From Eubacteriales bacterium (GTDB lineage: Bacteria > Bacillota > Clostridia > Oscillospirales > QAKW01): a stretch of 64,000 nucleotides of DNA. The notes below the pieces were generated by a model. That model was given only the letters and a program-made list of their open reading frames with translations. It was not told the origin of the DNA and ran no database searches. This document shows positions 1-64,000 of this stretch, one piece after another. Position 1 is the stretch's first letter; the number at the start of each line of letters is the position of its first letter. The stretch covers positions 19,848 through 83,847 of the forward strand of contig JAZNXL010000014.1 of assembly GCA_045593905.1 (NCBI GenBank), read 5' to 3'. A program made the position numbers and the translations under genes.

Positions 1-2
1 AG

Positions 3-185
3 ACATCGGTTGCAGGCTACGTTGGTGTTATTGACCTTACAAAAGCAGGCGACCTTATAAGAGGACGTACTTTCTCGGCGTTTATGCCGCTTATTGCGGT
101 TGCGCTTATTTATCTTGCAATGGTTATGATTTTAACATACTTTGTAGGACTTTTAGAAAGGAGGCTTCGCAAGAGTGACAGATAA
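3..185 (+). CDS. amino-acid ABC transporter permease, C-terminal fragment (gene begins upstream of window)
   Basis: Frame-3 translation [60 protein letters not shown]. It has a hydrophobic TM segment and a basic ERRLRK tail, as in polar amino-acid permeases. The stop overlaps the ATPase start. Confidence 0.6.
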
Positions 186-915
186 TGTTATTAGTGTTAA
201 GGGTCTTAAAAAGCACTACCTTGGCGGTAGCATAAAGGCACTTGACGGCATTGATATGGACATTAAAAAGGGCGAGGTTGTGGTTGTTATTGGTCCTTCG
301 GGAAGCGGTAAATCAACCTTTTTACGAAGCCTTAATCTTACCGAAGCGCCAAGCGATGGCGAGATTTATTTTAACGGTGTTGACATTAACGGCAAAAATG
401 TTAATATTAATGTTCACCGTCAAAAAATGGGTATGGTGTTTCAGCACTTTAACCTGTTTCCACACATGACAATACTTAAAAACCTTACTATTGCACCCAT
501 AAAACTTAAGGGTATGTCAAAGGATGATGCGAAAAAGCTTGCGCTTGAAATGCTTGCGCGTGTTGGACTTGCAGACAGGGCAAACGACTATCCATCACAG
601 CTTTCGGGCGGACAAAAACAGCGTGTTGCGATTGTGCGCGCACTTTGTATGCAACCTGAGGTTATGCTGTTTGACGAGCCGACATCGGCGCTCGACCCCG
701 AAATGGTAGGCGAGGTACTTGACGTTATGCGCTCGCTTGCGGGCGAGGGTATGACAATGGTTGTTGTGACTCACGAAATGGGCTTTGCAAAAGAGGTTGG
801 CTCACGCGTGGTATTTATGGACAACGGTGTTGTTATTGAAGAGGGTTCACCAAATGATATATTTGATAACCCCAAAAACCCACGTCTTAAAGACTTTTTA
901 GGAAAAGTTTTATAA
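175..915 (+). CDS. polar amino-acid ABC transporter ATP-binding protein (GlnQ-like)
   Basis: Walker [13 protein letters not shown] signature [15 protein letters not shown], Walker [13 protein letters not shown]-loop VVTHEM. GTG start overlaps the permease end. Confidence 0.93.
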
Positions 916-931
916 ACTAAATACTAATTAA

Positions 932-959
932 AGGACACGAGAAATCGTGTCCTTTTTTT
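932..959 (+). terminator. rho-independent terminator of the ABC transporter operon
   Basis: Perfect 9-bp stem AGGACACGA / TCGTGTCCT with GAAA loop, followed by a T-run. Confidence 0.85.
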
Positions 960-1025
960 ATTTGTCACGTTGTTCGTTTTGTTCGTTTTAAGACGGTAAA
1001 ATGGAATTAGAAAGGAGAAAACGAG

Positions 1026-1256
1026 GTGGCAAAAACATTTGACGAAACAGTAAAAAAGATGTGCCGAAAAAGAATAGAATCACCCGACAGTCCTCTGCTT
1101 AAAGAGCGGTACACTGTTGAGGAGGCTATTGCCGAGGCGCTTATACGCAAGGCGTTTTCGGGTGCATCGGATGCGGTTAAGCTTTTGCGCGAGATACTCG
1201 GAACCGGCAGCTCACAAAAAGGTAATTTTCAAATTGACATTAAAGTGGTGGACTAA
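1026..1256 (+). CDS. short terminase small-subunit-like protein (76 aa)
   Basis: Sits immediately upstream of TerL and abuts it. The motif EALIRKAFSGASDAVKLLREIL resembles the C-terminal region of small terminases. GTG start 8 nt after GGAG. No HTH-like N-terminal domain is evident. Confidence 0.4.
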   Translation: MAKTFDETVKKMCRKRIESPDSPLLKERYTVEEAIAEALIRKAFSGASDAVKLLREILGTGSSQKGNFQIDIKVVD

Positions 1257-2615
1257 ATGGAGATTACCCTTACAAAAAGACAAAAGCAGTTTTGCGACGC
1301 CGACGCGTTTGAGGTGCTTTACGGCGGCGCTGCAGGTGGCGGCAAAAGCTACGGTCAGCTTGTTGACGCGTTTGTGTATGCACTTAAGTATCCTAAATCA
1401 AAGCAGATTATATTCAGGCGTACTTACGCCGAGCTTGAAAAATCACTGATACGCGCCGCTTACTCGCTGTATCCGAGCGAGGTATACAGTTATCAAAAAA
1501 CCGCTCACACGGGGACGTTTGTTAACGGTTCGATAATTGACTTTGCTTATTGCGACAGCGAGAGCGACGTGTATCGGTATCAATCAGCCGAGTACGACGT
1601 AATACGCTTTGACGAGCTTACGCATTTTACCGAGAGTATGTATGTGTATTTGACATCACGGTGCAGGGGTGCAAACCCATACCCCAAGCAGATAAAAAGC
1701 ACAACCAACCCCGGCGGTATAGGGCACTCGTGGGTAAAATCGCGGTTTATTGATATTGGTGCTTTTGAAAAGGTACACAAATGCCAAAAAACAACGCGGG
1801 TGTTTATACCTGCAACTATTAAGGATAACAGGTTTTTAATGGAGAGCGACCCTGAATACATAAAAAGGCTTGAAGCACTCGATGAGCGCGATAAAAAAGC
1901 GCTTTTATACGGTGAGTGGGAGCTTGCAGAGGGTCGGTTTTTCGATAGCTTTGAGCGTGATTTACACGTAATACGTCCTAGGCAAATTACAGGCGCTAAC
2001 TACTACATTGCTCTTGACTACGGTCTTGATATGCTTGCCGCCTACAAGGTGGCGGTTGACAGGCTTGGGTATGCATACGTTGTTGCCGAGGTATACGAGG
2101 GCAAAGACTCGGGCGGTGACGGACTTATTGTGTCGGAGGCGGCAAAGCGAATAAAAGAGCTTATAGGTAACGACAGCATTAAAGCGATATTTGCGCCGCC
2201 TGATTTATGGAACGCGCAAAAAGAGAGCGGCAAGAGTATTGCACGGCTATTTTATGAAAACGGCGTTAGCCTTAGTCGAGTTTCAAACGAGCGCGTGGCG
2301 GGTTGGATGCTGCTTAAAGAGTGGCTTAAGCCTACATACGATGAGTGCGGCGACAAAAACGCAAAGCTTAAAATATTTGATAACTGTACAAACCTTATAC
2401 GAACACTCGGCGCGATAATGTGCGATAAGCTTAACCCGTCTGATTGTGCAAATTATCCGCACGAGCTAACACACGCACCTGATGCTATGCGGTATTTTGT
2501 ATCGGGCAACCCGAAAAGCGCAAAGGTTTTAACACCGCAAAAAAGATATGGGTTTTCGTGTGAAATTCCAAAGCCGTCGGTGTACGGCATTGGTCAAAAA
2601 ATAGATATTATTTAA
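1257..2615 (+). CDS. terL: phage terminase large subunit
   Basis: Walker A GGAAGGGKSYG, Walker B YDVIRFDELTHF, and a C-terminal RNaseH-like nuclease region (IALDYGLDMLA ... HAPDAMRY). Confidence 0.9.
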   Translation: MEITLTKRQKQFCDADAFEVLYGGAAGGGKSYGQLVDAFVYALKYPKSKQIIFRRTYAELEKSLIRAAYSLYPSEVYSYQKTAHTGTFVNGSIIDFAYCDSESDVYRYQSAEYDVIRFDELTHFTESMYVYLTSRCRGANPYPKQIKSTTNPGGIGHSWVKSRFIDIGAFEKVHKCQKTTRVFIPATIKDNRFLMESDPEYIKRLEALDERDKKALLYGEWELAEGRFFDSFERDLHVIRPRQITGANYYIALDYGLDMLAAYKVAVDRLGYAYVVAEVYEGKDSGGDGLIVSEAAKRIKELIGNDSIKAIFAPPDLWNAQKESGKSIARLFYENGVSLSRVSNERVAGWMLLKEWLKPTYDECGDKNAKLKIFDNCTNLIRTLGAIMCDKLNPSDCANYPHELTHAPDAMRYFVSGNPKSAKVLTPQKRYGFSCEIPKPSVYGIGQKIDII

Positions 2616-2629
2616 AAAAAGGAGAGGCT

Positions 2630-2812
2630 ATGGTAACAGTAATTTTAATTTTACTTGTGCTTTTGGCGGTGCTGTTTATTTACACGCTTAAGAGCGCACC
2701 AAAATCAAAGCTAAAAATTAAAGAGGCAAGGCGGATAAATATGTTGCTTACCAACATTGAAAACTATAACGGAACACCGTCGGGTCAAAAAAGATTGGAG
2801 GGTAAAGAGTGA
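2630..2812 (+). CDS. small single-pass membrane protein (60 aa), unknown function
   Basis: N-terminal hydrophobic helix VTVILILLVLLAVLFIY followed by a basic tail. RBS GGAGAGG upstream. The stop overlaps the portal GTG start. Confidence 0.45.
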   Translation: MVTVILILLVLLAVLFIYTLKSAPKSKLKIKEARRINMLLTNIENYNGTPSGQKRLEGKE

Positions 2813-4272
2813 ATAGCACTGATGTAAAAGAGCTGTGGTCGCAGTATCAAAAATGCGATGACGTTATGCGTCAAATGGGCATTAATGCTGACACCGAACA
2901 GGCATATAGATTTTTCGAGGGCGACCAGTGGTACGGGCTTGAAAGCGGCGGCGAGCAGATGCCTGTTTACAACTTTATTTCGCCTATTGTCAAGTATAAA
3001 ACATCGATGGTGGCAATGAACAACATTGCAATTAACTATTCAGCGCCGACTGCGAGCGAGTACGTTTCAAAGGCGTGCGCTATGCTTTCAAAGCTCGCGC
3101 TTGCAAAATGGGAACGCTTAAAGATGGACTCAAAGTGTTGGGACATTGTTAAGTCGGCAATGATTGCAGGCGACAGCTACGCTTATTTTTATAACGGCGA
3201 CGGCGACTGTCAGGTTATTGACAGGACCGACATTATGTTTGCTGACGAAACCGAGCCTGACATTTCAAAGCAAAGCTACATTTTTATAAAAGAGCGTTTG
3301 GCGGTTGGTCAAATAAAGGAACAAGCTAAGAAAAACGGTATTAAGAATTTTGAGGATATTGTTGATGACGGCGAGGGTGACGGCAAGTGTACAGGTGTTT
3401 TAAAGCTTGAGCTTAAAGAGGGTGACCTTTATTATACACGATTTACAAAAAACGTGATATATCAGCCGACAAAGGTAATAAAAAACCTTGGCGTTTATCC
3501 TGTAGCTTCGTTTATATCTTCACCAAAGCGTTCGTCGGCAAGAGGTGTTGGCGAGGTTTTGCCCGTTGTACCTAATCAGATTGAGGTAAACCGCAACCTT
3601 GCGCGCAGGCTGCTTAATGCAAAGCTTACTGCTTATTCAAGGCTTGTATATGCCGCTGACAGAATTACAAACCCTAAAACGCTTACCGAGGTTGGAACTG
3701 CTATTGAGGTTGACGGCGGCGGTGTTAGTTCAATTAAAGATGCTATTACATACCTTACACCATCATCAATGTCACCCGATGCAAAGATGCTATCTGACGA
3801 GCTTTTGACAGTTTCAAAAGAGCTTGCAGGTGCAGGCGATGCGGCGCTTGGTAATATTGACCCGACACAAGCATCGGGCTCGGCAATTATTGCGGTACGC
3901 GACCAGTCGGCGCTTCCGCTTAACGAGCAAACTGCAAGATTTAAGCAATTTTGTGAGGAGGTCGCAAAAATATGGTACAGGCTATGGGCAGTATACGGCG
4001 CTGACGGCATTGAGCTTGAGGGCGGACAAACAATCTCGGGGGCATTGCTTTTGAAGTATGAGCCTGACATACGTGTTGACATTTCAAACACGAGTCCGTT
4101 TTCGAAATATGCGCGTGAGCAGGCTATTGAAAGGCTGTTTACTATGGGTCAGGTGACTTTTGAGGAATACGTTGAGCTTTTAGATGACGACAGCTCGGTA
4201 CCTAAAGCGAAACTTGAACATATTATAAAACAACGAGGAGGTATAAAAGATGGCGATTACCAAAATAAGTGA
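2809..4272 (+). CDS. phage portal protein
   Basis: 487 aa, directly downstream of TerL. Size, position and acidic C-terminus are typical of SPP1/HK97-type portals. Contains the motif YRFFEGDQWYG near the N-terminus. Confidence 0.75.
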   Translation: MNSTDVKELWSQYQKCDDVMRQMGINADTEQAYRFFEGDQWYGLESGGEQMPVYNFISPIVKYKTSMVAMNNIAINYSAPTASEYVSKACAMLSKLALAKWERLKMDSKCWDIVKSAMIAGDSYAYFYNGDGDCQVIDRTDIMFADETEPDISKQSYIFIKERLAVGQIKEQAKKNGIKNFEDIVDDGEGDGKCTGVLKLELKEGDLYYTRFTKNVIYQPTKVIKNLGVYPVASFISSPKRSSARGVGEVLPVVPNQIEVNRNLARRLLNAKLTAYSRLVYAADRITNPKTLTEVGTAIEVDGGGVSSIKDAITYLTPSSMSPDAKMLSDELLTVSKELAGAGDAALGNIDPTQASGSAIIAVRDQSALPLNEQTARFKQFCEEVAKIWYRLWAVYGADGIELEGGQTISGALLLKYEPDIRVDISNTSPFSKYAREQAIERLFTMGQVTFEEYVELLDDDSSVPKAKLEHIIKQRGGIKDGDYQNK

Positions 4273-4927
4273 TGAGCAATTAAACAGTGAAAAAAGATTT
4301 CATAAAAACCTTGATGATATACCTGGTAAAAGTGCAGACGATATGAAAGAGTTTATGGACTATGTTCCAAGACAGGTTATTATCCCAAAAATTAACGAGA
4401 TTGCTGACGAGGTGAACAAAATTTTACCTGAGTCGGAGGCATCGTCGCAGTATGCTTATACAATAGCGCAAACTGATGAGCTTTTAAGTAAAAAAGCAGA
4501 CAAAGATGAGCTGACACCCATTAACAACAGCCTTGACACAAAGGTTAATGCTGAGTTTGTTGAACAAAAAATTATTGAAAGCAAGCCTGTTGATTATATA
4601 GTAGAGCAAGGCACAAGCGGATTTTGGAAATATGAGAAATGGAACAGCGGTAAGTTTGTTTGCTACGGTAATAATTCGTATGCCTTCTTATCTAATAACC
4701 CAAGCGGCAGTATCTATTATAGTAATGCCACAACAATTGATTTTCCAAGCGGTTTTAACGAAGCACCGAGTTATGTGAGTGTTACAGCGCACAGACCGGT
4801 TGGGTTATACAGCTCGGTAGTTCAAGGTGTAACAAAATCAGGACTTGTTATGCTTATATATACACCTTATGCGGTTGACGAATACAATTACGATGTAAGC
4901 ATATATGCTGTCGGAAGATGGAAATAG
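4250..4927 (+). CDS. hypothetical virion protein, fibre/receptor-binding-like
   Basis: N-terminal coiled-coil-like segment, then a beta-rich C-terminal domain (GFWKYEKWNSGKFVCYG ...) resembling tail-fibre knob domains of Firmicute phages. Located just before holin and lysin, as fibres usually are. Confidence 0.35.
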   Translation: MAITKISDEQLNSEKRFHKNLDDIPGKSADDMKEFMDYVPRQVIIPKINEIADEVNKILPESEASSQYAYTIAQTDELLSKKADKDELTPINNSLDTKVNAEFVEQKIIESKPVDYIVEQGTSGFWKYEKWNSGKFVCYGNNSYAFLSNNPSGSIYYSNATTIDFPSGFNEAPSYVSVTAHRPVGLYSSVVQGVTKSGLVMLIYTPYAVDEYNYDVSIYAVGRWK

Positions 4928-4940
4928 CGAGGTTGTTAAA

Positions 4941-5381
4941 ATGGAAAGACTTAAATACTTAATAGTAGCCGTTGGCGGTGTGTTGGCAAGTTATTTTAGG
5001 GCGTATATTCCTCTTGTGGTGATTGTGGGAATATCGGTTTTATTTGACATCGTAACAGGTGTTGTTGCTGCACTTTACACAGGCGAGGGGCTAAACAGTA
5101 AAAAGGCAAGACGCGGAGCCCTTAAAAAAGCGACTATGTTCCTCGCGCTCGGGTTTGGAATATTTTTAGACTATCTTATACCGCTTGCGGTAAGTCAGGT
5201 GGGATTTTCGGCAGATATTAAGCTTATGTTTTCGAGCGTGATTGCGTTTTATATTGCGTTTTGCGAGTGTATATCGGTTTGCGAAAACATATTCAGATGC
5301 AACCCCGACGCGTTCCCAAAATGGATAGCAAGCCTGCTTACTGACGGCAAAAATCATTTAGACAAAAAAGGAGATAACTAA
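4941..5381 (+). CDS. phage holin (holin_4_1 / TcdE-like family)
   Basis: Three or four TM segments. The motif FDIVTGVVAALYTGEGLNSKKARRGALKKATMFLALGFGIFLDYL is typical of this holin family. I chose the ATG at 4941 (MERLKYL), which sits behind GAGG. The gene lies upstream of the lysin. Confidence 0.8.
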   Translation: MERLKYLIVAVGGVLASYFRAYIPLVVIVGISVLFDIVTGVVAALYTGEGLNSKKARRGALKKATMFLALGFGIFLDYLIPLAVSQVGFSADIKLMFSSVIAFYIAFCECISVCENIFRCNPDAFPKWIASLLTDGKNHLDKKGDN

Positions 5382-5959
5382 TGTTACCAATAACTAATAA
5401 TTACACAATAACTGCGGTGTTTGGGCAAACAGGTCAATACTGGGCAACAGCGCACAAGGGTATTGACTTTGTTAGCGACGACAAAAAGGTTGTTGCGGCA
5501 ACCAAGGGAACTGTAAGGGTTGTGGCTTTTGACGCGACCGGCTGGGGCAACTATGTAACAGTCGGCGATAAAAACGGATACATTCACATTTACTGCCATT
5601 TAAAATCGGTATCGGTTGTGGCAGGGCAAAAGGTGAGTATGGGCGATAGCATTGGCATTATGGGTGAAACCGGCAACGCAACAGGTGTTCATCTTCATTA
5701 CCAGATTAACGATGCAAACGGGGTGGCGATAAACCCTTCCGAGTTTTTGGGTATTAAAAACCAAAAGGGCAGTTTTGCAGCACCTGACTTGTATGCCGAC
5801 CATGGCAGTATTTCTGATTGGGCAAAAGAATCGGTTTACTTTGCAAGGCTTTCGGGCTTTATGGTTGGTGATGCAAACGGCAGGTTTAACCCGAGCGCGC
5901 CGCTTACACGCGAGCAGGCGGCAGTAATAATACACAATATTGCTAAAAATAAGGAGTAA
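5381..5959 (+). CDS. endolysin: M23 metallopeptidase fused to a C-terminal SLH cell-wall-binding domain
   Basis: M23 motifs HKGIDF (HxxxD) and GVHLHYQI (HxH). The C-terminus ISDWAKESVYFARLSGFMVGDANGRFNPSAPLTREQAAVIIHNI matches the SLH consensus. Start overlaps the holin stop. Confidence 0.85.
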   Translation: MLPITNNYTITAVFGQTGQYWATAHKGIDFVSDDKKVVAATKGTVRVVAFDATGWGNYVTVGDKNGYIHIYCHLKSVSVVAGQKVSMGDSIGIMGETGNATGVHLHYQINDANGVAINPSEFLGIKNQKGSFAAPDLYADHGSISDWAKESVYFARLSGFMVGDANGRFNPSAPLTREQAAVIIHNIAKNKE

Positions 5960-5964
5960 AAAAT

Positions 5965-6507
5965 ATGGAAAACAAAAATGTGGTAAACGACACACAACAG
6001 GCGGTCGTGGCGCCTGATATGGCAGTGAGTGAAAATAGCGGTGCTGTGAGCACAGATACGGGGGTCGCAAACCGTACACAAACTGCCGAGCAAAATTCCG
6101 GCTTTAGAAAAATGCGCCTTGAAAACGAGCGTTACAAAAAAGAGCTCGAGAGCGTAAAGAGTAAAAGCAACATTTATCTTAACAGGCTTGTTGAGAATAA
6201 AATGAAAAGCGACCTTGACGCAATAAAGGCGCTCGACCCCGAAGTGCAAAGCCTTGAAGGCATCGGCGACAGTTTTATTAAGCTTATTGAAAACGGCATT
6301 GACGCTATTACTGCATACTATGCCGTTAAAAAAGCAACCGACGGCAAGGAAAGCCAAAAGTCGCCCGAGAGCATTGGCATGGTTGGTGCGCCAAGGGTAC
6401 ATCAAAGCGAGTTTTACTCCTCGAGGGAACTTGACAGGTTAACAGCGCGCGACCTTGAAAACCCCGCAATTTATAAAAAAGCAATGGAATCATTAAAACG
6501 ACTTTAA
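5965..6507 (+). CDS. putative capsid scaffolding protein
   Basis: 180 aa, charged and helical (RLENERYKKELESVKSK), positioned immediately upstream of the major capsid gene. Confidence 0.5.
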   Translation: MENKNVVNDTQQAVVAPDMAVSENSGAVSTDTGVANRTQTAEQNSGFRKMRLENERYKKELESVKSKSNIYLNRLVENKMKSDLDAIKALDPEVQSLEGIGDSFIKLIENGIDAITAYYAVKKATDGKESQKSPESIGMVGAPRVHQSEFYSSRELDRLTARDLENPAIYKKAMESLKRL

Positions 6508-6524
6508 AAAAGGAGAACTAAATC

Positions 6525-7340
6525 ATGGCATATTCAAATTTTAAACCTACTATCTGGTCAAAATTTATTCAGACCGAGCTTGAAAAAAAGTGCAGACTTG
6601 TTGAGGACTGCTGGACACAGTTTGAGGGCGAAGCAAAGCAGGGCGCACGCGTTAAGATTTTAGGTGTTACCGCACCCGAAATTTTTGACTACGTTCCCGG
6701 CAATGGTATTCCTGCACCTACAACTATTGAGGGTACAAGCATTCAGCTTGATATTGACCAGGCAAAAGCATTCAACTTTATGATTGACGACATTGACAAG
6801 GCACAGTCGGTTAGCGGACTTATGGAAACTCTTATTAAAGAGGCTACCGCCAAAATGGCAAGAGCACGCGACAGCTACGTTGCTTCGCTTGCGAAAGATG
6901 CAGAGTACTTTGAAGAGTCTAATTTATACTTATCACCCGCCGAAGCAAAAAATGCTATTGACAGAGCGCTGTTACAGTTAAGAGAAAACGACGTTGATAT
7001 TGATGATGAGGTTACAATTACTGTATCACCTTTCTTTTATCAGCTTTTCCGCGATGCGCTTACCGAAATTAAAACCAACAACGACGAGCTTATTAAAAAA
7101 GGCGTTGTAGGTATGTATGACAACTGCAAGGTAAAGGTTTCAAACAACCTTTATAACGATGGCACCGATGACTATATTATGATTAGAACAAAACGCGCTA
7201 TCGCGTTTGCAGGCGCTATTGATGAGACTGAGGCTTACCGCCCCGAAAGCCACTTTGCTGACGCTGTAAAAGGTCTTAATGTTTTTGGTGCAAAGATTGT
7301 ACGACCCAAAGAACTTTACGTTATTAAGGCACACAGATAA
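6525..7340 (+). CDS. phage major capsid protein
   Basis: 271 aa. The N-terminus MAYSNFKPTIWSKFIQTELEKK resembles the (F/Y)xPxIWS start of small HK97-fold capsid proteins. Strong RBS AAGGAGAA. Follows the scaffold gene. Confidence 0.7.
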   Translation: MAYSNFKPTIWSKFIQTELEKKCRLVEDCWTQFEGEAKQGARVKILGVTAPEIFDYVPGNGIPAPTTIEGTSIQLDIDQAKAFNFMIDDIDKAQSVSGLMETLIKEATAKMARARDSYVASLAKDAEYFEESNLYLSPAEAKNAIDRALLQLRENDVDIDDEVTITVSPFFYQLFRDALTEIKTNNDELIKKGVVGMYDNCKVKVSNNLYNDGTDDYIMIRTKRAIAFAGAIDETEAYRPESHFADAVKGLNVFGAKIVRPKELYVIKAHR

Positions 7341-7372
7341 TAACGGCACAGTATAAAAAGGAGGTGTAAAGG

Positions 7373-7876
7373 GTGACAATAGGCGAGGCTAATAAAATTG
7401 TAAAATCGCTTATAGGCGAAGACGATTTTTATGACGTAAGCGACGTTATTGCAAGCTATTACGGTATTGCCCAAAGGCTTATAGCTACTACCGTCTGCCC
7501 TATAATAAAGTCAGTAACACTCAAGTGCGGAAAGGGTGTATTGCTTCCTGAAGACTTGTACCGAATTAAAAGCATTTCAAACGGCTATGTACGAACTGAC
7601 AAAACACACGTTGATATTGACGGCGAGGGCGAGGCTAAGGTGTGGTACTATGCGTATCCTACCGACGTTTCAGATAACACCCCCGATACATACGAGTTTG
7701 AGCTTGACCCCGAGGCGCAAAGTGCGTTGCCGTTTTATGCGGCGGCACAGACTGTTCTTGCCGATAGCGATATGCGAAGATACAACGCGTTTATTGATAG
7801 CTTTAATAACATACTTTCAAACATTGCCCAGGTCGATGCAAAGCCGTTTTTAACGGTTGTTAAAACAGAGGTGTAG
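7373..7876 (+). CDS. hypothetical protein, possible head-tail adaptor/head completion protein
   Basis: 167 aa directly after the capsid gene, with RBS AAGGAGGTG and a GTG start. The call rests on position only. Confidence 0.3.
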   Translation: MTIGEANKIVKSLIGEDDFYDVSDVIASYYGIAQRLIATTVCPIIKSVTLKCGKGVLLPEDLYRIKSISNGYVRTDKTHVDIDGEGEAKVWYYAYPTDVSDNTPDTYEFELDPEAQSALPFYAAAQTVLADSDMRRYNAFIDSFNNILSNIAQVDAKPFLTVVKTEV

Positions 7877-7878
7877 CC

Positions 7879-9810
7879 ATGAGGTTTATAAGACAAGGAT
7901 TAAGACAAGCATCGGCATCATCAGGCAGTGTAAGAGCCGAAAAGCTTTACGGCATTGACGCTGTAACACAGGAACGTGAAACATCAATTACGCGCGCAGA
8001 CGGGCAAAGCTCGTTTTTAGAAAAAATAACTCCCGGCTGTGTTAATATGATAAGAAAAAGCGAGGGTACAGTTAAAAAGCGCCCCGCGTACTCTATAATA
8101 TCTCACCCCGATACCCTTTCGGGTATCGGCGGTGTGTATGTTTACAAGGCCTACAACCGTGATATTCTTTTCTATGTAAAGGGCGATACCATTGAAATGG
8201 TTGACGGTGACAGAACGACAACCTTTAAAACCAACTATAATCTTGACGGTTCACGTGCTGTTCAGTACGACGAATACCTTGTGCTCATCAACAAGGAAGG
8301 TATGAGTATTGTAAGAGCGGGCAGGGGAGAAATTAATTACTGGAGTAATAAAAGCCTGAGCGACCTTAACACCTATGCTTATATCCCTACTATTTACATT
8401 GGAAACACGCCAAACGGTGCAGGAAGTGCATACGAGGGTGTAAACAGGCTGACAGACAGGGTTTGCGAGCTATATCAGGGCGATGGTGAGAGCTGTGAGT
8501 TTAAAACACACCTTAAAGCTACCGATTATGTAATTTATATAAAATCGGATAGCGGAGAGTGGTCGGCAAGAGACCCCGACTATATTACAAACTACTCGGT
8601 TGCTTTTAAAACTGCACCGCCAAAGCCAAGCGTTGCGGGTGAGGATAACGTTAAAATTGAATACAAAATGAAAGATGCCAAAACTCCTGCGTGGGACCTA
8701 TCACAATGTACATGCGGTGCCGTTTACGGTGCCGGCGGACTTAAAGACAGGCTGTTTTTATCGGGTAGCTTTGCTGCACCCGGAATGGTTTTTTATTCGG
8801 CGCTTGAAAACCCGTTTTATTTTCCCGAGTACAACTATATTAACGTTGGCGGTTACGAAAACGATATTTACGGGCTTATAAATCACGATTCGGCGCTTGC
8901 GGTGCTTACCAAAGACGCGGTGTACACGATAACCTCGGACGACAGCATAAGTGCTGCGGTATTGCACGATGCGGTATTTAAAATCAGTGACGTTTATGTA
9001 ACGCCCGAGCCTGTAAGTCCTCAAAACTCGTATCTGTTTGACGGCGAGCCTGTATACCTTACAAAAAACGGTGTTTGTTCGCTTACTGCAAGCGGTATAC
9101 TTGACGAGCGTTGTGCACAAATTCGCTCGGCAAGAATAAATCTGCATTTGTTGAAGGAAAACCTAAAAGAGTGCATAGCAATGCCGTTTAAAGATTATTT
9201 TGTAATTTCAAACTGCAGCGATACTTTGTATCTTTTAGACGGTAAGCAGTTTTCGACCGATTCTACGCAGCCGTTTTCGTCAAGGCAGTATGAGGGGTAT
9301 ATATGGAAAGGCATAAACGCAAAAATGCTTTGGGTACAAAACGATAAACTGTGCTTTTCAAACGGCGAGCACGCGTATTGCTTTAATAACGAAAGGATAT
9401 TTGCCGATGAGGTGGCACCCGGTGAGTTTTGTGATATTGAGGCATTTTGGGAAACGCCGTATATTTACTGCGGTGACTTTAAAGACTTTAAGTTTTTTAA
9501 CCGCATAGGAATACTTGTTGACGGCACCGACGAAAGCGGAGCCGAAAAAGGTACCGACTTTGAAATGTTTGTAAGGTTTGATAACGAGCCCTGGCGCGCG
9601 GTTAAAAAATATGGCGCCTTACTTTCAATGTTTGACTATGGTGTTATTGATTATGGGTGTTTTAATTACTCGGGTAGGGTAAAAAACTATGCACTGTCGG
9701 TTAAGCTTTTGCACAAAAAAGGCAGGGGTATTAAAATTCGTTTTCAAAACTCAAAGAAAAATCAGCCGTTTACAATGCTCAGGTTTGGCATTGATTTTAT
9801 GAAAATGTAA
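7879..9810 (+). CDS. large hypothetical virion-associated protein (643 aa), possible tail/nozzle component
   Basis: Long intact ORF abutting the previous gene, beta-rich, with no motif I can assign. Confidence 0.3.
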   Translation: MRFIRQGLRQASASSGSVRAEKLYGIDAVTQERETSITRADGQSSFLEKITPGCVNMIRKSEGTVKKRPAYSIISHPDTLSGIGGVYVYKAYNRDILFYVKGDTIEMVDGDRTTTFKTNYNLDGSRAVQYDEYLVLINKEGMSIVRAGRGEINYWSNKSLSDLNTYAYIPTIYIGNTPNGAGSAYEGVNRLTDRVCELYQGDGESCEFKTHLKATDYVIYIKSDSGEWSARDPDYITNYSVAFKTAPPKPSVAGEDNVKIEYKMKDAKTPAWDLSQCTCGAVYGAGGLKDRLFLSGSFAAPGMVFYSALENPFYFPEYNYINVGGYENDIYGLINHDSALAVLTKDAVYTITSDDSISAAVLHDAVFKISDVYVTPEPVSPQNSYLFDGEPVYLTKNGVCSLTASGILDERCAQIRSARINLHLLKENLKECIAMPFKDYFVISNCSDTLYLLDGKQFSTDSTQPFSSRQYEGYIWKGINAKMLWVQNDKLCFSNGEHAYCFNNERIFADEVAPGEFCDIEAFWETPYIYCGDFKDFKFFNRIGILVDGTDESGAEKGTDFEMFVRFDNEPWRAVKKYGALLSMFDYGVIDYGCFNYSGRVKNYALSVKLLHKKGRGIKIRFQNSKKNQPFTMLRFGIDFMKM

Positions 9811-9823
9811 AGGAGAAAACAAA

Positions 9824-10807
9824 TTGGCAAGTATATTTGATAAGCAAATAATGTCAGATGCCGATATAAAGCGTATTGACGAGCTTGGGGCACTCTGGCA
9901 ATCGGCAACTGACCAAAAGACAAAAGACCAGATACACCAAAAAGCTGAGGCAATAAGACTCAGCTACGGCTACAGCGGCGGTGATGACGGTTATCAGTTT
10001 ATTTTAAATAACCAAAATGTTCATAATACTGCGGCGGCAACAAATGCGTATACTGATGCGTTAAAATCGGCAAACGAACAGGCGCAAAAGCAGTATAAAC
10101 AAAACCTTGAACAAGCAGAGGATACAGGCAAGGCAAGGCTTAAAGAGGCATACGTAAAAAATATGCAAGACAGCCTTGGTATTGACCAACAGCTTAAAAA
10201 GGCGGGTATTACAGGCGGTGTTACCGAAAGCACCCGCGCGTATATGACCAATATATATAACAACAATCGAAACGATATTATTGACGATGTTAATACGCTC
10301 AAAAGCCAGATTATGAACGATGCAAAAAAGACTGACAGCGAGTATAAAGAGGGTATTGCGAAGGCAGAGTATGACGGCGCGCTCAAGCGTAGCGAGGCGA
10401 TAACCGATGCCGAACAGTTTGAATACAAAAAACAGCTTGACGAGTATAAAAAGTCAATTGACGAGCGCGACTTTGAGTATAAAAAATTAAAAGACGAGCT
10501 TGACCAAAAAGCGTCGGCATCGAAATCGGCATCGAAATCGTCATCGTCGTCTAAAAGCAGCATTACACCTTCGAGCGTTCTTTCGCTTATGAAGGCGGGT
10601 ATTTACGACAAGTCGTTTGCCGGTATTTTAGGCGTTAGTGATGACGAGGTTAAAAAGATTGTTGATACCTACAAAAACAAAGACCAGCAAAGCGCGGCAT
10701 GGCGTATGCTTCAAAACGGTATTTACGATGATTCTTTCCCCGAGATTTTGGGATATTCGGAAGAAGTATTGCTTAACTATGTGAACAGCGTGTTAAATGG
10801 TTTTTAA
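9824..10807 (+). CDS. hypothetical coiled-coil protein (327 aa) with Ser/Lys linker and duplicated C-terminal motif
   Basis: K/E/Q-rich helical core, a SASKSASKSSSSSKSS linker, then two related ~35-aa repeats (AGIYDKSFAGILGVSDDEV / NGIYDDSFPEILGYSEEVL). TTG start after AAGGAGAA. Confidence 0.3.
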   Translation: MASIFDKQIMSDADIKRIDELGALWQSATDQKTKDQIHQKAEAIRLSYGYSGGDDGYQFILNNQNVHNTAAATNAYTDALKSANEQAQKQYKQNLEQAEDTGKARLKEAYVKNMQDSLGIDQQLKKAGITGGVTESTRAYMTNIYNNNRNDIIDDVNTLKSQIMNDAKKTDSEYKEGIAKAEYDGALKRSEAITDAEQFEYKKQLDEYKKSIDERDFEYKKLKDELDQKASASKSASKSSSSSKSSITPSSVLSLMKAGIYDKSFAGILGVSDDEVKKIVDTYKNKDQQSAAWRMLQNGIYDDSFPEILGYSEEVLLNYVNSVLNGF

Positions 10808-10810
10808 ATA

Positions 10811-10839
10811 TTGATTTTGTAAAATCAGTGTGGTAAAAT
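10811..10839 (+). promoter_or_regulatory. sigma-A type promoter upstream of pdxK
   Basis: TTGATT, 17-nt spacer, TAAAAT, with a TG at the extended -10 position (TGGTAAAAT). Confidence 0.45.
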
Positions 10840-10871
10840 AAAAAATCATAACAAAAAGGGGGCGTAAAGGT

Positions 10872-11702
10872 ATTAAAAAGGTTGCTTTAATTAATGATTT
10901 ATCGGGCATTGGCAGATGCTCTCTTACCGTTGCGCTTCCCATAATAAGCGCTATGGGTCACGAGTGCGCGGCTTTTCCGACCGCTATTTTATCAAATCAC
11001 ACAGGGTTTGATGATTATACGTTTTACGATTTTACCGAGCATTTAAACGGCTTTTGCGCCTGTTGGCAAAAGCTTGGGGTAAAGTTTGATACTGTTTACA
11101 GCGGCTTTTTGGGTTCTGAGCATCAGGTTGATATTACCATAGAGTTTATGGATAAATTCGGTGCAGGCGCGCTAAAGCTGGTTGACCCTGTAATGGGTGA
11201 CGACGGCGTTATTTACGATACCTTTAGCGAGTCGATGCGCGAACACATAAAGCGTCTTGTAAAACGCGCCGATATTATAACACCCAATCTTACCGAGCTT
11301 TGTGAGCTTTGCGGTACAGAGTATATGAAAAGTACCACTCTTAAAAGCATTGAAAATATGTGCGCATCTCTTAGCATTGATAAAATTGTAGTGACAGGGC
11401 TTAGTAAAAGCTCGGTGCCTGAGCTTTGTGACGGTGAAATAGTTAATTTTGTTTATGACGGCGGCAACAGTTACTGTATAAAAAACAAAAAAACACCCGT
11501 TATGTATTGTGGTACGGGCGATACGTTTGCAAGTGTGTTATGCGGTGCGCTTACAAGTGGTAACAGTCTTGAACAGGCGGTTATAACTGCATCAACCTTT
11601 ACTGCCGAGGCGACTGAGCATACATATAAAAACGGCGGACAAAAGCTTTACGGAATAGCGTTTGAAAAAATGCTATATAAACTTATAAAAGGAGAAAACT
11701 AA
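10872..11702 (+). CDS. pdxK: pyridoxal/pyridoxamine kinase (PdxK family); conserved N-terminus lies upstream of the first ATG
   Basis: Ribokinase-fold PdxK motifs (VDPVMGDDG, GTGDTFAS). The frame is open from 10842 and encodes IKKVALINDLSGIGRCSLTVALPIISAMG before the ATG at 10953. The ATT at 10872 sits 9 nt after AAAGGGGG. Confidence 0.8.
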   Translation: MKKVALINDLSGIGRCSLTVALPIISAMGHECAAFPTAILSNHTGFDDYTFYDFTEHLNGFCACWQKLGVKFDTVYSGFLGSEHQVDITIEFMDKFGAGALKLVDPVMGDDGVIYDTFSESMREHIKRLVKRADIITPNLTELCELCGTEYMKSTTLKSIENMCASLSIDKIVVTGLSKSSVPELCDGEIVNFVYDGGNSYCIKNKKTPVMYCGTGDTFASVLCGALTSGNSLEQAVITASTFTAEATEHTYKNGGQKLYGIAFEKMLYKLIKGEN

Positions 11703-12215
11703 ATGAAAACCAAAACAAAATTGTTGACAAAAAGCGCACTTTTTGCAGCCTTAGTTTACGTTGCAACGCTTACCGGCGCCGTATGTCCCATTGGTTCGGG
11801 CGCGTATTTACATATAGGCGATGCACTTGTTTACAGTTCAGCACTGGTGCTGCCGCTTCCGTTTGCAATGCTGAGTTCGGCAATAGGCGGAGCCCTTGCG
11901 GATATTACACTTGGAAGCGCAATGTACGCACTGCCGACGTTTATAATAAAAGCTCTTACTGCTATGTTTGCGGTTTTATTTTCAAAATTAAGTAAAAAGC
12001 CGCTTTTAAGCGACGTTTTAATTTGCGCATCGGGTGCCGTTACAGTGCTTGGCTACTTTGTTGCCGAGAGTATTATGTACGCGTTGTCATCAACAGGAGG
12101 GTTACTGGTAGCAATCTCGACAGCGGCGGCAGGTATGCCGTATAACTGCTTGCAGGCGCTTGCATCTGCAGTTGTGTTTATAATAATTTCGCCATACATT
12201 AAAAAGATAAAATAA
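11703..12215 (+). CDS. ECF transporter substrate-specific (S) component, vitamin B6/HMP-type by context
   Basis: 170 aa with about 5-6 TM helices, the size and topology of ECF S components. Starts one nt after the pdxK stop. Confidence 0.6.
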   Translation: MKTKTKLLTKSALFAALVYVATLTGAVCPIGSGAYLHIGDALVYSSALVLPLPFAMLSSAIGGALADITLGSAMYALPTFIIKALTAMFAVLFSKLSKKPLLSDVLICASGAVTVLGYFVAESIMYALSSTGGLLVAISTAAAGMPYNCLQALASAVVFIIISPYIKKIK

Positions 12216-12240
12216 AAAGAGCCTTTAAGGCTCTTTTTTA
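12214..12240. terminator. bidirectional rho-independent terminator between convergent genes
   Basis: Stem AGAGCC / GGCTCT with a 5-nt loop, flanked by an A-run on the left and a T-run on the right. Confidence 0.75.
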
Positions 12241-13005
12241 TTTCTCGTTTTTTAAGTATTCGTGCAGTGTTGAAAGAAAAACTGCGTTTGTTGGGCAACC
12301 GCGCTTTTGGCTGATTGAGTTGCCAAACAATGATTGTATAGATTGGTCACTACAGTTATCCCACGAGCTTTCGATTGCATAGCGTATATTCTTTTCGACG
12401 CTCTTAGCTGAAATGTTATGAAGCTTTGCAAGTGTGGGGTAGAGCGCTTTGGTATAGCAGTTTAAAAGCGACGGGTCGTCGAGTGTCAGCATAAGTGCGT
12501 CAAACACTATTTTATAGCCTTTTGTACCGCTTGCAAGACCGACTCTGTGTAAAATTTCACGTACACGCTTTTTGTTAATTGCAACAATGTCTTTGGTGGG
12601 TGCGGTTGAACTTTTTTCAAAGAGCAGTCCATTAATGCGCGAGTCGAGGTCGATAAAATCGAGCGGAAACAGGCAGTAAACATCAATTCCTATTTCGTAT
12701 AGCCTGTTAATGCTTTTGTCAAGCATTCCGCTGCCAACAACCACAAACGCGGTGCCGCGCAGTAAATCGCGCTTTTTAAGCATTTGATAAAGCGAGCAGC
12801 AGTCCATATCGAAAAGATGGCGTGAGCAAACTATAACTTGAGGCGACAGCTGGGCAATTTGCTTTGCCGAATCGAGCGCGTACTGTGAGCGGCCTACAAT
12901 ATTGTAGTCAAACTCGTTTGCAAACGCGGTTATCTCGGTTTCAATTTGCCTGTCTGCCGAGGCTATAAAAAGACTAAGCCTTTGGGCGCTAGTTTCTAAG
13001 TGCAT
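12238..13005 (-). CDS. Spo0A_C-domain DNA-binding protein with degenerate (pseudo-)receiver N-terminus
   Basis: The C-terminus [64 protein letters not shown]...PTNAVF aligns with the Spo0A effector domain. The N-terminal part lacks the DD, phospho-Asp, Thr and Lys receiver residues. Confidence 0.75.
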
Positions 13006-14347
13006 TTTGCGGTGCGGGTATACGTCCGCCGCGTGAAATAAATTTTTCGGAGCTTTCGCCGTGAACTGCCATAATGGGCGCGCTTCCTAAAAGTCCGCCA
13101 AATTCAACCTCGTCACCTACTGTTTTGCCGTAAGCGGGGATTACGCGAACTGCGGTTGTTTTGTTATTGATGACACCAATGCTTATTTCATCGGCGATAA
13201 TTGCCGAGATTGTTGAAGCGGGTGTGTCGCCGGGAATTGCAATCATATCAAGACCAACCGAGCAAACAGCAGTCATTGCCTCGAGCTTGTCGAGTGTGAG
13301 TGTGCCAAGCCTTGCTGAGTCAATCATACCCGCGTCTTCTGAAACGGGAATAAACGCACCTGAAAGACCGCCAACGTGTGACGATGCCATAGCGCCGCCT
13401 TTTTTAACAGCGTCGTTTAAAAGAGCAAGGCAAGCGGTTGTGCCGTGCGTACCGCAACGCTCAAGTCCCATCTCTTCAAGAATGTGCGCAACCGAGTCGC
13501 CGATAGCGGGTGTGGGCGCGAGCGACAAATCAACAATACCAAAAGGTACGTTAAGGCGCTTTGATGCTTCGGTTGCAACAAGCTGACCTACGCGTGTGAT
13601 TTTAAATGCAGTCTTTTTAATAATGTCGGCAATCTCTGTGATGTCGGCATTTTTTGCTTTTGAAATCGCATAACTTACAACACCGGGACCTGATACACCA
13701 ACGTTGATAGCACAGTCGCCCTCGCCAACGCCGTGAAATGCACCTGCCATAAAGGGATTGTCCTCGGGTACGTTTGCAAACACAACAAGCTTTGCACAGC
13801 CGATTGAGTCGTTGTCTTTTGTAAGGTATGCGGTCTTTTTAATAATCTCGCCCATTTTTGCAACAGCATCAAGGTTAATACCTGCTTTGGTGGTTGCAAC
13901 GTTGATTGACGAGCAAACGTTATTGGTAACGGTGAGTGCCTCGGGTATTGACTCGATAAGGTTTTTATCGCCTGTTGTCATACCTTTATGCACAAGCGCC
14001 GAGTAACCGCCGATAAAGTTAATACCGCAGGTTTTAGCGGCACGGTCGAGTGTTTTTGCTATTTTTACCATGTCTTCAACACTTGCATCGCGTGCAACAA
14101 GCGAGATGGGCGTTACCGAAACGCGCTTGTTAATAATCGGAATTCCGTATTGCTTTGAAATATCCTCACCTGTAGCAACAAGGTTGCCTGCGTACTTTAC
14201 GATTTTGTTATAGATATTATCGCAAAGCCTGTCAATGTTGTCCGACACACAGTCAAAAAGCGATATACCCATAGTAATGGTGCGTACATCGAGGTGTCGG
14301 TTATCAATCATATCAATTGTTTCTAAAACTTCTTTAATATTGAGCAT
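12989..14347 (-). CDS. UPF0210 (DUF711) family protein
   Basis: 452 aa. Family hallmarks along the whole length: N-terminus [35 protein letters not shown] and [12 protein letters not shown]. Confidence 0.88.
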
Positions 14348-14354
14348 AGTTCAC

Positions 14355-14624
14355 CTATATTCTGTGCATTGAGTTAAAAATATCTTCGCGCATTGTATGA
14401 ATTTTGAGTCCGAGTTCGTTTCCGCATTTGTCGAGTGCATCAACAATATCAGTAAACGGTATAGAGGTATCTTGCGCATCGGCAAGCATTACCATTGAAA
14501 ACATATTGTTCATAACCTTTTGCGAAATATCAACAATATTAATGTTAAGCTTTTTGCAGGTTGTAGCAACGTCGCATACAATGCCGACTTTATCGTGACC
14601 TGCAACTGTAATTACAATTCTCAT
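14355..14624 (-). CDS. ACT domain protein, UPF0237 family
   Basis: 89 aa. MRIVITVAGHDKVGIVCDVATTCKKLNINIVDISQ is a typical ACT fold start. It is the conserved upstream partner of UPF0210 genes. Confidence 0.85.
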   Translation of the reverse strand: MRIVITVAGHDKVGIVCDVATTCKKLNINIVDISQKVMNNMFSMVMLADAQDTSIPFTDIVDALDKCGNELGLKIHTMREDIFNSMHRI

Positions 14625-14656
14625 AGCATTTTCTCCTTGATTTTATTCAAATAAAA

Positions 14657-14684
14657 ATTATATCATAAATACATAGTTTTTCAA
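14657..14684 (-). promoter_or_regulatory. promoter of the ACT-UPF0210-Spo0A_C operon
   Basis: Read on the minus strand: TTGAAA, 16-nt spacer, TATAAT, with extended -10 TGATATAAT. Confidence 0.5.
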
Positions 14685-14691
14685 GTTTTTA

Positions 14692-14719
14692 TTGAAAGTT
14701 TGCAAAAGTATGGTAAAAT
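14692..14719 (+). promoter_or_regulatory. promoter of the Lrp-aminotransferase-ispE operon
   Basis: TTGAAA, 16-nt spacer, TAAAAT, with extended -10 TGGTAAAAT. Confidence 0.45.
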
Positions 14720-14752
14720 AGGTGTAGTATTATTTTAAGGAGATTATAGCAA

Positions 14753-15238
14753 ATGAACGACAAAAAGCTTTTAGCGCTTATAGAAAAGGATGCTCTTATC
14801 AAAAAAACTCAGCTTGCGGCGGCACTTGGTTGCAGCGAGGCAGAGGTGGAGTCCGCCATTGCGCGTCTTGAAAAAGAAAAGGTCATTTTAGGCTATAATA
14901 CAATGATAGACTGGGATAAAACCAACCGCGGCGGCATTACTGCCATGATTGAGCTTAAAATCTCGCCTGTTCGCGGCGAGGGTTTTGACAAGGTTGCACG
15001 CAGAATCTCAAAATACCCGCAGGTAACAAGCGTTTCGCTTATGTCGGGCTCCTACGATATTTTGCTGTCAATCGAGGGCAAATCTCTTCAGGAGGTTGCG
15101 CTTTTTGTATCGCAAAAGCTTGCAACAATGGAGGGCGTTTTGTCAACCGCAACACATTTTGTTCTTAAAAAATATAAAGAAAAAGGACTCTCCTACGATG
15201 TTGCCGAGGGTGATATGAGGGGACTTTATAACCTATGA
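14753..15238 (+). CDS. Lrp/AsnC family transcriptional regulator
   Basis: N-terminal HTH (LLALIEKDALIKKTQLAAALGCSEAEV) plus a C-terminal RAM/AsnC ligand domain. The stop overlaps the aminotransferase start (ATGA). The arrangement resembles B. subtilis alaR-alaT. Confidence 0.85.
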   Translation: MNDKKLLALIEKDALIKKTQLAAALGCSEAEVESAIARLEKEKVILGYNTMIDWDKTNRGGITAMIELKISPVRGEGFDKVARRISKYPQVTSVSLMSGSYDILLSIEGKSLQEVALFVSQKLATMEGVLSTATHFVLKKYKEKGLSYDVAEGDMRGLYNL

Positions 15239-16398
15239 TAAACTATGACTCAATACTTTCAGATAAAGTAAAAACTATAAAACCGTCGGGCATACGAAAG
15301 TTTTTTGATATTGCTGCCGAGTACGACGACGTTTTGTCGCTCTCGGTGGGTGAGCCTGACTTTGAGACCCCGTGGCATATACGCGAGGCGGGTATAGAAG
15401 CGCTCGAGCGTGGACGCACCAAGTACACCGCAAACGCAGGCATGCGTGAGCTACGCGTTGAAACCGCAAACTACTTAAAACGCAGATTTTCGCTTGACTA
15501 TCAACCCGAAGACACATTAATAACAGTAGGCGGAAGTGAGGCTATTGACCTTGCAATCCGTGCGCTTATTAACCCCGGTGACGAGGTTTTGGTGCCTGAA
15601 CCGTCGTTTGTGTGCTATAGTCCTATTACCACTCTTGCAGGCGGTGTTGCAGTGCCGATTGTAACACGTCAACAAGACGATTTTAAGCTGACGGCATCAG
15701 CACTTAAAAGTGCAATCACGCCCAAAACAAAAATGCTTGTGCTACCGTTCCCTAACAATCCCACAGGCGCAATTATGACCCGCAAAGAGTTAAATGCAAT
15801 CGCGCGTGTTTTAAAAGACACAAACATTATTGTTTTGTCAGACGAAATTTATGCCGAGCTTACATACGGAACAAAGCACGTAAGCTTTGCATCTATTGCC
15901 GATATGAAAGAGCGCACCATTGTTGTAAACGGCTTTTCAAAAGCGTTTTCAATGACAGGCTGGCGACTTGGTATTGCCGCAGGTCCGCGCCCCATTATTG
16001 ATAAAATGATACGCATTCACCAATACGGCATTATGAGCTCGCCTACAATCAGCCAGTACGCAGCTATTGAGGCACTTAAAAAAGGCGACAGCGATATTGA
16101 GGTTATGAAAAACAACTATGACGAACGCCGCAAACTCATTTTAGAGGGTGTTCGTGCTATGGGTATTCCTTGCTTTGAGCCGTTTGGCGCATTTTACATA
16201 TTCCCCGATATTTCAAAGTTTGGGCTTTCGAGTGACGAGTTTTGCGAGCGTTTGCTTCGCGAACAGCGCCTTGCTGTTGTACCGGGCAGCGCATTTGGTG
16301 ATAGCGGCGAGGGCTTTATTCGTATCTCATACGCATATTCGGTAGAAAATATAAAGCTTGCACTTGAACGCCTTGAAAGGTTTGTAAACTCATTGTGA
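15235..16398 (+). CDS. class I/II PLP-dependent aminotransferase (AlaT/AspC-like)
   Basis: Motifs GEPDF, NPTGA and SKAFSMTGWRLG (PLP lysine). 387 aa, collinear with B. subtilis AlaT by eye. Confidence 0.88.
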   Translation: MINYDSILSDKVKTIKPSGIRKFFDIAAEYDDVLSLSVGEPDFETPWHIREAGIEALERGRTKYTANAGMRELRVETANYLKRRFSLDYQPEDTLITVGGSEAIDLAIRALINPGDEVLVPEPSFVCYSPITTLAGGVAVPIVTRQQDDFKLTASALKSAITPKTKMLVLPFPNNPTGAIMTRKELNAIARVLKDTNIIVLSDEIYAELTYGTKHVSFASIADMKERTIVVNGFSKAFSMTGWRLGIAAGPRPIIDKMIRIHQYGIMSSPTISQYAAIEALKKGDSDIEVMKNNYDERRKLILEGVRAMGIPCFEPFGAFYIFPDISKFGLSSDEFCERLLREQRLAVVPGSAFGDSGEGFIRISYAYSVENIKLALERLERFVNSL

Positions 16399-17255
16399 TA
16401 ACGCTTAAATCTTATGCAAAAATTAATATCTCGCTTGACCTTGTAGGCAAACGCGACGACGGTTACCACCTTTTGCGCTCGGTTATGCAAAAGATATCGC
16501 TTTGCGATTATGTAACTGTTAAAGGGTCAGAGTCGGGTATTAAACTAAAGTGTAACCGTAAGTACATTCCAACAGATGAGCGAAATATAGCATACCGTGC
16601 TGCAGCCGCGTTTTTTAAAGCTACAGGTATTAACGGCGGTTGTAACATAACGCTAAAAAAATACATTCCTTGCGGAGCGGGTCTGGGTGGCGGAAGCTCA
16701 AACGGAGCGGCGGTTTTTGACGCGCTTTGCAGCCTTTATAAAGTAAACTTTGATGCCGATAAAAAGAGCGAGATTTTGCAATCGGTCGGCGCTGACATTC
16801 CGTTTTTCTTTTATGGCGGAACAGCGCTCATAGAGGGCATTGGCGAAAAAGTGACACCGCTTAAAAATCTTCCCGACTGCCGAATTCTTATAGTAAAACC
16901 GCCTGTTTCACTGTCGACTGCGGCAATATTCTCATCACCGCTTGTTAAAGGCGGTTTTGGTACGAACTCAACCGACAAGGTTATTGATGCAATCAACAAT
17001 GGTGACATTGACGGGGTAATTTCGGGCGCTTATAACGCGCTTGAGGGCGCCAGCATAAACGAAGCGCCTGTTATTGCCGACATAAAAAACGAGCTTTTAA
17101 ACTGCGGCGCTGATTTTTCAATGATGAGCGGGTCAGGGTCGGCTGTTTACGGAATTTTTAAAAACTATAAAGCCTGTAAAATGGCTTACCAAACACTTAT
17201 TACAAAATACAAAGACACTTACATTACAAAACCAATAAACGAGCACGCTGAATAG
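16395..17255 (+). CDS. ispE: 4-(cytidine 5'-diphospho)-2-C-methyl-D-erythritol kinase
   Basis: N-terminus KSYAKINISLDLVGKRDDGYH and GHMP kinase motif PCGAGLGGGSSNGAAV. Confidence 0.92.
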   Translation: MITLKSYAKINISLDLVGKRDDGYHLLRSVMQKISLCDYVTVKGSESGIKLKCNRKYIPTDERNIAYRAAAAFFKATGINGGCNITLKKYIPCGAGLGGGSSNGAAVFDALCSLYKVNFDADKKSEILQSVGADIPFFFYGGTALIEGIGEKVTPLKNLPDCRILIVKPPVSLSTAAIFSSPLVKGGFGTNSTDKVIDAINNGDIDGVISGAYNALEGASINEAPVIADIKNELLNCGADFSMMSGSGSAVYGIFKNYKACKMAYQTLITKYKDTYITKPINEHAE

Positions 17256-17267
17256 CGTGCTTTTTTT
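17242..17267 (+). terminator. rho-independent terminator overlapping the ispE stop
   Basis: Stem AGCACGCT / AGCGTGCT with GAAT loop and a T7 run. Confidence 0.8.
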
Positions 17268-17300
17268 GTGTCGATAATCACCCTGAAAGGTGTGATTGAT

Positions 17301-17927
17301 ATGAAAAAATCTATACTTTACGTATCTGCTTTGTTTGGTTGCTTTTTTATACTGCTTGCAATTTATTGCATATCATTAAATAATGATGCAAAACAAATTA
17401 AAGACGGAGTTTTGCGCTTTCACATTGTTGCAAACTCAAATACTGATAACGACCAACAACTAAAACTAAAAGTGCGCGACGGTATTGCCGACTACTGTTC
17501 TGAGTTGTTTGGCGGTTTGAATAATAAAACACAAGCGGTAGATATTGCAAATAAAAATCTTGAAAATCTCAAACAAAAAGCTGAATTGATTTTAAAGCAA
17601 AACGGTTGTGAAAACGCTGTTAGCGTTTGCGTAACCGAGCGATATTTTCCTACCAAAGACTACGAGGGCGTCAGCCTTCCTGCAGGTGTTTACGATACTC
17701 TTGATATAAAAATAGGCTCTGCCGAGGGCGAAAATTTTTGGTGTGTAATGTTTCCTGATATTTGTATTTCTTCTTCCAGCGCAAAAACAAATAAACAAAA
17801 ACTTTCTACTGTTCTTTCGGGCGACAGCTTAAAAATTGCAACAAATAATAAATCTTGTCGTGTTCGTTTCAAATTTAAAACTATCGAGCTTATTGAGTCG
17901 GTTAAAAACAAAATTAAAGATAAATAA
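17301..17927 (+). CDS. spoIIR: stage II sporulation protein R
   Basis: Signal/TM segment, then LRFHIVANSNTDNDQQLKLKVRD and the CVMFP motif characteristic of SpoIIR. I chose the ATG at 17301, which sits behind AAAGGTG. Confidence 0.88.
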   Translation: MKKSILYVSALFGCFFILLAIYCISLNNDAKQIKDGVLRFHIVANSNTDNDQQLKLKVRDGIADYCSELFGGLNNKTQAVDIANKNLENLKQKAELILKQNGCENAVSVCVTERYFPTKDYEGVSLPAGVYDTLDIKIGSAEGENFWCVMFPDICISSSSAKTNKQKLSTVLSGDSLKIATNNKSCRVRFKFKTIELIESVKNKIKDK

Positions 17928-18047
17928 TTCAGTATACATTTAGTGTGATTTATGCAACATAAAGTTATATATTTATAATACTGCCTTTGTTATAATTAAT
18001 GTGTATATTATATATTAGTATAGTTGTCCCGAAAGGAAGAAACATTT

Positions 18048-21000
18048 ATGATTAAGGCTAAAAGATTATTTGCGAGTGTTCTTTGTGTAATAATGCTTAT
18101 GTCAGCATTTGCCACAATTGCGCTTGCCGATACACAAAAGTATTTTGCAACCGACTATGTTTGCGTACCTAACGACCCTTCAACACCTGCAATCAAAAAC
18201 ACTGCAGTTATGTTCTCGTACGCTGCACACGGCTTGCCCGACAAAACCGAAATACCGATTATGTGGGACGGCGAAGAATATATATTTGTAGTTGGTGAAA
18301 ACGTTTTTGATGATTATAGCGATGCGCATACAGCTGCTGACCGTCTTGCAGGTAGCAGTATTCCTCAGGTTCTTATTGCCGCAGGTACATATAATAAAAT
18401 CGACTTTGGCGCAGCAGTACAGGCATACGGCTACGACTGGAACCAAAACCCCAATGTCAAAGACGAGTCTGACCCGTTCAGAGAATGGACATATAATCCT
18501 GCTTTTACAGACGGAACCAATACCGAAGTTTTAGACGTGTTTATTGCTGAGTCGGCATCGGGTTCGTCAATCAGTCTTTACGGCCTTGAAATTACACATA
18601 GATTTTACGATATAATGCGCGGCGTAAACAACAATAAAACAGTAATTACGCTCAAAAACTGTGTCCTTAATCAAAAAGCTGAATATAAAACTTTACCTGT
18701 ATACCATAATAGCGGAGTAACAGGTCGTACCGATGTTAGAGCTAACCAGTTTGCTTTCTCGTTCTGGAACGGCAACTCACATCACTCTTCTTCGGGTACC
18801 GCTAACGTTAATAACAAAGACGAAACTCATCTTATCAACTTCCGTATTCAAAGGGTTGATATGAAACAACCTGCGTCAGTTACTTACACAAACTATTTTA
18901 TGGACGAACTTGCTTCGCCTACACTTGTGTTCGATGGACTTTGTGCCGACTGGCAAAATTCAGGTCTTAAGTCAATGGGCTGGTTTAAGGTTGCCGATAA
19001 GGTTAAAAAATCTTATCTTTGTATTAAAAACTCATACATCGGAATGGACCTTAGCATCGAAACCCGTACAGGCGGCAGCTCGCCTGATACCGACCCGTCA
19101 CTTTCAACAACAGTTGAGTTTTCGGGTAACATTATTAAAAATAAAGCTACTATTTACCAAAACCGTACCTCAAAGGTCGACTTTAACAATAATATCTTTA
19201 TAAGCCCCGGCGCAAAGCTTTTTAAACTTGGTAATGACGCTTCGGCTTCTGACTTGACAAATAAAGTCTCTATCAGAGATAACATAATACTTGGCACTGA
19301 CGAGTTTATTTACGACGAGGGTTCGGCAAACTCGAAGGTAGATATGACAGGTACCTTTATTTTACCTTCGGTTGATGCAAACTATAAGTCACAGTTTAGT
19401 TCAATTGCACCTACAGGTAATATTAAGTATGATTATTTCTATATGGACGGCGCAAGAACAATCAAGTCAAGCGTTGTTCAAGAGTTCAGCGTTGACGGCG
19501 TTGTTAAAGATGACAATGCTTTAACAATGACCGCTACAGTTCCGTCTGATTCATATAAATTCTCACCTGTTGTTACAGCTAATAATTTTAGCTACAAAAT
19601 TTTCAATTCAGATGCCGAGTTTTCAAACATCGGTAACCTTACCGATGCAGAGAAGGTAACAGGTGCGCTTACACTTAAAAATACCAAAAACTATTTTGTG
19701 TTTGTTGCATACTCGCCCGACGGTCAGGTTGCAGTGCCTTATAAATTTACTGTTACAAGAGAAGGCCCTGCTTTCCCGTTTGCCTTAAACGGTCAGGCTT
19801 GCCAAAGCAGAGAGGTTTATTTTACAACCGATAGCGATGAATTTGTGTTTGAGCCTGCTCAATCGGCAGCTTATTCAACAAAACTTTTAGATGCTTCGTT
19901 GAACGAACTTAACAGCTCGACCGTAACTTTCGATTACAGAGGCCAGACCAAAGAGTTCGTTTATGAGCTCTCTGATGGCGTGACAAAAGAGTATTACACA
20001 GTTTATGTAACACGCGGTTTTAGTAAAGAGTGCGAAATCTTATCGGTTTCGGGTCTTGTAAAAACCGATAGCTGCTATGAAATTACCGTACCAAGAGGTA
20101 CAAAAAGCTTTACATTTGATATTGAAATTTCACCCGATGCTACCGCTACTGTATTCAGAGGTACAGAAGCCTATGCAATGATTGACAACAAAATTACTGT
20201 TAACAATGTTAAAGAGGGTGCGTATACACTTGCGGTAGTTGCACAAGACGGCGTAACATCAACTTTAGTTTCGCTTGTTGTAAATATTTCAAAATCAAAT
20301 AAGGCTGACCTTTTATCAGTTAAAGGCGCAACCGCTAATGCTGATGGCAGCTTACAGGTTGTTACAAAAGGCTTGTTTACAATCGAGCCTACAGTGTCTG
20401 AGGGCGCAACCTATACCGTATACCTTGATAAAAACTTAACATCAATTGAACCTACAGGTGTTATTGATGTATACGGCAACAGAAGTGCATACATAGTTGT
20501 TACATCTGAAGATGGCAGTAATTCGAGCCTGACCGAAATCAAATTTGTATATGATGATTCGGGCATTACAATCGGCGGTGTTCAAAACACATCAAACTAC
20601 GTTTATGTTGAGACTGCTAAAAATCAAGATACATACACACTCGATATAAAAGCTAAAAATTGTACTTACAAGCTTTATGCTGATGCTAAAAAGACAGTTT
20701 CGGCATCAAATACAATTAAGTTAGAAACAGGCAACACAATTGTTTATGCCGAGGTTACCTACCAAAACGGTACAAGCGATTTTGTTCAAATTTGTATTTC
20801 ATCTCAAAAGAGCGAAGTTAATTACAATGACCAGTCATTAATTCCGCAGTGGGCTCAAAGTTATGTTTATGCACTTAATAAGAGCGGAATTGGTCTTTTC
20901 AAAGGCGATGAAAAAGGCAACTTTAATGCAGATAGCGGTATGACAAGATACGAGGTTGCCGCAATCGCAGTAAGACTTATGGGTGTTGATGCTTCACAAT

Positions 21001-21437
21001 TCGCTAATGTTGAACACAGCTTTACCGATAGCATTGAGCCTTGGGCACTCAACTATGTAAAAGCCGCTTCGGCACTTGGTGTACTCAGCGGTACCTACGA
21101 TGCAAACGGTAAACTCATATTTGACGGTAGCTCAACTACCACCCGTGAGCAGCTTGCAAAAATCATGGTTGATATATTACTTTATCGCGAGGGCGAAACC
21201 GCAACAGTTCAACAGGTTTATAACAAAAACAAAGCTGATGCCGATGCATACTTTAATAAACTTGCTATTGTAGACAGCGCTGATATCGCTGATTGGGCAA
21301 TACCTTATGTTAAACTTTCATTTTTAACAGGCGTTTTTGAAGGTTCGTTAGAAAATAACAAACTTTACTTTAAACCCAAACAAAATATCAAGCGTCAAGA
21401 AATGGCAGTTGTTGCATGTAAGTATTATTTCGAATAA
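18048..21437 (+). CDS. large cell-surface protein with signal peptide, beta-helix-like N-region, repeated Ig/cadherin-like modules and three C-terminal SLH domains
   Basis: Signal peptide MIKAKRLFASVLCVIMLMSAFATIALA. Repeated LSVSG/LSVKG beta-sandwich modules. Three SLH repeats (IPQWAQSYVYAL..., IEPWALNYVKAA..., IADWAIPYVKLS...). Confidence 0.85.
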   Translation: MIKAKRLFASVLCVIMLMSAFATIALADTQKYFATDYVCVPNDPSTPAIKNTAVMFSYAAHGLPDKTEIPIMWDGEEYIFVVGENVFDDYSDAHTAADRLAGSSIPQVLIAAGTYNKIDFGAAVQAYGYDWNQNPNVKDESDPFREWTYNPAFTDGTNTEVLDVFIAESASGSSISLYGLEITHRFYDIMRGVNNNKTVITLKNCVLNQKAEYKTLPVYHNSGVTGRTDVRANQFAFSFWNGNSHHSSSGTANVNNKDETHLINFRIQRVDMKQPASVTYTNYFMDELASPTLVFDGLCADWQNSGLKSMGWFKVADKVKKSYLCIKNSYIGMDLSIETRTGGSSPDTDPSLSTTVEFSGNIIKNKATIYQNRTSKVDFNNNIFISPGAKLFKLGNDASASDLTNKVSIRDNIILGTDEFIYDEGSANSKVDMTGTFILPSVDANYKSQFSSIAPTGNIKYDYFYMDGARTIKSSVVQEFSVDGVVKDDNALTMTATVPSDSYKFSPVVTANNFSYKIFNSDAEFSNIGNLTDAEKVTGALTLKNTKNYFVFVAYSPDGQVAVPYKFTVTREGPAFPFALNGQACQSREVYFTTDSDEFVFEPAQSAAYSTKLLDASLNELNSSTVTFDYRGQTKEFVYELSDGVTKEYYTVYVTRGFSKECEILSVSGLVKTDSCYEITVPRGTKSFTFDIEISPDATATVFRGTEAYAMIDNKITVNNVKEGAYTLAVVAQDGVTSTLVSLVVNISKSNKADLLSVKGATANADGSLQVVTKGLFTIEPTVSEGATYTVYLDKNLTSIEPTGVIDVYGNRSAYIVVTSEDGSNSSLTEIKFVYDDSGITIGGVQNTSNYVYVETAKNQDTYTLDIKAKNCTYKLYADAKKTVSASNTIKLETGNTIVYAEVTYQNGTSDFVQICISSQKSEVNYNDQSLIPQWAQSYVYALNKSGIGLFKGDEKGNFNADSGMTRYEVAAIAVRLMGVDASQFANVEHSFTDSIEPWALNYVKAASALGVLSGTYDANGKLIFDGSSTTTREQLAKIMVDILLYREGETATVQQVYNKNKADADAYFNKLAIVDSADIADWAIPYVKLSFLTGVFEGSLENNKLYFKPKQNIKRQEMAVVACKYYFE

Positions 21438-21445
21438 AACAAAAA

Positions 21446-21474
21446 AGACTCAACCGATTTGGTTGAGTCTTTTA
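21446..21474 (+). terminator. rho-independent terminator
   Basis: Stem GACTCAACC / GGTTGAGTC with a 5-nt loop and a T-run. Confidence 0.8.
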
Positions 21475-21534
21475 TTATATATAATAAGGAAAAAACTCGG
21501 TTTAAATTGTAAAAAAAATTTTTTAAAAAAAGTG

Positions 21535-21563
21535 TTGCAATTTATATACACCTGTGTTATAAT
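21535..21563 (+). promoter_or_regulatory. strong sigma-A promoter of the S10 operon with A/T-rich UP-like region
   Basis: TTGCAA, exactly 17 nt, TATAAT. Preceded by A8T6A7 tracts at 21511-21531. Confidence 0.7.
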
Positions 21564-21881
21564 CATTAGGCGTGACTAAATGCGATGATGCGGGAGGTGG
21601 CTGCAAGGCAGCATTTGTCCTGTCTTTTGCAGGGAATTTCCGCGGAGTATGTTCGGTTTAAAACCGGGCGGCAAACGGTCTAAATTTAAACACAGTAAAG
21701 GTTCTTGGAACTGCCGGATGTATCCGGTAAGCCGCAAAAGAGAGTTTTTGCGCCAAAGGTTCGGTTAAAATTAACCGATTTTTTTATGGGAGCGTGTGGA
21801 ACACACGGCTTAGTGTTAAAATTTATTTCGGTAAAATTGCTGTCAAAACCAAATAATTCATTATTTAAGGAGGATAAGCAA
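21564..21881 (+). promoter_or_regulatory. long structured 5' leader of the S10 operon with terminator-like hairpin
   Basis: About 310 nt between promoter and rpsJ with several hairpins (21714-21727, 21733-21752, 21792-21806). The stem TCGGTTA / TAACCGA at 21761-21778 is followed by T7. Confidence 0.5.
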
Positions 21882-22193
21882 ATGGCAAAGTCAGAAAAAA
21901 TCAGAATCAGAATCAAAGGCTATGAGTCAATGCTCGTTGACCAAACAGCTCGTAAAATCATTGATGCTGCTGAAAGAACAGGCGCTGTAGTTTCGGGTCC
22001 TATTCCGTTACCTACAAAAAAAGAAGTAGTCACCATTCTTCGCGCTGTTCATAAGTATAAAGATTCAAGAGAACAGTTTGAGAGAAGAACTCATATTCGT
22101 CTGATTGATGTTGTTAAGCCCACAGCAAAAACAGCTGAGGCTCTTAGCAATCTTGAGCTTCCGGCAGGCGTTGACATAGAGATTAAACTCTAA
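21882..22193 (+). CDS. rpsJ: 30S ribosomal protein S10
   Basis: [15 protein letters not shown]..., ATG behind AAGGAGGA. The longer ORF-track version includes leader sequence. Confidence 0.97.
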
Positions 22194-22255
22194 TAGTCAA
22201 AAATTGTCGGGGTCATGTTGATTAAATCAACCAATAACCTAAGGAGGAAAAGAAA

Positions 22256-22891
22256 GTGAAAAAAGGTATTATCGGAAAGAAAATCGGAATGACACAAGTT
22301 TTCGACGAAAACGGTAATGTAGTTCCGGTAACTGTCATCCAAGCTGGACCTTGTACAGTAGTACAAAAGAAAACAGTTGAAAAAGACGGTTATGCATCAG
22401 TTCAGCTCGGTTATGCTGACGCAAAAGAAAACAATGTAACAAAACCTATGAAAGGTCATTTCGACAAGGCAGGCGTTGCTTACAAACGCATCCTTAAAGA
22501 GTTTAGACTCGACGATACTGACTCAGTAAACGTTGGCGACGTAATCGCAGTTGACTCATTCGAAGTTGGCGCAGGCGTTGACGTAACAGGTATTTCAAAG
22601 GGTAAAGGTTTTGCCGGTACCATCAAACGTTACAACGGTCATCGCGGACCGATGACACACGGTGGCGGTCCTACCCACAGACATGCAGGTTCAATGGGCG
22701 CATGTTCATCGCCTTCAAGAATCTACAAAGGCAAAAAGATGCCGGGACACATGGGCGCTGTTAAAGTAACAGTTCAAAATCTCGACATCGTAAAAATTGA
22801 CACTGAAAACAACTTGCTCGTAGTTAAGGGTGCTATTCCTGGTCCTAAAGGTTCAGTAGTAACCGTAAAGAGCACTGTTAAAAACGGTTAA
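22256..22891 (+). CDS. rplC: 50S ribosomal protein L3
   Basis: [19 protein letters not shown]...; GTG start. Confidence 0.97.
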
Positions 22892-22908
22892 GAGGGAGGT
22901 AAAACATA

Positions 22909-23529
22909 ATGGCTACAATCGACGTATTGAACATGAACGGCGAAAAAGTTTCAACAATGGAACTTAACGATGCAATCTTCGCTATCGAGGCTAACAAGCC
23001 TGCAATGCACATGGCAGTTACAAACTACCTCGCAAACCAAAGACAAGGTACACAATCAGCTCTTACACGCGCTGAGGTTTCTGGCGGCGGCAAAAAACCC
23101 TGGAGACAAAAGGGTACAGGCCACGCAAGACAGGGTTCAACAAGAAGCCCGCAGTGGACACACGGCGGTATCGTATTTGCACCCAAGCCCCGTGACTACC
23201 GTTTTGCAATCAATAAAAAGCTTAGAAGACTTGCTCTTAAATCAGCTCTTTCAACAAAACTTGCTGAAGGCAACCTCATCGTTGTAGACAGCATCACAGT
23301 TGAAGACTACAAAACAAAAACAGTTGTTAATATGCTTGACGCCCTCGGCGTTTGCAAAGGCTTAATCGTTAATGCAGAGCACAACAACTTCTTCATTAAG
23401 AGCGCTGCTAACATCCCCGGTGTTAAAACAGCTCTTACAAACACAATCAACACCTACGATATCCTTAAGTATGAAAAGCTCGTTCTTACAGCGGATGCCG
23501 TTAAGAAAATCGAGGAGGTGTACGCATAA
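22909..23529 (+). CDS. rplD: 50S ribosomal protein L4
   Basis: KPWRQKGTGHARQGSTRSPQW motif. Confidence 0.97.
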   Translation: MATIDVLNMNGEKVSTMELNDAIFAIEANKPAMHMAVTNYLANQRQGTQSALTRAEVSGGGKKPWRQKGTGHARQGSTRSPQWTHGGIVFAPKPRDYRFAINKKLRRLALKSALSTKLAEGNLIVVDSITVEDYKTKTVVNMLDALGVCKGLIVNAEHNNFFIKSAANIPGVKTALTNTINTYDILKYEKLVLTADAVKKIEEVYA

Positions 23530-23822
23530 TGAAGTCAGTATATGACGTAATTCAAAAACCTATCATCTCTGAAAAATCGATGGCAGGTATGCAAAACAAA
23601 ACCTACGCATTTAAAGTAGCAGTTGATGCAAACAAGGTTGAAATTAAAGAAGCTGTTGAAAAAATCTTCGGCGTTAAAGTTGAAAAGGTTACAACAGTAA
23701 ACTGCTCAGGTAAAGAAAAAAGAATGGGTGTTCACTCAGGCTTTACTGCAAAAAGCAAAAAAGCGTACGTAACACTCACACAAGAGTCAAAGACAATCGA
23801 GTTCTTTGACGGTATGATGTAA
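23529..23822 (+). CDS. rplW: 50S ribosomal protein L23
   Basis: [11 protein letters not shown]...YAFKV pattern; position in the operon. Confidence 0.96.
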
Positions 23823-23835
23823 GGAGGAGTTAATA

Positions 23836-24672
23836 ATGGCTATTAAAACATACAAACCTACAACTCCCGGCAGACGTCAAATGACAAACGTTGACTACAG
23901 CGTATTATCAAAGGACGCTCCCGAAAAGTCACTTCTCACACACGTTAAAAAGAATTCGGGCCGTAACAGCTACGGTAGAATCACTGTTCGTCATCAAGGT
24001 GGCGGTAACAAGAGAAAGTACAGAGTTATTGACTTTAAAAGAAACGCTAAATTCGGCGTTGCAGCAACAGTAGAGTCAATTCAGTATGACCCTTTCCGTT
24101 CAGCATTCATTGCACTCATCAAGTATGAAGACGGCGAAAAGGCATACATCATTTGTCCCGACGGCGTTTCGGTTGGCGATAAGCTCGTAGCAGGCCCCGA
24201 AGCTGATATTAAAGCAGGTAACACACTTCCGCTTGAAAACATTCCCGTTGGTACATTTATTTACAACGTAGAGCTTCACCCCGGCAAAGGCGCACAGCTC
24301 GTTCGCTCAGCTGGTAACTCTGCACAGCTTATGGCTAAAGAAAACGGTTACGCTCAGGTAAGACTTCCTTCAGGCGAAGTTAGACTTATCAAACTTAACT
24401 GTCTTGCAACAATCGGTACCGTTTCAAACGGCGACCACTCAAACGTAACAATCGGTAAAGCTGGTAAAAAACGTCACATGGGCGTTCGTCCTACAGTTCG
24501 CGGTTCGGTTATGAACCCCTGCGACCATCCCCACGGTGGTGGTGAGGGTAAATCACCTATCGGTCGTCCCGGTCCTGTTACACCTTGGGGTAAACCCACT
24601 CTTGGTTACAAGACACGTGCTAAGAAAAACCGTTCAAACAAATTCATCGTTAAACGTCGTAATGACGCATAA
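23836..24672 (+). CDS. rplB: 50S ribosomal protein L2
   Basis: [14 protein letters not shown]..., [19 protein letters not shown]. Confidence 0.98.
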
Positions 24673-24693
24673 GCCGGAAGGAGGATTATTTAA

Positions 24694-24966
24694 ATGGGTA
24701 GAAGCGTTAAAAAGGGTCCTTTCGTTGACCCCAAGCTTTTAGCAAAAGTTAGAAAAATGAACGAAACCGGCGAAAAGATTGTGCTCAAGAGCTGGTCGAG
24801 AGCATCAACAATCTTCCCCGATTTTGTTGGTCACACAATCGCAATCCATGACGGAAGAAAACACGTACCGATTTATGTAACCGAAGATATGGTTGGTCAT
24901 AAATTCGGCGAGTTTGCTCCCACAAGAACTTTTAGAGGCCATGCGGGCTCTAAAACATCAAAGTAA
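24694..24966 (+). CDS. rpsS: 30S ribosomal protein S19
   Basis: [11 protein letters not shown]..., [13 protein letters not shown]. Confidence 0.98.
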
Positions 24967-24986
24967 GAGCAAGGAGGAATATATAA

Positions 24987-25325
24987 ATGCAAGCAAAAGC
25001 ACATTTAAAATATCTTAGAATCTCTCCTCGCAAGGTTAGCATAGTTCTTGACCTCATTAGAAACAAACCGGCTAAGTACGCTATGGCAGTTTTAAAGAAC
25101 ACCAACAAAGCAGCTTCACAACCGGTTGCAAAACTTCTTAAGAGCGCAATGGCAAATGCCGAAAACAATTTCGGTATGAACGTAGACAATCTTATTGTTA
25201 AAGAGTGTTTCGTTTGTGCAGGCCCTATTCTTAAGAGAATTATGCCCAGAGCACAGGGAAGAGCTTTCAGAATTAACAAAAGAACTTCTCACGTTACAAT
25301 CGTGTTAGAGGAGAAGGAGGCATAA
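24987..25325 (+). CDS. rplV: 50S ribosomal protein L22
   Basis: [15 protein letters not shown]..., [17 protein letters not shown]. Confidence 0.97.
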
Positions 25326-25326
25326 T

Positions 25327-26001
25327 ATGGGACAAAAAGTACATCCACACGGAATGAGAGTCGGCGTTATTAAAGGTTGGGACTCAAGATGGATAGCTAA
25401 GGACAGCGTTGCAGGCGACCTTATCCTCGAGGACTACAAAGTTCGTGAGTTCTTAAAGAAAAAATACTATGACGCAGGACTTCCTAAAATAGAAATTGAG
25501 CGTTCAGCAGACGGCAGCAACATGAGAGTTCTTCTTTCATGCGCAAAACCCGGTCTTGTAATCGGCCGCGGCGGTTCTGAAATTGAAAAGCTCAAAGCAG
25601 AGCTTGTTAAAATGACAGGCAAAAAAGTAGATGTAAAAATCATCGAAGTTAAAAACATCGACACAAACGCACAGCTCGTAGCTGAAAGCTGCGCAGCACA
25701 GCTCGAAAAGAGAATTGCGTTCAGACGTGTTATGAAACAGTCAATCGGCAGAACAATGCGCACAGGTGCTAAGGGTATCAAAATTATGATATCAGGTAGA
25801 CTTAACGGCGCTGAAATCGCAAGAAGCGAAACATACCACGAAGGTACAATCCCGCTTCAAACACTCCGTGCTGACATCGACTACGGTTTTGCAGAAGCTG
25901 ATACCACATACGGTAAACTCGGTGTTAAAGTATGGATTTATAAGGGCGAAATTCTTGCTGATGTAAAGAGAACATCTAAAAGAGAAGGAGGCGCTAAATA
26001 A
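25327..26001 (+). CDS. rpsC: 30S ribosomal protein S3
   Basis: [13 protein letters not shown]..., KH domain [14 protein letters not shown]. Confidence 0.98.
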
Positions 26002-26438
26002 TGCTTATCCCTAAGAGAGTAAAATACAGAAAAGTTCAAAGGGGTCGCATGAAGGGCAAGGCTACTCGTGGCAATACACTTGCATACGGTGAATACGGTC
26101 TTGTTGCAACAGAGCCTTCATGGATTACAAACAATCAAATCGAGGCTGCCCGTATCGCTATGACAAGATACCTCAAAAGAGGCGGTCGCGTATGGATTAA
26201 AATCTTCCCCGATAAGCCTGTAACACAAAAACCTGCTGAAACTCGTATGGGTTCTGGTAAAGGTTCGGTAGAATACTGGGTAGCAGTTGTTAAACCCGGC
26301 AGAGTTATGTTTGAAATCGCAGACGTAACCGAAGAACAGGCAAGAGAAGCTATGCGCCTTGCAATGCACAAACTTCCTATCAAATGTAAGTTTGTAACAA
26401 AGGCTTCTTTCGAAAACAACAAAGCGGGCGAAAATTAA
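26001..26438 (+). CDS. rplP: 50S ribosomal protein L16
   Basis: [19 protein letters not shown]... Confidence 0.98.
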
Positions 26439-26482
26439 GAACGGTTTTAATACCGAACTTTAAGGAAAGGATTGGTTAACAC

Positions 26483-26683
26483 ATGAAAGCAAGTTCACTC
26501 AGAGAATTGAGCGTAGCTGAGCTCGAATCAAAGCTCACTGACCTCAAAAAAGAACTTTTTAATTTAAAATTTCAACATTCAACAAACCAGCTTGAAAACC
26601 CGCAGCGTATCGCAGCAGTGAAGAAAGACATTGCAAGAGTAAATACTGTCCTTCGTCAGCTCGAGTTGCAGGAAAGCAAGTAA
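26483..26683 (+). CDS. rpmC: 50S ribosomal protein L29
   Basis: LRELSVAELESKLTDLKKELFNLKFQ. Confidence 0.96.
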   Translation: MKASSLRELSVAELESKLTDLKKELFNLKFQHSTNQLENPQRIAAVKKDIARVNTVLRQLELQESK

Positions 26684-26709
26684 TTTCTTGATAAAGGAGG
26701 AATTGTTAA

Positions 26710-26964
26710 ATGGAAAGAACACTTAGAAAAACCCGTGTGGGTACAGTAGTTAGCGACAAAATGGAAAAAACCATCGTTGTTGCTGTAAAAGACAACGTAA
26801 AGCATCCTTTGTACAAGAAAGTTATTAAGAAAACATATAAACTCAAAGCACACGATGAAAACAACGAGTGCGGTATCGGTGATACAGTTGAGGTTATGGA
26901 AACAAGACCGCTTTCTAAAGACAAAAGATGGAGACTTGTAAGAATAATCGAAAAGGCTAAATAA
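26710..26964 (+). CDS. rpsQ: 30S ribosomal protein S17
   Basis: [21 protein letters not shown]..., SKDKRWRLV. Confidence 0.97.
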
Positions 26965-26994
26965 TAAACAAGATATAATAAGGAGGACAAAATC

Positions 26995-27363
26995 GTGGTA
27001 CAACAGCAGACATATCTTAAGGTTGCTGACAATACCGGTGCAAAAGAACTTATGTGCATCCGTGTACTTGGTGGCACAAGAAGAAGATACGCAGGTATCG
27101 GCGATGTAATTGTTTGTTCTGTAAAGAAAGCAGCTCCCGGCGGCACTGTTAAAAAGGGTGACGTTGTTAAGGCAGTTGTAGTTCGCACCGTAAAAGGCGT
27201 AAAAAGAGCAGACGGCTCTTTTATCAGATTCGATGAAAACGCAGCGGTTATCATAAAAGAAGATAAAACCCCCAAAGGTACTCGTATCTTTGGACCTGTA
27301 GCAAGAGAGCTTCGTGATAAAGAATACACAAAAATTCTTTCACTCGCTCCTGAAGTGCTGTAA
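26995..27363 (+). CDS. rplN: 50S ribosomal protein L14
   Basis: [26 protein letters not shown]; GTG start. Confidence 0.98.
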
Positions 27364-27377
27364 GGAGGAATCGGTAA

Positions 27378-27701
27378 ATGAGTAAATTACATGTTAAAAA
27401 GGGAGATACAGTTCTTGTTCTTTCAGGCAAAAGCCGTGGATTACAGGGCAAGGTACTTGAAGTTTCACCCAAAGAAGGAAAAGTTATCGTAGAAAAAGCT
27501 AACATGGTAACAAAGCACATCAAACCCAAAAGACAGGGCGAAGTTGGTGGCAGAGTTCAGGCTGAAGGCGCTATCTACGCTTGCAAGGTGCAGGTTATCT
27601 GCCCTAAATGCAAAATGCCTACAAGAGTAGGTTATAAAGTACTTGAAGACGGCACAAAAGTTCGCGTTTGCAAAAACAAAGACTGTGGCGAAACATTTTA
27701 A
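27378..27701 (+). CDS. rplX: 50S ribosomal protein L24 (with C-terminal four-Cys motif)
   Basis: HVKKGDTVLVLSGKSRG KOW motif. C-terminus CPKC-x18-CKNKDC. Confidence 0.96.
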   Translation: MSKLHVKKGDTVLVLSGKSRGLQGKVLEVSPKEGKVIVEKANMVTKHIKPKRQGEVGGRVQAEGAIYACKVQVICPKCKMPTRVGYKVLEDGTKVRVCKNKDCGETF

Positions 27702-27718
27702 GGAAGGAGTAAAGAAAT

Positions 27719-28258
27719 ATGTCAAGAATTAAAGATTTATACGTAAACGAAGTTGCTCCTGCCCTTATGAAAAAATTCAACTACAAGAGCCCTATGCAAA
27801 TTCCCAAGCTCAACAAGATTGTTATCAACGTTGGCTGTGGCGATGCAAAGGATAACAGCAAGGTAATCGCAAACGTTTGCGAAGAACTCGGTATCATAAC
27901 CGGTCAAAAAGCTGTTCCCTGTGCTGCAAGAAAGTCAGTTGCTAACTTCAAAGTTCGTGAAGGTATGGCAATTGGTGCAAAGGTTACTCTTCGTGGCGAA
28001 AAAATGTATGAGTTCGTTGATAGACTCTTCAACGTAGCTCTTCCCCGTGTACGTGACTTCCGTGGTATTAACCCCAACGCATTTGACGGACGCGGTAACT
28101 ACGCTCTTGGTATTAAAGAGCAGCTTATCTTCCCCGAAATCGAATACGATAAGGTAGAGAAGATTAGAGGTATGGACATCGTTTTTGTTACAACAGCAGA
28201 AACTGACGAACAAGCAAAAGAGTTGCTCACACTTTTGGGCGCTCCGTTTGCAAGATAA
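27719..28258 (+). CDS. rplE: 50S ribosomal protein L5
   Basis: [22 protein letters not shown]..., RDFRG. Confidence 0.98.
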
Positions 28259-28270
28259 GGAGGGAATTTT

Positions 28271-28456
28271 ATGGCTAAAAAGGCAATGATTTTAAAACAA
28301 CAAAAGACCCAAAAATTCTCTACAAGAGAGTATAACAGATGCAAAATCTGCGGTAGACCTCATGCTTACCTCAGAAACTATGGCATCTGCAGAATTTGCT
28401 TCAGAGAATTGGCTTACAAAGGTCAAATCCCTGGCGTTAAGAAAGCAAGCTGGTAG
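28271..28456 (+). CDS. rpsN: 30S ribosomal protein S14, short zinc-binding type Z
   Basis: 61 aa, [10 protein letters not shown]...CRICFRE (C4). Confidence 0.97.
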
Positions 28457-28467
28457 GAGGTACAATT

Positions 28468-28866
28468 ATGCAAATTACAGACCCTATCGCCGATTTGCTC
28501 ACAAGAATAAGAAATGCTAATTCGGCAAAACACGATACAGTAGAAATCCCCGCTTCAAACATGAAAAAGGCAATTTGCCAAATTCTTGTTAACGAGGGCT
28601 ACATTAAAGATATGAAGGTTGTTGAAGATAACCTTCAGGGTACAATTGTCCTCACATTAAAATACGGTGAGAAAAAGACAAGAGTTATCCAGGGCCTTAA
28701 GAGAATTTCAAAACCCGGCCTTAGAATTTACGCACCCTGCGAAGAGCTTCCCCGCGTAATGAGAGGCCTTGGCATTGCAATCGTATCAACCTCTAAGGGC
28801 ATAATGACAGACAAACAGGCAAGAAAAGCCGGCGTTGGCGGCGAAGTACTTGCATTTGTTTGGTAA
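28468..28866 (+). CDS. rpsH: 30S ribosomal protein S8
   Basis: [14 protein letters not shown]... Confidence 0.98.
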
Positions 28867-28877
28867 GGAGGTACACA

Positions 28878-29423
28878 ATGTCAAGAATAGGTAGAAAACC
28901 GATAACCGTTCCTGCGGGTGTCGAAGTTAAAGTTGATGCAAACAACGTTGTAACTGTAAAGGGTGCAAAAGCTACTCTTTCAGAGCAAATCAACGCTGAC
29001 ATCAAAGTAAGCGTTAACGGTAACGAAGTTATCGTTGAGCGTCCTTCTGACGATAAGTTCTACAGAGCACTTCACGGTCTTTCAAGAACACTTATCGCAA
29101 ATATGATTGAAGGTGTAACAACAGGCTACAAAAAGCAGCTCGAAATCAGCGGTGTTGGTTACAGAGCACAGCTTCAAGGTAAAAACCTTGTTATGAACCT
29201 TGGTTATTCACACCAGGTAATTGTAGAGCCCGTTGACGGTATCACCATCGAGGTACCGGGCCCCAACACAGTTGTGATTGCAGGCGCTGACAAACAGCTT
29301 GTTGGCCAATTCGCAGCTAACGTAAGAATGAAGAGACCTCCCGAGCCTTACAAGGGAGCAGGTATCAGATACGCTGATGAAGTTATCAAGCGTAAAGAAG
29401 GCAAAGCCGGTAAATCAAAATAA
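28878..29423 (+). CDS. rplF: 50S ribosomal protein L6
   Basis: MSRIGRKPITVPAGVEV...; ATG behind AAGGAGG. The ORF-track TTG extension is unlikely. Confidence 0.97.
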   Translation: MSRIGRKPITVPAGVEVKVDANNVVTVKGAKATLSEQINADIKVSVNGNEVIVERPSDDKFYRALHGLSRTLIANMIEGVTTGYKKQLEISGVGYRAQLQGKNLVMNLGYSHQVIVEPVDGITIEVPGPNTVVIAGADKQLVGQFAANVRMKRPPEPYKGAGIRYADEVIKRKEGKAGKSK

Positions 29424-29441
29424 TAAAGGGAGGAAAATATC

Positions 29442-29801
29442 ATGGTTAAAAGACATGACAGCAAAGCTGCAAGAATTAAAAGACATAAAAGAGTTCGCGC
29501 TAAAATTTCCGGAACCCCTGAATGCCCGCGTCTTTGCGTATTCCGTTCTGCAAAGCATATCTATGCACAAATCATTGATGATGTAAACGGCAAGACACTT
29601 GTTAGCGCTTCAACTGTTGAAAAAGATTTCACAGAATACGGCGGCAACAAGGACGCTGCTTTCCAAGTAGGTAAAGCAGTTGCTGAAAAAGCACTTGCTG
29701 CAAAGATTGAAACAGTAGTTTTCGACCGCGGTGGTTTTGTATACACCGGTAGAGTTAAAGCACTGGCAGACGGCGCCCGTGAAGGCGGACTTAAATTCTA
29801 G
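29442..29801 (+). CDS. rplR: 50S ribosomal protein L18
   Basis: [28 protein letters not shown]. Confidence 0.97.
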
Positions 29802-29819
29802 GTTAAGGAGACGGAAAAT

Positions 29820-30323
29820 ATGGCAACTTTAATAGACTCGAGCGTACTCGACCTTAAAGAACGTGTAGTTTCTCTCAACCGTGTTTCAAAAACCGTTAAG
29901 GGTGGTAGAATTATGAAATTCTCAGCTCTTATCGTAGTTGGCGACGGCCAGGGCCATGTTGGAGCTGGTATCGGCAAGGCTGCCGAGGTTCCCGAAGCTA
30001 TCCGCAAAGGTATTGAGGATGCAAAGAAAAATATTGTAAAAATCAGCATGAAGGATTCAACAATTCCTCATGACATCGTAGGCAAATATGACGCTTCTAT
30101 GGTTATTATGAAGCCTGCAGCACCTGGTACCGGTGTTATCGCCGGCGGTGCAGTCCGTGCAGTCGTTGAGATGGCCGGTATTAAAGATATTAGAACAAAA
30201 GCATTACGTTCACGTAATAAAATCAACGTGGTTCATGCCACAATCAACGGTCTTAAGAGCCTTGAGGATGCAGCTCAGGTTGCAGCTCGTCGCGGCAAGA
30301 CAGTTGAAGAGATTGTAGGTTAA
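29820..30323 (+). CDS. rpsE: 30S ribosomal protein S5
   Basis: [33 protein letters not shown]. Confidence 0.98.
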
Positions 30324-30337
30324 GGGAGGTATTTTTA

Positions 30338-30520
30338 ATGGCAAGTGTTAAAGTTACTCTCGTAAAAAGTCTTATCGGTAGAAAAGACGACCAAATCGCA
30401 ACTGCAAAATCACTCGGTCTTAGAAAAATCGGTGACGTAACAGTTCAGCCCGAAAACGACGCAACAAAGGGCAAAATCACAAAAATATCTCACCTTGTAA
30501 AGGTTGAAGAAGCCAAATAA
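30338..30520 (+). CDS. rpmD: 50S ribosomal protein L30
   Basis: [27 protein letters not shown]. Confidence 0.96.
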
Positions 30521-30534
30521 GGAGGTGCACACAA

Positions 30535-30975
30535 ATGAAGTTAAACGAACTTTCTCCTGCAGTAGGTTCTACTACAGAAGCAAAAAGAAAGGGTAGAGGC
30601 CCCGGTTCAGGTAACGGCAAAACAGCCGGTAAAGGACACAAAGGTCAAAAAGCCCGTTCAGGCGGTGGCGTAAGACCCGGTTTCGAAGGCGGTCAGATGC
30701 CGTTGCAAAGACGTCTCCCTAAAAGAGGCTTCAACAATATTTTCGCTAAGCAATATGTTGTGCTTAAAGTATCAGACCTTAACGGTTTCGATGCAAGAAA
30801 ATATGTAGATATTGACGCAGTAATTGACGCAGGTTTTTCAAGCAAAAAATACGATGGCCTTAAAATCATCGGCGGCGGCGAGTTAGAAAAAGCAATTAAA
30901 GTACGCTGCACAAAAATAACAGCAGGTGCAAAAGCAACAATCGAAGCAGCCGGCGGTAAGGTTGAGGTGATTTAG
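30535..30975 (+). CDS. rplO: 50S ribosomal protein L15
   Basis: [11 protein letters not shown]...[24 protein letters not shown]. Confidence 0.97.
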
Positions 30976-32277
30976 TTGTTTAAAGTATTTGCAAATGCTT
31001 GGAAAATTGAAGACCTTAGAAAAAAGATACTTTTTACTGCATTTATCATTCTTCTTTTCAGACTCGGTTCAGCAATTCCTGTTCCGTTTTTGGATGCTGA
31101 AGGTCTTGCGGGTTTATTCCAAAGATACTCAGAAAGCAACAACATCTTTAGTTTCTTTAATATAATGGCCGGTGGCGCTATGGAGAAAGCTACTTTCTTC
31201 TCGCTTTCAATCTCGCCTTATATTAATGCTTCAATCATTATGCAGCTTTTAATGGTAGCAATTCCTGCCTTTGAAAGAATAATGAAAGAAGACGGTGAAC
31301 GCGGTAAAAGAATTATGGACAGATGGACAAAAATTTTAACCGTTGTTCTCTCATTTGTACTCGGCTTTGGTTACTACACCGTTTTATTAAACGCTGAAGG
31401 CTTCCAAATCGTTGACAAAAACGTTGGCGTGTTTGGCGGTTTTGTAATAACCTTTGCCTTTGCAGCAGGTGCTATGGTAATAATGTGGCTCGGTGAGCTC
31501 ATAAACGAAAAGGGTATCGGTAACGGTATCTCAATGATTCTCTTTGCAGGTATCATTGCAAGACTTCCTGCACTCGTTGCATCAGCTCGTGCTCTTATCA
31601 GCACAAGCGTTATTAACTGGATTGTGCTTATTCTTATCGTGCTCGGCACTCTCGCTCTTGTTGCGTTTGTTGTATTTATGACAAACGGCGAGCGCAGAAT
31701 TCCCGTTCAGTACGCCAAAAAGGTTGTCGGCAGAAAAATGTACGGCGGCCAGAACACACACATTCCGCTTAAAGTTAATATGACAGGTGTTCTCCCCATC
31801 ATCTTTGCTCAGTCGTTTGTAGTACTTCCTGCAACGATTGCAAACTTCTTCCCCAAGCTTCTTGATACTTGGTTTGGAAAAGTAGTAAACGCACTCAATG
31901 TTGGTGGTTGGGTTTACACACTTCTTATGTTCCTATTAATTGTATTCTTTAGTTATTTCTATTCAGTAATCTCGTTCAATCCTGTTGAGGTTGCATCAAA
32001 CCTTAAAAAGAACGGTGGCTTTATTATGGGTATTCGTCCCGGTAAGCCTACAGCAGATTACATCACAAAAACTCTTAACAGAATCACCTTAATCGGTGCA
32101 TTGTTCCTTGGTATTTTATCAGCAGCTCCGAGCCTTGTTGCAATGTTTAACCAAAACCTTGCAAGCCTTGCAATCGGTGGTACATCACTTATCATCGTTG
32201 TTGGTGTAGCTCTTGAAACTGTTAAAACACTTGAGTCACAAATGCTTATGCGCCACTACAAAGGCTTCTTAGAGTAA
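30976..32277 (+). CDS. secY: preprotein translocase subunit SecY
   Basis: 433 aa, 10-TM pattern, DLRKKILFT..., [15 protein letters not shown] start abuts the rplO stop. Confidence 0.97.
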
Positions 32278-32293
32278 AATAGGAGTAAACTTT

Positions 32294-32935
32294 ATGAAAC
32301 TTATTTTATTAGGTGCGCCCGGTGCCGGTAAAGGTACACAGGCTGAAAACATAACTAAAAAATATAACATCCCCGCAATTTCTACAGGTGATATGATTCG
32401 TGCCGCTATCAAAAGCGGCTCGCCCCTCGGCCTTGAGGTTAAATCGTACACTGATTCAGGAAGACTCGTTCCCGACGAAACCGTAATTGCTCTTATCAAA
32501 GACCGTCTTGCACAAGACGATTGCAAAAACGGCTTTATCCTCGACGGCTTCCCCCGTACAATTCCGCAGGCTGAAGCACTTGATAAACTTAATGTAGAAA
32601 TTGACTTCGCACTCTCTATCGAAGTAGAAGATAAGCGAATAGTCCAAAGAATGTCCGGCAGACGCTCATGTCCCTCGTGCGGTATGACATACCATCTCGA
32701 CTACAAGCCCTCAAAAGACAACAAAACTTGCGACGGCTGTGGCACCGAGCTTGTTATCCGTAACGACGACAAGCCTGAAACAGTGCTTGAACGTCTTAAA
32801 ATCTATCACGACCAGACTGAACCGCTCAAGGCTTATTACCAAAGCCGCGGCAAGCTTGTTACAGTAGAAGGTCAAGAAGAACTTAAGGACACTACTGCTC
32901 TTACATTTAAAGCAATCGAAGGATTTTGCAAATGA
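32294..32935 (+). CDS. adk: adenylate kinase (zinc-lid type)
   Basis: P-loop [10 protein letters not shown]; lid CPSCG...CDGCG. Confidence 0.97.
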
Positions 32936-33687
32936 TTATAATCAAATCTGACAGTGATATACGCCTTATGCGAAAAGCCGGTTCAATAACAGCCGGTGCA
33001 CTTGCAACAGCAGGTAAATCAATTAAGGCAGGTATGTCAACTAAAGAGCTTGATGCTATTGTAGAGGATTATATCCGCTCACACGGCGCGATACCGTCCT
33101 TTAAAGGCTACGGCGGTTTCCCTGCAAGCGCTTGTATATCGCCAAATAACGTTGTAATACACGGTATCCCGTCTAAAGATACAATTATCAAAGACGGCGA
33201 CATCATAAGTGTTGACGTTGGCGCGTATATAAACGGCTTTCACGGCGACAGCGCCGCAACCTTTGCAGTAGGCAATGTAAAGCCTAATGCTTTAAAGCTT
33301 ATGGATGTTACAAAAACATCGCTTGAAAACGTTTACCAAATACTAAAAGCCGGTGTTCGCCTTGGCGATATCGGACATACAGTACAAAGCTACTGTGAGT
33401 CAAACGGCTTTTCAGTAGTGCGTGACTTTGTGGGCCACGGCGTAGGCCGCGACCTTCACGAAGATCCGTCGGTTGCAAACTTTGGCAAAGCAGGTCACGG
33501 CCTTCGTCTTCCAAAAGGCGCAACGGTTGCCATTGAGCCAATGATAAATGAGGGCACCGAAAAAGTGCTTATCGACAGACACGATGGCTGGACCGTTACA
33601 ACTGCTGACGGTAAACTTTCAGCGCACTTTGAACATACATTTTATATTGATGATGACTGTGCGCACATTTTGACAGTGCAAGAGTAA
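32932..33687 (+). CDS. map: type I methionine aminopeptidase
   Basis: Metal ligands in ISVDVGA..., FVGHGVG, and EP.I...E motifs. I chose the ATG at 32932 (ATGA overlap with the adk stop) over the TTG at 32926. Confidence 0.93.
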
Positions 33688-33710
33688 GTTATTATTCGGA
33701 GGATTAATTT

Positions 33711-33929
33711 ATGTCAAAAGAAGATATGATTGAGGTTGAGGGTAAGGTGCTCGAAGCACTCCCCGGCGCCACTTTCACAGTAGAGCTTGACAACGGACAT
33801 CAGATTCAGGCACATATATCCGGCAAGCTCCGTATGAACTATATTAAAATCCTGCCGGGTGACACAGTAAAACTTGAAATGTCACCTTATGACCTTTCCA
33901 AAGGTAGGATTATTTGGAGAGCTAAATAG
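33711..33929 (+). CDS. infA: translation initiation factor IF-1
   Basis: [30 protein letters not shown]... Confidence 0.98.
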
Positions 33930-34061
<132 letters not shown>

Positions 34062-34088
34062 TTTAGAATTTGGAGGTGTATTTACCAC

Positions 34089-34454
34089 ATGGCAAGAATT
34101 GCTGGTATTGATTTACCCAACGAAAAAAGAGTTGAGATTGGTCTCACATACATCTATGGTATCGGTAGAACAAGCTCAAACAAAATACTCGCAGCTGCCG
34201 GCGTAAATCCTGACACAAGAGTTAAGGATTTAACCGAGGATGAAATTTCAAAAATCAGAGCTGCAATGGACGGCTACCTCGTAGAAGGTGATCTTAAGCG
34301 CGAAGTTGCTCTTGATATTAAGCGTCTTATAGATATTGGCTGTTACAGAGGAACTAGACATAGAAAAGGCTTACCTGTAAGGGGTCAGCGTTCAAAAACA
34401 AACGCTCGTACAAGAAAAGGCCCCAGAAAAACTATGGCTAATAAGAAAAAGTAA
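34089..34454 (+). CDS. rpsM: 30S ribosomal protein S13
   Basis: [26 protein letters not shown]. Confidence 0.98.
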
Positions 34455-34468
34455 AGGAGTGAATGTAA

Positions 34469-34867
34469 ATGGCTGCTAAAGCAACAAAAAAAGTCGGTAC
34501 AAAACGCCGTGTAAAAAAGAATATTGAACGCGGAGCTGCTCACATTCGCTCATCGTTCAACAACACACTTGTTACCATCACTGATGTAAACGGAAACGCA
34601 ATTTCATGGGCATCAGCTGGTGAAATGGGCTTTAAAGGCTCCAGAAAGAGCACACCTTTTGCTGCACAAATGGCTGCAGAACAGGCTGCTAAACTCGCTA
34701 TGGAGCATGGTCTTAAAACTGTAGAGGTTTATGTTAAAGGACCTGGTCAAGGTCGTGAAGCTGCTATCCGTGCGCTTCAAACAGCTGGTCTTGAAATCTC
34801 AATGATTAAAGACGTAACACCTATTCCTCACAACGGTTGCAGACCGCCTAAGAGAAGAAGAGTATAA
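34469..34867 (+). CDS. rpsK: 30S ribosomal protein S11
   Basis: [18 protein letters not shown]...[17 protein letters not shown]. Confidence 0.98.
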
Positions 34868-34881
34868 GGGAGGACACATAA

Positions 34882-35502
34882 ATGGCTAGATATACTGGTG
34901 CTGTTTGCCGTCAGTGCAGACGTGAAGGTCAAAAGCTCTTTTTAAAGGGCGAACGTTGCTATACCGGTAAGTGCGCTATCGAGCGTCGTGCTTATGCGCC
35001 CGGTCAACACGGTCAAAGCAGAAAGAAATTTTCTGAATACGGCCTTCAGCTTAGAGAAAAGCAAAAAGTTAGAAAGTATTATGGCGTTTTAGAAAGCCAA
35101 TTCGCTAAATACTATGAAATGGCTGTTAAAAAGCAAGGCGTTACCGGTGAAAATCTTCTTTCAATCGTAGAAAGCAGACTTGACAACGTGGTTTATAGAT
35201 TAGGCTTTGCTATGTCTAGACCGGAGGCAAGACAACTTGTTCGCCACGGTCACTTTACCGTTAACGGTGCAAAGGTAAACATTCCTTCTTACCTTGTAAG
35301 CGTTGGCGATGTTATTGCTATCAAAGAAGGTAGCATGAGTTCCGAAAAAATCAAGAGCATTGTAGAAGCAAACGAAAAACGCGCTATTGTAAAATGGCTC
35401 GAAAAAGACGGCACAACAGGTAAAGTTGTTGCAGTTTGCGAAAGAGAAGATATTGATCTTCCTATCGAAGAACATCTTATCGTCGAGTTGTATTCTAAAT
35501 AA
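34882..35502 (+). CDS. rpsD: 30S ribosomal protein S4
   Basis: [25 protein letters not shown]; S4 RNA-binding domain. Confidence 0.98.
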
Positions 35503-35537
35503 TGCAGCATAACATTATGAAAAGGGAGGCTTTTTAA

Positions 35538-36488
35538 ATGATTGAGATGGAAAGACCGCGCATTGAAACACAAATTCAAGGCGAAAAGGGCGAGTACGGA
35601 CGTTTTATAGCTGAACCGCTTGAAACAGGCTATGGTATTACTCTCGGTAATGCGCTTCGCAGAATCCTTTTATCAACACTTGAAGGCTACGCAGTTGTTT
35701 GTGCAAAAATCAACAACGTACCCCACGAGTTTATGTCGATTGAAGGCGTAAAAGAAGAAGTAATTGAGATTATACTGAATATTAAAGGCATTATCCCCAA
35801 GCTGTATTGCGAGGAACCCAAAACCGTTTACATCGAGGCAAAAGGCCCCGGCATTGTAACGGCTGGCGACATTAAACTCGACAGTGAAGTTGAAATTTTA
35901 AACCCCGAGCACGTTATTGCTACTCTTTCAGAAGACGCAGTATTAAACATTGAAATGGTTATTGACCGTGGACGTGGTTACGTTGGCGCAGAGGCTAATA
36001 AAAAATATACTCAAGACCAAGTAAATATGCTCGCTGTTGATTCAAACTTCACACCTGTTTTAAAGGTAAACTACACAGTAGACAATACACGTGTAGGCCA
36101 AATCACAGACTTTGATAAACTCACACTTGACGTTTGGACAAACCAAACTGTTACAGCATCTGATGCAGTTTCTATGGCAGCAAGAATTATGAACGAGCAC
36201 TTAAACCTCTTCATTGACCTTTCTGAAAAAGCAAAGAATGCATCAATTATGGTAGAAAAAGAAGAAACACGCAAAGAGAAAGTTCTTGAAATGCTTATTG
36301 AAGAGCTTGACCTTTCAGTTCGTTCTTTCAACTGCTTAAAGCGTGCAAGTATCAGTACTGTTGAGGACCTCACAAACAAAAGCGAGGAAGACATGATGAA
36401 AGTGCGTAACCTTGGCCGTAAATCTCTTGATGAGGTTATTGGCAAGCTTGCGTCACTCGGGTTGTCACTTAAAAGGGACGACGACTAA
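35538..36488 (+). CDS. rpoA: DNA-directed RNA polymerase subunit alpha
   Basis: [16 protein letters not shown] and C-terminal domain [20 protein letters not shown]. Confidence 0.97.
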
Positions 36489-36511
36489 TATATTAATGGA
36501 GGTATACTAAG

Positions 36512-36856
36512 GTGTCAGGATACAGAAAACTGGGCAGACCGACAGACCACCGTCGCGCAATGCTCAGAGGTATGGTGACCTATCTTCTCGAAAACGGCTC
36601 AATTGAAACAACTCTCATGCGTGCCAAAGAAGTTAGAAGAATCACCGAGAAAATGATTACACTCGGCAAGAATGATACACTTCATTCAAAACGCCAGGCT
36701 TTATCATACATCACAAAAGAGGATGTTGTTAACAAGCTCTTTACAGAGATTGGCCCCTCATACGCTGACCGTAACGGCGGCTACACAAGAATTATTAAAA
36801 AGGGTCCCCGTCGCGGCGATAACGCTGAGATGGCAATTATCACTCTTGTAAAATAA
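36512..36856 (+). CDS. rplQ: 50S ribosomal protein L17
   Basis: [21 protein letters not shown]...IETT..RAKE; GTG start. Confidence 0.97.
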
Positions 36857-36861
36857 TTTAT

Positions 36862-36897
36862 AAAACCTGTAATGCATTTGCATTACAGGTTTTTTTA
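36862..36897 (+). terminator. rho-independent terminator of the alpha operon
   Basis: 10-bp stem CCTGTAATGC / GCATTACAGG with ATTT loop and a T7 run, extended by A/T pairs. Confidence 0.85.
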
Positions 36898-36922
36898 TGC
36901 TATTATTGTTTTAGGTGATATT

Positions 36923-37900
36923 ATGAATTATAGTAAAAAACTACGGCCGCTTTATTTATACGATTATTTGCAAACTGTAACCGACGAAAATTGCGGCGTA
37001 ACAATGAGTGAAATAATAGACTATTTATATAGCCTTAACATAACCGCCGAGCGCAAGGCTATTTATGACGATATTATGCTACTAACCGAGTACTATAATG
37101 CCGATATTTTACAGGTACGTAACGGAAAACGCACCGAGTACCGACTAATGTCGCGTAAGTTCGAGCTTGCAGAACTGCGGCTTTTGGTTGACGCCGTTCA
37201 ATCTTCGAGGTTTATTACCGCCAAAAAGAGCGACAGCCTTATTAAAAAGCTAAAAACTCTTGCAGGTCCTACCGATGCCGAGTCAATTGCAGGTCAGGTG
37301 CTTGTTACAAGCCGTATAAAATCAATGGAAGAAACCATCTATTATAACGTAGATAAAATCAACCTTGCAATTTCAAAAAACAAACAAATCTCGTTTAATT
37401 ACTTTGAGTGGACACCGCTAAAGCAAAAGCGAATTAAGCGTGATGGTAAAAAGTATGTGGTATCTCCGTTATCGCTTTGTTGGGACGACGAGAATTATTA
37501 CCTTATTGCCGACGAAAACGGCGTTATAAAGCATTTTAGGGTAGATAAAACAAATAATATTGTAATTTGTGACCAACCTCGTAATAACGTGAATTTTGAT
37601 GCAGGAATATATACCGACCGTGTGTTTGGTATGTTTGGCGGTAACGAGTATGATGTAACTCTTGAGTGCGATAATTCGCTTGCAGGCGCCGTTATTGACC
37701 GTTTTGGCAAAAACGTAATGATAGTACCCGACCAAAACACATTTACAGTTACCGTAACAGTTCGCATAAGCCCGCAGTTTTTTGGCTGGCTTTGCGGCTT
37801 TGGTGACAAAGTTAAAATACTGTCGCCAAAAACTGTAAAAGACGAGTTTTTAACTACCGTAGCTTCAATTTTAAACACCTATAGGAGTAATAATGATTAA
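36923..37900 (+). CDS. wHTH-WYL domain transcriptional regulator (BrxR/CapW-like architecture)
   Basis: N-terminal winged-HTH-like segment (LYLYDYLQ...GVTMSEIIDYL). Central WYL region (ISFNYFEW...PLSLCWDDENYYLIADENGVIKHFRVDKTNNI). C-terminal extension. ATG at 36923 behind GGTGA. Confidence 0.75.
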   Translation: MNYSKKLRPLYLYDYLQTVTDENCGVTMSEIIDYLYSLNITAERKAIYDDIMLLTEYYNADILQVRNGKRTEYRLMSRKFELAELRLLVDAVQSSRFITAKKSDSLIKKLKTLAGPTDAESIAGQVLVTSRIKSMEETIYYNVDKINLAISKNKQISFNYFEWTPLKQKRIKRDGKKYVVSPLSLCWDDENYYLIADENGVIKHFRVDKTNNIVICDQPRNNVNFDAGIYTDRVFGMFGGNEYDVTLECDNSLAGAVIDRFGKNVMIVPDQNTFTVTVTVRISPQFFGWLCGFGDKVKILSPKTVKDEFLTTVASILNTYRSNND

Positions 37901-38660
37901 ACTTAAAAGAGTTCTTTTAAATATAATAATGGTTATTTTGGTTGCGGTATTTGTGGCGTCGGCATTTATGATAGCTCGCCACTATATTCTCGATTATAAG
38001 TATAGAAAAGATTTTAAAAAAATATCTTACCTTGCGCCGCTTCCGTCATCGCAGCATACTGAACAAAGTGAACAAGAGCAGGAATATACTCCCGAAGAGT
38101 TTTATTTGTATTTAAAGTACCAAAACAACGATACTCGCGCGTATATTACAATTCCTGATACTGAGGTTGCATACCCTGTAATGTATACCTTTGATTCACC
38201 CGAATACTACCTGCGGCGTGATTTTAACAAAAAATACAGTCGCTACGGTACCCCGTTTTACGAAACAGGCTGTGTAGAGGACGGTAATACACGAATAATC
38301 TACGGCCATCACATTTCGGGCAACAAAATGTTTGGTGAGCTTTTAAATTATAAAAACAAAGACTACCTTGATGCTCACAACACAATATATTTATATAACG
38401 AAAACGGTGAGCAAAGCTACAGGGTAATCGCATCACTTTATACTTTGGGCAACGACCCTGACCAAATCTTTTGGCGTGCAATAACCGGTGTCTATACTGA
38501 AGAGGAATATTATTCCTACCTTGACGATATTAAGCAAAAAAGCACCGTATTTGATAGCTCGTTCACTCCTGAACCGTTTTCACAAATACTTATTCTATCC
38601 ACCTGTGAATACTCGAGAGAAGACGGAAGATTCTTGGTTGTTGCTGTAAAAACAAACTAA
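37893..38660 (+). CDS. srtB: class B sortase
   Basis: N-terminal TM anchor. Collinear with S. aureus SrtB by eye: IIYGHH (catalytic His), LILSTCE (catalytic Cys), GRFLVVAVK (Arg region). The start overlaps the WYL gene end by 8 nt. Confidence 0.88.
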   Translation: MIKLKRVLLNIIMVILVAVFVASAFMIARHYILDYKYRKDFKKISYLAPLPSSQHTEQSEQEQEYTPEEFYLYLKYQNNDTRAYITIPDTEVAYPVMYTFDSPEYYLRRDFNKKYSRYGTPFYETGCVEDGNTRIIYGHHISGNKMFGELLNYKNKDYLDAHNTIYLYNENGEQSYRVIASLYTLGNDPDQIFWRAITGVYTEEEYYSYLDDIKQKSTVFDSSFTPEPFSQILILSTCEYSREDGRFLVVAVKTN

Positions 38661-38684
38661 TTTTAACTTTAAATTTAATAATTA

Positions 38685-38731
38685 AACACGCATATATTTC
38701 AAACTTTAAGCGAAATATATGCGTGTTTTTT
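38685..38731 (+). terminator. rho-independent terminator after srtB
   Basis: 16-bp stem AACACGCATATATTTC / GAAATATATGCGTGTT followed by a T-run. Confidence 0.85.
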
Positions 38732-38779
38732 ATATTGTAAAAATATTTTAAAAATACTCAAAAAAAGTTTACATAATCG

Positions 38780-38808
38780 TTGACAATGGGGTGTAATTGT
38801 ATTATAAT
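38780..38808 (+). promoter_or_regulatory. dcw cluster promoter (Pmra)
   Basis: Consensus TTGACA, 17 nt, TATAAT. Confidence 0.75.
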
Positions 38809-38814
38809 AAATCC

Positions 38815-38842
38815 AAGTGGTGTCGCAGTGGTGACCAAGTGG
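38815..38842 (+). promoter_or_regulatory. putative MraZ operator: three direct (A/C)AGTGG repeats
   Basis: AAGTGG at 38815, CAGTGG at 38826 and AAGTGG at 38837, an exact 11-nt period. They lie immediately downstream of the -10 box and upstream of mraZ. Confidence 0.6.
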
Positions 38843-38877
38843 CATCTAAATGTCAAAAACGAAAGGCGGTGAATCAA

Positions 38878-39297
38878 GTGCTTAGCGGAACCTTTAATCA
38901 TACAGTTGACGACAAGGGCAGGGTAGTAATGCCTGTAAAATTTAAAAAAGAGCTGGGGCTTGAGTTTGTAATCACCGCAGGTTATGACGATTCACTTCTT
39001 ATAATGTCACTTGACGAGTGGAAAAAATTCACCGAGCGTTTTAATAACGCGCCACCCTCAAAAGTACGTTGGATAAAGCGCTACTTTTTAGGCAGCTTGT
39101 TTGAGGTGTCAACCGACAAACAGGGCAGAATGCAAATTCCGCAACAGCTTCGTGAAAAAATCGGTGTTCAAGATAGCGTCGTATTAGTGGGAACCGGCGA
39201 TATGGTTGAACTGTGGACTCCGGAGCGTTGGGAGGCATGTCAGAATATGCTTGACAGCGAAACAATCGCAACAAGTATGGATGAGTTGATTGTGTAA
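38878..39297 (+). CDS. mraZ: transcriptional regulator MraZ
   Basis: (V)LSGTFNHTVDDKGRVVMPVKFKKELG and second repeat VSTDKQGRMQIPQQLRE (duplicated SpoVT-AbrB motif). GTG at 38878 behind GAAAGGCGG. The ORF-track extension would cover the promoter. Confidence 0.9.
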   Translation: MLSGTFNHTVDDKGRVVMPVKFKKELGLEFVITAGYDDSLLIMSLDEWKKFTERFNNAPPSKVRWIKRYFLGSLFEVSTDKQGRMQIPQQLREKIGVQDSVVLVGTGDMVELWTPERWEACQNMLDSETIATSMDELIV

Positions 39298-40232
39298 TGG
39301 AATTTGTTCACTACAGCGTAATGAAAAACGAGTGTATTGAGTCGCTCAACATAAAGCCTGACGGTATTTATGTAGATTGTACACTCGGCGGCGCAGGTCA
39401 CAGCCTTCAAATTGCAAAGCGGCTTTCAAAAAACGGTCTTTTAATTGGTATTGACCGTGACCGAGAGGCAATAGCGGCAGCAACTGAACGGTTAAAAGAC
39501 TATAGCGACCGCGTAAAGCTTGTAAACAATAACTTTTGCAATATTAAAGATGTGCTCTTAGAGCTTGGTGTTGACAAGGTTGACGGAATACTGTTTGACC
39601 TTGGCGTTTCAAGCTACCAACTCGATAACGCAGAGCGTGGGTTTACCTACCGCTTTGACGCACCTCTCGATATGCGAATGTCGCAAACCGACACGCTAAC
39701 CGCTAAAGATGTTGTTAACACCTACTCAAAAGCTGAACTTGCAAAAATTCTTTTTGAGTACGGCGAAGAAAAGTTTGCAAATAAAATCGCGGCTGCAATA
39801 TGTAAAAGGCGCGAAATAGCACCAATAGAAACAACCTACCAATTAAACGATATTATAAAAAGCGTGTTTCCGCCCGATATGCGTTACGGCGAAAAACACC
39901 CCTCGAAACGCAGCTATCAGGCAATACGAATTGAGGTAAACGGCGAGCTTAAAATTTTAGAGGGCGCTATAAGAGATGCTGCCGACTCGTTAAAATCAGG
40001 CGGAATACTTGCGGTAATGACCTTTCACTCGCTTGAAGACCGCATAGTAAAAACAACAATTAAAGACCTTGCAACAGGTTGTACCTGTAACAAGAATATT
40101 CCTGTTTGCATTTGCAACAGAAAACAAGTCTTAAAACAAATAACAAAAAAACCTGTCACTGCAGGCGAGAGTGAGCTTGTTGAAAACAACCGCTCCAAAC
40201 CTGCAAAACTAAGAGTGGCACAAAAGATATAG
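39297..40232 (+). CDS. rsmH: 16S rRNA (cytosine1402-N4)-methyltransferase
   Basis: HYSVM..E......KPDGIYVDCTLGGAGHS; FDLGVSS.QLD; PAKLRV. Confidence 0.95.
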   Translation: MEFVHYSVMKNECIESLNIKPDGIYVDCTLGGAGHSLQIAKRLSKNGLLIGIDRDREAIAAATERLKDYSDRVKLVNNNFCNIKDVLLELGVDKVDGILFDLGVSSYQLDNAERGFTYRFDAPLDMRMSQTDTLTAKDVVNTYSKAELAKILFEYGEEKFANKIAAAICKRREIAPIETTYQLNDIIKSVFPPDMRYGEKHPSKRSYQAIRIEVNGELKILEGAIRDAADSLKSGGILAVMTFHSLEDRIVKTTIKDLATGCTCNKNIPVCICNRKQVLKQITKKPVTAGESELVENNRSKPAKLRVAQKI

Positions 40233-40245
40233 GGATTAATAAAGG

Positions 40246-40638
40246 ATGAAAAAAGTAAAAAACACAAAAAAGAAATACTTTACCCCTTTTACACTGTTTG
40301 CATCGATTGTGTGCGTGGCTTTAGCTGTGTTTGTTCTTAACGGCTACATTTCGCTTAACGAACTTGCTATAACCAACGCGAAAATGGAAAAAGAGCTTCA
40401 GTCGCTTTGCGACCAAAACACAGTTTTAGAGCTTGAAATTGAGCGCAAAAACTCGCTTGGCAATATCGAAGAGATTGCCACCGAACAGCTTAGCATGGTA
40501 AAACTTCAGTCGTACCAAATTCACGCGGTTAACCTTGCAAACGACGACAGTGTTGAAATTGCTGCGCCGTCAAACGACTCAAGTCTTTTTGACGGAATAG
40601 TTGCAAGCTTTAACATCCTTGTGGAATATTTGAACTAA
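40246..40638 (+). CDS. ftsL: cell division protein FtsL-like (TM + coiled coil)
   Basis: 130 aa, a single TM (FTLFASIVCVALAVFVL) followed by a coiled coil. Occupies the canonical position after rsmH. Confidence 0.6.
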   Translation: MKKVKNTKKKYFTPFTLFASIVCVALAVFVLNGYISLNELAITNAKMEKELQSLCDQNTVLELEIERKNSLGNIEEIATEQLSMVKLQSYQIHAVNLANDDSVEIAAPSNDSSLFDGIVASFNILVEYLN

Positions 40639-40720
40639 AGCATAATAAAATTAAATGAGCGGGAGGTATTTTTAAAAAATGGCTTACCCGCTTTTTATTG
40701 TTTAATACGAGGCATAAAAA

Positions 40721-42967
40721 ATGGCTAAATCACCCGATAAAAATATGATATTTAGAAGCGCTATAGTAATCGGCGTTATTTTTGTGGTTGTTGGCGTACT
40801 TATTTTCTTTTTGGCAAGGTACCAGATTATCGAGTACGATTTGTATCAGTCCCGAGCAATCTCGCAACAAACGTTAAACACCACCATCAACGCAAACCGC
40901 GGCAAAATCACCGACTGCAACGGCGTTGAGCTTGCTGTGTCAAAAACAGTAAAAACGGTATACATAAGCCCAAAGAATATTAAAAACGAAACCGAGGCGC
41001 GCGATATTGCAAAAAACCTTTCTGAAATTTTAGAGGTTGACTACGAGCGCGTTTACCAAAAAACACAAAAGAACAACTTTTACGAGGTAATAAAGCGCAA
41101 GGTCGAAAACGATATTGCCGATAAGGTTCGCGAATATGTCAGCAAGAGCAAGGTTACAGGCGTTCATCTTATTGACGATACCAAGCGCTACTACCCCTAT
41201 AACAACCTCGCATCGCACATAATCGGCTTTGTAGGTACCGATAACACAGGTCTTGACGGTGTTGAGCTTACATACAACAAATATCTTTCGGGTACAAACG
41301 GAAAGCTTATTACAGCAAAAAACAATGCAGGTAGCGAACTGCCCATCGAGTACGAAACTTACGTGCCTGCGCAAGACGGCAACACCGTTAGGTTAACTAT
41401 TGACTCAACTGTTCAGTACTACCTCGAAAAGCATATTGAACAGGCGCGCGAGGATAATAAATGTTTAAACGGCGCTGCGGGTATAATAATGGATGTAAAC
41501 ACAGGCGCAATTCTTGCAATGACATCAAAGCCCGACTACGATTTAAACGCGTACCAGACAATTACCGACTCACTTTTAACACAAGAGCTCGAAAACTATA
41601 AGCCCGACGAGAGCGACGAAAACTCGCTTACAGTCGAAGAAAAAGAGTCACAACTTGTTAATAAGATGCACCGTAACAAGCTGATTGTTGATACTTATGA
41701 GCCAGGTTCTACCTTTAAAATACTTACTACTGCAATGGCAGTTGAAGAAAACGTTGTAAACGATAACAGCTCGTTCTACTGCCCCGGTTATAAGGTTGTT
41801 GCCGGCAGACGTATTGCTTGCTGGAAGCACGGCGGTCACGGTGCGCAAAACCTTGCAACTGCAATTCAAAACTCTTGTAACCCTGCGTTTATGTCAATTG
41901 CAGAGTTTGTAACAAACTCGAGCTTTATAAACTACTACAAAAACTTTGGCTTGACCGAGCGCACAGGCGTTGACCTTACAGGTGAGGCTACAGGCATTTT
42001 CCACGCAAAAGGCACCTTTAACGAGGTTGAGCTTGCAACTGCATCATTCGGTCAGCGTTTTAAGGTAACACCAATACAAATGATTACCGCTGTAGCATCG
42101 GTTGCAAACGGCGGATACCTTATAACACCGCACGTTGTAAAAGATATTGTTTCAGAAGACGAAAACGGCAAATCAACAGTTGTAAAATCAGTTGAAAGCG
42201 GTGTTAAGCGTCAGGTAATATCAAAGAGCACATCAACCAAGGTAAGCGACCTTTTGGAACAGGTTGTATCGGTCGGTTCAGGTAAAAACGCATACGTAAA
42301 AGGCTACCGCGTTGCAGGTAAAACAGGTACTTCTGAAAAGCTTGGCAGCGAAACTACTACAGGCGAAGAAGAATATATTGCATCGTTTATTGGCTTTGCG
42401 CCTGCTGACGACCCGCAAATTGCAATTCTTGTTATGCTCGACGAGCCAAGCGGCGGCGAGTACTTTGGCGGTCTTACTGCAGCCCCTGTTGCAGGTAAAA
42501 TTTTAACCGATGTATTGCCATACCTTGAAATTGCAGCTGAGTACACAACCGAGGAGCTTGCAACACTTGATACATCAGTACCTTCACTTATTGGTACCGA
42601 TACCGACAAAGCAATAAAAGAGCTTGCTAACAAAGGCTTAAAATATAAGATTGTAGGCGGCGAAGGTGAAATTGAACACCAAATGCCCAAAAACGGCACA
42701 CTTATTCCAAAAAACGGTACCGTTGTTCTTTATACAAACGGCAAAGAGCCGTCAGCTACAGTCACCGTTCCCGATATTACAAAGATGAGTATAGCGGGCG
42801 CTACAAAAATGATTTCTAACTACGGTCTTAACCTAAAACTCATAGGCAACGAGAGTACCAAAAACACGGCGCTTATTGCAACGCAATCACCTGCCGCAGG
42901 TACTGTTGTAGAGGCGGGCACCGTAATAACCGCAAACTACAAAAACTACGACGGCGTTTCAAACTAA
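40721..42967 (+). CDS. class B penicillin-binding protein with two PASTA domains (SpoVD/FtsI-type)
   Basis: Transpeptidase motifs STFK, SCN and KTGTS. N-terminal TM and dimerisation domain. Two C-terminal PASTA-like repeats. Confidence 0.9.
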   Translation: MAKSPDKNMIFRSAIVIGVIFVVVGVLIFFLARYQIIEYDLYQSRAISQQTLNTTINANRGKITDCNGVELAVSKTVKTVYISPKNIKNETEARDIAKNLSEILEVDYERVYQKTQKNNFYEVIKRKVENDIADKVREYVSKSKVTGVHLIDDTKRYYPYNNLASHIIGFVGTDNTGLDGVELTYNKYLSGTNGKLITAKNNAGSELPIEYETYVPAQDGNTVRLTIDSTVQYYLEKHIEQAREDNKCLNGAAGIIMDVNTGAILAMTSKPDYDLNAYQTITDSLLTQELENYKPDESDENSLTVEEKESQLVNKMHRNKLIVDTYEPGSTFKILTTAMAVEENVVNDNSSFYCPGYKVVAGRRIACWKHGGHGAQNLATAIQNSCNPAFMSIAEFVTNSSFINYYKNFGLTERTGVDLTGEATGIFHAKGTFNEVELATASFGQRFKVTPIQMITAVASVANGGYLITPHVVKDIVSEDENGKSTVVKSVESGVKRQVISKSTSTKVSDLLEQVVSVGSGKNAYVKGYRVAGKTGTSEKLGSETTTGEEEYIASFIGFAPADDPQIAILVMLDEPSGGEYFGGLTAAPVAGKILTDVLPYLEIAAEYTTEELATLDTSVPSLIGTDTDKAIKELANKGLKYKIVGGEGEIEHQMPKNGTLIPKNGTVVLYTNGKEPSATVTVPDITKMSIAGATKMISNYGLNLKLIGNESTKNTALIATQSPAAGTVVEAGTVITANYKNYDGVSN

Positions 42968-42979
42968 CGGAGGAAACTG

Positions 42980-44422
42980 ATGAAACTGTCATACCTTGCA
43001 TCAACAATAACATCACAAACAGACCTTGCCGATATTGATATCACAGGCGTATTTTTCGACTCGCGCAAGGTGATAAAAAACTCGCTTTTTGTGTGTATTA
43101 AGGGCGAGAGCGTTGACGGTCATAACTATGCTAAAAACGCCGAGATTGCAGGTGCTGCGGTAATTGTTGCCGAGCATCAGACCGAAAGCTCTTTACCGCA
43201 TATTATTGTTGACGATGCACGAATTGCAATGTCGCGTCTTTCGGCAATGTGGTTTGGTAACCCTCAAAACAAGCTCAAGTTTATTGGCATAACAGGTACA
43301 AACGGCAAAACCTCTACCGCGTTTTATGTAAAGCGCATACTCGATAATATGGGCAAAAAAACAGGTATGATAGGCACAGTTTGTAATATTATTTGCGACA
43401 AGGTATACACCGCATCAGTTACTACCCCCGAGCCGTATGCACTTTATGGCCTTCTTGCCCAAATGGTCGATGCGGGTGTTGAATATGTTGTAATGGAGGT
43501 ATCGTCGCACTCGCTCGTTCAAAACAGAGTATACGGCATAACCTTTGAAACAGCGGTGTTTACAAATCTTACTCAAGACCACCTCGACTACCATAAAACA
43601 ATGGAAAACTACAAGGCTGCAAAAGCGCTTTTGTTTAATGTTTCAAAATCGGCAGTAATTAATATTGACGATAAAACAGGCAAAGAATATTACGACTCGG
43701 TAGAGTGCAAAAAATACAGTTATTCAACCCTTTATAACAGTGCAGACTTTGTTGGAAAAGATATTAAAATCAAGCCCTCGGGCGTAAACTTTTTAGCGGT
43801 AACCCTTGGCGGTATCGCGCGTGTTGGCGTGTCGTCACCCGGCGGCTTTACAGTATATAACGCACTCGGCGCAATAGGTGCCGTTTGTGCGCTCGGTTTC
43901 AGGTTTATCGACATTATTGAGCACCTTTTAACACTCGGCGGTGTTGACGGTAGAGCGCAAATTATAAGCGGTGAGCGTGATTATACCGTTATGATTGACT
44001 ACGCACACACACCCGACGGACTTAAAAATATTTTGTCTTCGGTTAAAAAATATGCAAAAGCAAGGGTAATAACACTCTTTGGTTGCGGCGGTGACCGCGA
44101 CAAAACCAAGCGTCCTATTATGGCGCAAGTTGCATGTGAATACTCTGACTACGTTGTGGTAACCTCAGATAACCCACGCACTGAAGACCCTATGCAAATT
44201 ATTAACGATATTTTGGTAGGCATAACCCTTCCGAAATCGCAATATACAGTAATAGAAAATCGCGAAAAGGCAATTTACCACGCAATTGATCTGGCAAAGC
44301 CTGACGATATTGTAGTTTTGGCGGGTAAAGGCCACGAAAAATACCAAATTTTAAAAGACGGCAAGGTTGACTTTGACGAAGAGGCAATAGCCATAAAAAT
44401 AATGGAACAGTTACAAAAATGA
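42980..44422 (+). CDS. murE: UDP-N-acetylmuramoyl-L-alanyl-D-glutamate--2,6-diaminopimelate ligase
   Basis: GITGTNGKTST P-loop. DNPR motif (SDNPRTEDP), which is associated with meso-DAP specificity. Confidence 0.93.
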   Translation: MKLSYLASTITSQTDLADIDITGVFFDSRKVIKNSLFVCIKGESVDGHNYAKNAEIAGAAVIVAEHQTESSLPHIIVDDARIAMSRLSAMWFGNPQNKLKFIGITGTNGKTSTAFYVKRILDNMGKKTGMIGTVCNIICDKVYTASVTTPEPYALYGLLAQMVDAGVEYVVMEVSSHSLVQNRVYGITFETAVFTNLTQDHLDYHKTMENYKAAKALLFNVSKSAVINIDDKTGKEYYDSVECKKYSYSTLYNSADFVGKDIKIKPSGVNFLAVTLGGIARVGVSSPGGFTVYNALGAIGAVCALGFRFIDIIEHLLTLGGVDGRAQIISGERDYTVMIDYAHTPDGLKNILSSVKKYAKARVITLFGCGGDRDKTKRPIMAQVACEYSDYVVVTSDNPRTEDPMQIINDILVGITLPKSQYTVIENREKAIYHAIDLAKPDDIVVLAGKGHEKYQILKDGKVDFDEEAIAIKIMEQLQK

Positions 44423-45747
44423 ATCTAACACTAAAAACAATCGCAAAGGCTACAGGCGGCACGCTCTACGGAGATGACAGTGCCGTTTTTGAGCTTGTAA
44501 CAGACTCAAGACAGGTAAAGGCAGGCTGCATTTTTGCTGCCTTAAAAGGCGAGCGCGTTGACGGTCACGATTTTATAAAAAACCTCGATGCTATCGACGG
44601 CGTTGCTTACCTTGTGTCAAAAAAACAAGACGGCGTTAAAAATTCGCAAATTGTTGTTGACGACGTGCTTGTGGCAATAGGCAAAATCGCACGCGAGCAC
44701 CTTGATAGCTTAAATATTAAAAAGGTTGCAATTACAGGCAGCGTGGGCAAAACCACCACAAAAGAATTTATTAAAACTGTTTTGCAAACTGTTACAAAAG
44801 TGCACTATGCAAAGGGTAACTTTAATAACGAGCTGGGGCTTCCGCTTACAGCACTCGGCGCAACTGAGGAGCATAGCGTAGCGGTGCTTGAAATGGGTAT
44901 GCGAGGCAAAGGTCAAATTGACTACCTTTGTAATATTGCAAAGCCCGATGTTGCCGTAATTACAAACATAGGCATAAGCCATATTGAACTTTTGGGCAGC
45001 CGCGAAAACATACTAAAAGCAAAGCTTGAAATTGTAGATAATCTCGATAAAAACGGTGTTGCCGTTCTAAACGGCGATGACGATATGCTAATAACCGCAA
45101 AAACAGATAAAAAAGTGCTGTGGTATGGCATTAACAATAAAGATTGCGACATACTTGCAAAAGACGTTGTCGATAATAAATATACGCTATGCGTAAACGG
45201 TAACGAATACCCCGTAACACTTGGCGTTTTGGGTGTTCACAACGTTTATAATTCACTTGCCGCAATCGGCGTTGGCTTAACTCTTGGCTACGATATTAAC
45301 GATATTTTGAAGGGTGTAGAGTCGTTTACGGGTGACGGCAGCCGCCAAAGTATTTATAGCTTTAACGGTGTTACCTTTTTTGACGATACCTATAACGCAT
45401 CGCCCGACTCAATGAAGGCTTCAATGTCGGTATTTAAAGACTTAAAGGGCGACAAGGTGCTTGTTCTTGCCAATATGTTTGAGCTTGGCGAGCTTACAAA
45501 ACCTGCGCATACCGGCTTAAAAGACGCAGTAATTTCTACTAACCCTAAATGCGTAATATTAATAGGCGAGTATATGAAATATCTTTACGACGTGCTCGAT
45601 ATAAAAAATAAATACTACTGCGACTCAAACGAAACCGCGCTTGAAGTTTTAAAACAAGTAGTAAAATGCGGCGATGCCGTGCTTTTTAAAGGCTCAAACG
45701 GTATGAACCTTGCATCACTTGTATCCGAATTTAAAAAGGAGCTATAA
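44419..45747 (+). CDS. murF: UDP-N-acetylmuramoyl-tripeptide--D-alanyl-D-alanine ligase
   Basis: ITGSVGKTTTKE P-loop, DDTYNASPDSM. Overlaps the murE stop. Confidence 0.93.
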   Translation: MNLTLKTIAKATGGTLYGDDSAVFELVTDSRQVKAGCIFAALKGERVDGHDFIKNLDAIDGVAYLVSKKQDGVKNSQIVVDDVLVAIGKIAREHLDSLNIKKVAITGSVGKTTTKEFIKTVLQTVTKVHYAKGNFNNELGLPLTALGATEEHSVAVLEMGMRGKGQIDYLCNIAKPDVAVITNIGISHIELLGSRENILKAKLEIVDNLDKNGVAVLNGDDDMLITAKTDKKVLWYGINNKDCDILAKDVVDNKYTLCVNGNEYPVTLGVLGVHNVYNSLAAIGVGLTLGYDINDILKGVESFTGDGSRQSIYSFNGVTFFDDTYNASPDSMKASMSVFKDLKGDKVLVLANMFELGELTKPAHTGLKDAVISTNPKCVILIGEYMKYLYDVLDIKNKYYCDSNETALEVLKQVVKCGDAVLFKGSNGMNLASLVSEFKKEL

Positions 45748-45748
45748 A

Positions 45749-46759
45749 ATGGGACTTTACATAATACTTGCAATATTTTTAACCTTTATTCTTACAGTTG
45801 CGTTTGCACCGCTTGTGCTTCCGTTTTTACGCAAACTCAAGTTTGGCCAAAGCATACTCGAAATAGGCCCCGCATGGCATAAAACCAAACAGGGCACACC
45901 TACGGTAGGCGGTATTATTTTTATAATTCCCATACTTGTTATAACACTAATTCTTGGCGCAAAAAGTGTTTTTTCGTCAGACCTTAAAACTCTTTTTACC
46001 GTAATATTTGTGCTTTTGTGCGGTGTTGTAGGCTTTATTGATGACTATACCAAAATTACCAAAAAACACAATCAGGGCCTAACAGTCCGCCAAAAAACAA
46101 TTCTTTTGTTGGCGGTTATTGCCCTCTACCTTGGTGCTATGTACTTGACAGGCAACATAACCACCGATATTTTTGTGCCGTTTATTAATAAACGCTTACA
46201 TCTTTCATATTTTTACTTTTTATTAATACTTCCGTTTATATTCTTTTTTGTAAACTCAGTAAACTTAACCGATGGTCTTGACGGACTTGTTACAAGCGTT
46301 ACAATTCCTTATACGCTTGCTTTTATTGTGGTAGCACTTGTGTATAACGCGGTAGGTAACGGCAACGTTGGTGTTGCGGTGCTTGCGGCTTGTGCATTTG
46401 GCGGTCTTTTTGGCTTTTTAATTTATAACTTTCACCCTGCAAAAGTGTTTATGGGCGATACCGGCTCGCTGTTTTTAGGCGCGCTCGTTGTAGGCCTTGC
46501 AATGTGCTACGATATGCCGTACTTTATTTTAATAGGCGGTATTGTTTACCTTATCGAAGGTCTTTCGGTAGTAATGCAGGTTGGCTACTTTAAGCTCACA
46601 CACGGCAAACGCATATTCAAAATGACTCCTATTCACCACCATTTTGAAATGTGCAAATGGAGCGAGGTTAAAATTGTTATAATATTTACAATCATATCGC
46701 TTATTGCTTCGGCGGTTGCTCTTTGGGGCGTTATAAACTCGTCAATATATAGGTTTTAG
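45749..46759 (+). CDS. mraY: phospho-N-acetylmuramoyl-pentapeptide transferase
   Basis: KQGTPTVGG, NLTDGLDGL, GDTGSL and HHHFE motifs. ATG at 45749 behind AAAAGGAG, just after the murF stop. Confidence 0.95.
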   Translation: MGLYIILAIFLTFILTVAFAPLVLPFLRKLKFGQSILEIGPAWHKTKQGTPTVGGIIFIIPILVITLILGAKSVFSSDLKTLFTVIFVLLCGVVGFIDDYTKITKKHNQGLTVRQKTILLLAVIALYLGAMYLTGNITTDIFVPFINKRLHLSYFYFLLILPFIFFFVNSVNLTDGLDGLVTSVTIPYTLAFIVVALVYNAVGNGNVGVAVLAACAFGGLFGFLIYNFHPAKVFMGDTGSLFLGALVVGLAMCYDMPYFILIGGIVYLIEGLSVVMQVGYFKLTHGKRIFKMTPIHHHFEMCKWSEVKIVIIFTIISLIASAVALWGVINSSIYRF

Positions 46760-46767
46760 GATATTTT

Positions 46768-47922
46768 ATGAAAAAAACAAAACAAAAAAAATCGCTTACG
46801 GCACCTAAAAAGCCGCTTAATCTGGGCACGGTTGATATACCGTTTTTGGTGCTTGTAATAATACTCTTGGTGTTTGGGCTTATAATGGTTGCATCATCAA
46901 GCTACGTTTTTGCGCTATATAAGTACGGCGACAGCTACTACTATATCAAGCGCCAGCTTGCCTTTGCCATAATAGGCATTGTCGGTATGCTGGTTGTTGC
47001 CTTTTTTGATTACCACCACCTACGAAAATGGGCGTTCCCCATTCTTATAATATCGGTGGCATTGTTAATACTTGTACTAATACCAATACCCGGCATTAGT
47101 ATTAAGGCAAACGGCGCACGGCGTTGGCTTAATTTCGGCGTTCAGTTTCAGCCTTCAGAGATTGCAAAGCTTGCAATAATTATTACCTTTGCATCGTACA
47201 TCTCGGCAAACTATAAGCACATGAAAAAGTTTAAGGTCGGCGTATTACCGCTTGCGCTTACACTTATTGCGGTTGTAGGTCTTGTTGTATTAGAGCCACA
47301 CCTTTCAGGTGCGCTTTTAATACTTGCAATAGGCGCAATTTTAATGTTTGTAGGCGGTGTTGCGTACCGCTATATATTTGGTGCTATCGGTATTGCGGCG
47401 GCAGGCCTTGGCGGTGTGCTTTTGTTCACACCCTATATGCAAAGCCGTATTAAAATGTGGCTCGACCCGTTTTCAGATGCACAGGGCAAGGGCTATCAGG
47501 TTATTCAGTCGCTTTATGCTATCGGCTCGGGAGGTATTTTTGGTCTTGGTCTTGGTCAGTCGCGCCAAAAACACCTGTACATTCCCGAACCGCAAAACGA
47601 CTATATCTTTTCAATTATTGCCGAAGAACTTGGTTTTGTAGGCTGTATATTTTTAATAATTCTATTTGTAATGCTTATATGGCGCGGCTTTATGATAGCG
47701 TTTCACGCAAAGGATAAGTTCGGCGCATTGCTTGTAATAGGCATAATATCTCGTGTTGCAGTTCAAACGCTTCTTAATATCGGCGTTGTTACAAACGCTT
47801 TGCCCTCAACAGGTATTTCGCTTCCGTTCTTTAGCTACGGCGGTACTGCACTTGTTGTGCTGCTGGGTGAAATGGGAATTGTACTGTCGGTATCACGGCT
47901 TAGCCATATAGAAAAGGCATAG
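46768..47922 (+). CDS. ftsW: SEDS-family peptidoglycan polymerase FtsW/SpoVE
   Basis: 10-TM SEDS pattern, QPSEIAKL, PE.QNDYIFS and LPSTGISLPFFSYGGT. Confidence 0.9.
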   Translation: MKKTKQKKSLTAPKKPLNLGTVDIPFLVLVIILLVFGLIMVASSSYVFALYKYGDSYYYIKRQLAFAIIGIVGMLVVAFFDYHHLRKWAFPILIISVALLILVLIPIPGISIKANGARRWLNFGVQFQPSEIAKLAIIITFASYISANYKHMKKFKVGVLPLALTLIAVVGLVVLEPHLSGALLILAIGAILMFVGGVAYRYIFGAIGIAAAGLGGVLLFTPYMQSRIKMWLDPFSDAQGKGYQVIQSLYAIGSGGIFGLGLGQSRQKHLYIPEPQNDYIFSIIAEELGFVGCIFLIILFVMLIWRGFMIAFHAKDKFGALLVIGIISRVAVQTLLNIGVVTNALPSTGISLPFFSYGGTALVVLLGEMGIVLSVSRLSHIEKA

Positions 47923-47935
47923 GGGGCTTTATTTT

Positions 47936-49042
47936 ATGAATATTGTTGTTGCAGGCGGCGGAACAGCGGGGCATATAAACCCTGCAATCACCATTGCCAA
48001 CACAATAAAACAAAAATGCGAAAACGCAAATATACTGTTTTTGGGCAACAAAGACTCACTTGAGCAAAAGCTTGTTACAAAAGCAGGCTACGATATAAAA
48101 TTTATTCGTGTTACAGGCTTAAAACGCAGCTTGAGCCTTCATAATGCAAAAGCACTTGCATACTTTTTAAAGTCGGTTGCCGACTGTAAAAAAATACTCA
48201 AAGATTTTAAAGCCGACGTTGTTATAGGCACGGGCGGTTATGTCAGCGGACCTGTGGTTTATGCTGCGCACTCGCTCGGCATAAAAACCGCCATCCACGA
48301 ACAAAACGCATACCCCGGCGTTACAAGCAGGTTTTTATCGCGCTTTGTAGATACCGTTTTTATAAGCTTTGAATCGTCACGTAAATATTTTGACAAAGCA
48401 AAAAACGTTGTTTTAACAGGCAACCCGCTCGACTCAAAATTCTTGTTTGCCGACAAAGCAAAAAGCCGCAAAGAGCTTGGTATTCCTGACGATGCGTTTT
48501 ATGTGCTTTCATTTGCAGGCTCGCTCGGTGCCCGCGAAATTAACAAGGTAATAACTGATGTTATTATTAAAAACGATGCTGAAAAAGACTTTTATCACAC
48601 CCACGCGACAGGTAGCTTTGGCTATAAATGGATGCCGGGCGAGCTTTTAAAGCACGGCTTTGACGTCTTAAAAAAATCGCACATTGATGTTTTAGAATAT
48701 ATCTACGATATGCCGCTTCGACTTGCCGCTTGTGATGTTGTGGTATCGCGCGCAGGCGCAATAACCCTTGGTGAGATTACAGCACAGGGCAAAGCATCAA
48801 TTTTAATACCTTCGCCAAACGTTACAAACAACCACCAATACCATAACGCAATGTCGCTTGTAAACGCAGGCGCGGCAAAAATAATAGAAGAAAAAGACTT
48901 AACTGCAAACAGGCTTTATGATGCAATACTCGAAATTAAAAAAAATCCTGACCTTGCAAAAAGCTTAGGCAAAAACGCATCAAAATGCGCACTGCTTCGT
49001 GCCGCTGAAGAAATTTACAACGGTATAATAAAACTAATTTAA
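47936..49042 (+). CDS. murG: UDP-N-acetylglucosamine--N-acetylmuramyl-(pentapeptide) pyrophosphoryl-undecaprenol GlcNAc transferase
   Basis: GGGTAGHINPA N-terminus, and GAITLGEI...SILIPSP...NHQ..NA. Confidence 0.94.
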   Translation: MNIVVAGGGTAGHINPAITIANTIKQKCENANILFLGNKDSLEQKLVTKAGYDIKFIRVTGLKRSLSLHNAKALAYFLKSVADCKKILKDFKADVVIGTGGYVSGPVVYAAHSLGIKTAIHEQNAYPGVTSRFLSRFVDTVFISFESSRKYFDKAKNVVLTGNPLDSKFLFADKAKSRKELGIPDDAFYVLSFAGSLGAREINKVITDVIIKNDAEKDFYHTHATGSFGYKWMPGELLKHGFDVLKKSHIDVLEYIYDMPLRLAACDVVVSRAGAITLGEITAQGKASILIPSPNVTNNHQYHNAMSLVNAGAAKIIEEKDLTANRLYDAILEIKKNPDLAKSLGKNASKCALLRAAEEIYNGIIKLI

Positions 49043-49050
49043 CAAAAAAT

Positions 49051-49085
49051 CTCCGCCTTACATAGAATAAGACGGAGGTTTTTTT
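49051..49085 (+). promoter_or_regulatory. terminator-like hairpin whose 3' arm contains the murA Shine-Dalgarno sequence
   Basis: CTCCGCCTTA / TAAGACGGAG stem with one mismatch, followed by a T7 run that reaches the ATG at 49086. GGAGG (49074-49078) is part of the stem. Confidence 0.5.
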
Positions 49086-50348
49086 ATGCCACAATACATT
49101 ATAAACGGGGGCAAAAAGCTTGTTGGCAGTGTTACTGTCGGCGGTGCAAAAAACGCCGTGCTTCCAATACTTTGCGCCTGTATTCTGTGTGATACAGGTA
49201 CTGTAACTTTAACTAACTGCCCCGATATAAGCGACGTTACATACACAGTAAAAATATTAAAAAAACTTGGTTGTAAAGTGTGTGTGGATGGCGGACAAAT
49301 CACAGTTGATGCAACCAACTCTCACTTTGTCTCTCTTGATTGCGACGAGATAAAAATGCTTCGCTCAACCGCACTTTTTTTAGGTGCGCAAATTGGCAGG
49401 TTCAATAACGCCGAACAGTGCTTGCCGGGCGGTTGCGAACTCGGACCAAGACCAATCGACTTGCATCTTTTAGCGTTTGCCGAAATGGGTATAACGGTAA
49501 CTCTTGGCGATGGTGTTATATCCTGCGACGGATGTGCACGCAGTGCAAACATAAACCTAAAATTTCCAAGCGTTGGTGCCACCGAAAACATAATGCTTGC
49601 CGCCTGTAAATCAAACTGCAGCGTAAAAATAAGCGGAGCGGCCAGAGAACCCGAGATTGTAGACCTGCAAAACTTTATAAATGCAATGGGCGGAAAAATA
49701 AGGGGAGCAGGAACCGACACAATTATTATAGAAGGTGTTGAAAAACTTGTCGGTGTGAATTATAATATAATAAGCGACAGAATAGAGGCGGCTACCTATA
49801 TGGCGGCGGCGCTTACAACCAACGGCAACGTAACTGTAAACGGCATTAACTTTGAGCACATTTTAAGCTTTACCGACTTTTGCGTAAACGTTGGCGGCGG
49901 CGTTGTTTTTAACAAAAACAGCGTAACAGTAAGTCGCGCATCGCCCTGGCTTTTGGCTGTAGATTATATAGAAACCGCACCATACCCTGCGTTTGCCACC
50001 GATGCACAGTCGCTTGCGCTCTCTGTGCTCACTCTCGGCATCGGCACAAGCTGTATTTGTGAAAAAATATTTTCTGACAGACTCGGTGTTGCGGCTGAGC
50101 TTAACAAGATGGGTGCAGACATAACAGTTATTGGCAACCGCGCGTATGTAAACGGCGTTAAAAAGCTACACGGTGCAAACGTCAGCGCCTGCGATTTGCG
50201 TTCGGGTGCGGCGCTTGTTATTGCAGCCCTCGGCGCAGAGGGAACAACTGTAATCTCGGGTGCGCATCATATTCTTCGCGGCTACCAAAATCTTTTGCAA
50301 AATCTTACGGCGCTCGGCGCTGATATTCAACTTATAAAGGATACATAA
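49086..50348 (+). CDS. murA: UDP-N-acetylglucosamine 1-carboxyvinyltransferase
   Basis: VGGAKNAVLPIL; active-site loop LPGGCELGPRPIDLH with the catalytic Cys. Confidence 0.94.
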   Translation: MPQYIINGGKKLVGSVTVGGAKNAVLPILCACILCDTGTVTLTNCPDISDVTYTVKILKKLGCKVCVDGGQITVDATNSHFVSLDCDEIKMLRSTALFLGAQIGRFNNAEQCLPGGCELGPRPIDLHLLAFAEMGITVTLGDGVISCDGCARSANINLKFPSVGATENIMLAACKSNCSVKISGAAREPEIVDLQNFINAMGGKIRGAGTDTIIIEGVEKLVGVNYNIISDRIEAATYMAAALTTNGNVTVNGINFEHILSFTDFCVNVGGGVVFNKNSVTVSRASPWLLAVDYIETAPYPAFATDAQSLALSVLTLGIGTSCICEKIFSDRLGVAAELNKMGADITVIGNRAYVNGVKKLHGANVSACDLRSGAALVIAALGAEGTTVISGAHHILRGYQNLLQNLTALGADIQLIKDT

Positions 50349-50349
50349 A

Positions 50350-51120
50350 ATGAGCGAACAAAACAAAACTCTTGCGCGTTACTACGCGAAAAAGAAAAAA
50401 ATAAAAAAGCGCCGCGAGGTAGTGTTTTACACAATACTCGTAACTCTTTTAATTTCGGTAATAACGGTGCTTTCGCTTACCGTGTTTTTTAACATAAACA
50501 AAATTACAATTACAGGTAATGATTTTTACAGCAATAAGCAAATTATTAAGGTTGCGGGTCTTGAAAAAGGCGACAACCTTTTCAGACTTAACAAGTTTAA
50601 AATTATTGAGCACTTAAAACAAGAGCTGCCTTATCTTGATACAGTCGAAATTGACAGGCACCTGCCTGTTTCAATCGAAATCAAGGTTACCGAGTGTGAG
50701 CCGTTTTTGAGCATTAACACCTCAAAAACCTCATACCTTGTAGACAGTTCTTTAAAGGTTCTCGAAAAAACCGACACCCCGCCAACAACTCTTGCGCAGG
50801 TAAAGGGCTTTAAGGTTAAAAAAGCAGAGGTGGGCGATTATATAACCGATACAAAAGGCGCCGAAAAACACTTAAAGCAGCTTTGCAGCGAGCTTTACAA
50901 GCAGTTTGGCGCGGGTAAGGTTACAAAAATCGACATAAAAACCACCTACGACATTAAAGTGACATACGAGGACCGCGTTAAAATAAAACTCGGCACACTC
51001 GAAAATTTAGAGCAAAAATTAAGCCTTGTAAACTACGTTCTCAACGAAAACAGTAAAAATGAACACGCTTCAATCGATGTGTCATCGGGCACTCGCGCAT
51101 ATTATAAGGCGGACGATTAA
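50350..51120 (+). CDS. ftsQ: cell division protein FtsQ/DivIB (POTRA domain)
   Basis: N-terminal TM, a POTRA-like segment (ITITGNDFYSNKQIIKVAGLEKGDNLF) and a beta-rich C-domain. Canonical position before ftsZ. Confidence 0.8.
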   Translation: MSEQNKTLARYYAKKKKIKKRREVVFYTILVTLLISVITVLSLTVFFNINKITITGNDFYSNKQIIKVAGLEKGDNLFRLNKFKIIEHLKQELPYLDTVEIDRHLPVSIEIKVTECEPFLSINTSKTSYLVDSSLKVLEKTDTPPTTLAQVKGFKVKKAEVGDYITDTKGAEKHLKQLCSELYKQFGAGKVTKIDIKTTYDIKVTYEDRVKIKLGTLENLEQKLSLVNYVLNENSKNEHASIDVSSGTRAYYKADD

Positions 51121-51196
51121 ATTTTTTTAAAAAAGCCTTGAAAATATATACAAGATATAATAAAATATTATATATAAATTTTAAGGAGATGTCGAA

Positions 51197-52312
51197 ATGG
51201 CAGGTTTTGAATTAGCTGAAAGCACCGAAGGTGTTGTAAATATAAAAGTAATCGGTACAGGTGGCGGCGGTTGTAACGCCGTTAACAGAATGATAGCAAA
51301 CGGCACCAAGGGTGTTGAGTTTATTGCTGTTAATACTGACAGACCCGTACTCGACATATCACGCGCTGACAAAAAAATTCAAATCGGCGCAAAGCTTACT
51401 AAAGGACAGGGCGCAGGCTCTGACCCCGGTATGGGCGAAAAATCAGCGCTCGAAACACGTGAAGAAATTGAAGAAGTTCTTCGCGGAACCGATATGGTAT
51501 TTATCGCGGCAGGTATGGGCGGCGGCACAGGCACAGGCTCTGCTCCCGTTATCGCTCAAATTGCAAAAGAAATGGGTATTTTAACCGTTGCTATTGTAAC
51601 AAAGCCGTTCAACTTCGAAGGTAAACTCAAAATGCGCGTTGCCGAGCAGGGTATTGCAAAGCTTCGTGAGCATGTTGACAGCCTTATCGTAATCCCCAAC
51701 GAAAAACTCAAATACGCATCAGCTGAACGCTTAACACTCTTAAATGCATTCCAGATTGCTGATGACGTTCTCCGTCAGGGTGTTCAAAGTATCTCTGACC
51801 TTATACTTATCCCAGGTCTTGTAAACCTCGACTTTGCCGACGTTCACAAAATCATGAAAGACGCAGGCAACGCGCATATGGGCGTTGGCCGTGCATCAGG
51901 TAAGGACAAGGCTGAGGCAGCTGCGCAAATGGCAATCTCAAGCCCGCTTCTTGAAACAACAATCGAGGGCGCAACAGGCGTTATTATCAATATTACCGGC
52001 TCACCCGATATCGGTCTTGACGAGGTTGATATTGCTGCTCAAAAAATCACCGAATCAGTTGACCCTGAAGCAAACATTATATGGGGTGCTGCTTTTAATA
52101 ACGACCTTGACGACGAAATGATAATCACAGTTATTGCAACAGGCTTCGACAGCGACAAGCGCGTAACCGCTCCCGTTGTAAACGAGATAAAAGAAGACAC
52201 ATTTATCCCTGCAACTGTTGAAGATGTTGAAGAACAAGACGATGTTGTCGACGATGAAGATTTTACATCGTCACTTATGAAGTTTTTTAAAAGCAAATCA
52301 GACGAGGAATAA
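51197..52312 (+). CDS. ftsZ: cell division protein FtsZ
   Basis: [23 protein letters not shown] and tubulin signature [13 protein letters not shown]. Confidence 0.98.
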
Positions 52313-52315
52313 TTA

Positions 52316-52345
52316 AAAGCCCTACAAAAAAGTAGGGCTTTTTTA
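52316..52345 (+). terminator. rho-independent terminator after ftsZ
   Basis: Stem AAAGCCCTAC / GTAGGGCTTT with an A-rich loop and a T-run. Confidence 0.85.
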
Positions 52346-52352
52346 TAAATTT

Positions 52353-53213
52353 ATGAAAAGAATTTTACAAGTTATTACAATTATCATAATACTCTCGCTC
52401 GTTAGTTCTTGCGCAACACCTGTAATAAGTGAAAAGCCAAAAGTAGAAAAAGCTTACCTGACTAAAAGCGTTGACCTGCCCGTTTTAATGTACCACCATA
52501 TCAGCTATGGCGAGGGCAAAACAAGCGTAACCCCCGAAATTTTCGAAATGCATATTGTAGAACTCAAAACGGCAGGCTATAACACTATCGATATTTTTGA
52601 CCTTTACGAATATGTTACAGGCGATACCGAACTGCCCGAAAATCCCATTTTAATCACTTTTGACGACGGGTATACAAGTAACATTGAATATGGTTATCCC
52701 ATTCTTAAAAAATATGACTACAAAGCCACAGTTTTTGTAATTGGCTCAATGATGGGAAAAGATACATACCACGATGGCCTCCCTATGATACCTCATTTTT
52801 CAACATGGGATGTTGACTCTGTTCAAGGCGTACTCGATGTTCAAAGCCACGGCTACGGTTTTCACGCTGTCGACGGCAGATACTCTGCGGGAGAGCGCAG
52901 GGGAGTTTTGCGTCACGAGGGCGAAAGTCACGAAGACTATGTAAAAGCGTTCGAAAACGATTGCGATAAAATGTCAAAATTGCTTGGCTATACGCCTGTT
53001 GCTTTTGCTTATCCTTACGGCGAGTACAACGAAGAATCTCACCAAATCTTAAAAGACCTCGGCTTTGTTGCAACCGTTACCATTGACGAGGGTATAAATA
53101 CAATTGTAAGGGGCGACCCCGACTCGCTTTATAACCTTAAACGTTTTAATATGACAAACGAAACCACACCGCAAGAACTTATACAAACAATAAAGAATGA
53201 AAAAACCGCCTAA
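52353..53213 (+). CDS. polysaccharide (peptidoglycan) deacetylase family lipoprotein
   Basis: Lipobox LVSSC; NodB-domain motifs ITFDDGY and HGY.H. Confidence 0.85.
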   Translation: MKRILQVITIIIILSLVSSCATPVISEKPKVEKAYLTKSVDLPVLMYHHISYGEGKTSVTPEIFEMHIVELKTAGYNTIDIFDLYEYVTGDTELPENPILITFDDGYTSNIEYGYPILKKYDYKATVFVIGSMMGKDTYHDGLPMIPHFSTWDVDSVQGVLDVQSHGYGFHAVDGRYSAGERRGVLRHEGESHEDYVKAFENDCDKMSKLLGYTPVAFAYPYGEYNEESHQILKDLGFVATVTIDEGINTIVRGDPDSLYNLKRFNMTNETTPQELIQTIKNEKTA

Positions 53214-53230
53214 AAGGCGGTTTTAATTTT
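53201..53230. terminator. bidirectional terminator shared by the deacetylase gene and rnpB
   Basis: Stem AAAACCGCC / GGCGGTTTT with A-run and T-run flanks. The deacetylase stop codon lies in the loop. Confidence 0.8.
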
Positions 53231-53232
53231 TT

Positions 53233-53690
53233 AGCAACGAGTAAATCTGTAAGCCGAGTTCTGTCGTGAACGGCCATCTATCTGGAGAATACATTACTGC
53301 ACCTCTCAAGCCACCCGTCAAGGCTCAAGCGGACGAACAGCCCATCGCCTTTGTCGGTGTTGCATCGGATAGGGTTTACAGCGGACCTATGTCACCATAG
53401 GAACTTGTGAGCTCTTACCTCACCTTTCCACCCTTACACGTCGTCCCAAACTTCGCTATATTCGGATTTTGTGTATGCAAATCCTTCATTGGCTCCGTTG
53501 CTCCTCCTTTCCGATTTAAATTTTGCAATTTAAATCGGGCAAAAGAATTGCTTCGCAACAACGAGCGGTTTATTTCTGTTGCACTTTCCCTGAGGTCACC
53601 CTCGGTGGACGTTATCCATTATCCTGTTCTGTGATGCTCGGACTTTCCTCCATAGCAAATGCTACGGCGGCCGTTTAATTTACTCGTCGG
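53233..53690 (-). ncRNA. rnpB: RNase P RNA, bacterial type A, ~458 nt
   Basis: The minus strand contains GGAGGAAAGUCCGAGC, GUGCAACAGAAA, GUAAGGGUGGAAAGGUGAGGUAAGAGCUCAC, GGUAAACCC and ACGACAGAACUCGGCUUACAG. P1 pairs 53690-53678 with 53246-53233. Confidence 0.93.
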
Positions 53691-53695
53691 CAAAT

Positions 53696-53724
53696 ATTGT
53701 ACCATTTTAGTTTAAAAAAATCAA
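53696..53724 (-). promoter_or_regulatory. rnpB promoter
   Basis: Read on the minus strand: TTGATT, 17 nt, TACAAT, with extended -10 TGGTACAAT. It ends about 6 nt before the predicted RNA 5' end. Confidence 0.6.
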
Positions 53725-53741
53725 ATCTTTTTTAAAACCGA

Positions 53742-53770
53742 TTGATAAAATAATATATATATTATATAAT
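53742..53770 (+). promoter_or_regulatory. murD promoter
   Basis: TTGATA, 17 nt, TATAAT within an AT-rich tract. GGAGG RBS before the GTG at 53801. Confidence 0.5.
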
Positions 53771-53800
53771 ATATAATAATTATTATGCGGAGGTATAACT

Positions 53801-55192
53801 GTGAACGCAAAATTCGAAAGCTTTTTAAAATCAATCAAAGGTAAAACAGTTGGCGTTGTAGGTATTGGTGTTTCTAACACTCCCGTAATCACAATGTTTG
53901 CAAAAGCAGGTGCAAAAGTTATAGCCTACGACAAAAACGAACAGCAAAACCTCGGCGATATTGCAAGCGAGCTTATAAATTTAGGTGTAACACTCGTTTG
54001 CGGAAAAGATTATCTTGATTCGCTCTCGGGCGACATTATAATAAAAACCCCCGGCCTTCGCTTTGACCACCCCGCGCTTTTAAATGCGGCAAAAAACGGT
54101 GCAACCATCACAAGCGAAATGGAGCTGTTTTTTGAGTACTGCCCCTGTAAAATAGTTGCAGTAACAGGCTCTGACGGAAAAACCACTACTACAAGCATTA
54201 TATATCAAATGCTAAAAGCATCAGGCAAAAAGGTGCACCTTGGCGGTAACATTGGCAGACCACTTTTACCGCAAATAGAACAAATTAAGCCTGATGACGT
54301 TGTTGTTGCGGAGCTTTCAAGCTTCCAGCTCCACACAATGAAAAAGAGCGCCGATATAGCGGTTGTTACCAACCTCTCGCCAAACCACCTCGATATGCAC
54401 AAAGATATGGACGAATACGTTTTTGCAAAAACCAACATTTTTGCGCACCAGTCGGGCGACGGCGTTGTAGTTTTAAACTACGATAACGATATTACCAATG
54501 GCTTTGAGCCAATGGCAAAAGGCAGCGTTAAAAAATTCAGCTTTAATAGTGTGCCCGATTGTGACGGCGCGTTTTATAAAGACCAAACAATCTTTTATAA
54601 ACAGGGTGACGATATTGTCCCGGTCGTTAAAAAGAGCGATGTTTTAATTCGCGGCGACCACAACATCGAAAACTATATGGCAGCAATAACAGCTCTTTGG
54701 GGTATTGTAACTACCGATGTTATGCTAAACACCGCACGTACGTTTTCGGGTGTTCGCCACCGTATTGAGTTTGTTGCCACTAAAAACGGCGTAAGCTACT
54801 ATAACGACTCAATCGGCTCGTCGCCAACACGTACAATTGCAACACTCAAATCGTTTGACCAAAAGGTTATTTTAATTGCAGGCGGTTACGATAAAAAACT
54901 GTCGTACGACCCGCTTGCACCCGAGATTTTACAACACGCAAAAGCACTCTTTTTAACAGGCGCTACCGCTAACAAAATAAAGCTTGCGGTTGAGAGCGCC
55001 AAAGAGTTTGAAACCGCTAAAATTGATATATTTGTAATTGACGAGTTTGACGATGCGGTTAACTGCGCCGCCGCTTATGCAAAGACAGGCGACATAGTTT
55101 TGCTTTCGCCCGCATCTGCAAGCTTTGATAAGTTTAAAAACTTCGAAGTCCGCGGTGACAGGTTTGTGTCACTTGTAAACCAGCTTAACTAA
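53801..55192 (+). CDS. murD: UDP-N-acetylmuramoylalanine--D-glutamate ligase
   Basis: N-terminal Rossmann VGVVGIGVSN, P-loop VTGSDGKTTTT, and GGYDKK...; GTG start. Confidence 0.93.
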   Translation: MNAKFESFLKSIKGKTVGVVGIGVSNTPVITMFAKAGAKVIAYDKNEQQNLGDIASELINLGVTLVCGKDYLDSLSGDIIIKTPGLRFDHPALLNAAKNGATITSEMELFFEYCPCKIVAVTGSDGKTTTTSIIYQMLKASGKKVHLGGNIGRPLLPQIEQIKPDDVVVAELSSFQLHTMKKSADIAVVTNLSPNHLDMHKDMDEYVFAKTNIFAHQSGDGVVVLNYDNDITNGFEPMAKGSVKKFSFNSVPDCDGAFYKDQTIFYKQGDDIVPVVKKSDVLIRGDHNIENYMAAITALWGIVTTDVMLNTARTFSGVRHRIEFVATKNGVSYYNDSIGSSPTRTIATLKSFDQKVILIAGGYDKKLSYDPLAPEILQHAKALFLTGATANKIKLAVESAKEFETAKIDIFVIDEFDDAVNCAAAYAKTGDIVLLSPASASFDKFKNFEVRGDRFVSLVNQLN

Positions 55193-55207
55193 AGAGGTGA
55201 CGTTTCT

Positions 55208-56245
55208 TTGGAAAATATAAAAAACTACTTTTTTGAGCTATGCTCTGATAACGCGCCGTCGGGCAGAGAAGACCTTTTATGCTCGCTTGAGCGCATTGTA
55301 ACACCGCTTGCCGATAAGGTCTATCGCGACTCATCAGGCAACCTTATCGCTGTGAAATACAGCGGTATTGCGGGCGCGGACAGGCTTATGCTCGATGCAC
55401 ACGCTGACGAGGTAGGCTTAATTGTAACCCACATCGACGAGCGCGGCTTTATCCATTTTGATAACCACGCAGGCATTGACAACCGAATTTTGCCTGCATC
55501 AACTGTAACAGTTCTTGGTAAACGCGCTATCACAGGCGTTATTGCCACACTCCCGCCGCATCTTTTAAAAGATGCCGACACCTCAAAGGTAATCTCGGCA
55601 AAGGATATGGTAATTGACGTTGGCTATGATGCCGATACCGTAAAACAGCTTGTTCGCCTTGGCGACCTTATAACACTCCGCTCGGGCTGTGTCGACCTTT
55701 TAAATAATCTTGTAATGGGCAAAAGCTTTGACAACCGCGCAAGCTGTGCCGTTGTTTTAAACGTTCTTTCAATGCTCAAAAAGATAAGACCGCGTTTTGA
55801 CGTTTACGCCGTTTTCTCGGCAGGTGAAGAACGCGGCGGCTATGGTGCGCAGGCGGCGGCTTTCGATATTGAGCCGAGCGAGGCAATAGTGCTTGATGCT
55901 ACTTTTGGCATCTCGCCCTATACCAATGAAACAGAGGGCAAAAAATTAGGTGGCGGCGCCGCAATAGGCATAAGCCCCATACTTGATAGCCACATTATGC
56001 AAACACTCGTTGGCTCGGCGCGCTCGCGCAATATTCCGTATCAGCTCGAAATAATGAACGGAAGAACCGGCACCAACGCCGATAAAATCGTAACCTCAAG
56101 AGCGGGCGTTCCGTGTGCACTAATTTCAATACCGCTAAGGTATATGCACTCGGCAAGTGAGGTTGTGTCAATGACCGACCTTGAAAACGCATCGCGACTT
56201 ATTCTTAATTATGTTGAATATAGGGGAGGTGTGTTCGGTGAATAA
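55208..56245 (+). CDS. M42 family metallopeptidase (glutamyl aminopeptidase / TET-like), copy 1
   Basis: Motifs DAHADEVGLIVTHID, KSFDNRASC, EE.GG.GA and RYMHS; TTG start. Confidence 0.85.
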   Translation: MENIKNYFFELCSDNAPSGREDLLCSLERIVTPLADKVYRDSSGNLIAVKYSGIAGADRLMLDAHADEVGLIVTHIDERGFIHFDNHAGIDNRILPASTVTVLGKRAITGVIATLPPHLLKDADTSKVISAKDMVIDVGYDADTVKQLVRLGDLITLRSGCVDLLNNLVMGKSFDNRASCAVVLNVLSMLKKIRPRFDVYAVFSAGEERGGYGAQAAAFDIEPSEAIVLDATFGISPYTNETEGKKLGGGAAIGISPILDSHIMQTLVGSARSRNIPYQLEIMNGRTGTNADKIVTSRAGVPCALISIPLRYMHSASEVVSMTDLENASRLILNYVEYRGGVFGE

Positions 56246-57248
56246 GCTTTTAAGTTATTACACATCACTTTTTGGTGCATCGGGCAGCGAGGGCGATATC
56301 CGCCGTGCAATCGTTAACGAAATATCCGAATACGCCGACGTAACAGTTGATAAGCTCGGTAATGTACTCGCCTTTAAAAAGGGTAAAGAACCCGCAAGCG
56401 CCACAGTAATGCTGTCGGCACATATGGACGAGGTAGGGCTTATTGTTACCCACGTAACCGACGACGGTTACCTTAAGTTTTTAAATATTGGCGGTATTGA
56501 TGCAAGAACCCTGCCCGGAAAACAGGTTGCGGTTGGCAGAGGCAAGCTCCCCGGTATTATCGGCAGAAAAGCCCCGCATCTTGAAAAGAGCGAAGCAAAA
56601 GAAAAAGCAAAAGAGCTTGATGAACTTTATATTGACATTGGCGCATGCAGTAAAGAAGACGCGCTAAACCACATAAATATAGGCGATGTTGTTGGCTTCA
56701 GGTCAGACTATGCCGAGTTTGGCAACAACCTTGTTCGTGCAAAGGCGCTCGACGACCGCATCGGCTGTCAAATTTTGACCGAGCTTATTAAACAAGACCT
56801 GCCGTTTGACACCTGGTTTTGCTTTACCGTAATGGAAGAAATCGGTTGCGTTGGCGCAGGCTGTGCCGCTTTTGAAATAAAGCCCGACTACTCAATTGTA
56901 ATTGAGGGTACAACCGCGGCTGATATTTCAACCGACACCCAAAAATCTCCCGTTTGCCGCGTAGGTGACGGTCCTGTAATCTCGTTTATGGACGGCTCTA
57001 CAATCTATAATAAAGACTTTATAAAACTTGCAATAACTACCGCAAAAGAAAACGGAATAGCATATCAGCTAAAACAAGCTGTCGCAGGCGGTAACGACTC
57101 CGGCGCAATTCAGCGCACAGCCGCAGGTACATCAGCGCTTGCAATATCGGTTGCAGTAAGATACCTGCACACCGCTATGGGTGTTGCCTCGCTTGACGAT
57201 ATTGCAAACACAAAGCGCCTTGTAAGTGCACTTTTACAACAGCTTTAA
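56238..57248 (+). CDS. M42 family metallopeptidase, copy 2
   Basis: Motifs SAHMDEVGLIVTHV, KALDDRIGC, MEEIGCVGA and RYLHT. GTG at 56238 behind GGGGAGGTG, overlapping the copy 1 stop by 8 nt. Confidence 0.85.
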   Translation: MNKLLSYYTSLFGASGSEGDIRRAIVNEISEYADVTVDKLGNVLAFKKGKEPASATVMLSAHMDEVGLIVTHVTDDGYLKFLNIGGIDARTLPGKQVAVGRGKLPGIIGRKAPHLEKSEAKEKAKELDELYIDIGACSKEDALNHINIGDVVGFRSDYAEFGNNLVRAKALDDRIGCQILTELIKQDLPFDTWFCFTVMEEIGCVGAGCAAFEIKPDYSIVIEGTTAADISTDTQKSPVCRVGDGPVISFMDGSTIYNKDFIKLAITTAKENGIAYQLKQAVAGGNDSGAIQRTAAGTSALAISVAVRYLHTAMGVASLDDIANTKRLVSALLQQL

Positions 57249-57258
57249 GGAGTAACTT

Positions 57259-58245
57259 ATGATAAATTCACTTAAACAACTAACAAGCCTAAACGGTGTT
57301 TCGGGCAGTGAACGCCCCGTTACCGAATATATCAAATCACAAATAATGCCGTATGCCGATAAGGTGTATACCGACGTTATGGGCAACCTTGTTGCTATAA
57401 AACGCGGTCAAGGTAAACGTATTATGTTTATGGCACATACTGACGAAATCGGCATTGTTGCAACCTATGTTGACGACGACGGCTTTGTCCGCGTTTCAAG
57501 GGTAGGCGGTGTGACACCTGTTAAATTTTTAAACAACTACGTTACCTTTGAAAACGGTACACGCGGCGTATTTTGCGCACCGTCGGCAGAGGGCGAGCTC
57601 AAAATTGAAGACTGCTATATCGACATCGGCGCTACTGATAGACAAGACGCGCTTTCAAAAATCGACCTTGGTATGACCGCACGTTTTGATGGCGATACCT
57701 TTGAAATGGGAAACCTGGTTGTTTCAAAGGCACTCGATAACAGGCTCGGTTGCTATGCTTTAATCGAAACACTCAAAAATATAAAATCAACTAATAACGA
57801 GCTTTATTTTGTGTTTACAACACAAGAAGAGGTTGGTCTTCGCGGCGCAAAGGTTTGCGGCTTCGATATTAACCCCGACATTGCAATCGCGGTTGATATT
57901 GTAACATCAGCTGATACCCCCAACTGCAACCGCTACGGCACTGCGCTCGGCAAGGGCGCGGCTATAAAAACCCGCGACGGCTCGGCAATTTGCTCAAAAC
58001 CGATTGTTGATATGCTCATTAATACTGCCGAACAAAATGAAATCGCTTACCAAATAGATGCCAAAACGGCAGGCGGCACCGATATTGGCGGTATTCAGGC
58101 TACAGGCAGGGGCGCATACATCGGCGCGGTAACAATACCTATCCGCCGCACCCACACAATCGGCGAAACCGCTGCCAAAAGCGACATTACCGCCGCAATA
58201 GACCTGCTTACAGCGTTTGCACAAAAAGAGGTTGAAAACCTTTAA
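57259..58245 (+). CDS. M42 family metallopeptidase, copy 3
   Basis: Motifs MAHTDEIGIVATYV, KALDNRLGC, QEEVGLRGA and IRRTHT. Confidence 0.85.
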   Translation: MINSLKQLTSLNGVSGSERPVTEYIKSQIMPYADKVYTDVMGNLVAIKRGQGKRIMFMAHTDEIGIVATYVDDDGFVRVSRVGGVTPVKFLNNYVTFENGTRGVFCAPSAEGELKIEDCYIDIGATDRQDALSKIDLGMTARFDGDTFEMGNLVVSKALDNRLGCYALIETLKNIKSTNNELYFVFTTQEEVGLRGAKVCGFDINPDIAIAVDIVTSADTPNCNRYGTALGKGAAIKTRDGSAICSKPIVDMLINTAEQNEIAYQIDAKTAGGTDIGGIQATGRGAYIGAVTIPIRRTHTIGETAAKSDITAAIDLLTAFAQKEVENL

Positions 58246-58284
58246 TAATTATTATATAATTATATTTTACTAAACTAATAGGAT

Positions 58285-61200
58285 GTGAAGCATTTGATTT
58301 TAAAAAGTCTTGAAATGCAGGGCTTTAAGTCGTTCCCCGATAAAATAAAGGTTGAGTTCGGTAGCGGTATAACCGCAATCGTAGGACCTAACGGTTCGGG
58401 TAAAAGTAACGTATCCGACGCTATTCGTTGGGTTTTGGGTGAGCAATCAAACAAAACTCTTCGTAGCTCAAAAATGGAAGACGTTATCTTTACAGGTACA
58501 ACCCAGCGCCGTCCCCAAGGCTTTGCTGAGGTTAGCCTTACAATCGACAACAGCGACAGAGCTCTCAATATCGACTATAACGAAGTAACAATCACACGCC
58601 GTTATTACCGTAGCGGTGAAAGTGAGTACTATATAAACAAAACCCAAACACGCCTTCGTGATATTCACGAGCTGTTTATGGATACAGGCATAGGCCGTGA
58701 CGGTTATTCAATTATCGGTCAGGGTAAAATCGCCGAAATTCTTTCGCATAAGAGCGAAGACCGCCGTCAGATTATTGAAGAGGTTGCAGGTATTTCAAAA
58801 TACCGCTACCGCAAAAACGAGGCACAGCGCAAGCTCGATGCCACCGAAGACAACCTTGTTCGTTTAAACGACATTGTTGCCGAGCTCGAAGCGCGTCTTC
58901 CCTCGCTTGAATCTCAAAGCAACAAGGCTAAAAAATACCTTGTTATGTACGACGAGAAAAAATCACTCGAAATTTCAATATGGATGAACGAGATTTCGCG
59001 TATTCGTGACAGCGCCCGCGACCTTGAAGAAAAGTACAACATCGCAAAAGGCTCACTCGAAGACGTATCGGTCGAGATTGATAACTTTGAAAAAGAAATT
59101 AACTCAATCTTTGAAAAAAATCGCGATATAAATATCGAGATTGAAAGGGTACGCACCGAGCTTTCTGATTTTGACGAAAAAATCTCGCAAATCAATTCAG
59201 AGATTGCAGTGCTTCAAACAGGCATCCGTTTTGAAAACGAAAACATTTCAAAAATAGAAGACGAGCTTATGCAGTCGGCTCAAAAGGTCGAGGCTATCAA
59301 TGCCGAAATTGCCGATAAAAACGCAGTTATTGACCAAAAAACAACCGAGATTGCAAATTACGAAAAACAAAACGCCGACCTTTATTTAAAAATTGAGGCG
59401 GTTAATAAAAGCGGTGACGATGCAAGACGCGAAATTGACGAGGTCAGAAACGCAAAGCTTTCGCTTTCTGAACAAATCAACGCGCTCAATATCCAAAAAA
59501 TCTCGCATACCGCTGCTATCACATCTAAAACCTCGCGTATTGACGAAATCAATGCCGAGCTTTCAACACGTAAGCAGTCAGCCGACGAGATTATGGCAGA
59601 GATTGAAGCGCTTGATGCCGACCGCACTCAAAAACAAGAGCAACGCGACCGCGACAAAAACTCGGCGGCAGGCTATCAAAAAATGCTCGAGGTTAAACAA
59701 AAGCATTATGCCGATAAAAAGGCCGAGTTTGAAAAGCTTTCGGCTGAATGCCAGTCGCTTACACAAAACCTCAAAATACTTTCAGATATGCAAAAGCATC
59801 TCGAGGGCTTTGCAGGTAGCGTTAAGTTTGTACTCGAAAACAATTCAAGAGGTACACTCTTCGGTATTCACGGTACAATCTCACAGCTTATTCACGTTGA
59901 CAAACAATACATAACCGCTATTGAAACTGCGCTTGGCAACGCAATTCAGGACATTGTAACCGCCACTGCAAAAGACGCTAAAAACGCAATGCTCCTTTTA
60001 AAGAACAACCGCGCAGGCAGGGCTACGTTTTTACCAATTTCCGAGATTAAGCCAAAGCCTGCCGACATAAACGAAATTAAGGGCGACGGTGTTATCGGTC
60101 TTGCGCACACACTTGTTGATACTGTAAACGAAGATAGCAAAAAAGCGGTTACATTTTTGCTTGGCCGCACAATCGTTTGCAAAACTATTGACGATGCCGT
60201 TGCAATTTCGCGTAAAATTAACGCGAAATATAAAGTAGTAACACTCGACGGTCAGGTGGTAAACCCCGGCGGCTCAATGACAGGCGGTTCAACCGCAAAA
60301 TCAGCAGGTCTTTTATCTCGTTCACACGAGATTGAGCGCATTGAAAAATCGCTTAACGAAAAACAAGCCGAGCTTGAAAAACTCGAGCAAAGCTTTTTAA
60401 AATCAGAGCAAGAAAAAGACGAGCTTTTAGCACGACTTGAGGGCGTAAACGCCGCAATTCGCGTAAGCGAAGAAGAAATTGCGCGTCTTTTAGACCTCAC
60501 CGACAGTAAAAAGGTTGTATACGACTCGTATGCCGAGCTTGTACAAGGCCTTGAAAACGAGCTTGTGTCAATTAACGATGCAATCAAAACCGACAACGAC
60601 GCTATTGCAAAAATTGATGCTGAATGTAAATCTATAGAAAGCTCAATTTTACAAATAACACAAAAACTCGATTCACTGCTCGGCAAAAACGAAACCGACA
60701 GCAAAACAATTGAGGCTATAAGGGCTGATATTTCAAATAACGATATTAAAAAGCTTTCGCTCTTTAAAGATATCGAAACCGAAAAATCGCTTATTGCCCA
60801 GCTTACAACCCAGCTTTCAATGTATACTGCTGACGATGCTACCCGTCAGGGCGCAATCGACGCATCAAGACAAAACATTAAAACAGGTGAAGAGCAAATT
60901 TCGGCTCTTAAAAATAAAGCGACCGAGCTTGAAAACTCTAACCGCGACGGCAAAGAAAAAATCGAGCAGCTTATAAAACAGCGTGCTGACTCTGAAACCG
61001 AGCAAACCGCTTTTCGCTCAAAACAACGCGATAGCCTTGCTTCAAAAGAACGATTGTTGCAAGAGGTTACACGTCTTGAAAACAGGCTGGCAGGCATTAG
61101 CGGTGAAACCGACCGTATGGTCGAAAACCTGCTCGAGTACGAGCTCACCGTTACCGAGGCTGCAAAAATTGCCGAGCCGGTACAAGATATTTTTGCGGCA

Positions 61201-61857
61201 AAACGCAGAGTATCCGAGCTTAAAACCTCTATCCGTTCACTTGGCAGCATCAACGTTGACGCTATTGAAGAATATGCACAGGTTAAAGAACGCTACGACT
61301 TTTTAGACGGTCAGATGAACGACCTTAAAAAAGCCAAAGCTGACCTTGAAAAAATTATAAAAGAACTTTTGTGGCAAATGACCGAGATATTTACCGAAAA
61401 GTTCGAGCAACTCAACATTGAGTTTGGCAAAACCTTTAACGAGCTGTTTGGCGGCGGTAAAGCCGAGCTTATACTTGTTGACCCCGAGGACGTGCTCGGT
61501 TGCGGTATTGATATTCGCGTAGCACCTCCCGGAAAAATCATTAAAAACATCGTATCGCTCTCGGGCGGTGAACAGGCGTTTTCGGCTATTGCACTTTACT
61601 TTGCAATACTCAAAATACGCCCCACTCCGTTTGTTATGATGGACGAGATTGAAGCCGCTCTTGACGATGTAAACGTTAATAAGTTTGCATCAAAGCTCCG
61701 CGATTTTTGTGATAAAACACAGTTCATTGTTATTACTCACCGCCGCGGTACTATGGAAGAGGCAGATATACTTTACGGCGTAACAATGCAAGAACGCGGT
61801 ATTTCAAAACTGCTTACAATCAATGTTAACGAAATGGAAAGGCAGCTCAAACTGTAA
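58285..61857 (+). CDS. smc: chromosome segregation protein SMC
   Basis: Walker A GPNGSGKSN; long coiled coils; a hinge (GTISQLIHVDKQY...); C-terminal signature LSGGE and Walker B FVMMDEIEAALD. Confidence 0.96.
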   Translation: MKHLILKSLEMQGFKSFPDKIKVEFGSGITAIVGPNGSGKSNVSDAIRWVLGEQSNKTLRSSKMEDVIFTGTTQRRPQGFAEVSLTIDNSDRALNIDYNEVTITRRYYRSGESEYYINKTQTRLRDIHELFMDTGIGRDGYSIIGQGKIAEILSHKSEDRRQIIEEVAGISKYRYRKNEAQRKLDATEDNLVRLNDIVAELEARLPSLESQSNKAKKYLVMYDEKKSLEISIWMNEISRIRDSARDLEEKYNIAKGSLEDVSVEIDNFEKEINSIFEKNRDINIEIERVRTELSDFDEKISQINSEIAVLQTGIRFENENISKIEDELMQSAQKVEAINAEIADKNAVIDQKTTEIANYEKQNADLYLKIEAVNKSGDDARREIDEVRNAKLSLSEQINALNIQKISHTAAITSKTSRIDEINAELSTRKQSADEIMAEIEALDADRTQKQEQRDRDKNSAAGYQKMLEVKQKHYADKKAEFEKLSAECQSLTQNLKILSDMQKHLEGFAGSVKFVLENNSRGTLFGIHGTISQLIHVDKQYITAIETALGNAIQDIVTATAKDAKNAMLLLKNNRAGRATFLPISEIKPKPADINEIKGDGVIGLAHTLVDTVNEDSKKAVTFLLGRTIVCKTIDDAVAISRKINAKYKVVTLDGQVVNPGGSMTGGSTAKSAGLLSRSHEIERIEKSLNEKQAELEKLEQSFLKSEQEKDELLARLEGVNAAIRVSEEEIARLLDLTDSKKVVYDSYAELVQGLENELVSINDAIKTDNDAIAKIDAECKSIESSILQITQKLDSLLGKNETDSKTIEAIRADISNNDIKKLSLFKDIETEKSLIAQLTTQLSMYTADDATRQGAIDASRQNIKTGEEQISALKNKATELENSNRDGKEKIEQLIKQRADSETEQTAFRSKQRDSLASKERLLQEVTRLENRLAGISGETDRMVENLLEYELTVTEAAKIAEPVQDIFAAKRRVSELKTSIRSLGSINVDAIEEYAQVKERYDFLDGQMNDLKKAKADLEKIIKELLWQMTEIFTEKFEQLNIEFGKTFNELFGGGKAELILVDPEDVLGCGIDIRVAPPGKIIKNIVSLSGGEQAFSAIALYFAILKIRPTPFVMMDEIEAALDDVNVNKFASKLRDFCDKTQFIVITHRRGTMEEADILYGVTMQERGISKLLTINVNEMERQLKL

Positions 61858-62768
61858 TGGGATTTTTTGATAAAATAAAAAAAGGCCTTGAAAAAACCAA
61901 AAACGCGCTTGGCGGCACACTTGACAGTGTGCTGTCGGCGTTTGGTGTAATAAACGAAGATTTGTTTGAAGAACTCGAAGAAACGCTTATTATGGCAGAT
62001 ATGGGTGTTGAAACAACGCTTAGTGTTATCGAGTCTTTAAGACAAAATGCAAAACAAAAAAAGCTTACTGATGCGAGCGCCCTTAAAGACGAACTCAAAC
62101 TCGTTTTACAAGATATGCTCACACAAAAAGACAACAGCGTAAGGCTTAATACCAAGCCGTCGGTAATACTTTTAATTGGTGTTAACGGTGTTGGTAAAAC
62201 CACCACCGCCGCAAAGCTTGCCAACCTGTTTATCAGTCGCGGTAAAAAGGTTATATTCGGTGCTGCCGATACTTTCAGGGCGGCGGCAGGCGAACAGCTC
62301 GAAACCTGGGCAGGCAGAGTTGGTGCCGATATTATCCGCTCGGCACAGGGCGCTGACCCCGCGGCAGTTGTGTTCGACACAATTTCGGCTGCAAAAGCAC
62401 GCGGAGCCGATATTATAATTTGCGACACCGCAGGCAGACTTCATAACAAAGTTAACCTTATGAACGAGCTTGCAAAAATTTACAGAGTAATCGAAACCCA
62501 GATGGGCGACGCCGATATCGAGTCGCTTTTGGTACTCGATGCAACAACAGGCCAGAACGCACTCAATCAAGCGCGCGAGTTTGGAAAGGTTACAAAACTC
62601 ACAGGCGCCGTACTTACCAAGCTCGACGGCACAGCCAAGGGCGGTATGGCTCTTCCGCTTATGTGTGAGTGCGGTCTTCCGATAAAGTTTATCGGTGTAG
62701 GCGAACAAATGGACGATATGCAAGAGTTTAATGCAAACGATTTTGTAAACGCATTATTTGGAGAATAA
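61857..62768 (+). CDS. ftsY: signal recognition particle receptor FtsY
   Basis: SRP GTPase motifs GVNGVGKTTT, DTAGR and TKLDGTAKGG. The start overlaps the smc stop. Confidence 0.96.
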   Translation: MGFFDKIKKGLEKTKNALGGTLDSVLSAFGVINEDLFEELEETLIMADMGVETTLSVIESLRQNAKQKKLTDASALKDELKLVLQDMLTQKDNSVRLNTKPSVILLIGVNGVGKTTTAAKLANLFISRGKKVIFGAADTFRAAAGEQLETWAGRVGADIIRSAQGADPAAVVFDTISAAKARGADIIICDTAGRLHNKVNLMNELAKIYRVIETQMGDADIESLLVLDATTGQNALNQAREFGKVTKLTGAVLTKLDGTAKGGMALPLMCECGLPIKFIGVGEQMDDMQEFNANDFVNALFGE

Positions 62769-62769
62769 A

Positions 62770-64000
62770 ATGAGAAACGACGGACGACAAAACAATCAAA
62801 ACCGTAAAATTAAAGTATTAAAAGACTATACAATTCACGCCGAGGGCAGTGTTTTATACTGTCAGGGCAATACCAAGGTGCTTTGTAACGCAACAGTCGA
62901 GGACCGCGTTCCGCCCCACGTTTTAGGTACAGGTCGCGGTTGGGTTACTGCCGAGTATTCAATGCTCCCAAGGGCAACCTCTACCCGCAACTCGCGTGAT
63001 ATTTCAAAGCTTAAAATGTCACCGCGCTCAACCGAAATTCAGCGTCTTATAGGCAGGTCGCTTCGCGGCGCTGTTGACCTTGAAAAATTAGGCGAACGCA
63101 GTATTGTAATCGACTGCGACGTTATTCAGGCCGACGGCGGTACTCGCTGCGCATCAATAACAGGCGGCTTTATTGCTCTCGCACTTGCCGTTAAAAAGCT
63201 TATGGCTGACGGTGTTATTACTCAAAACCCCATAACCAAACAGGTTGCGGCGCTTTCGGTAGGCATTGTTGATGGCACACCTGTTGCCGACCTTTGCTAC
63301 GAGGAGGATTGCCGCGCCGAAACCGATATGAACGTTATTATGACATCAAACGGCGGTTTTGTTGAGGTACAGGGCACAGCCGAGGGCGATGAGTTATCAC
63401 GTGAACAACTCAACACTCTTTTAGACCTTGCATCAGACAGTATGAACGAGTTATTTATGCGCCAACGTCTTGCGCTTGACGATACACTTAAAAACACCTT
63501 TGTTATTGCAACCAATAACGCACACAAGGTAGAAGAATTTAATAAAATATTTGCAACACTTGGTCTTAAGGCTACAACACCAAAGGCACTTGGCTTTTAC
63601 TGTGACCCCGAAGAAAACGGCTCGACCTTTAAAGAAAACTCAATGATAAAGGCAAAGGCGGTTTACGATATGTGCGGACTCCCCACCGTTGCCGACGACA
63701 GCGGACTTTGTGTTGATGCTCTTGACGGTGCACCGGGTATATACTCTGCTCGTTACGGCGGCGATATTACCGACCCTGAGCGTGTAGACTTTTTGCTTAA
63801 AAACTTAAACGGCAAAGCCGATAAAAGCGCGCACTTTACCTGCGCCATCGCGTGTGTTATGTCCGATGACAACGCCTTTTGCGTAAGCGCTGATGTAAAC
63901 GGCAAAATTATTGACACTCCGGCAGGTGAGGGTGGCTTTGGTTACGACCCCGTGTTTGTACCCGACGGCTTTAACGAGACGTTTTCTGAGATGTCAGCCG
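62770..64000 (+). CDS. rph: fused ribonuclease PH / dITP-XTP pyrophosphatase (Rph-RdgB), 3' end outside the window
   Basis: Manual translation shows one open frame. Rph motifs (GWVTAEYSMLPRAT, DCDVIQADGGTR) run through the linker LALDDTLKNT into RdgB/Ham1 motifs (FVIATNNAHKVEEF, ADDSGLCVDALDGAPGIYSARY, FGYDPVF). No stop occurs before 64000. Confidence 0.9.
   Translation, partial: MRNDGRQNNQNRKIKVLKDYTIHAEGSVLYCQGNTKVLCNATVEDRVPPHVLGTGRGWVTAEYSMLPRATSTRNSRDISKLKMSPRSTEIQRLIGRSLRGAVDLEKLGERSIVIDCDVIQADGGTRCASITGGFIALALAVKKLMADGVITQNPITKQVAALSVGIVDGTPVADLCYEEDCRAETDMNVIMTSNGGFVEVQGTAEGDELSREQLNTLLDLASDSMNELFMRQRLALDDTLKNTFVIATNNAHKVEEFNKIFATLGLKATTPKALGFYCDPEENGSTFKENSMIKAKAVYDMCGLPTVADDSGLCVDALDGAPGIYSARYGGDITDPERVDFLLKNLNGKADKSAHFTCAIACVMSDDNAFCVSADVNGKIIDTPAGEGGFGYDPVFVPDGFNETFSEMSA

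Follow-up and report, generated by a model that had tools for sequence, protein, structure and literature searches.

Positions 971-10807 of the window, the whole 64-kb stretch of DNA that was analysed, were interpreted as a single operon that derives from a small podovirus-type phage, is fixed in the chromosome of a lineage of uncultured gut Clostridia and has been kept as a particle-producing system resembling a gene transfer agent (GTA, or 'viriform'). The probability of this reading was put at roughly 0.6. Its gene content, the missing integration and replication genes, its synteny in several species, the purifying selection acting on it, its compositional amelioration and its conserved promoter motif were all observed. 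Being fixed at its site, under purifying selection and without genes for its own copying or integration, the operon is a strong GTA candidate.

The operon consists of 12 ORFs, all intact, lying on the + strand between 1026 and 10807 (Table 1). They are tightly packed, with gaps of 0, 14, -4, -23, -23, -1, 5, 17, 32, 2 and 13 nt in order, and AGGAG-type ribosome-binding sites precede most of them. The gene order is TerS-position protein, TerL, putative membrane protein, portal, tail fibre and holin, followed by M23-SLH lysin, probable scaffold, HK97-fold capsid protein, SU10-type adaptor, nozzle and coiled-coil protein. Both flanks are made up of host genes. The element is bounded on the left by the terminator of the ABC-transporter ATPase gene; on the right, pdxK-like, ECF-S and DUF711 genes lie past the promoter-like site. 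The S10-spc ribosomal operons are found ~11 kb downstream of the cluster, with an Rfam S10 leader at 21577-21674. The GC3 was 0.437 in the cluster and 0.409 in the host genes of the window. No att-like repeat shared by the two borders was found (longest common word, 8 nt), and Pfam, PHROG and NCBIfam scans of the 12 ORFs and the flanks gave no match to domains of integrases, repressors or replication proteins. According to these scans and the att search, the cluster meets the gene-content part of the definition of a GTA or viriform, i.e. a chromosomal phage-derived set of structural and packaging genes without replication, integration or lysogeny genes. The definition of a prophage, intact or recently decayed (integrase, repressor, replication module, att sites and strain-patchy distribution) was not met, and the cluster is conserved across species.

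Table 1. Features of the operon and of its borders (positions in the 64-kb window).
Feature	Position	Strand	Evidence or remark
ABC ATPase gene, left flank	175-915		ABC_tran domain match
Terminator of the upstream ABC-transporter ATPase gene	930-965	+	11-bp stem, 4-nt loop, T-run
Direct repeat TGTTCGTTT-TGTTCG	971-985	+	conserved upstream of orthologous clusters
Putative -10 box TAAAAT	997-1002	+	11 nt past the repeat; read from the sequence
Ribosome-binding site AAAGGAG	1011-1017		after the -10 box
o1, small helical protein in TerS position, 76 aa	1026-1256	+	directly abuts TerL, zero gap
TerL, large terminase (packaging ATPase and nuclease)	1257-2615	+	PF03237, PF04466, phrog_979
o3, between TerL and portal, 60 aa	2630-2812	+	N-terminal hydrophobic stretch
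Portal	2809-4272	+	PF16510 (P22_portal), phrog_156
Tail fibre/receptor-binding protein, 225 aa	4250-4927	+	C-terminus against phrog_2712, E 2.8e-15
Holin	4905-5381	+	PF05105 (Phage_holin_4_1), E 1.9e-17
Endolysin, M23 peptidase and SLH cell-wall-binding domain	5381-5959	+	PF01551, PF00395
Probable scaffolding protein, 180 aa	5965-6507	+	directly upstream of the capsid gene; no family match
Major capsid protein, HK97 fold, 271 aa	6525-7340	+	PF25209, phrog_267
Head-to-tail adaptor, SU10 type	7373-7876	+	PF24175 (weak), phrog_13046, profile match to 7z47
Tail nozzle, tail tubular protein B-like N-terminus and beta-propeller	7879-9810	+	phrog_3287, 9k09_U
o12, 327 aa	9824-10807	+	conserved N-terminus, K/E-rich coiled coil, two C-terminal HTH-like repeats
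Promoter-like site, right flank	10811-10839

TerL contains both the GGAAGGGKS and the VIRFDE motif. It matches phrog_979 with E 1.9e-51, and C-terminal TerL PHROGs match too. The portal is ~24% identical to those of the Bacillus podophages Page and Pony. The o1 protein is a candidate for a short small terminase by its position only. Its family gave 101 matches with lengths of 76-133 aa; the longer relatives, which belong to the unknown-function families phrog_2412 and DUF5681, carry the o1 region at their C-terminus. The AF2 model of o1 has three helices (pLDDT 83). Neither this model nor the Pfam and NCBIfam scans revealed an HTH or other recognisable DNA-binding domain in o1. The alignment of o1 with long HTH-bearing TerS proteins by hhalign was not significant, and no match was obtained for it with Foldseek. 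The TerS proteins of phage relatives are 135-217 aa long, with an N-terminal HTH. To judge from the sequence alone, the hydrophobic stretch of o3 is probably transmembrane. Phages as well as groups A and C have small genes in the slot between TerL and portal (c22, c16 and c38), and no similarity between groups could be detected among them.

The profile of the capsid protein matched Che8 gp6 (8e16) with E 3.9e-41, and 8e16 was also the best Foldseek match; a weak Foldseek match to the N4 capsid was obtained. The N4-gp56 family model TIGR04387 was matched neither by the window capsid (E<=0.1) nor by 10 relatives (E<=10). The gene in scaffold position is conserved in 68 loci (cluster c0); its product has 117-225 aa as called in fixed clusters, versus 234-290 aa in phage relatives. 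The adaptor profile matched the SU10 adaptor 7z47 (E 7.8e-6). The nozzle belongs to the virion structural proteins of phrog_3287: its N-terminus matched Tail tubular protein B (9k09_U, E 3.7e-7), beta-propeller proteins matched the region that follows, and it is ~23-25% identical to virion proteins of the Bacillus phages Pascal, Page and Pony. In 47 loci the nozzle is followed by o12 (c6), the C-terminal repeats of which weakly resemble the designed 'CAP repeat' 8vd6. This protein is probably a virion component (plug, needle or ejection protein), its function being inferred. Since ORFs that had been left without assignment correspond to a podovirus adaptor and nozzle, the encoded particle is complete and not tail-less. 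No sheath, tube or baseplate domain was found, and with a tail made of adaptor and nozzle the cluster does not qualify as a tailocin or PBSX-type element.

Across loci, the N-terminal 55-100 aa of the fibre are conserved while the C-terminal domain is swapped, for a total length of 225-641 aa; the fibre is absent in L008. In L014, the fibre shares 77% identity with its counterpart in a co-binned phage and is the best-conserved gene, and the lysin has been swapped for an Amidase_3-SLH lysin in which the SLH domain is retained. The swapped receptor-binding domain and these changes in L014 were taken as signs of continued use.

Most of the original prediction for this DNA withstood these analyses. 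The 12 packed same-strand ORFs (gaps of 32 nt at most), the host-gene flanks with their own signals, the compositional continuity judged by eye, the lack of integrase, repressor and replication genes, and the TerL, portal, HK97-like capsid, fibre and holin/endolysin calls were all confirmed. The predicted scaffold could be assigned to the ORF preceding the capsid gene, but this label rests on position only. The fold search proposed for unknown ORFs yielded the adaptor and the nozzle and left o1 without a match. Two points had to be corrected: a short podovirus tail (adaptor, nozzle and fibre) is encoded, so that the cluster is not tail-less, and the holin and lysin lie in the middle of the operon and not at its end.

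The same cluster, in the same order, recurs in another 12 GTDB species representatives (L003-L014) and in one additional MAG (L163). Wherever the contig extends that far, the right neighbour is pdxK-ecfS, or ecfS alone in L005, L006 and L163. The left flank varies and is not conserved in all group A species. L163 has the ABC transporter to the left of the cluster in common with the window, and to the right the genes for ecfS, DUF711, AsnC and an aminotransferase. The dN/dS values of all the cluster genes were between 0.01 and 0.26, compared with 0.10-0.20 for pdxK and 0.12-0.20 for ecfS; TerL, portal and capsid had the lowest values (0.01-0.12) and are thus the most constrained genes of the cluster. 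Within each genome pair, the dS of the cluster was close to that of the flanking host genes. It ranged from 0.24 to 3.2 and exceeded 1 in most pairs, i.e. synonymous sites were at or near saturation. The GC3 of the cluster varied from 0.33 to 0.70 among species and tracked that of the flanks (r=0.94, p=4.5e-6). Protein identities of cluster and flank were correlated as well (r=0.77, 63 pairs); in group C, the divergence of the cluster and that of its flank were uncorrelated. Vertical inheritance with purifying selection across species, as expected of a GTA, is therefore met, without a full species-tree reconciliation. Both comparative checks that had been suggested gave the predicted outcome: the cluster stands beside ecfS in all these genomes where the right flank was reached, and its dN/dS is as low as that of the flanking host genes or lower. 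Together with the GC3 amelioration, they support the domestication that had been proposed.

Related integrase-less versions were detected at other fixed sites in ~30 more species. Related phage-like contigs (group B), with genes for a rolling-circle Rep and for a long TerS that has an HTH, were binned with several cluster-bearing MAGs. Among the best 80 of 239 confirmed relatives from IMG/VR, capsid identity was at least 65% in two, one of which (L083) is the cluster itself. The wider family comprises 80 GTDB species-representative loci and >4,000 capsid-protein clusters, and includes both fixed clusters and true phages.

The direct repeat upstream of o1 is a probable activator-binding site that would replace the -35 element. 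The window contains a single copy of the exact 15-mer. In L003, L004 and L008-L012 it precedes the cluster at the corresponding position, and the 2.28 Mb of loci searched have no other copy. In orthologous loci the repeat is followed, after 11-13 nt, by TAAAAT or TATAAT. Of the nine group A upstream regions examined, eight keep the motif; in L006 it is degenerate. A relaxed motif, TGTKCG-N4-YGTKCG, precedes the group C clusters. It also occurs in the IMG/VR phages L152, L154 and L157, where it lies directly downstream of a gene for a 140-aa sigma-region-4-like protein and upstream of terS/terL. A homologue of this gene (c20) is kept in group C clusters, with an Xre-type HTH nearby. Neither the 64-kb window nor the 10 kb on either side of each group A locus contains an activator gene.

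Because the motif also occurs in true phages, expression of the operon could depend on an infecting phage. The operon would then be silent until the late-gene activator of a related phage binds the TGTTCG repeat, and the outcome would be either a hitch-hiking transduction of host DNA or a premature lysis interfering with the phage, in the manner of a satellite or a defence decoy. This explanation is unlikely. In its favour, the repeat and -10 arrangement is shared with the three phages that carry it beside the sigma-region-4-like gene. The c20 homologue, which would fit such a control, is present in group C clusters, with none within reach in group A or in the window. The group B phages are co-binned with several cluster-bearing MAGs, but they have neither the promoter motif nor the activator. 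Moreover, the integrase, primase/rep and repressor of PICI-type satellites are absent, and no PADLOC defence family matched in the cluster. As only part of the genome is visible, an unlinked activator encoded by the host is equally possible.

Under the preferred reading, that of a GTA-like system kept by the host, one promoter would drive the operon and an unlinked activator would probably bind the TGTTCG repeat. A procapsid would be assembled from the portal, the scaffold and the HK97-fold capsid protein. TerL with o1, which has no recognisable DNA-binding HTH, would fill it by a headful process with little sequence specificity, and chromosomal DNA would be packaged. The adaptor, nozzle, fibre and o12 would seal the head and provide it with a short tail, and the producer cell would be lysed by the holin and the M23-SLH lysin encoded beside it. 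The fibre may direct the particle to cells of the producer's species or a closely related one, in which the delivered DNA could recombine. Particle formation, packaging of host DNA, its transfer and the identity of the regulator are inferred, without experimental evidence.

It is less likely again that packaging is anchored at the locus itself, through the recognition of a pac site by o1 and TerL. The cargo of this lateral-transduction-like or self-packaging system would be mainly the element and the downstream pdxK, ECF-S and S10 operon region. The distance of ~11 kb to the S10-spc ribosomal operons is compatible with it, and lateral transduction was reported for a Christensenellales prophage (PMC12946183). 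The sequence does not reveal the capacity of the capsid, since the capsid protein has relatives that build several capsid sizes, for genomes of roughly 39-60 kb. Given these sizes and the ~20 kb of a possibly complete phage relative (L015), the 9.8-kb locus might fit in its own head; this also counts against the preferred reading, as GTA particles are defined by carrying essentially random pieces of host DNA that are shorter than the element. However, o1 lacks a recognisable DNA-binding domain, no replication function is available for amplifying the locus and no pac site could be identified in the sequence.

Slightly less credible still is a killer particle or lysis device kept for harming competitors or for releasing cell contents, the packaged DNA being incidental. 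A precedent is PBSX of Bacillus subtilis, which was domesticated in a Firmicute and acts as a bacteriocin although host DNA is packaged in it. The lysis cassette is conserved within the operon and TerL weakly matches the PBSX-family model TIGR01547 (55 bits, under the cut-off), but the contractile sheath, tube and baseplate, the lethal parts of PBSX and tailocins, are missing. The strongest constraint is on TerL, portal and capsid (dN/dS 0.01-0.12), which argues that DNA-filled heads matter.

The possibility that a podovirus-like prophage was recently reduced by deletions, and that what remains is intact only through its youth, was rejected: phage-like relatives do share the structural module, including group B with its Rep and long TerS, but another 12 species representatives and one additional MAG have the intact cluster at this site, dS is host-like (0.24-3.2, >1 in most pairs) with dN/dS of 0.01-0.26, and GC3 has equilibrated with that of each host (r=0.94).

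To our knowledge, few GTAs have been identified outside the Alphaproteobacteria, and FpGTA, the earliest both from the gut and of podovirus-like type, was not described until 2024-2026. This podovirus-like GTA of Faecalibacterium prausnitzii (Borodovich et al., Nat Commun 2026, PMC12946183) makes outdated the earlier statement that nothing of the kind had been described in Clostridia. Its 40-nm particles contain ~8.5-9 kb of host DNA, and it is present in all 12 Faecalibacterium genomes examined (PMC12946183). GTA-like packaging was also observed in other gut Clostridia (Christensenellaceae, Oscillospiraceae and Ruminococcus); genes were located in Faecalibacterium only, and the cluster responsible in the others was not found (PMC12946183). 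It is tentatively proposed, at somewhat less than even odds, that the operon and its relatives at fixed sites (groups C, D and probably E) form a large undescribed family of podovirus-derived GTAs in >40 uncultured gut Clostridia species. This family would be distinct from FpGTA, domesticated more than once or relocated, and would share a TGTKCG-repeat late promoter with regulators differing by group. The genes still missing for the GTA-like packaging of 4-7 kb DNA by non-Faecalibacterium Clostridia, as seen in faecal virus-like particles, could be those of this family. The operon is a concrete, compact, single-locus candidate for gut Clostridia packaging without known genes, and offers testable handles in its defined promoter motif and candidate regulators. 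Should the operon work in the proposed way, abundant uncultured gut anaerobes would commonly encode a phage-derived means of exchanging DNA, and the several fixed versions would constitute a natural series for studying phage domestication.

Among known systems, cf-PICIs are likewise small chromosomal elements encoding their own capsid, portal and terminase. They are mobile, with integrase, repressor and primase/rep, and have no tail or lysis genes, whereas the window cluster has tail and lysis genes, lacks these three functions and is fixed at one site; it therefore does not qualify as a PICI or cf-PICI. The Page-group phages of Bacillus megaterium (Page, Pony, Pookie and Pascal), with portals and nozzles ~23-25% identical to those of the window, and Escherichia phage SU10, the adaptor of which (7z47) is matched by the window adaptor, are autonomous phages of ~40-77 kb. 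Unlike the window cluster they have replication modules, and the window capsid belongs to another family, of the Che8/phiCP26F/D6E type. PBSX is ~28 kb and myovirus-like, has a sheath and tube, is regulated by Xre and Xpf and lyses its producer; apart from the weak TerL similarity (TIGR01547), no tail homology with it was found. The RcGTA-type GTAs of Alphaproteobacteria are, as is the window cluster, vertically inherited under purifying selection; their TerS has no DNA-binding domain and they are regulated by the host. RcGTA and the window cluster both combine head, packaging and tail genes in the chromosome and lack genes for replication or integration. RcGTA belongs to the siphovirus-like type, which has a tail tube and a tape measure, and has unlinked lysis and fibre genes and CtrA/GafA control; the window cluster is podovirus-type, has all its genes at one locus and shows no detectable sequence relationship with it. 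FpGTA is, as the window operon, a podovirus-like element of gut Clostridia of ~10 kb without replication or integration genes. Its set of a short TerS without DNA-binding domain, TerL, portal, scaffold-position gene, capsid, nozzle and terminal Lys/Glu-rich 'TolA-like' protein is paralleled in the window with analogous order and content, with o1 as the candidate in TerS position, which does not imply homology. The FpGTA capsid (RCH50849.1) is named 'N4-gp56 family', whereas the window capsid has no match to TIGR04387, used as a proxy for the FpGTA sequence, and the Prp-like gene that precedes the FpGTA capsid gene has no counterpart in the window cluster. Finally, FpGTA is divided into operon I (head, packaging and nozzle) and, ~125 kb away, operon II (fibres, holin and endolysin), whereas in the window the fibre, holin and lysin genes (4250-5959) are inside the single operon.

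The cluster is made up of 12 ORFs (o1 to o12), all on the + strand at 1026-10807, which are listed with the neighbouring features in the table. They are separated by 0, 14, -4, -23, -23, -1, 5, 17, 32, 2 and 13 nt, and most of them are preceded by AGGAG-type ribosome-binding sites. The tight same-strand packing announced in the original prediction was borne out (gaps of -23 to 32 nt). Domain and PHROG matches agreed with its TerL motifs, portal and capsid, and its fibre-like protein and holin/endolysin pair were recovered as matches to phrog_2712, PF05105 and Peptidase_M23 + SLH.

Features of the cluster and of its surroundings in the window
Feature	Position	Strand	Length	Basis or remark
ABC-transporter ATPase gene, left flank	175-915			
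Terminator of ABC-transporter ATPase gene	930-955			
TGTTCGTTTTGTTCG repeat	971-985			Between terminator and o1
o1, TerS-position protein	1026-1256	+	76 aa	No family match
TerL	1257-2615	+	452 aa	PF03237, PF04466, phrog_979 (E 1.9e-51), C-terminal nuclease PHROGs; motifs GGAAGGGKS, VIRFDE
o3, small protein, probably membrane-spanning	2630-2812	+	60 aa	Sequence only
Portal	2809-4272	+	487 aa	P22_portal, phrog_156
Tail fibre	4250-4927	+	225 aa	phrog_2712 match at C-terminus
Holin	4905-5381	+	158 aa	PF05105
Lysin	5381-5959	+	192 aa	Peptidase_M23 + SLH domain
Scaffold	5965-6507	+	180 aa	Position only
Major capsid protein	6525-7340	+	271 aa	PF25209, phrog_267
Adaptor	7373-7876	+	167 aa	SU10 head-tail adaptor profile match
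Nozzle	7879-9810	+	643 aa	'Tail tubular protein B' profile match
o12, unknown virion protein	9824-10807	+	327 aa	Coiled coil + weak HTH-like repeats
Promoter-like site, right flank	10811-10839			
S10-Clostridia ribosomal-protein leader	21577-21674			
Bacterial RNase P class A RNA	53234-53686			

Unknown ORFs were refined with profiles made from homologues in related loci. The capsid profile matched the solved capsid of mycobacteriophage Che8 (8e16, E 3.9e-41); the predicted capsid model, of low overall confidence (pLDDT 60), confirmed the HK97 fold and nothing more. The profile of the 167-aa protein matched the SU10 head-tail adaptor (7z47, E 7.8e-6). The 643-aa protein was assigned as a podovirus nozzle because its N-terminus matched 'Tail tubular protein B' (9k09, E 3.7e-7) and is followed by a beta-propeller region. 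Since adaptor and nozzle were both recognised by profile matches, the cluster is not tail-less, and the search for tail or nozzle folds among the unknown ORFs, proposed with the original prediction, was successful. The list of missing functions had to be amended in this respect, as a short tail is encoded; it stood for integrase, repressor, replication, tape-measure, tube and sheath domains, none of which was found in domain scans of the 12 ORFs. No PADLOC defence family matched in the cluster. The middle of o12 is a coiled coil and its C-terminus contains two weak HTH-like repeats. Identification of the latter as a 'CAP repeat' was rejected (a designed consensus repeat, with per-repeat E 0.1-0.4), which leaves only a weak hint of HTH-like repeats. 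With these assignments, the cluster encodes a complete minimal short-tailed particle and a lysis cassette.

The o1 family comprises proteins of 76-133 aa, versions of which precede TerL in groups A, C, D and E of the related loci (sorted by genomic context). In the phage relatives, this slot is occupied by a TerS of 135-217 aa with an N-terminal HTH. When the short o1 family was compared with the long HTH-bearing TerS using hhalign, the expected C-terminal helix was aligned, but with an E of only 0.21. Exhaustive profile searches linked longer o1 homologues to phrog_2412 and DUF5681, both of unknown function, and no Foldseek match was obtained with the o1 model (pLDDT 83). On these three grounds, homology of o1 to TerS is not established.

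Several smaller observations were made on the gene set. A small gene (~60-85 aa; families c16 and c38 elsewhere) is always found between TerL and portal, in fixed clusters and phage relatives alike; the products of o3 and of its counterpart in phage L154 start with a hydrophobic stretch, and no mutual similarity was detectable between the small genes of different groups. The scaffold-position protein (family c0, as called) has 117-214 aa in group A and 134-234 aa in group C, versus 234-290 aa in phage relatives; the shorter scaffold of the chromosomally fixed groups may hint at a smaller capsid. A long antisense frame lies opposite the scaffold gene (5836-6405, - strand), and open frames opposite the capsid gene form family c9 in 32 loci, reaching 542 aa in some. 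These frames, which misled simple longest-ORF calling, are probably an artefact of codon composition.

More than 4,000 relatives of the capsid protein were found, and almost all of the top 120 came from uncultured Clostridia MAGs. These 120 proteins have ~270-284 aa (bar one 415-aa fusion) and their identity grades smoothly from 100% to 62%; a SecY search gave a parallel gradient. Scanning one genome per GTDB species yielded 80 loci, which were sorted into contexts by tblastn and ORF clustering. Group A contains the window and L003-L014, and L163 was added by exact-protein look-up. Its members have the gene order of the window, in which portal and scaffold are separated by fibre, holin and lysin. 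On the right of the cluster comes pdxK-ecfS, except in L005, L006 and L163, which have ecfS only. L163 shares the flanks of the window (ABC transporter on the left; ecfS, DUF711, AsnC and aminotransferase on the right); the other left flanks are an EF-G-like/YacP fusion, LytR_cpsA_psr, SLH proteins or tRNA-Met. In group C (~30 species) the lysis genes are at the cluster end, and the flanks are dUTPase, SLH-amidase and DAG-kinase on one side and NUDIX, SpoIID and DegV on the other. The host genes on the flanks of group D encode HAD-hydrolase, Fe-ADH and AMP-binding proteins. No integrase was found in groups A, C and D.

In group B contigs, numerous small ORFs on the opposite strand come after the same structural module, and these contigs look like true small podophages. 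One of them, L015 (JAZQDN010000043.1, 20,189 bp), encodes a rolling-circle Rep (PF23343) and a 217-aa HTH-bearing TerS, and is possibly a complete podophage of ~20 kb. Its GC content is 44%, versus 54% for the host flanks of L003, from the MAG sharing its bin; a host shared by L015 and L003 was therefore dropped, and the host assignment of L015 is doubtful. Among the best 80 IMG/VR contigs, two had a capsid identity of at least 65%, one of which (L083, 9,620 bp) consists of the o1-o12 cluster alone. For portal and nozzle, the closest isolated phages were the Bacillus megaterium podophages Page, Pony and Pascal (~23-25% identity). In an NJ tree built from TerL, portal and capsid protein, with the window's own sequences left out, phage L015 was the neighbour of group A, and group C was placed next to other phages of group B. 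The tree suggests, without resolving the point, that domestication or relocation took place more than once. Two unannotated 'Bacteriophage sp.' contigs from human faecal samples were also found: L002 (MT836592.1, 9,588 bp), with relatives of TerS, TerL, portal (47% identical), capsid and nozzle, and L166 (MT836833.1, 10,829 bp), with a nozzle match only (26.5%) and no terminal repeats. These contigs may represent fragments, or small elements of a similar kind from faeces.

In the window, TGTTCGTTTTGTTCG is followed by 11 nt, TAAAAT (997-1002), a ribosome-binding site and a GTG start. The window contains this exact 15-mer once. Seven other species have it at the equivalent site before the orthologous cluster, and the 2.28 Mb of fetched DNA contain no further copy. 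At the equivalent position in group C, TGTKCG-N4-YGTKCG is followed 11-13 nt later by TATAAT. Three IMG/VR phages (L152, L154 and L157) contain TGTGCGTTTTGTGCG and then TAAAAT, directly 3' of a 140-aa sigma-region-4-like gene and 5' of terS/terL. This gene is homologous to family c20 of group C (tblastn E 1.7e-5 to 9e-4). Because a similar repeat with a -10 box is found in group C and, beside a sigma-region-4-like gene, in phages, the most likely reading of the TGTKCG-type motif is that of an ancestral late promoter on which a small activator acts. Neither tblastn nor hmmsearch --max revealed a c20-type activator in the 64 kb of the window or in the loci of groups A and B. A gene elsewhere in the host genome or an infecting phage could supply the regulator of the window operon, and a phage-triggered role of the operon is the main live alternative to the GTA-like interpretation.

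Candidate regulators were seen beside clusters of other groups. In group C (L021:16360-17042 and L164:16935-17650), an Xre-type HTH gene (66 aa) and the c20 sigma-region-4-like gene (~110-130 aa) stand after the NUDIX gene downstream of the cluster; the two are candidates for the repressor and activator of the domesticated cluster. In group D, the immediate divergent neighbour of the cluster encodes a CI-like HTH_3 + Peptidase_S24 repressor (L058:4813-5478, - strand; also L054, L061 and L063), which suggests SOS-type control.

Evidence for domestication was sought in group A, using Nei-Gojobori dN/dS. Values were 0.01-0.07 for the capsid protein, 0.02-0.12 for portal, 0.05-0.10 for TerL, 0.05-0.20 for nozzle and 0.05-0.22 for o12, and 0.10-0.20, 0.12-0.20 and 0.02-0.05 for the flanking host genes pdxK, ecfS and DUF711. 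Within the same genome pair, dS of cluster genes equalled that of flanking genes (L009-L010: ~0.7-1.6 versus 0.9-1.5), many pairs being saturated. Pairwise protein identities of cluster and flank were correlated (r=0.77). No such correlation was observed in group C by a crude identity measure (r=0.22), and the vertical-inheritance argument is therefore limited to group A. Cluster GC3 ranged from 0.33 to 0.70 among group A species and tracked flank GC3 (r=0.94, p=4.5e-6, n=12); in group C, r was 0.82. The cluster-to-host RSCU correlation in the window was 0.84. Across loci, the fibre behaves as a working receptor-binding protein, its N-terminal anchor being kept and its C-terminal domains swapped. 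The L014 fibre shares 77% identity with its equivalent in a phage of the same bin and is the best-conserved gene between them; this locus has an Amidase_3-SLH lysin in place of the M23-SLH lysin. A recent deletion remnant of a podovirus-like prophage, the competing explanation named in the original prediction, is contradicted and was ruled out by selection, dS, co-divergence, GC3, and the fibre and lysin pattern in group A. Both comparative checks proposed there were favourable: dN/dS lies in the purifying range, like the flanks, and ecfS is kept on the right of the cluster wherever the contig extends that far. Within the reach of sequence analysis, the data support the GTA-like interpretation; particle production, host-DNA packaging and transfer are inferred.

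The housekeeping flanks proved to have their own signals, as anticipated: a terminator on the left, and on the right a promoter-like site followed by pdxK-like, ECF-S and DUF711 genes. From the position of the S10 leader, the S10-spc-alpha block of ribosomal genes lies ~11 kb downstream of the operon. No att-like repeats common to both cluster borders were found. In one group A subclade, a tRNA-Met (- strand) absent from the window lies just left of the cluster (L009:2658-2733, L010:3085-3160, L011:380-455, L012:1818-1893), with SLH-protein genes inserted between the two in L011 and L012; it may be an ancestral integration site. On the right of the window cluster, 12238-13005 (- strand) encodes a 255-aa protein with a clear Spo0A_C DNA-binding domain (E 7.8e-29), in whose N-terminal part (147 residues) Pfam detects no receiver domain. 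Its L003 counterpart has 209 aa and is 23% identical; other loci of group A do not keep the gene beside the cluster.

The main system for comparison is FpGTA, the podovirus-like gene transfer agent of Faecalibacterium, whose 40-nm particles contain 8.4-8.9 kb of host DNA (Borodovich et al., PMC12946183). Its operon I (10.5 kb) encodes a short TerS, TerL, portal, a Prp-like protein, an 'N4-gp56 family' capsid, nozzle and 'TolA'; the fibre, holin and lysin genes form a separate 5.5-kb operon II (PMC12946183). GTA-like packaging was also reported in Christensenellaceae, Onthomonas, Gemmiger and R. callidus, without identification of the gene clusters (PMC12946183). Gene content and order of the window operon are analogous to those of FpGTA. 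In RcGTA and FpGTA, TerS lacks a DNA-binding domain; o1 is a parallel in kind, with homology not established. The capsids were compared by proxy, through the NCBIfam model behind the PGAP name, and not by direct sequence comparison: TIGR04387 was not matched by 11 members of the window capsid family, whereas the FpGTA capsid is named 'N4-gp56 family'. The window capsid gave a weak Foldseek match to the N4 capsid. The host lineage was not shown to be that of FpGTA, no Faecalibacterium being among the 80 loci kept. The window operon is a single locus, whereas FpGTA is in two operons.
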